Below are positions 1 through 21,651 of a DNA stretch of 21,651 bases, in pieces. Where the stretch lies: assembly GCA_038893995.1 (NCBI GenBank), contig JAWAQK010000011.1, forward strand, positions 33,199-54,849, read 5' to 3'. The position numbers were made by a program, and so were the translations under genes. Position 1 is the stretch's first letter; each line of letters begins with the position of its first letter. The notes beneath the pieces were generated by a model that saw nothing but the letters and a program-made list of their open reading frames with translations, was not told where the DNA came from and made no database searches. This DNA is from Candidatus Thorarchaeota archaeon (GTDB taxonomy: Archaea; Asgardarchaeota; Thorarchaeia; Thorarchaeales; Thorarchaeaceae).

Positions 1-1279
1 CAACTGAGAGTGGCTGTGGTCCGTAGGGTTCGACCAAGATCTCGTATACCCTGCACTTGGTCAGAGATGCCGATAGCACTCGAGTCTTTGAGGCGACACT
101 TCCCTCGATTGTTGATGACTGTATGTTCGTTCCATCCAGCGTCAATCGAAATGTTGCTCCAGTGCCATTCCATCGGGCGTCTAGATACAGGGGGGTGTCC
201 GCTGTCGTGACCACCATGTACTTCCTCGAAGTACCGGGGTCCAGACTCTCCGAATATGAGAGACGAACGGGAGCGCCATAGCACTGTGACATCGTGAAAG
301 CCATGCTCGCCGCTATCGACGCGATTACTTCTGTCGCGTAGCTGTAGTTGTAGATTGGATTGGTCCAGGTATCACCTGGACTGTGATAGCTGGAGTCAAT
401 CTCAAACCCACCCTCAAAGATGAACAGGACATTGCCCATACCCTCGCGCACAAACGAATAGTGATCTGAGCGGCTCCACAACGACGACTGGGCGGATGCG
501 ACTGTCTGGAACAGCCTGTAACCAGCAATGTTCTGACTCATCATCTGAAGCAGGTTCGCATAGTACTTGCTGTTCCAGAAGCTCACCGCTGAGTTGTAGT
601 GAGCTATCATCTTCTCGTCTTCAGGGGCCTCAGGATCCACAGTGAGCAGCATGTCCATGTTGTAGTACTGCAGGAGCCGGATGCCGTCGTACGCCATCCT
701 GGACGCCACCTCAGAGCTGCCGAGAAGACCAATCTCCTCTGAGTTCCAGGCACAGAAATAGATGTCAAGGGGCCAGTAATAGCCAGACATGACCCTTGCG
801 AGTTCTAACATTCCTGCTACCCCGCTTGCATCGTCGTTGGCACCTGGCGCATTGGGTACCGAGTCAAAATGACCACCCACCATGAGTACAGGGGTGTACA
901 TACCAGAATTCCAACCTCTCAAGACTCCAACGACCGAGTTATGACGCCCGATCCGTTCAACCTGAATTCGGCCGCCTGAGACCCTCACCAGCTCGTCAGA
1001 TATCCACTCTCCAGCCAGCAGGTTGGAATAGCTGAAGACGACGTCACCCAGGATCTTCGTCCAACGTGAGCCATTCTCAGTGAGTTTCCTGACATAGCCC
1101 ATGTACGACTCCATCGATACCGATTCATACACTTCCCGCGACAGGTCGACACCGTAGAGAATGTCAGGGGACTGTGATGTCATATGATGGACCAGAGTCG
1201 TTCCGGCTGTTGTCTGGGAAATTGACCCAGACAGAACGAGGAGCATGATTGGCAGCAACATGCATACGCGACGACGCAT
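1..1279 (-). CDS. Secreted M28-family Zn aminopeptidase (3' end runs off the window; absent from ORF track)
   Basis: Manual translation from ATG at 1279, with GGAGG upstream: MRRRVCMLLPIMLLVLSGSISQ (signal-peptide-like), then M28 motifs VGGHFDS, PGANDDASG, WNSEEIGLLGS, YNMDM, RSDHYSF and SYHSPGDT. The frame continues toward the window edge into an extra C-terminal region. Confidence 0.92.
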   Translation of the reverse strand, partial: MRRRVCMLLPIMLLVLSGSISQTTAGTTLVHHMTSQSPDILYGVDLSREVYESVSMESYMGYVRKLTENGSRWTKILGDVVFSYSNLLAGEWISDELVRVSGGRIQVERIGRHNSVVGVLRGWNSGMYTPVLMVGGHFDSVPNAPGANDDASGVAGMLELARVMSGYYWPLDIYFCAWNSEEIGLLGSSEVASRMAYDGIRLLQYYNMDMLLTVDPEAPEDEKMIAHYNSAVSFWNSKYYANLLQMMSQNIAGYRLFQTVASAQSSLWSRSDHYSFVREGMGNVLFIFEGGFEIDSSYHSPGDTWTNPIYNYSYATEVIASIAASMAFTMSQCYGAPVRLSYSESLDPGTSRKYMVVTTADTPLYLDARWNGTGATFRLTLDGTNIQSSTIEGSVASKTRVLSASLTKCRVYEILVEPYGPQPLSV

Positions 1280-1384
1280 GTTACTAGCCTCCGATAGCGG
1301 CTCTGATGAATGTTTTCCCATGGGTAAATTCCGACAGCGATAAGAAGGGGGGATACAACTAGCATGTGGATACCCGGGATTGAT

Positions 1385-2665
1385 ATGTCACAGACGACTG
1401 GTGGTAGTCGAGGACTCGAGACAAGAGACCCCATCTATGGGTACAATAGGCTCACCCCTCTAGAAGAGTCCATTCTCAACCAGAAGATCGTGCAGAGACT
1501 CCGACAGATCAGGACGCCAGCAGGAGCGTTCCAGGTCTACCCTGGGGCTGACTCGTCACTCCTTGCCAGGATGCTGGGGACCATGCATATCACGGAGCTC
1601 CTCTTCAGGAGTCTGGGTGCCAACGAAGACGAGGTCCAGAGGGCCAGGCTGACGGTCATGATATCTTCGGTGGGACGGGGGGCATGGTCAAATGTGATGA
1701 GGGAGTACCTGAGCGGTATTGGTCTCGATAATAGAAGAATGGCGGAGGTCGCCCTGGCACAACCTGAGATCAGAGAGGTCCTAGAACACAGTACCTACTC
1801 GACCAGTGAGATCAGGGAGAGCATTCGGCGGGGCGCTCCAATAAGAGACATGAGAGTGGACCTCTTCACGTGCCCGCTGAACCCAGACCTGATAGACATG
1901 TTTCAGCGTGATGCCTACTTCGCCGGTGTCCAATATGCCCAGCTCGAATTCAGACGTCTATTCGGCTCAACTCGTATCATCAAGAACAGGATGGCCGTGG
2001 AACGAGGGGTGCTTTTCACTCTGGAGTCGTACCTGTCTGCAGCAACAAACATGTTTGACGCCATCTACTACCACAAGACCGTAAGGGCTGCTGAGCTGAT
2101 GCTGCTCAGGGTACTGGAGGAGGCTGGCTCGCTGTTGCTCAGGTCGCCCGCCGACGACCCATCTACGTACTTCTCGACCGATGATATTACCCTGTACGGC
2201 AGTCTGAGTCGTCTCCCGCCGGATCCGCCGGAGAGGCTAGTGAATGCGTCCAATGTCTTTCGCGACTTCCACCGTCGCCGACTGATAAAGGTGGCAAGCG
2301 ATCGCACGATAGGAAACGACGAGTTCCTCAAGAAGCTGGAAACGCCAGATGGCAGATTCGAACTCGAACGTGAGATTGCAGAGGAGGCCAGGCTAGACCC
2401 AAACCTGGTCTATATTGATTTCCCGACTAGAGAATCTGTTGCATTCTGGCCCGGCAGACTTGCGATCGATGAACTGATGCTGTTTGAGAGGGGTTCCAGA
2501 GGTTATGAGCTATGGCCTGTCACCGACCTGAGTAACGTGGCGAGAAGCTTTATGCGCAGAGCAATGGTCATACGCATCTACGCGCCGGAAGCTCATCGTG
2601 CAAAGATACGCAAGAGGGCAGACAGTATACTTGAGTCCGTGGACAGTATCGGGGAGGTCGCCTAG
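1385..2665 (+). CDS. SAMHD1/dNTPase-like HD-fold protein with degenerate active site (probable pseudoenzyme)
   Basis: Scaffold motifs retained: RDPIYG, QRLRQI, VYPGA, DLIDMFQRDAYFAG, IYYHKTVRAAE. The usual HSLG reads RMLG and LLHDIGHGPFSH reads MISSVGRGAWSN. Start is 1385 or the in-frame 1364. Confidence 0.85.
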   Translation: MSQTTGGSRGLETRDPIYGYNRLTPLEESILNQKIVQRLRQIRTPAGAFQVYPGADSSLLARMLGTMHITELLFRSLGANEDEVQRARLTVMISSVGRGAWSNVMREYLSGIGLDNRRMAEVALAQPEIREVLEHSTYSTSEIRESIRRGAPIRDMRVDLFTCPLNPDLIDMFQRDAYFAGVQYAQLEFRRLFGSTRIIKNRMAVERGVLFTLESYLSAATNMFDAIYYHKTVRAAELMLLRVLEEAGSLLLRSPADDPSTYFSTDDITLYGSLSRLPPDPPERLVNASNVFRDFHRRRLIKVASDRTIGNDEFLKKLETPDGRFELEREIAEEARLDPNLVYIDFPTRESVAFWPGRLAIDELMLFERGSRGYELWPVTDLSNVARSFMRRAMVIRIYAPEAHRAKIRKRADSILESVDSIGEVA

Positions 2666-2822
2666 GACTGCCATCAGGATGCAAGGACCACGTGCAAACT
2701 GACGCGCTATACGGTCCTCATCGTGGCCCCTACACGAAACGAGATCACCGATAGCATTCGTCACAGTAATCATCTTAAGAGCACTCTCAGATAGTCCATG
2801 TAGATAGACATCAGCAAGAGGC

Positions 2823-4217
2823 TTGGTCGAGTTGTTCACTTGCTCGAAGTGTGGCGAGGTCCTATACATCAGGAGCGCAGACCTTCGCGACAAGATATTG
2901 ACAATGGAGGTTCAGTGCCTCCGAGGGCATAGGAGTATCAGAAGACTGACTGAACATCAGGCCCATGAGATAGCCAAAGACATCTTCACCAAGCTGTTTG
3001 CGTGCACCCAGTGTGGTTCAGCTATGGTCCTGATAGCCACAGAGCCAATGGACGACAAGACTCAGGGGCTCATGCTGTGCCCAATTCACGGTATTCAGAA
3101 GAAGGACTATCCAAGCGAGTTTGCAGGCACAGTCGATGAACTCGCGCTGGATCTTTTTCAGGCCCAAAGGTCGCTGATTGACTCTTTCACGTGTCCTCAG
3201 TGCCGACAGACATTCGCGATAACAGAGATTCAGGCAGGCAGTGGTCCGTTTCTGATCATGTCAACAAGATGTTCAAACGGCCACAGGAACACGAGGTATG
3301 TCTCTCAGTCTGTCGATGATGAGCTATTGAGGAAGATACTGCAGAAACTTGTCCACTGCGACAGGTGTCTCATGCCATCTGAGCTTCAGACGACCGAGTC
3401 TAGGGGGTCAACAACAAGGCTCACAGTCTCATGCCCAATTCACGGTCCCTTGAAGAGGGATGTGCCGACTGGCATGGTCGAGAAGATAAGAGAGGCCATT
3501 GCCGATATGCCCAAGGATGCAGTGCTAAAGGCCACACTCTTGTCAAGTCAGTGTAACAGACCGATGTCCGTGATGAGGATCGAGCCTGACAAGAATGGCT
3601 ACAGACTCCGATGCACTTGTCCGGGTTCTGGCAGCTCTGTCACCAGGACCCTATCGATAGAGTGGGACCAGTCTGTCAGTAACAGGCTGGCGTCTGCCGT
3701 GCTGTCCTGTGAGTACTGTGGTCTTTTCACAGAGTTGTTAGAGGCGAAGACCAAGAAGGGCATGACAGAGTTCACAGTGGTCTGCCCGATACATGGCGTT
3801 CTATCTCGATTGGCACCCGAAGATGTGTATGGGCACATCAAGGAACAACTGCCGTCAATGGACAGGCTATCGTCCATGGTCAAGAGTCTCGGCTGTGGGC
3901 GATGCGGGATGCCACTGACTGTCAGGGATGTCGAGTACCGTGCAGGCCTTGTGGAATTCGACATGGAATGCAGGCACGGACACAGGGCCAAGAGATTCTT
4001 CGTTCCAGACCTCGACAGTGAACTGCTCGCCAAGTTCTACAAGAATCTGTATCGATGCCCCGAATGTTACGGTCCACTCGATCTTGTTTACACCCAACCG
4101 GGATCCAGGGAGTCAAAGGTCGTCCTCCTTTGCCCGGTCGACGGTAAGTTTGTACTGAATGTGCCACACGACCACGCCGAAGCCATTCGTCTCGCCTACA
4201 AGCAGATACAGGAGGAC
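2823..4217 (+). repeat. Four tandem ~117-codon units, each holding two Zn-ribbon modules
   Basis: CxxC knuckles start at aa 7, 61, 124, 179, 241 (degenerate SSQC), 296, 358 and 412; the odd series is spaced exactly 117 aa. The 15-mer TGCCCAATTCACGGT (CPIHG) is identical at 3078-3092 and 3432-3446. Confidence 0.85.
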
Positions 4218-5111
4218 CGCAGGAAGCCTCCGCAGGAGGTGGTAGAGAAGCCAGAACCTCTAGAGCTCGAACCAGCGGCTCCAGAAACTGTCACTGAGGG
4301 CCAAGTTACGGCCCTCAGAGGGTGTGAGATTGTCGGTGGTAAGTTTGAGTATAAGGTCAAGGTGAAGAATGACACCCAGTACGTGATAACAAATGTGACT
4401 GTCAGCATAGTGGCCTACCCGCAGGACTGCATGGAACTGGCCGGCGAGACCATGAGGACTATATCACGTATCGAGGTGGGTGGTTTCCGGAGCCCACAGT
4501 TTGTGTTCTATCCCACCAAGGACTGTGTACAGGGAAAGATCGTCGCCACGGTGTCCTATATTGACTTCAGGGACCAGCTCCACACGATCCAGGTGGAACC
4601 GTACCTCATCCGATCTGTGTGTGACCTGTTGAAGCCGAACAAGAAGACCGCTGAGGAGTTTGACCTCATCCTCGGATCATTGACGGGTGCAAATCAGGAA
4701 CAGGTACTCGAATGGAATGCTAGGGTACTGTTCACGAAGGCTGAGATGATACTCCCGACGAAGAACTTCCACATAGTGGACAAGAAGGAGAAGATTGTCG
4801 GGACCGAGTTCGTCGGTACAATCAGAGGCTTCGCATCCGGGAAGTACACCGGCAAGAATGTCGCAGTCATCATCCTGATCACGGGCCCAGAAGAGGGACG
4901 ACATGCGGTCGTTAAAGTAGAGGCGCTCGGGGACGATGTGGCCATGCTCCCGACCACCATAGATGAACTCGCCGAGACAATGGACTCGTGGATATGCTTG
5001 CGATGCGGAGCGCCACTCGACACCGAGCAGGTCGAGGAACTCGGAAAGCATGTGCCGATAAGCTGCAAGTACTGTGGTCACACCCTGACAATAGGGCTCT
5101 ATCTCCAGTAG
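2823..5111 (+). CDS. Multi-Zn-ribbon repeat protein with Pro/Glu linker, putative COP/adaptin appendage domain and C-terminal C4 Zn ribbon
   Basis: 762-aa ORF with a TTG start. Eight CxxC...CxxGH/CPIHG units in aa 1-465, linker KPPQEVVEKPEPLELEPAAPE, a beta-rich then alpha/beta region at aa ~495-720, and terminal CLRC...CKYC. Confidence 0.8.
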   Translation: MVELFTCSKCGEVLYIRSADLRDKILTMEVQCLRGHRSIRRLTEHQAHEIAKDIFTKLFACTQCGSAMVLIATEPMDDKTQGLMLCPIHGIQKKDYPSEFAGTVDELALDLFQAQRSLIDSFTCPQCRQTFAITEIQAGSGPFLIMSTRCSNGHRNTRYVSQSVDDELLRKILQKLVHCDRCLMPSELQTTESRGSTTRLTVSCPIHGPLKRDVPTGMVEKIREAIADMPKDAVLKATLLSSQCNRPMSVMRIEPDKNGYRLRCTCPGSGSSVTRTLSIEWDQSVSNRLASAVLSCEYCGLFTELLEAKTKKGMTEFTVVCPIHGVLSRLAPEDVYGHIKEQLPSMDRLSSMVKSLGCGRCGMPLTVRDVEYRAGLVEFDMECRHGHRAKRFFVPDLDSELLAKFYKNLYRCPECYGPLDLVYTQPGSRESKVVLLCPVDGKFVLNVPHDHAEAIRLAYKQIQEDRRKPPQEVVEKPEPLELEPAAPETVTEGQVTALRGCEIVGGKFEYKVKVKNDTQYVITNVTVSIVAYPQDCMELAGETMRTISRIEVGGFRSPQFVFYPTKDCVQGKIVATVSYIDFRDQLHTIQVEPYLIRSVCDLLKPNKKTAEEFDLILGSLTGANQEQVLEWNARVLFTKAEMILPTKNFHIVDKKEKIVGTEFVGTIRGFASGKYTGKNVAVIILITGPEEGRHAVVKVEALGDDVAMLPTTIDELAETMDSWICLRCGAPLDTEQVEELGKHVPISCKYCGHTLTIGLYLQ

Positions 5112-5156
5112 ATCATTGGCACGAGATCACGGCCTGCGGCACATGGTGGTTAAGGG

Positions 5157-5735
5157 TCAGTCCTCGCGCCACACGGCCTCGGCCCTGTCAACAAGACCAA
5201 GTACTACCATCAGTCTGTCGACAAAGGCGTTGACGAGGTCGTCGATGGTAGTGGGTCTGTGCCAGAAGGATGGGCACGCCGGAAAGACTATCGCGCCGGC
5301 CTCGGCGACTGTCAACATATTGCGCATGTGGATCATGTTGAGGGGTGCCTCCCTTGTAACAAGGACCAGACGTCTGCCCTCCTTGAGCGTACAGTCGGCT
5401 GCTCGAGCAATCAGATTGTTGGACAGTCCCTGCGCAATCGAGGCGAGGGTCTTCATGGAACAGGGAACAACCGCCATGCAGTCCAGCGGAAAGCTCCCAC
5501 TCGCAGGGCCTGCGTCCATTTCATCCTCGCCATAACAGTAGTCAGCCTCTGAACAGAGCTGACCATATCTCAGACCAGTTTCGTACTCAAGAGTTCGTTC
5601 ACCCCATGAGCTGATCACGAGGTGTGTTTCATGTCCAAGCGCTCGGGCCTTGCGAAGGAGATAGACACCGTAGATCGAACCGCTTGCTCCGGTCATACCG
5701 ACAAGGATGCGTTTCTTCTCCAATGGTCTGCACAC
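5157..5735 (-). CDS. ubiX: Flavin prenyltransferase UbiX/Pad1
   Basis: VGMTGASGSIYG, ASGS, VVPCSMKTLASIA, ARAAD, LKEGRRLVLVTREAPL and IHMRNM motifs; 192 aa. Confidence 0.95.
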   Translation of the reverse strand: MCRPLEKKRILVGMTGASGSIYGVYLLRKARALGHETHLVISSWGERTLEYETGLRYGQLCSEADYCYGEDEMDAGPASGSFPLDCMAVVPCSMKTLASIAQGLSNNLIARAADCTLKEGRRLVLVTREAPLNMIHMRNMLTVAEAGAIVFPACPSFWHRPTTIDDLVNAFVDRLMVVLGLVDRAEAVWRED

Positions 5736-5833
5736 TCAACCGGACTCACACGATAGGCCCCCTAATGTGGATTTTGCATGGTCCGGTGGTTGGCCTAGAC
5801 AGGTAGAGTGTGCAACGGAACGTCCATGCAGGT

Positions 5834-7678
5834 TCACAGCAGAGCGATGAGTATCAGCGAAGTCAGGACGGACACCGCACCGAGTCTGATGCCAACACGC
5901 TTTGCCGTAACTGACGACTCCACTACGTCAGAGGTGAGCGTTTCGAATCCTCGTTCCCCATATGTGACCAGACCCCTGATAGTTCCCCTGCCGATCCCAA
6001 TCTCTGCGGGTCGGAGGACACTTATGGCACCCCTCACTGCTCTTCTCACAGCGTCTGCTAGCTCAGTCCTCCTGTACCGACCTACTGGAGGATACCCTCG
6101 GCTCGACAGTGAGACCGCATTCACCACATGCGTGTCAGTGGTGGTCACTTCGGCCACGGTTGCTCCCTCCGAGAGAGCCACTTCTATCAGTTCCTCTCTG
6201 AATCCAGGTTCCATGTTGTTGCCATCGATGGACACCAACGCCGTCGTACCCTGAGCAGTCCTGATCACCATCGCAGCGACACCACCTGGTCCAATACCAT
6301 CCTGGATCCCAATTCCCTCGGGAACCATTCTGTGAAGACCAACACTGAACGGTGTCGGCGTTGTCCTCAACAGCTCCTCGGCTGCTCGAGTCACAGCATT
6401 GACACACAGTGCGGCCTCGGGATCTCCGGGCATTACTGAGACCGCGCTGTCGCTAATTGCATTGTGCGCATCCACGACAGACACACTGGCCACTCCATCG
6501 CTCCTATCGACAACAGCTCTCTCTGCCAGTCGACCCACTTCGAGAGCGATATCGTCAGTGTAGTGGGGAGCGCCAGTGACAATGGCGAGCATCGACCCAC
6601 CTGCAATTAGCCCGGCTACACTGAAACGCTCAGACTCAACCCTGATGGGGCCCCGGATCACTTTGTTATATCCTATCTCTATCAGAACGCGGTCAATCTC
6701 ACTGAGAACAGCACGCATCTGAGACCTGTCGGTCAAGTTCTGTTGATGTGTACAGGTTCCATGAAACACCAGGGCGGGGACCCCGTAGGTCTTCTCGATG
6801 TGATGGACCACAACGGACGGAAGAGCACTACTCCCGATCTCTCTGAAAGGCCCAGGATGAACATAGAGCACTACGACTACACCCACAAGCCTTTCTTCAT
6901 CCCTGATTGCCAGGATGGTCACAGGTAGGTCTTGACGGACTCCTATCTGCCCCAGGATACGCTCGAAGGGTTCTGGATTACCGGTCAGGTAATCTGAACT
7001 GAATGCCCTAAGTAGTTCGATTCCATCAATGTTCAGATCTCTCTTGAAGGGCCTACTCACTGCCCGGAACAGGATCGTGACTGACAGGGTGCAGACTCCG
7101 ACGCAGACGGCCAGTGCAAACAGCAGGGACGGATATAGACGAAACGGTGGCTCAATGAAACTGGAGAGAGTGACGAGTGTCAAGAGCCAGACCATCAGGG
7201 GCATGGCTGACGCCAGGTAGCTTCGGAGGGGTATGTGCTCGCTCATTGCGCGCATCACGAATGCCATCAGAATATACGAGAGGACCATACCAAACAACCA
7301 GGAGCGAGCCTCAACGATGCTGTCGGATGTGATGAAACTGAGTGCGGCCCCAAGGACTCCAGGCACCAACCACAATGGCATCACGAAAGTGACTGCGCCA
7401 AAGGTTCGTCGAACATCCATCGGAGAAGCGGGCCGTCTCACGACGAGGAAGAGAATACATGCACCAAAGATACCAGTGGAAAACACAAGAACGGAGTAGA
7501 AGACCACCCAAGTAGCAGGATGTACGGCGGGGCTGCGAAGGACTGCGATCGCGCTCAATACTGCGATGGCAATCAAGGATTGTGCTGACAATCTCTTGAA
7601 GATCGTCCTCTTGTCTGGAAGCCTGAACATCTTCGAGTAGAGTCGTATTGTCTCTTTCACACTGGCCTTCTCGCCCAA
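5834..7678 (-). CDS. DUF2070-family archaeal membrane protein
   Basis: About six N-terminal TM helices, a soluble domain with HPGPFREIGSS, FHGTCTH, DAHN, DGNN and TTDTH, and a C-terminal TM helix; 614 aa. Confidence 0.85.
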   Translation of the reverse strand: MGEKASVKETIRLYSKMFRLPDKRTIFKRLSAQSLIAIAVLSAIAVLRSPAVHPATWVVFYSVLVFSTGIFGACILFLVVRRPASPMDVRRTFGAVTFVMPLWLVPGVLGAALSFITSDSIVEARSWLFGMVLSYILMAFVMRAMSEHIPLRSYLASAMPLMVWLLTLVTLSSFIEPPFRLYPSLLFALAVCVGVCTLSVTILFRAVSRPFKRDLNIDGIELLRAFSSDYLTGNPEPFERILGQIGVRQDLPVTILAIRDEERLVGVVVVLYVHPGPFREIGSSALPSVVVHHIEKTYGVPALVFHGTCTHQQNLTDRSQMRAVLSEIDRVLIEIGYNKVIRGPIRVESERFSVAGLIAGGSMLAIVTGAPHYTDDIALEVGRLAERAVVDRSDGVASVSVVDAHNAISDSAVSVMPGDPEAALCVNAVTRAAEELLRTTPTPFSVGLHRMVPEGIGIQDGIGPGGVAAMVIRTAQGTTALVSIDGNNMEPGFREELIEVALSEGATVAEVTTTDTHVVNAVSLSSRGYPPVGRYRRTELADAVRRAVRGAISVLRPAEIGIGRGTIRGLVTYGERGFETLTSDVVESSVTAKRVGIRLGAVSVLTSLILIALL

Positions 7679-7750
7679 CGTTCATCATCCACGCTGTGGC
7701 GACTGTGGTGTGCTTATCAAACTTGGGCTGGCGCCGGCCGCTTTCGAGAG

Positions 7751-7787
7751 CCTTATATCCCGTCCGATTATCGCATCCGATATAGGG
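7751..7787. promoter_or_regulatory. Imperfect 37-bp inverted repeat with TATA-like arms; candidate PadR operator and divergent promoter
   Basis: CCTTATATCccgtcCGATtATCGcatccGATATAGGG centred on 7769, 13 of 18 position pairs complementary. It lies between the divergent DUF2070 and padR starts. Confidence 0.5.
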
Positions 7788-7797
7788 GGTATCCTGC

Positions 7798-8319
7798 GTG
7801 TGTGACTGTGGGCCAGAGGACCGTTCCCTACCGCAACATGTGCCGCGAGGTCTACTCAGACTCCTTGTGCTCAGGATGATGCAGACTCGAGACATGTCCG
7901 GCACAATGGTCATGCAGGAGATCGAGCGCCGTAGTGGCAACAGATGGAGACCTAGCCCCGGGTCTGTCTACCCAATTCTTGATGATCTCCTTGGGAGAGG
8001 CCTGATAGAACTGGTCTCGACAGATGGTAGGGAGAGGACCTACCGCATCACGGCCAAGGGCAACGAACATCTCCAAAATATCGCACGTGACAGAGACATG
8101 TTGGAGGAGAGAGCAGTGACCGGACCCAGATTCTGGCTCTCCCTCGTAGAACCTGGCGATCGGGCCAGGATACTGCTGAACATCATAGACGCATCTGTCA
8201 GGGAGATGAGAGACATACTACCGACGCTCCGTAGTGACGAGGCGGAGGAGGTAGTCCGGGAGATGAGGAACATCATTCTGTGCATGGAGGCACGGACAGT
8301 TGGACACAAGCATGTCTGA
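7798..8319 (+). CDS. PadR-family transcriptional regulator
   Basis: PRGLLRLLVL, WRPSPGSVYPIL, GLIE and RTYRITAKG winged-helix motifs. Overlaps the start of the downstream ABC gene. Confidence 0.92.
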   Translation: MCDCGPEDRSLPQHVPRGLLRLLVLRMMQTRDMSGTMVMQEIERRSGNRWRPSPGSVYPILDDLLGRGLIELVSTDGRERTYRITAKGNEHLQNIARDRDMLEERAVTGPRFWLSLVEPGDRARILLNIIDASVREMRDILPTLRSDEAEEVVREMRNIILCMEARTVGHKHV

Positions 8320-10195
8320 ACACGGTCTGATGACCAACATCGGTCAGACGAGTACACTACGATACATGTTGAGAGGGCTGACCAAACACCCACTTGTCAC
8401 AGCCTCAGCGTTGATTCTGAGTGTCATCTCATCGCTGATCACCACATACCCCAGCATCTTGGTGGGACTAGCCGTAGATGAGCTCGGCGCAGCTGGGTTG
8501 ACGTCTCAGTTTCAGCTCTATGTGACAGAGATTGCGTTTCTAGCACTTGCATACATGGCGATGTACTTCGTGGTCGGGTACGCGTGGGCAAAGATGACAC
8601 TCAGCTGGGAAAGAGATGCCAGACAGGAGTTCTTTGAAACAATTCAAGGCTTCGGGATGAGATTCCATGACGAGATCGACAGCAAGAGAATGCTGTCAGT
8701 TGCCATGCAGGACATAGGCTGGATCAGGATGTCGCTCAATCCGGCATTGCGTAATCTCACATTCTCACTGGCGTCAATCGGAGTCGCATGCGTGTTTCTA
8801 TCCGCCATCGACCTCACGCCAGGGCTACACGGACTGATAGCGATACCAGCCTTCAACGTGGGAGGCCTGAACATTCCTCGGACTCCAATACCGATGTTCA
8901 CACTGCTGACAGTAGTTGGCGTGCCGCTCTACATGTTCCTTGCCTACAGGTACGCAAACACTGTAGAACCTGTCAGAAGAGAGAGAGCAGAGATGATGGA
9001 GAAACTGACCGCCATATCTCAGAACGTGTTCATGGGAATCGATGTGGTGCGGTCATTCGGGGCTGAAGATAGGGAGATTGACAAATTCGCTCAGGTCAGC
9101 CAGATCTACGCATCGAAGGTGACGAGGGAGGGAAGACTGGCCTCATTCTATCCGCCGTCCCTCCTACTGACTGCAATGACAGCGCTTGCACTGCTATATG
9201 GCGGATATGCAGTCGTAGTTCAGGCACTGAGCGTGGGCGTACTCACCCAGATACTGACACTTCTGGTCATGGTTCAGGGATTCAACTTCATGCTCCCCCG
9301 GATGTTACTGATGATACGTGCAGGATTCGTAAATGCTCAGAGGACCCTCAGTCTGATGCAGTGGCGGGATCCCATGGTCATTCCAAGCGACCCCGTCGAG
9401 TCCTGCAACTGGCTTGGGGACATTGTCTTTGAGGATGTTGATTTCACGTACGACAATGGTCGCAGCTCAGAACCTCATTACGCACTCAAGAACTTCAGTC
9501 TGAGGATTCCGGGAGGGTCGCGAGTAGCGCTCATCGGCGGGCCCGGCGGCGGAAAGAGTACGATATTGAAGTTGATCATGAGACTATACGATCCAACACG
9601 GGGACGGGTCCTGATAGACGGAATCGACCTCCGCAGATTCAACCCACAGACCCTGCGTCAGCACGTGGGTCTCGTGGAACAGGACATCTTCTTGTTCAGA
9701 AAGAGCATTCGCGACAACATCGCCTTTGGTAGACCTGACGCCACTGACGAGGAGATCATAGCTGCTGCAAAGAGGGCTCAGGCAGATGAGTTCATCCAGA
9801 GTCTGCCTGAGGGTTACAAGACCGTCATTGGCGAGCGTGGAATGACTCTCAGTGGGGGACAGAGACAGCGTCTTGCGATAGCGAGAGCAATCGTTCACAA
9901 TCCGAGCATCCTGCTGATGGATGACTCTGCTAGCGCAATCGACTCGAGAACAGAGCTGCTCTTGCGAAAGGCCCTGCAGGAGGTCATGAAGGGACGTACT
10001 AGTATCACTGTGACGCAGAGACTGAGGACGCTCATGGAGTCGGACCTCATCGTGATCGTCGATAAGGGAAGACTCGTTGCTGCGGGCACCCACGATGAGC
10101 TGATCAGGACCTCGGAACACTATCGACGTATCTTCGAGAGACTACCAGGAGCAGAGAGAGTGCTTCAGAGCACCGCAGTGGAGGTGACCCCGTAG
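8300..10195 (+). CDS. ABC exporter TMD-NBD half transporter, degenerate-site subunit
   Basis: TM domain, then Walker A GGPGGGKST, Q-loop VEQD, signature LSGGQ, Walker B LLMDD (E to D) and switch TQR (H to Q). GGAGG precedes TTG 8300; alternative ATG at 8312. Confidence 0.93.
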   Translation: MDTSMSEHGLMTNIGQTSTLRYMLRGLTKHPLVTASALILSVISSLITTYPSILVGLAVDELGAAGLTSQFQLYVTEIAFLALAYMAMYFVVGYAWAKMTLSWERDARQEFFETIQGFGMRFHDEIDSKRMLSVAMQDIGWIRMSLNPALRNLTFSLASIGVACVFLSAIDLTPGLHGLIAIPAFNVGGLNIPRTPIPMFTLLTVVGVPLYMFLAYRYANTVEPVRRERAEMMEKLTAISQNVFMGIDVVRSFGAEDREIDKFAQVSQIYASKVTREGRLASFYPPSLLLTAMTALALLYGGYAVVVQALSVGVLTQILTLLVMVQGFNFMLPRMLLMIRAGFVNAQRTLSLMQWRDPMVIPSDPVESCNWLGDIVFEDVDFTYDNGRSSEPHYALKNFSLRIPGGSRVALIGGPGGGKSTILKLIMRLYDPTRGRVLIDGIDLRRFNPQTLRQHVGLVEQDIFLFRKSIRDNIAFGRPDATDEEIIAAAKRAQADEFIQSLPEGYKTVIGERGMTLSGGQRQRLAIARAIVHNPSILLMDDSASAIDSRTELLLRKALQEVMKGRTSITVTQRLRTLMESDLIVIVDKGRLVAAGTHDELIRTSEHYRRIFERLPGAERVLQSTAVEVTP

Positions 10196-12249
10196 TGGCA
10201 TTCCACGGACCCGGAGGCCCAAGGTCGCTGGCAGCTCAGCGAGAGAAGCGGAGCCGGCCCGTCAGAGTCCTGCTGGGGCGCATGATGTTCTACCTTGGCA
10301 GTTTCAGGAGACTCGTTGTAATAGGGGCGTCCCTGTCACTGATCGCCACGGTAGTGTCGATGTTTGACCCACTGATACTGAGCTGGGCAGTCGACTCTGT
10401 TCTGAGCACAAACGCGACCTTGGGGGTATTGATCCTACTGGTAGTCCTCTACGTAGTGCTCAAGATAGTCGCATGGGCGCTAGATGGTATCAACAACTGG
10501 ATCCTTGCTGATGCACAGGCTTCCTTTGTAAGGCATATTCAGTTGGATGTGTACGAGCATCTTGTGCGTGCGGACATGTCGTACCACAGGGGAGAGCAGA
10601 GCGGAAATGTCACCTCAAGAGTCACCTCTGACACGGTGACGCTCGGTACTGGGATACAGGTAATGATAGACTTTGCAAGCCAGATTCTCATGCTCGCGAC
10701 AACACTCATCCTGCTGATCGTCACGTCCCCCCTGCTGGCGCTCACGTCCATGGTCGTGGTACCTGCTGTCGTATTCATCGCGGTACTATTCGGCACCGTC
10801 GGGCAGAGGATCATGCTTGCCTCTCAGAGGGCATACGGCAACGTATCAGGACAGATTGCGGAGAACCTGAGCGGGATCCATGTGGCAAAGGCGTTCAACC
10901 GCGAGCACGAGCTAGCCATGGAACTCAGGGAACTGAACCAGAAGGCGTACAGACACGGGTTCAAGTTCATGATCATGATGAGTGCCATGCAACCCCTCAT
11001 GAGGGCCACCGGACAGTTCGGCCTTGCGGCTGTTCTGTTTGTCGGCGGTACCATGGCCGTCGGTACACAGCCACTTCTAACAGTTGGCCAACTCTTCCTG
11101 GGGATCATACTTGTCAATCGGTTCATGTGGCCCCTGCTCACCATCTCAATGATGGCTGCCGAAGTCCAGTCATCACTTGCTGCGATGGACAGGGTCCTGG
11201 ATGTGCTTGAGTCGAAGAGGACCGTCGGTGACAGACAGGATGCAGTGCCGCTACGAGATGACAGTGATGGCATTACGTTCGAGAATGTCACGTTCTCGTA
11301 CCTAAAGGGAGTCCCGGTATTGAATGGAGTGAGTTTCAGTGTTAGGCCCGGAGAAACTGTTGCTGTGGTGGGTCATACAGGTGCAGGAAAGACCACACTC
11401 GCAGCGTTGATCAACAGGTTCTACGATGTTGACGAGGGCCGAATCCTCATCGGAGATCAGGACATCAGGGATGTCACCCTCAAGTCTCTTCATTCTGCGG
11501 TATCGCTCGTGCCGCAGGAGACTTACCTGTTCGACGGTAGCATAATGGAAAACATCAGATACGGTCGGCCCGGCGCCAGTGATTCCGAGATACGGGATAT
11601 CTGCGCTCTGATCGGTGCAGACACCTTCATCGGAGCATTGGCAGACGGATACGACACGAGAGTGATCGAGAATGGAAAGAATCTGAGCGCGGGCCAGAAA
11701 CAGATGATAGCCATTGCGAGGACCATGCTGGCCAATCCGCGTATTCTCATACTTGATGAGGCCACAAGTAGACTCGATGCCTACAGTGAGTCGCTGGTGC
11801 AGGAGGCACAGGCAAGGCTATTCGCAGGAAGGACCACAATTGTGATAGCACACCGTCTGACGACAATAGCCAATGCGTCGAGAATACTCGTCTTTGATCA
11901 TGGCAGGCTGGTGGAGCAGGGTACCCATGCTGAGCTATTGTCCATGAACGGTAAGTTCAGAGAACTCTACGACACCTATTACGCGCATCAGGGGGTCGAG
12001 GATCTGGCATCCGATGCTGCGGAGAGGGCTCAGAGGGTTCTTCGAGCGTCAAGTAGGCAGCACACGGTAGTTCCAGACTCGACGCGAGACACGAACCGAG
12101 AGGCCGCGACTGTTGAGGCTGCGATACCTGCTGATACCGACGCAGGATTCACATCTGTGCCTGACGATTCACATTCAGGCCCGGCCAGAATGCAGGCAGG
12201 AAACTCAACCCTGTCCAGTCGTGAGAGGCGTGTGGGGGACGGTCAGTAA
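10195..12249 (+). CDS. ABC exporter TMD-NBD half transporter, consensus-site subunit
   Basis: Walker A GHTGAGKTT, VPQE, signature LSAGQ, ILILDEATS and AHRL. The GTG overlaps the upstream TAG and follows GGAGGTGA. Ends in a polar tail of about 85 aa. Confidence 0.93.
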   Translation: MAFHGPGGPRSLAAQREKRSRPVRVLLGRMMFYLGSFRRLVVIGASLSLIATVVSMFDPLILSWAVDSVLSTNATLGVLILLVVLYVVLKIVAWALDGINNWILADAQASFVRHIQLDVYEHLVRADMSYHRGEQSGNVTSRVTSDTVTLGTGIQVMIDFASQILMLATTLILLIVTSPLLALTSMVVVPAVVFIAVLFGTVGQRIMLASQRAYGNVSGQIAENLSGIHVAKAFNREHELAMELRELNQKAYRHGFKFMIMMSAMQPLMRATGQFGLAAVLFVGGTMAVGTQPLLTVGQLFLGIILVNRFMWPLLTISMMAAEVQSSLAAMDRVLDVLESKRTVGDRQDAVPLRDDSDGITFENVTFSYLKGVPVLNGVSFSVRPGETVAVVGHTGAGKTTLAALINRFYDVDEGRILIGDQDIRDVTLKSLHSAVSLVPQETYLFDGSIMENIRYGRPGASDSEIRDICALIGADTFIGALADGYDTRVIENGKNLSAGQKQMIAIARTMLANPRILILDEATSRLDAYSESLVQEAQARLFAGRTTIVIAHRLTTIANASRILVFDHGRLVEQGTHAELLSMNGKFRELYDTYYAHQGVEDLASDAAERAQRVLRASSRQHTVVPDSTRDTNREAATVEAAIPADTDAGFTSVPDDSHSGPARMQAGNSTLSSRERRVGDGQ

Positions 12250-12333
12250 GTGACCTCGGAGTATCGTGTGATCGACGACGAGGCATCGCTCACCTGAAAC
12301 ACTGGCAGCAGCACTGAGTCCCGTCTTGCCCCT

Positions 12334-13137
12334 TCAGCCGGTGGTTGTTCCGACCCTCTGGACATACGTTGGAGATATCTGCTCAAAGCCAATCAGGGCA
12401 ACTCCCGCGAGTAGGTAGGCCTCAACAGCTAGTAGTCGCACGGTGGGGTCAGTGGGACCGAGGACTACAAGGACAGATATGAGATCGCGCACCACAAAGA
12501 TGAATAGTGTCAGCGTGAGCACTGCAAATGGGACAGCAATTACACCCCCCCTAAACTGCCAAGTGATCACTATCAGAGACAGCAGTATCGTGACAACTGC
12601 CACTGACACTGGAATTGAAACAATGGTTTCGAGAATGTCACTTCGCGGCGTCATGACCATTAGGATGGCCCTCTCCGCGATCACGGTTGCGACAGTGACG
12701 ACCAACAGTAGCACCAGGGACTTCGGCATCTGCGCTGGACGGAGCGTTCTCATCAGTGTGAGTAGGTATGAAACTATGCCTGTCGTCCACAGGAGGACTC
12801 CGGGTATCTGTAAGAGTGTTACTGCAAAGTAGAAGAGGTGAGGGTCTTGAGTCACAGTCACTATCGAGGTCGCGCTCTCCGGCAGAGTCAACACGACCAG
12901 GCCTAGTGAGATTGTCAAGCACATGAAGTGCAGAATATCGGCACTAGTCAGCGCTCCACGCCCGAACAGCAGTACGCCGAACGTTCCTACAACGAGAGGG
13001 CATACTGGACCAACAATCAGAAGTAGGTCCCGGATCAGTTCGGGAGCGCCCACAGACAGGGCGTAGAGAGCGATCAAGGCCAAGAGCGACGCTGTCAGTG
13101 GCAGAACAGTGAGGCTCACTTTGAAAATCGTTTTCAT
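12334..13137 (-). CDS. Hypothetical integral membrane protein (about 8 TM helices)
   Basis: 267 aa made of eight hydrophobic stretches with short loops; co-oriented 65 nt downstream of the longin-domain gene. Confidence 0.75.
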   Translation of the reverse strand: MKTIFKVSLTVLPLTASLLALIALYALSVGAPELIRDLLLIVGPVCPLVVGTFGVLLFGRGALTSADILHFMCLTISLGLVVLTLPESATSIVTVTQDPHLFYFAVTLLQIPGVLLWTTGIVSYLLTLMRTLRPAQMPKSLVLLLVVTVATVIAERAILMVMTPRSDILETIVSIPVSVAVVTILLSLIVITWQFRGGVIAVPFAVLTLTLFIFVVRDLISVLVVLGPTDPTVRLLAVEAYLLAGVALIGFEQISPTYVQRVGTTTG

Positions 13138-13202
13138 TAGGGGGTTCGCTCCTACGGATTCAGTTATTGACCACGATTTCTCTCTTCCTCCAGCTCACTC
13201 TC

Positions 13203-14399
13203 TCAGACTACAGTCAGTGTATCCCAACCTACTTCGTAGACCGCACTCGGGTATCGTTCCTCTATGCTGTCTCTTGTCAACTCAACGAGTCGATTGGTGA
13301 CATTCCGTCCCACAATCCTGCTCATGCGCTTGGACAGGAACTGAAGTAGTGCCCGAAAACCCTCCTCGATGGCATCAGGAGATAGGATCCCTCTCAGCGC
13401 AGCTGCGAGGAGGGAGCCTTTGATGTCGACAGTGATGCCCTGTTCGATGTCCACAAATGCCAACCAGGGATGAGGACCTGATAACTCGTTTCGGGAATCA
13501 AAGAAGATCCGTCTGGCAGCAGACATACCTGCCATCTTGGAGAAGCCCTCTACGAGAGTCTGGACAACTGCTGTATACAATACGAGACGTGCCTGCGAAG
13601 GAGAGACTCGCTCCACCGCCTTTCTCTGGGCAAGGATGCCAATCTCAGTCAGAAACTTGCTGAAGTCGGATGTCTTGATTCGTTCTGCCGCTATGGATAG
13701 GGGAGTCTCACCATCCAGTTCTGGAATAGCTCGCACGGTATCCTCTGAAACATCAGGGACACCTGAGTTGGGTTGTAGTATTGATGTGGCCTGGTAGATA
13801 TCATCTGGCCTGATGGGTTGAAGTACCAGAATCGCCTTCTCCCACAGTGATCTGGCAGTAAGATTGATCACAGTGTCAATTGGGATTTCCAGGAACTCAG
13901 AGGCCTCTCTTACAGAACAGTTCTTCGGAAGCAGACTCAGAAATGCCCGGACCTCTGCATTATCGACGTAGAGGTCCCAGTTCAGCCGGGGACGGATTAT
14001 CGTGTCCTCGTTTATCTGTGGACGGATGAACTCGTCGATCACCACTTGCTCGAATCGGGTCCTGACGGCGAGGTCAATATCGACATGCTTGAGCAGACTG
14101 AACTGCTGCTCGAACTTCTCAATGACACGCCGTAGGCACTTCCTGAGAAACTCATTCTCGTTCGAGACCGAGAGGGCACCGAGCGTCCATTCCCCGAACT
14201 CGACCATGATCTTGTAGTCACTTCCCTCAAAGCCGCGAGCGGTCGAGACTTCAGACTGTTTGGACATGTCAAAGAAGCTCATGATCGCGACCAGTAACGA
14301 TGCCACAAGATGCGGGTCAATCGTGGACTCGGTGAAGTCCTTGTAGTAAAGACAGGTACCCGTCTTCAGCTTGATTATGTATAGGCTCTTGATGTCCAT
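13203..14399 (-). CDS. Longin-like domain + two winged-helix-like repeats + helical C-terminal domain
   Basis: N-terminal beta-beta-alpha-beta-beta-beta-alpha pattern: SLYIIK..GTCLYYKDF, IDPHLVASLLVAIMSF, YKIMVEFGEWTLGALSV, LRKCLRRVIEKFEQQF. Then ~70-aa repeats FLSLLPKNCSVREASE and AIPELDGETPLSIAAE. Confidence 0.75.
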   Translation of the reverse strand: MDIKSLYIIKLKTGTCLYYKDFTESTIDPHLVASLLVAIMSFFDMSKQSEVSTARGFEGSDYKIMVEFGEWTLGALSVSNENEFLRKCLRRVIEKFEQQFSLLKHVDIDLAVRTRFEQVVIDEFIRPQINEDTIIRPRLNWDLYVDNAEVRAFLSLLPKNCSVREASEFLEIPIDTVINLTARSLWEKAILVLQPIRPDDIYQATSILQPNSGVPDVSEDTVRAIPELDGETPLSIAAERIKTSDFSKFLTEIGILAQRKAVERVSPSQARLVLYTAVVQTLVEGFSKMAGMSAARRIFFDSRNELSGPHPWLAFVDIEQGITVDIKGSLLAAALRGILSPDAIEEGFRALLQFLSKRMSRIVGRNVTNRLVELTRDSIEERYPSAVYEVGWDTLTVV

Positions 14400-14459
14400 G
14401 TTGATCCCTGAGAGCGACTCAATGATACCTGGTGGTCACCGTTGCGGATGTAACATCTC

Positions 14460-14467
14460 CTTTATAG
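14460..14467 (-). promoter_or_regulatory. TATA-like box (CTATAAAG) upstream of the longin-domain gene
   Basis: AT-rich box about 60 nt upstream of ATG 14399, within the divergent intergenic region. Confidence 0.35.
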
Positions 14468-14565
14468 GCATTCCACCGGCACACCATGCTACAGACTGTG
14501 ACAATCTGTCATGCAGATAGTATTTCGACATTGAGATGCCAGAAACGTGTCAAGGATGAGTTGCC

Positions 14566-15171
14566 ATGAGTGAGGAGTTCAATCTCAATTGCCCAGTCTG
14601 CGGAGCGAGGGGCCTTAGAGTGAACTCGTCGATGGTCAGCATACCGTACTTCAATCAGCTCGCAATGTTCACGATCCACTGTGACAGCTGTGGGTTCAAC
14701 CACAATGACGTGTTCTCCACTGAAGAGAGGGAACCGTGCAGGTGGACCTACCGCGTCACGGGGGCTGCCATGCTCAATACCCGCGTCGTCAGGTCAGGAT
14801 CAGGCACCATACGAATCCCGGACTTTGGCATTGATGTGGAACCAGGACCATCGGCTGAGTCATTCATATCAAACGTGGAGGGCGTACTATTACGCATCAG
14901 GACTGTTCTCGAGGGCATTGTCGTGCTGGTCGAAAATGAGACCGAGAAGGATCGAGGTAGGGCCGTCATCGAGATGTTAGACCAGGCCATGGCGGGAAGT
15001 CTGCCGTTCACACTGGTGATTGAAGACCCTGCAGGTGTCAGCGCAATACTCCCCGACGACATGACCCAGGTCAAGTATGAACGATTGTCAAAAGAAGAGG
15101 CTGCAAGCCTCAGGGGCGCCCCCAATTGGCTTCAGGAGGTCCGCGAGGATCTTATGGACGGCCGCTCCTGA
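14566..15171 (+). CDS. ZPR1-family zinc finger protein (archaeal single-module form)
   Basis: CPVC...IPYF...CDSCGF, LNTRVVRSGSGTIRIP, VEPGP...FISNVEGVL and TLVIEDPAGVS. Confidence 0.93.
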   Translation: MSEEFNLNCPVCGARGLRVNSSMVSIPYFNQLAMFTIHCDSCGFNHNDVFSTEEREPCRWTYRVTGAAMLNTRVVRSGSGTIRIPDFGIDVEPGPSAESFISNVEGVLLRIRTVLEGIVVLVENETEKDRGRAVIEMLDQAMAGSLPFTLVIEDPAGVSAILPDDMTQVKYERLSKEEAASLRGAPNWLQEVREDLMDGRS

Positions 15172-15405
15172 CTACAGCTGTGTTCCTGAGTGGCCGGCAC
15201 CGAGTGGTCTGCGACTTGTCATTTGTCTTCCACTGTACCTGGCACGTGTAGTATGGTCAGAAGGGCAATTGTAGAGCATTCGGCACCCGTGGGAATCCTT
15301 AAGAAGGACAATTCTCGGCCGCTAGTCCCGAAAAAATGGACGCTGGGCTGAATATGAAACCAGGACCTACTGGGAATGCCTAGCAGGACCATGGGTGAAT
15401 GAGAA

Positions 15406-17784
15406 ATGCAACTGTTCGAGACTTTCAACAGCATGGCAGACATCGAGAAGGCGATGATTCTGACTGTCATTGCAGCAGCCTTCGCCAGTCTCGTCTATGC
15501 ATGGTGGCTCCGAAAGGGAGTACTTGCACTGCCAAAGGGAACCGAGCAGATGCAGAGGGTCTGGAACGGAATAAGAGAGGGAGCACTGTCCTATCTGAAG
15601 AGACAGTTGAAGAGTATAATACCCATTCTCGCAGTCCTCACATTCCTTCTGTTCTTCACGGTCTACGTGACGGTTCCCGAGAGAGGTACACTGGAGCTGT
15701 TCGGCAACACGCCTGAGGGCATTGCCACCGCACGAGTTGTGGTCGGTATAGGTCGGTCGCTGGCATTCCTTCTTGGGGCCAGTTTCTCCCTAGCTGTGGG
15801 ACAACTTGGGATGAGAATCGCGGTCGAGTCAAACATCAGGGTTGCGCAGGCCACAAGAGAGGGTGAGGACCGATACAACCGAGCGCTAACAATCTCATAT
15901 CGCGGTGGGACCTTTACTGGAATGTTGACGGATGGCCTCGGACTCCTGGGTGGCACCTGCATATTCATCATCTACGGGATTGCAGCACCGGATGCATTAC
16001 TTGGCTTTGGTCTCGGAGGTACACTCCTGGCTCTCTTCATGAGAGTCGGTGGTGGAATATACACCAAGGCTGCAGATGTCGGTGCAGACCTCGTGGGCAA
16101 GGTCGAGCAGGGACTCCCAGAGGACGATCCCAGAAACGCAGCCGTCATAGCTGACCTTGTCGGAGACAACGTAGGAGACTGCGCAGGAATGGCTGCAGAC
16201 ATATTCGAGTCCTACGAGGTGACCATTGTCTCTGCGCTTATCCTGGCAATAGTACTGTACCTGGATCCGCTGTTCCACGCAGCTGCACTGCCTGGCGGAG
16301 CCTTCGCTGTGGTCGTGTTTCCGCTGTTCGTGAGAGCAGTCGGTGTGATCTCGTCTATGATCGGTACATTCATGGTACCGGTCTGGCCTCGCCTCTTCAG
16401 GAAGCGGTCGGTCTACGCGGAGAAGGCCATGTTCTTGTCCTACGAGGCCTCAAGCATCTTCACAATAACCATCACGATGCTACTCTCGTGGTTCTATGTT
16501 GGCGATATCAGATTCGGCATTCTTGTTGCAGTCGGAGTCATGCTGGCAGTCTCGTTCAACCCCATAACCAGCTACTTCACTTCTCTGAAGAAACCCCCTG
16601 TGAAGGAGATCGTACACTCTGCTGATACGGGTACGGCAACATTCATCCTGTCCGGACTCGTGGCCGGCTATGAATCGACCGTTGCAGCATTGGTCGTAAT
16701 CGTCACGACCTTCGGGATATCGACAGTGCTGTTCCTACCCGCAGTTGCTGGAGCTGCAGCTCCACTCTTCGTACCAGATGTGGCCGGAACCCTGTGGACA
16801 CTCTACGGGATAGCGCTCATCGGTATTGGAATGCTGTCTCACACGGGCAACAATGTTGCAATGGACTCGTACGGGCCCATCAGCGACAATGCTGCGGGGA
16901 TAGGGGAGCTGTCACCTGGGGACTTTGATGAGGAGTCTCGAAGGGTCATGGCGGAGCTGGATGCAGTCGGAAATACGACCAAGGCGATCACAAAGGGCGT
17001 GGCAATAGCGTCGGCTGTCATCGCAGCTGTCAGCCTCTTCGATAGCTTCGTGGTTGTTGCAGGCATTGAGCATCTCATTCTCGACCACCCACTCGTCTTC
17101 TCAGGCGTGCTGCTTGGTGCGGCGCTGCCATGGCTGTTCTCTGCGTTCAACATCAAGGCAGTCACTCGAGCCGCAGGCGAGATGGTCAGAGAGGTGCGCA
17201 GGCAGTTCCGGATACCTGGAATTCTTGAGGGGACTGTCAAACCAGACTACGCTCGTGCCGTATCGATATCCACGATTGCAGCCCAGAAGGAACTCATCTC
17301 GTTGGCACTGCTGTCAGTGTCGGTCCCGCTCCTCGTTGGAATACTCTTCGGAGTGGAGTCCATGGGAGGCTTCCTTGGTGGTATTATAGTCTCGGGTCAG
17401 CTACTTGCCGTATACATGGCAAACGCTGGAGGTGCCTGGGACAACGCCAAGAAGTGCATCGAGGATGAGCCGAGAGACCCACAGCACAATATGGGAAAGG
17501 GATCTGAGCGCCACAAGTGCGGGGTTGTTGGGGACACCGTTGGAGATCCGCTCAAGGACACAGCAGGTCCGGCACTCAACCCAATGATCAAGGTTGTCAA
17601 CCTCGTGAGCCTCATACTGGCGCCGGTGCTGGTACAGTTCTCTTGGGGTTCGAGTCCGGAGGCCAATATGTACCTCCTGTTGGCATTGTTTGTGCTCGTC
17701 CTCCTCACAATCTGGAGCATCAAGAAGAGCACCAAGCCCGCTGACTTTGGAGCAGGGGCCGGCTCAAGTTCCGGTCCCAAGTAG
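15406..17784 (+). CDS. hppA: Membrane-integral pyrophosphatase, K+-independent type (probably H+-pumping)
   Basis: GGGIYTKAADVGADLVGKVE, EDDPRN, DLVGDNVGD, GPISDNA, DAVGNTTKA (Lys at the K+-dependence site) and GDTVGDPLKDT. SD GGTGA lies 7 nt upstream of the ATG. Confidence 0.96.
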   Translation: MQLFETFNSMADIEKAMILTVIAAAFASLVYAWWLRKGVLALPKGTEQMQRVWNGIREGALSYLKRQLKSIIPILAVLTFLLFFTVYVTVPERGTLELFGNTPEGIATARVVVGIGRSLAFLLGASFSLAVGQLGMRIAVESNIRVAQATREGEDRYNRALTISYRGGTFTGMLTDGLGLLGGTCIFIIYGIAAPDALLGFGLGGTLLALFMRVGGGIYTKAADVGADLVGKVEQGLPEDDPRNAAVIADLVGDNVGDCAGMAADIFESYEVTIVSALILAIVLYLDPLFHAAALPGGAFAVVVFPLFVRAVGVISSMIGTFMVPVWPRLFRKRSVYAEKAMFLSYEASSIFTITITMLLSWFYVGDIRFGILVAVGVMLAVSFNPITSYFTSLKKPPVKEIVHSADTGTATFILSGLVAGYESTVAALVVIVTTFGISTVLFLPAVAGAAAPLFVPDVAGTLWTLYGIALIGIGMLSHTGNNVAMDSYGPISDNAAGIGELSPGDFDEESRRVMAELDAVGNTTKAITKGVAIASAVIAAVSLFDSFVVVAGIEHLILDHPLVFSGVLLGAALPWLFSAFNIKAVTRAAGEMVREVRRQFRIPGILEGTVKPDYARAVSISTIAAQKELISLALLSVSVPLLVGILFGVESMGGFLGGIIVSGQLLAVYMANAGGAWDNAKKCIEDEPRDPQHNMGKGSERHKCGVVGDTVGDPLKDTAGPALNPMIKVVNLVSLILAPVLVQFSWGSSPEANMYLLLALFVLVLLTIWSIKKSTKPADFGAGAGSSSGPK

Positions 17785-17792
17785 TACAGACA

Positions 17793-17830
17793 CAGGTGGC
17801 AGGACAATGCCACCTGCCTCTCTCTTTTTC
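17793..17830 (+). terminator. Hairpin plus pyrimidine/T tract directly after hppA
   Basis: CAGGTGGCA-ggacaa-TGCCACCTG is a perfect 9-bp stem, followed by CCTCTCTCTTTTTC, starting 8 nt after the stop codon. Confidence 0.7.
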
Positions 17831-18095
17831 ATACTGACTGGTTGTTCATGAACGCCAGGGATTCACTGTTCTACAATAGCAGTAGTGACCGAGACAGCTG
17901 CAGGCGTGCATAGGAGATGACAGACGGCTATCCTGTCGACAGAATCACGCGCATACTAAGACAGAGACTCCAGACGAACACGGCAGTGAGAAGGAATGGC
18001 TCGGAGGAAAGCAATATCGATCGCCCACTATGTTCGCCCGACGGCATCCTGCTCATGGTACAATGAGATTCCGAAGGGGACGGAATGAGCATGGC

Positions 18096-18162
18096 TCAGA
18101 GAACAAAATAGGCAATTGCGTGGTTAGGAGGGGGAGATACGATACACTCTGAAACCATGCCC
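18096..18162 (-). ncRNA. Candidate small structured RNA (or 20-aa leaderless micro-ORF)
   Basis: AACGCTTAATAG (BRE/TATA-like, 18197-18186) sits at archaeal spacing from a GGGCA/UGGUU...AACCA/UGCCU closing stem, followed by a U-rich tract. Confidence 0.3.
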
Positions 18163-18284
18163 AAGTTTGCAGCGAGATGTGTAATCTATTAAGCGTTATC
18201 TTGTGTGCCATCTACCTCAACATGTAAGATGAGAACTAGAAATACCACTGAGCGAGTGGAATCGGGATCAGTAGTCGATGGTAC

Positions 18285-18644
18285 TCAATAGCCCCACTCT
18301 TGGCCCAGACGCTGTCTGTACCATCGTTGACCTCGTTTGGTCAGCGTGTAGGCGCCCTGCATCTCTTCCACGAAACCCATGCCGATCATCGACTGAAGGA
18401 CGCCGTAGAGGTTCTCCTCAGATGCATCTGTCACTTCCCTCAGGTGTGAGAAGGAAGACTTTCCTTCTCTCTTGAGTATCTGTGCCACTTCGAACTTTCC
18501 TACGGCTCTAGTCTCGCGACGCTGGATTACGTGTCCGCAGCTCGTACACAGCAGGTCACCCTTGAGGTCGTCGCGGGCTACCTCTCTGCTCCCACACATG
18601 GGACAGATGGAATTTGCGAATCTCAGTGCTCGTCTGTGTGACAT
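18285..18644 (-). CDS. TFIIB/TFB-type zinc ribbon fused to a winged-helix domain
   Basis: CPMCGSREVARDDLKGDLLCTSCGHVI matches the TFB ribbon pattern. It is followed by VAQILKREGKSSFSHLREVT...LYGVLQSMIGMGFVE...YTLTKRG. TTTTATCA lies about 30 nt upstream. Confidence 0.82.
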   Translation of the reverse strand: MSHRRALRFANSICPMCGSREVARDDLKGDLLCTSCGHVIQRRETRAVGKFEVAQILKREGKSSFSHLREVTDASEENLYGVLQSMIGMGFVEEMQGAYTLTKRGQRWYRQRLGQEWGY

Positions 18645-18699
18645 CTCAGAGAAGCGGTGACTGATGACGCTGATAAAATTAGCGAAACCTCCAGACTGC

Positions 18700-19209
18700 T
18701 CAGACGGGGTTCTCCTCTAACTCCCTGAGTGTCCGGTCGAGATCGATTCCAGCGCTAGCCCGAAAACCCGGTCGGACTCGGTTAGTGGAACGATCAAACT
18801 CTACGTACCCCCGTGAGGCCAGGTCGCGGATGTCTTCGAGAACGCTCCTCAGGCTCTTCTTTCTGAGTTGCCTAACCTCGTCCAAGGAGACCCAGTCTCC
18901 GTCACGATAGGTCAGCGATATCACAATGAGGAGTGTGGCGGCAAGACGATCCGGTAAGGTGCCTCGAACATCACTACCGGAAACAGTACGAGCCAGATCC
19001 ACATAGAACACGTCGTAGGCAGGGTTGAATCGTATGCACAGACCAAGGGGCCGAAGCTGGTAGTGTAGCCCAGCAAGCCTGCGGAACAGCAGCCCGCGGC
19101 CAATGTCACCGTGGAGTCCAAGAGCCTCCAGCATCTCGGCGACTCCGGACCCCATCGGGGCACCAGGACGCGTGAGTAGCTCCATCAGGATGGCGTATTC
19201 GTTCATCAT
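18700..19209 (-). CDS. KITE-type tandem winged-helix protein (Nse1/Nse3/MAGE-like), probable SMC complex subunit
   Basis: Two WH-like halves: LHYQLRPLGLCIRFNPAYDVFYV, and AATLLIVISL...DLASRGYVEF...RPGFRASAGIDL. Lies downstream of the smc and kleisin genes. Confidence 0.65.
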   Translation of the reverse strand: MMNEYAILMELLTRPGAPMGSGVAEMLEALGLHGDIGRGLLFRRLAGLHYQLRPLGLCIRFNPAYDVFYVDLARTVSGSDVRGTLPDRLAATLLIVISLTYRDGDWVSLDEVRQLRKKSLRSVLEDIRDLASRGYVEFDRSTNRVRPGFRASAGIDLDRTLRELEENPV

Positions 19210-19285
19210 GTTGTGCTCCTTGCTCTGGCAGACACTGGGTCGTGCAGTGCGACTACACGGTGTGAACCGTGATCATGGTCTCGTG

Positions 19286-19293
19286 TTATATAG
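19286..19293 (-). promoter_or_regulatory. TATA box (CTATATAA) between the kleisin and KITE genes
   Basis: Near-consensus archaeal TATA in a 167-nt intergenic gap, about 80 nt upstream of ATG 19209. Confidence 0.45.
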
Positions 19294-19376
19294 TCTACCA
19301 GGACAGACGTGCACGATGAATCATAGACGATATTCCAGAGACCAGGAGAGCAACCGTCTGTGGATCAGGTGGTGAT

Positions 19377-20018
19377 TCAGTCCCTGATGAGCACTCTTAG
19401 CTCAGGATCGTAGGTCAGTTCCCCTCTTGATATGAGGATGAGAACATATAGAAAACTGCGCAGGTACTTGTCAAAGTCGTCCGATGTGATCAGACTGTCG
19501 AGAGGAACGGGTATGCCCCTGGGAATAGTGACGAGAAAATCCTCGAGGTCAGTGAGCATCACAGAGGAGTCCGACTGGAGTGGAAATTCAGCCAGGACGG
19601 GGGTCTCGTCTGGCTCAGCTACCGGGGGATGTGGAGGGATCTTCCGTGCCTCAAGCAGGAGTGTCAGGTGGCGGTAGGCTGAACTCATCCGGACCGGATC
19701 CAGGGCTTGAAACTCGAGAGGCCGCGTCAGGTAGACGTGTCGGGCAAGCTCTTGCGTGCTCATCCCCCTCAACCTGTCTGCAACGAGTCCAGGAGTCTCA
19801 AGAAGTCGGACCAGCTCCTGAACTCTTGTGACCTTGCGATGCAGAATCTCGTTCAGTAATTCGTCAAGGTCTAGCTTCATCTTCAGATCCATTGCCATTG
19901 ACCGAAGTGCTCTATAAGATTCGGTCAGTCTGTACTCGAGAGGGTCTGCACGTCCTTCCCTTATGGAGTCAGCCATGTCGAGGACTCTACGTGCAAATTC
20001 CGTCATTTCCTCGGACAT
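19377..20018 (-). CDS. Kleisin (ScpA/Nse4-like)
   Basis: N-terminal helical domain with DPLEYRL (cf. ScpA DPWDIDI), Pro-rich linker IPPHPPVAEPDETP, and C-terminal WH VPLDSLITSDDFDKYLRSFLYVLILISRGEL. The ATG directly follows the smc TAG, with GGAGG upstream. Confidence 0.8.
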   Translation of the reverse strand: MSEEMTEFARRVLDMADSIREGRADPLEYRLTESYRALRSMAMDLKMKLDLDELLNEILHRKVTRVQELVRLLETPGLVADRLRGMSTQELARHVYLTRPLEFQALDPVRMSSAYRHLTLLLEARKIPPHPPVAEPDETPVLAEFPLQSDSSVMLTDLEDFLVTIPRGIPVPLDSLITSDDFDKYLRSFLYVLILISRGELTYDPELRVLIRD

Positions 20019-21651
20019 CTATGTCGCCTCCTGCTGGGAAGAGGTGAAAGTCGGACTCTCTATGATCACCGAAGGTTCGATTCCTCTTGGAGAGACCACG
20101 CCAATTCGTCTGTCTGCCTGTCGAAGCAGATGGAGGCTCTTGGCGGGAGTAAACACAATGAACTGGCTGCGGCGAGAACAGTCATGTAGCAGTACACTCA
20201 CGAGTTCCGTATTCTTTGCATCGAGGAAGATATCGATCTCATCTAGTAGATAGACGGGAGCGGGATTCATCCTCTGGAGTGCGAGGATGAGTCCGATAGC
20301 AACCAATGACCTCTCGCCCCCTGACACTCCACTCACTCCGACCGTGTCCTCACCTCTGATCCAGGTCCTGAATTCGATGCCGTATTCTCCACCCCTCTCG
20401 GTCAGTTCAAGCCGGACCTTCAGGGGAAACCTCACAACGCTGAGTACTGAGTTGATCTCGTCCTCTGCCCTGGAGAGTTTCTCCGTCATCTTGGAAACGT
20501 ACTTCTCTCTCAGGTCTGCAATCGTGGTCTCGGCCTCAGCGATCTCCTGTCTGACTCGTGACATCACATCTGCGAGTTCGCCCAGTCTGGTCCTGAGCTG
20601 TAAGTCCTTCTGGGCGATACTCTCGTTGACATCCTCATACTCACCAAGCAACTGGAGGACTGCTGCGAGATCTCCTCGGACCGTAGAAACCGACCTCACT
20701 TGCTGGGGACGCTCTGATTTGCCGAGCTCCTTCATCAGACTGTCTTTCTCAGCCGCTGCAGCCTTCAGTCGCTGAATTGTTCCCTCGAGAATGTGTCGTT
20801 TGTCCTCCTCAATCATGTAGAGCTCGGTCCGCCTCTTAGTCAGAGACTCAAGCTGCGCCCGGACCTGCTGAGCATCTGAACTGAGACTCGCCGCCGTGTC
20901 GCGGGCCCGCTCCATTTCGTGTTCAAGCACGTCGATCTCTCTCATCAGTGAGGCAGTCTCTGTTTCTGCCTCTGAGAGCGTGTTTGTCAGATCCTGCTCC
21001 CTCTGATGCATCAGGTTCAGCGCCGCCTCAAGCTCATTGATGCGGACCCTGACCGACGAGGCCTCATCGTCCAGATGTCGGAGTCCGGCATCAACATTGT
21101 CGATCTCAGAGAGGAGGCGTCTGTGTCTGTCACGTAGAGCGGAACGCGCGCCAATCAGGCGGCTCCGTTCAGGGGGCTGCTTGGAATCGAGGGACCTCAG
21201 ATGACGTTCTGATTCCTCTCTCTCCTTCGCGAGTTCATCAATCCTTGACTTGAGCTCACTGACATGCCGAGTTGACTCAGCAACTGACTCCTGAAGCCTG
21301 TTGCGTCGTTCCCAGAGGTCGCTGTTGTCGAGCTGGGAAAGGATAGTCTGAGTATCCTCCAGTTCCCTGGTCACCTGCGACTTCTGTGACTCGGCCTCTG
21401 CCACATCTCTTAGGAGATGGCTCATACGCTGCTCGATCTCTTCGAGCCGACGATGGAGCGGTGCGGTCGATACCAGACCCGTCTGCTCTCTAGGGGGATA
21501 GCTTATGGTGCTGCTCGGTCCGTGGACGAGCACATTGCCACCAGCGGTGACCACCGTGAGTGAGCCCTGGGGGACCAAGTTCATCGCGGCCCTGTTGCTA
21601 TCCACAAGCAGTACCTCACCAAGTGCACCTCTCAGTAGTTCTCTGACAGAC
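20019..21651 (-). CDS. smc: SMC-family ATPase, C-terminal half (5' end outside window), with SMC5/6-like motifs
   Basis: Frame is open to the window edge (SVRELLRGALGEVLLVDSNRAA..., hinge-like). About 330 aa of coiled coil precede VSGGERS, PAPVYLLDEIDIFLD and SQFIVFTPAK. The ORF-track start at 21605 is internal. Confidence 0.92.
   Translation of the reverse strand, partial: SVRELLRGALGEVLLVDSNRAAMNLVPQGSLTVVTAGGNVLVHGPSSTISYPPREQTGLVSTAPLHRRLEEIEQRMSHLLRDVAEAESQKSQVTRELEDTQTILSQLDNSDLWERRNRLQESVAESTRHVSELKSRIDELAKEREESERHLRSLDSKQPPERSRLIGARSALRDRHRRLLSEIDNVDAGLRHLDDEASSVRVRINELEAALNLMHQREQDLTNTLSEAETETASLMREIDVLEHEMERARDTAASLSSDAQQVRAQLESLTKRRTELYMIEEDKRHILEGTIQRLKAAAAEKDSLMKELGKSERPQQVRSVSTVRGDLAAVLQLLGEYEDVNESIAQKDLQLRTRLGELADVMSRVRQEIAEAETTIADLREKYVSKMTEKLSRAEDEINSVLSVVRFPLKVRLELTERGGEYGIEFRTWIRGEDTVGVSGVSGGERSLVAIGLILALQRMNPAPVYLLDEIDIFLDAKNTELVSVLLHDCSRRSQFIVFTPAKSLHLLRQADRRIGVVSPRGIEPSVIIESPTFTSSQQEAT

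What the first reader, a model, noticed from the sequence alone, without database searches (positions are those of the whole stretch)
20130..20330. SMC head carries SMC5/6-type substitutions in signature, D-loop and H-switch
Seen: SGGERS, LDEIDIFLD and QFIVFTP. From recall, canonical Smc has SGGEK, DE(I/V)DAALD and QFIVI(TH/SL), whereas SMC5/SMC6 have SGGERS, DEFDV(F/Y)MD (SMC6) and Q(F/Y)xxxTP with Pro at the switch position. All three sites match the SMC5/6 pattern.
Basis: partly seen in the sequence, partly recalled or inferred. Interest (0 to 1): 0.7.

Follow-up and report, generated by a model that had tools for sequence, protein, structure and literature searches.

The report
Second, SMC5/6-type SMC of a Thorarchaeon
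The motifs are real and belong to the second chromosome-folding SMC protein of an Asgard (Thor) archaeon, encoded with its own kleisin and kite partners; this SMC5/6-related archaeal complex is already published, and only one of the three motifs is truly diagnostic.

Summary
SGGERS, LDEIDIFLD and QFIVFTP are all present, on the minus strand, in the C-terminal head of an SMC gene. The gene runs off the contig; its N-terminal half lies on another contig of the same genome. The genome also has a canonical Smc-ScpA-ScpB locus, so this is a second, divergent SMC. It is followed by a kleisin-fold gene and a tandem winged-helix (kite) gene. The family is Thorarchaeal: 93 clusters keep the motifs, and 59 of 76 sister genomes carry it.

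Only the "TP" switch discriminates. It occurs in 50 of 50 members of a well-separated archaeal "P-type" clade, in 0 of 51 canonical SMCs, and in human and yeast SMC5 and SMC6. The R of SGGER also occurs in bacterial Smc and is K in yeast Smc6. The xFLD D-loop is common in canonical archaeal Smc.

In a profile test on this segment, human SMC6 scores as P-type (+21 bits) and human SMC5 is neutral (-2). By raw similarity the head is still nearer archaeal Smc.

Archaeal SMC5/6-related SMC-kleisin-kite operons were published in 2021 and 2024/25. This scan has also found the same operon before in other Thorarchaeal genomes. Verdict: a new member of a known kind.

The parts
20019..21651 (-). C-terminal 543 codons plus stop of a second, divergent SMC (end of hinge, descending coiled coil, C-terminal head). 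The gene is cut by the contig end. The whole protein is about 1124 aa; its N-terminal part is on contig C12 (L009:8021-10021:+).
   Evidence: Pfam SMC_N scores 73 bits. The N half has SMC_N, AAA_23 and SMC_hinge at 50 bits. TIGR02169 scores only 154.8 bits against a cut-off of 729. The merged length is 1124 aa.
20307..20324 (-). ABC signature motif SGGERS
   Evidence: It is kept in 89 of 93 family clusters. It is not specific: R also occurs in bacterial Smc, and yeast Smc6 has K.
20220..20246 (-). Walker B and D-loop, LDEIDIFLD; the catalytic DE is kept
   Evidence: The pattern DExD(T/I)FLD is in 93 of 93 clusters. The xFLD form is shared with many canonical archaeal Smc.
20145..20165 (-). Switch (H-loop) region QFIVFTP. 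Thr-Pro stands where canonical SMCs have (S/T)(L/H). The stretch up to the downstream A-D-x-x-x-G-V motif is two residues longer than in the genome's own canonical Smc.
   Evidence: TP is in 93 of 93 family clusters, 50 of 50 P-type SMCs and 0 of 51 canonical SMCs. It is also in human and yeast SMC5 and SMC6.
19377..20018 (-). Kleisin (213 aa). Its ATG abuts the SMC stop codon.
   Evidence: The AF2 model has pLDDT 84.6, with an N-terminal helical domain, a disordered linker and a C-terminal winged helix. Foldseek's top hits are chains 7qcd_F and 7tve_G of Smc5/6 complexes, ScpA C-WHD, CAP-H2 and Brn1, at E 0.013-0.4. VIA gives ScpA C-WHD Z 8.5 and RAD21-N Z 7.0. Synteny is conserved in 20 loci. 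There is no Pfam hit.
18700..19209 (-). Kite (169 aa, two winged-helix domains in tandem)
   Evidence: The AF2 model has pLDDT 82.1. Foldseek's top full-length hits are JetB, ScpB, MAGE-A3, MAGE-G1, MukE and Nse1/Nse3, at E 4e-4 to 8e-3. Synteny is conserved. The fold does not separate ScpB-like from Nse1/3-like.
18285..18644 (-). Zinc-ribbon plus winged-helix protein (119 aa). It is a conserved fourth gene of the Thorarchaeal operon; its role is unknown and its membership of the complex is not shown.
   Evidence: Pfam Zn_Ribbon_TF scores 33 bits. Homologues lie directly downstream of the kite in 11 of 11 Thor-type loci examined, and none does in G213.

Best explanation
The window holds the C-terminal half of the SMC subunit of a second SMC-kleisin-kite complex of a Thorarchaeon (Asgard archaea). 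It exists beside the canonical Smc-ScpA-ScpB of the same genome. It belongs to a distinct archaeal SMC clade, called P-type here, whose hallmark is Thr/x-Pro at the switch (H-loop) position. The literature calls this group 'SMC5/6-related'.

The likely mechanism is inferred from how SMC complexes are known to work. Two copies dimerise through the hinge. ATP is sandwiched between Walker A of one head and the SGGE signature of the other. Walker B glutamate and the D-loop drive hydrolysis. The 213-aa kleisin would bridge the neck of one head through its N-terminal helices and the cap of the other through its C-terminal winged helix. A dimer of the 169-aa kite would sit on the middle of the kleisin. 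The ring would then entrap or extrude DNA.

Shown here: gene anatomy, motif conservation, separation of the clade from canonical SMCs, the kleisin and kite folds, and conserved synteny. Inferred: complex formation, homodimer state, DNA activity, and any repair or episome-restricting role like that of eukaryotic SMC5/6.
For: - **Two SMCs in one genome.** This one scores TIGR02169 154.8 bits for the half protein, and its orthologue P0010 scores 282. The canonical one on C23 scores 890 bits, above the cut-off of 729, and has Pfam ScpA and ScpB genes downstream.
- **It is a true SMC.** Walker A is GPNGSGKS, and an SMC hinge, signature and Walker B are all present.
- **Family.** 93 clusters are named Thorarchaeota, Hodarchaeota or Promethearchaeota. 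59 of 76 same-family genomes have a match at E 1e-45 or better.
- **Head tree.** With 85 rows and 364 columns, 34 P-type rows stand against 51 canonical rows (bacterial, archaeal, eukaryotic SMC2/4-like) across a branch with SH-aLRT 100.
- **Nearest named P-type relatives are all Asgard.** They are Odin, Baldr, Jord, Hel and Lokiarchaeum ossiferum.
- **Switch.** TP is shared with PDB human and yeast SMC5 and SMC6.
- **Profile test.** Human SMC6 scores +21.2 bits toward P-type. That is inside the P-type leave-one-out range of +14.5 to +45.7. SMC2/4-like, bacterial and canonical archaeal proteins all score -10 to -50.
- **PDB similarity.** The paralogue P0010 reaches SMC5 at 60 bits and SMC6 at 51 bits. 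The canonical P0003 does not list SMC5 or SMC6 among its best 60 hits, the lowest of which scores 46.7 bits.
- **Partners.** Kleisin and kite folds and conserved gene order.
- **Literature.** PMC8665677 (sections 10, 11) and bioRxiv 10.1101/2024.01.07.573240 describe such operons in TACK and Asgard archaea and place them next to SMC5/6, Nse4 and Nse1/3.
Against: - I could not build a full-length tree with eukaryotic SMC5/6. None could be obtained except two 70-residue segments.
- In the 65-column tree, P-type plus SMC5 plus SMC6 are one side of a branch, but support is only 25.
- Human SMC5 is neutral in the profile test (-2.0).
- By raw score the window's head is nearer Pyrococcus Smc (65 bits) and SMC1-4 than SMC6 (21.7 bits). 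The family profile ranks SMC2 at 225, SMC3 at 193, SMC5 at 143, SMC1 at 138 and SMC6 at 133.
- The window's own segment scores slightly better on the canonical archaeal profile (88.1) than on a profile of non-Thor P-type SMCs (81.7).
- The kleisin and kite have no Pfam Nse4, Nse1 or MAGE hits. Fold search does not separate Nse-type from Scp-type.
- van Hooff et al. report that monophyly of all eukaryotic SMCs cannot be rejected (p-AU 0.317).
- No experiment exists for any archaeal complex of this type.
Confidence: 0.85

Rival explanations
1. It is a fast-evolving duplicate of the canonical Smc-ScpAB operon that arose within archaea. Its likeness to SMC5/6 (TP switch, SGGER) would be convergent or a long-branch effect. 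It works as a second SMC-kleisin-kite complex but has no special ancestry with SMC5/6.
For: Raw similarity is highest to archaeal Smc. Two of the three motifs are not specific. SMC5 is neutral in the profile test. The SMC5/6 placement has support of only 25 on 65 columns. One kite of the same operon type (G213) still hits Pfam ScpB at 28.7 bits. Monophyly of all eukaryotic SMCs was not rejected by van Hooff et al..
Against: Human SMC6 scores +21 bits toward the P-type profile, while SMC2/4-like proteins score -10 to -30. TP is shared by all four PDB SMC5/6 chains and by no canonical SMC of 51. Two independent published phylogenies of SMC, and one each of kleisin and kite, place such archaeal proteins next to SMC5/6, Nse4 and Nse1/3.
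Confidence: 0.25
2. It is the SMC-like ATPase of a defence system of the Wadjet (JetABCD) or Lamassu type, acting against plasmids or viruses rather than on the chromosome.
For: The best Foldseek hit of the kite is JetB (8dk1_E, E 3.7e-4). There are weak PADLOC hits to LmuB, mad3 and JetC. Eukaryotic SMC5/6 itself restricts episomal DNA (established knowledge).
Against: The PADLOC hits are generic head matches: JetC at 28.7 bits, and the LmuB match covers only the Walker A region. The kleisin and kite hit no JetA or JetB model, and no JetD-like nuclease or Toprim gene is adjacent. The protein has a true SMC hinge. The operon is near-universal and syntenic in one archaeal family (59 of 76 genomes), unlike patchy defence islands.
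Confidence: 0.05
3. It is not an SMC proper but an SMC-related ATPase such as Rad50, an archaea-specific SMC-related protein (ASRP) or coalescin.
For: There are weak NCBIfam hits to ASRP (56.5 bits) and Rad50 models (about 35 bits).
Against: The SMC models score far higher, at 154.8 and 109.4 bits for the half protein. A Pfam SMC hinge stands where Rad50 has a zinc hook. The length of 1124 aa compares with about 590 for ASRP. It has kleisin and kite partners.
Confidence: 0.02

Closest known systems
Archaeal 'SMC5/6-related' SMC-kleisin-kite operons (Yoshinaga & Inagaki 2021, PMC8665677; van Hooff, Raas, Tromer & Eme, bioRxiv 10.1101/2024.01.07.573240)
   Same: It is a second SMC beside the canonical one, in its own operon in the order SMC, kleisin, kite. 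It is found in Asgard and TACK archaea. The SMC is strongly divergent from TIGR02169-type Smc.
   Different: The published table's only Thorarchaeal genome lists no Nse4-related kleisin and counts two SMC5/6-related SMCs with no canonical one (with the column key). Here the in-between gene is shown to have a kleisin fold, and one of the genome's two SMCs is plainly canonical. Motif-level hallmarks were not found discussed in Yoshinaga & Inagaki.
Eukaryotic SMC5/SMC6 with Nse4 (kleisin) and Nse1/Nse3 (kites)
   Same: It uses a kite-type rather than a hawk-type complex. The TP switch and the SGGER signature are shared. The human SMC6 segment scores as P-type.
   Different: There is one SMC gene, so presumably a homodimer rather than an SMC5/SMC6 heterodimer. 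There is one kite gene with no RING finger. No Nse2, Nse5 or Nse6 was seen. Overall sequence is still nearer archaeal Smc.
Canonical archaeal/bacterial Smc-ScpA-ScpB
   Same: Same architecture and gene order, with similar subunit sizes (1249/240/182 aa against about 1124/213/169 aa). The D-loop form xFLD is shared with many archaeal Smc.
   Different: TIGR02169 scores 155-283 bits against 890 for the genome's own canonical Smc. The kleisin and kite have no Pfam ScpA or ScpB hit. The switch is TP instead of S-L or T-H. The two groups are separated by an SH-aLRT 100 branch.
Wadjet JetABC / MukBEF
   Same: It is a kite-containing SMC-like complex, and JetB is the kite's top Foldseek hit.
   Different: There is no MukB/JetC-type SMC (JetC scores 28.7 bits), no JetA or JetB sequence match and no JetD.

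Membership tests
SMC proteins proper (hinge-type) | N-terminal Walker A head, C-terminal signature plus Walker B head, and a central hinge domain between long coiled coils | tested here: met
   Walker A GPNGSGKS lies at residue 35 of the N half, and Pfam SMC_hinge scores 50 bits at residues 495-606. SGGE and DE are present in the C half. SMC_N matches both halves.
Canonical prokaryotic Smc (NCBIfam TIGR02169 / TIGR02168 equivalogs) | Score above the curated cut-off (729.4 / 567.35 bits) | tested here: not met
   The window's half scores 154.8 and 109.4 bits. The full-length orthologue P0010 scores 282.6 and 248.7. The genome's other SMC, P0003, scores 890.7 and 700.9.
Canonical Smc-ScpAB complex | Partners recognisable as ScpA (PF02616) and ScpB (PF04079) | tested here: not met
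   P0006 and P0007 have no such hits. Of 20 kleisins none hits ScpA, and of 16 kites one (G213) hits ScpB. The canonical locus on C23 has both.
Archaeal SMC5/6-related SMC complex (published class) | A second SMC coexisting with a canonical Smc, encoded with its own kleisin and kite | tested here: met
Archaeal SMC5/6-related SMC complex (published class) | Falls in the archaeal clade that is separate from canonical Smc and SMC1-4 | tested here: met
   In the head tree, 34 P-type rows including the window's protein stand against 51 canonical rows, with SH-aLRT 100. No sequence from the papers themselves could be matched by accession: no supplement is held for PMC8665677, and the G213 look-up failed.
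Archaeal SMC5/6-related SMC complex (published class) | Phylogenetic sister relation to eukaryotic SMC5 and SMC6 | tested here: inconclusive
   Only 70-residue segments of human SMC5 and SMC6 were available. The best tree unites them with P-type, but support is 25. The profile delta is +21.2 for SMC6 and -2.0 for SMC5.
Eukaryotic SMC5/6 holocomplex | Heterodimer of two distinct SMC paralogues (kappa and nu) | tested here: not met
   Only one P-type SMC gene was found in this 91%-complete genome.
Eukaryotic SMC5/6 holocomplex | Nse1 with a RING finger, Nse3 with a MAGE domain, Nse4 with the Nse4_C domain | tested here: not met
   There is a single 169-aa kite without a RING. No Pfam MAGE, SMC_Nse1 or Nse4_C hit occurs in any of 16 kites or 20 kleisins. 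Fold-level resemblance to MAGE, Nse1/3 and Nse4-containing entries is present but not exclusive.
Eukaryotic SMC5/6 holocomplex | Nse2 SUMO ligase on the SMC5 arm; Nse5/Nse6 | not tested
   No search was made. According to van Hooff et al. these were recruited during eukaryote evolution.
Wadjet (JetABCD) | JetC, JetA, JetB and a JetD nuclease | tested here: not met
   In PADLOC, JetC scores 28.7 bits on the signature region only. Nothing hits the kleisin or the kite, and no JetD lies nearby.

The most novel reading that the evidence does not exclude
The Thorarchaeal version may be a larger, five-gene machine. A catalytically dead AAA+ protein is encoded directly upstream of the SMC: P0346 on contig C12 has GPPSSDFEG in place of Walker A. 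A strongly conserved zinc-ribbon/winged-helix protein is encoded directly downstream of the kite. One or both could be undescribed subunits or targeting factors of the archaeal SMC5/6-type complex. They would be functional counterparts of the accessory Nse subunits that eukaryotes added later.
Probability: 0.2. Interest if true: 0.6.

Novelty: new member of a known kind. Interest (0 to 1): 0.3.

Why it matters
Archaeal SMC5/6-related complexes bear on how the eukaryotic set of SMC complexes arose from Asgard ancestors. No such complex has been studied at the bench.

This report adds small points to a published picture:
- A simple sequence hallmark for the class, the TP switch, with a control showing that the other two motifs do not discriminate.
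- The kleisin of the Thorarchaeal operon, which the published table did not call.
- A quantitative result that the SMC6 head segment, more than that of SMC5, resembles the archaeal class.

It does not change the field's view.

Tried and rejected
- **The search for related loci on genome contigs with the family alignment.** It picked the Walker A pattern and returned mostly bacterial Smc. It was useless for naming relatives.
- **ESM Atlas.** It returned only generic SMC-fragment clusters.
- **Word-based homologue search of the C-terminal head.** It found the Thor family but no eukaryotic SMC5/6, so no full-length SMC5/6 could enter a tree.
- **Linking to the published Prometheoarchaeum syntrophicum genes 495-497.** The closed 4.36-Mb genome G213 could not be identified, and an exact look-up of its protein found no record. 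Its three SMC loci do not fit the published gene numbers.
- **Supplement of PMC8665677.** It is not held.
- **Profile searches of the kite and kleisin against PDB sequences.** These gave only generic winged-helix hits and a weak ScpA C-domain hit at E 0.13.
- **VIA second look for the kite.** The list was filled by single winged-helix domains.
- **Q-loop region alone against PDB.** It found nothing. The resemblance of FMPQER to the SMC5 Q-loop, noted by other first readers, therefore stays untested.
- **Method note.** The residues quoted are those the tool printed for the chains.
Full report
**What is in the window**

They lie on the minus strand: SGGERS at 20307-20324, LDEIDIFLD at 20220-20246 and QFIVFTP at 20145-20165. 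They belong to an ORF at 20019-21650 (-) that is open at its 5' end, because the window ends at the end of contig C11.

The missing N-terminal 667 residues are at the end of contig C12 of the same assembly. The two pieces overlap by 86 residues at 98% identity, so this is one gene of about 1124 codons split by the assembler.

The N half has Walker A (GPNGSGKS) and a Pfam SMC hinge at 50 bits. The C half has the signature, Walker B with its glutamate, and the D-loop. This is a true hinge-type SMC, not Rad50 or a short SMC-related protein.

**It is a second SMC**

The same genome is 2.33 Mb and 91% complete. It has a canonical Smc on contig C23. That protein scores TIGR02169 at 890 bits, above the cut-off of 729. 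Its motifs are SGGEKAL, FDEIDAALD and QFIVISL. Genes that hit Pfam ScpA and ScpB follow it.

The window's protein scores only 154.8 bits for its half, and a full-length orthologue scores 282.6. No third SMC was found.

**Neighbours**

The SMC stop codon abuts the ATG of a 213-aa gene (19377-20018). A 169-aa gene (18700-19209) and a 119-aa zinc-ribbon/winged-helix gene (18285-18644) follow. The order SMC, then about 215 aa, then about 170 aa, recurs in 20 loci from other genomes.

Neither small protein hits Pfam.

*Kleisin.* The AlphaFold2 model built on a 20-row alignment has pLDDT 84.6. It shows N-terminal helices, a disordered linker and a C-terminal winged helix.
- Foldseek's best hits are chains 7qcd_F and 7tve_G of Smc5/6 complexes (E 0.013 and 0.016).
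- Next come ScpA C-terminal domains, CAP-H2 and Brn1. I could not confirm with the tools which subunit 7qcd_F and 7tve_G are.
- VIA-align gives Z 8.5 (rmsd 2.1, 61 residues aligned) to the ScpA C-domain bound to an Smc head.
- It gives Z 7.0 (70 residues aligned) to RAD21-N bound to SMC3.

These scores are modest, but the hits are kleisins at both ends.

*Kite.* The 169-aa model has pLDDT 82.1 and consists of two winged helices in tandem. Its best full-length Foldseek hits are all kites: JetB, ScpB, MAGE-A3, MAGE-G1, MukE and Nse1/Nse3, at E 4e-4 to 8e-3. The fold does not say which kite subtype it is.

**Who has it**

- An exhaustive HMMER search found only 13 representatives at E 1e-30 or better.
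- The word-based search found 93 clusters whose heads are 61-72% identical. They are named Thorarchaeota, with a few named Hodarchaeota or Promethearchaeota.
- Of 76 other genomes of the same family, 59 have a match at E 1e-45 or better. Most of these also have a second, canonical-level match.
- More distant relatives of about 1117-1190 aa occur in other Asgard families. The named ones are Odin, Baldr, Jord, Hel and Lokiarchaeum ossiferum.

**The three motifs, tested**

I obtained the residues of solved SMC5 and SMC6 chains from the PDB tool.

| Protein | Signature | D-loop | Switch |
|---|---|---|---|
| Human SMC6 | LSGGERSFS | LDEFDVYMD | QFILLTPQSM |
| Yeast Smc6 | LSGGEKSFS | LDEFDVFMD | QTIIITPQDI |
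| Human SMC5 | SGGERSVS | VDEINQGMD | QYFFITPKLL |
| Yeast Smc5 | SGGERAVS | VDEINQGMD | QYFLITPKLL |

I then aligned the same region in 101 SMCs.

- *Signature.* The R is typical of the Thor family, but other P-type SMCs have EQ, QR or QK. Bacterial-type Smc often has SGGERA, and yeast Smc6 has K. It is not diagnostic.
- *D-loop.* D-M-F-L-D is frequent in canonical archaeal Smc that sources name as Thermoplasmata, Syntropharchaeales, Methanohalarchaeum and Halobacteriota. SMC5 lacks the aromatic residue. It is not diagnostic.
- *Switch.* Pro at the second position after the hydrophobic strand occurs in all 50 members of one group (called P-type here) and in none of 51 canonical SMCs. All four SMC5/6 chains have TP. 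Counting from the Q to the downstream A-D motif, the window's protein is two residues longer than its canonical paralogue.

**Is P-type a clade, and is it near SMC5/6?**

A maximum-likelihood tree of both heads used 85 rows, 364 columns and LG+C20 PMSF with the quick search. It puts 34 P-type rows, including the window's protein, on one side of a branch with SH-aLRT 100. On the other side are 51 rows: bacterial Smc, canonical archaeal Smc and eukaryotic SMC2/4-like proteins.

I could not bring full-length eukaryotic SMC5/6 into the session. The test of affinity therefore rests on the 70-residue segment from signature to switch. Each sequence was scored as the P-type profile minus the canonical archaeal profile.

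| Group | Score difference (bits) |
|---|---|
| P-type, leave-one-out | +14.5 to +45.7 |
| Canonical archaeal, leave-one-out | -50 to -19 |
| Bacterial Smc | -35 to -18 |
| SMC2/4-like | -29.5 to -10 |
| Human SMC6 | +21.2 |
| Human SMC5 | -2.0 |

A 65-column tree joins SMC5 and SMC6 with each other (support 94) and with the P-type group, but that second join has support of only 25.

Against the PDB, the paralogue P0010 scores 60 bits to SMC5 and 51 to SMC6. That is about the same as its scores to SMC1 and SMC4. The canonical Smc scores 211-273 bits to SMC1-4 and does not list SMC5 or SMC6 among its best 60 hits.

Raw similarity of the window's head is still highest to Pyrococcus Smc, at 65 bits against 21.7 bits to SMC6. 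My evidence is therefore consistent with a special relation to SMC5/6, mainly SMC6, but does not prove it.

**What is known**

Yoshinaga and Inagaki (2021) split archaeal SMCs into canonical and 'SMC5/6-related'. Of 512 sequences, 80 were SMC5/6-related. These came mostly from TACK archaea, with some from Asgard. In 44 cases both types occurred in one genome.

van Hooff et al. (preprint, version 2 of 2025) describe whole archaeal operons of SMC5/6-related SMC, Nse4-related kleisin and Nse1/3-related kite in TACK and Asgard archaea. They propose a duplication of the whole complex in their common ancestor.

Their table lists one Thorarchaeal genome with two SMC5/6-related SMCs, no canonical SMC, no Nse4-related kleisin and one Nse1/3-related kite (with the column key). 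In the genome studied here, one of the two SMCs is clearly canonical, and the in-between gene has a kleisin fold.

I found no discussion of motif-level hallmarks in the 2021 paper.

Earlier agents of this scan reached the same verdict on the same operon in other Thorarchaeal genomes.

**Rivals**

- *A plain fast-evolving duplicate with convergent motifs.* This is not excluded. I give it about one in four.
- *A Wadjet- or Lamassu-type defence system.* This is unlikely. PADLOC gives only generic head matches, the kleisin and kite hit nothing, no nuclease is linked, and the operon is syntenic and near-universal in one family.
- *Rad50, ASRP or coalescin.* These are excluded by the hinge and by the model scores.

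**Verdict**

The object is a new member of a published class, so interest is low to moderate.

Noticed in passing
window 18285-18644 (-); also L103:4911-5267, L105:5283-5642, L114:1484-1843, L119:1405-1767 and others: The 119-aa zinc-ribbon plus winged-helix protein is very strongly conserved, including an invariant C-terminal ...RWYRQRLGQEWGY. It sits directly after the kite in 11 of 11 Thor-type loci examined, but not in the Loki-like genome G213. An earlier agent judged it not part of the unit. Its tight synteny within Thorarchaeia argues that it is at least co-regulated.
   Followed up: partly
L009:6935-8014 (+), contig C12 of the same genome, 6 bases upstream of the SMC start: This is a 359-aa AAA-like protein with a dead P-loop (GPPSSDFEG where GPPGxGKT is expected) and no Walker B DE. 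It is the same 'dead AAA+' companion that earlier agents reported upstream of this SMC in other Thorarchaea. G213 has a 475-aa ORF in the same place (L100:1558-2985), which I did not compare.
   Followed up: partly
window 21394-21651 and L009:9764-10021: The SMC gene is split between two contig ends that overlap by 258 bases, with two amino-acid differences (S/N and P/L). This looks like an assembly break caused by strain variation in the metagenome bin.
   Followed up: partly
L099:3141-7604, L100:3000-6566, L101:3177-6797 (genome G213, closed, 4.36 Mb, another Asgard family): This genome has three SMC loci. One is P-type (1188 aa, followed by 268-aa and 186-aa genes). One is canonical (1206 aa, followed by a ScpB-like gene). 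The third is a 1487-aa near-canonical SMC (TIGR02169 633 bits), followed by a 366-aa gene and a 331-aa gene with a ScpB domain. ORFs of about 1490 aa also appear in family f9.
   Followed up: partly
The genome search, family f1, genus g5: Four of five genomes of genus g5 (84-96% complete) show only a canonical-level match. The fifth has the best match of all (E 1e-120). This could be loss of the second SMC within a genus, or gaps in the assemblies.
   Followed up: no
window 19210-19376: A 167-base gap separates the kleisin from the kite here. In most other Thor loci the two genes abut or overlap, and two loci have gaps of about 430 bases. I did not examine the gap for a promoter or a small ORF.
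   Followed up: no
Supplementary Table 3 of bioRxiv 10.1101/2024.01.07.573240: Several Asgard genomes (Thor MP8T-1, Baldr, Hermod, Jord) are listed with two or three 'SMC5/6-related' SMCs and no canonical one. In Thorarchaea I see one canonical and one P-type SMC, so the published clade labels may lump Asgard canonical Smc with the SMC5/6-related group.
   Followed up: no
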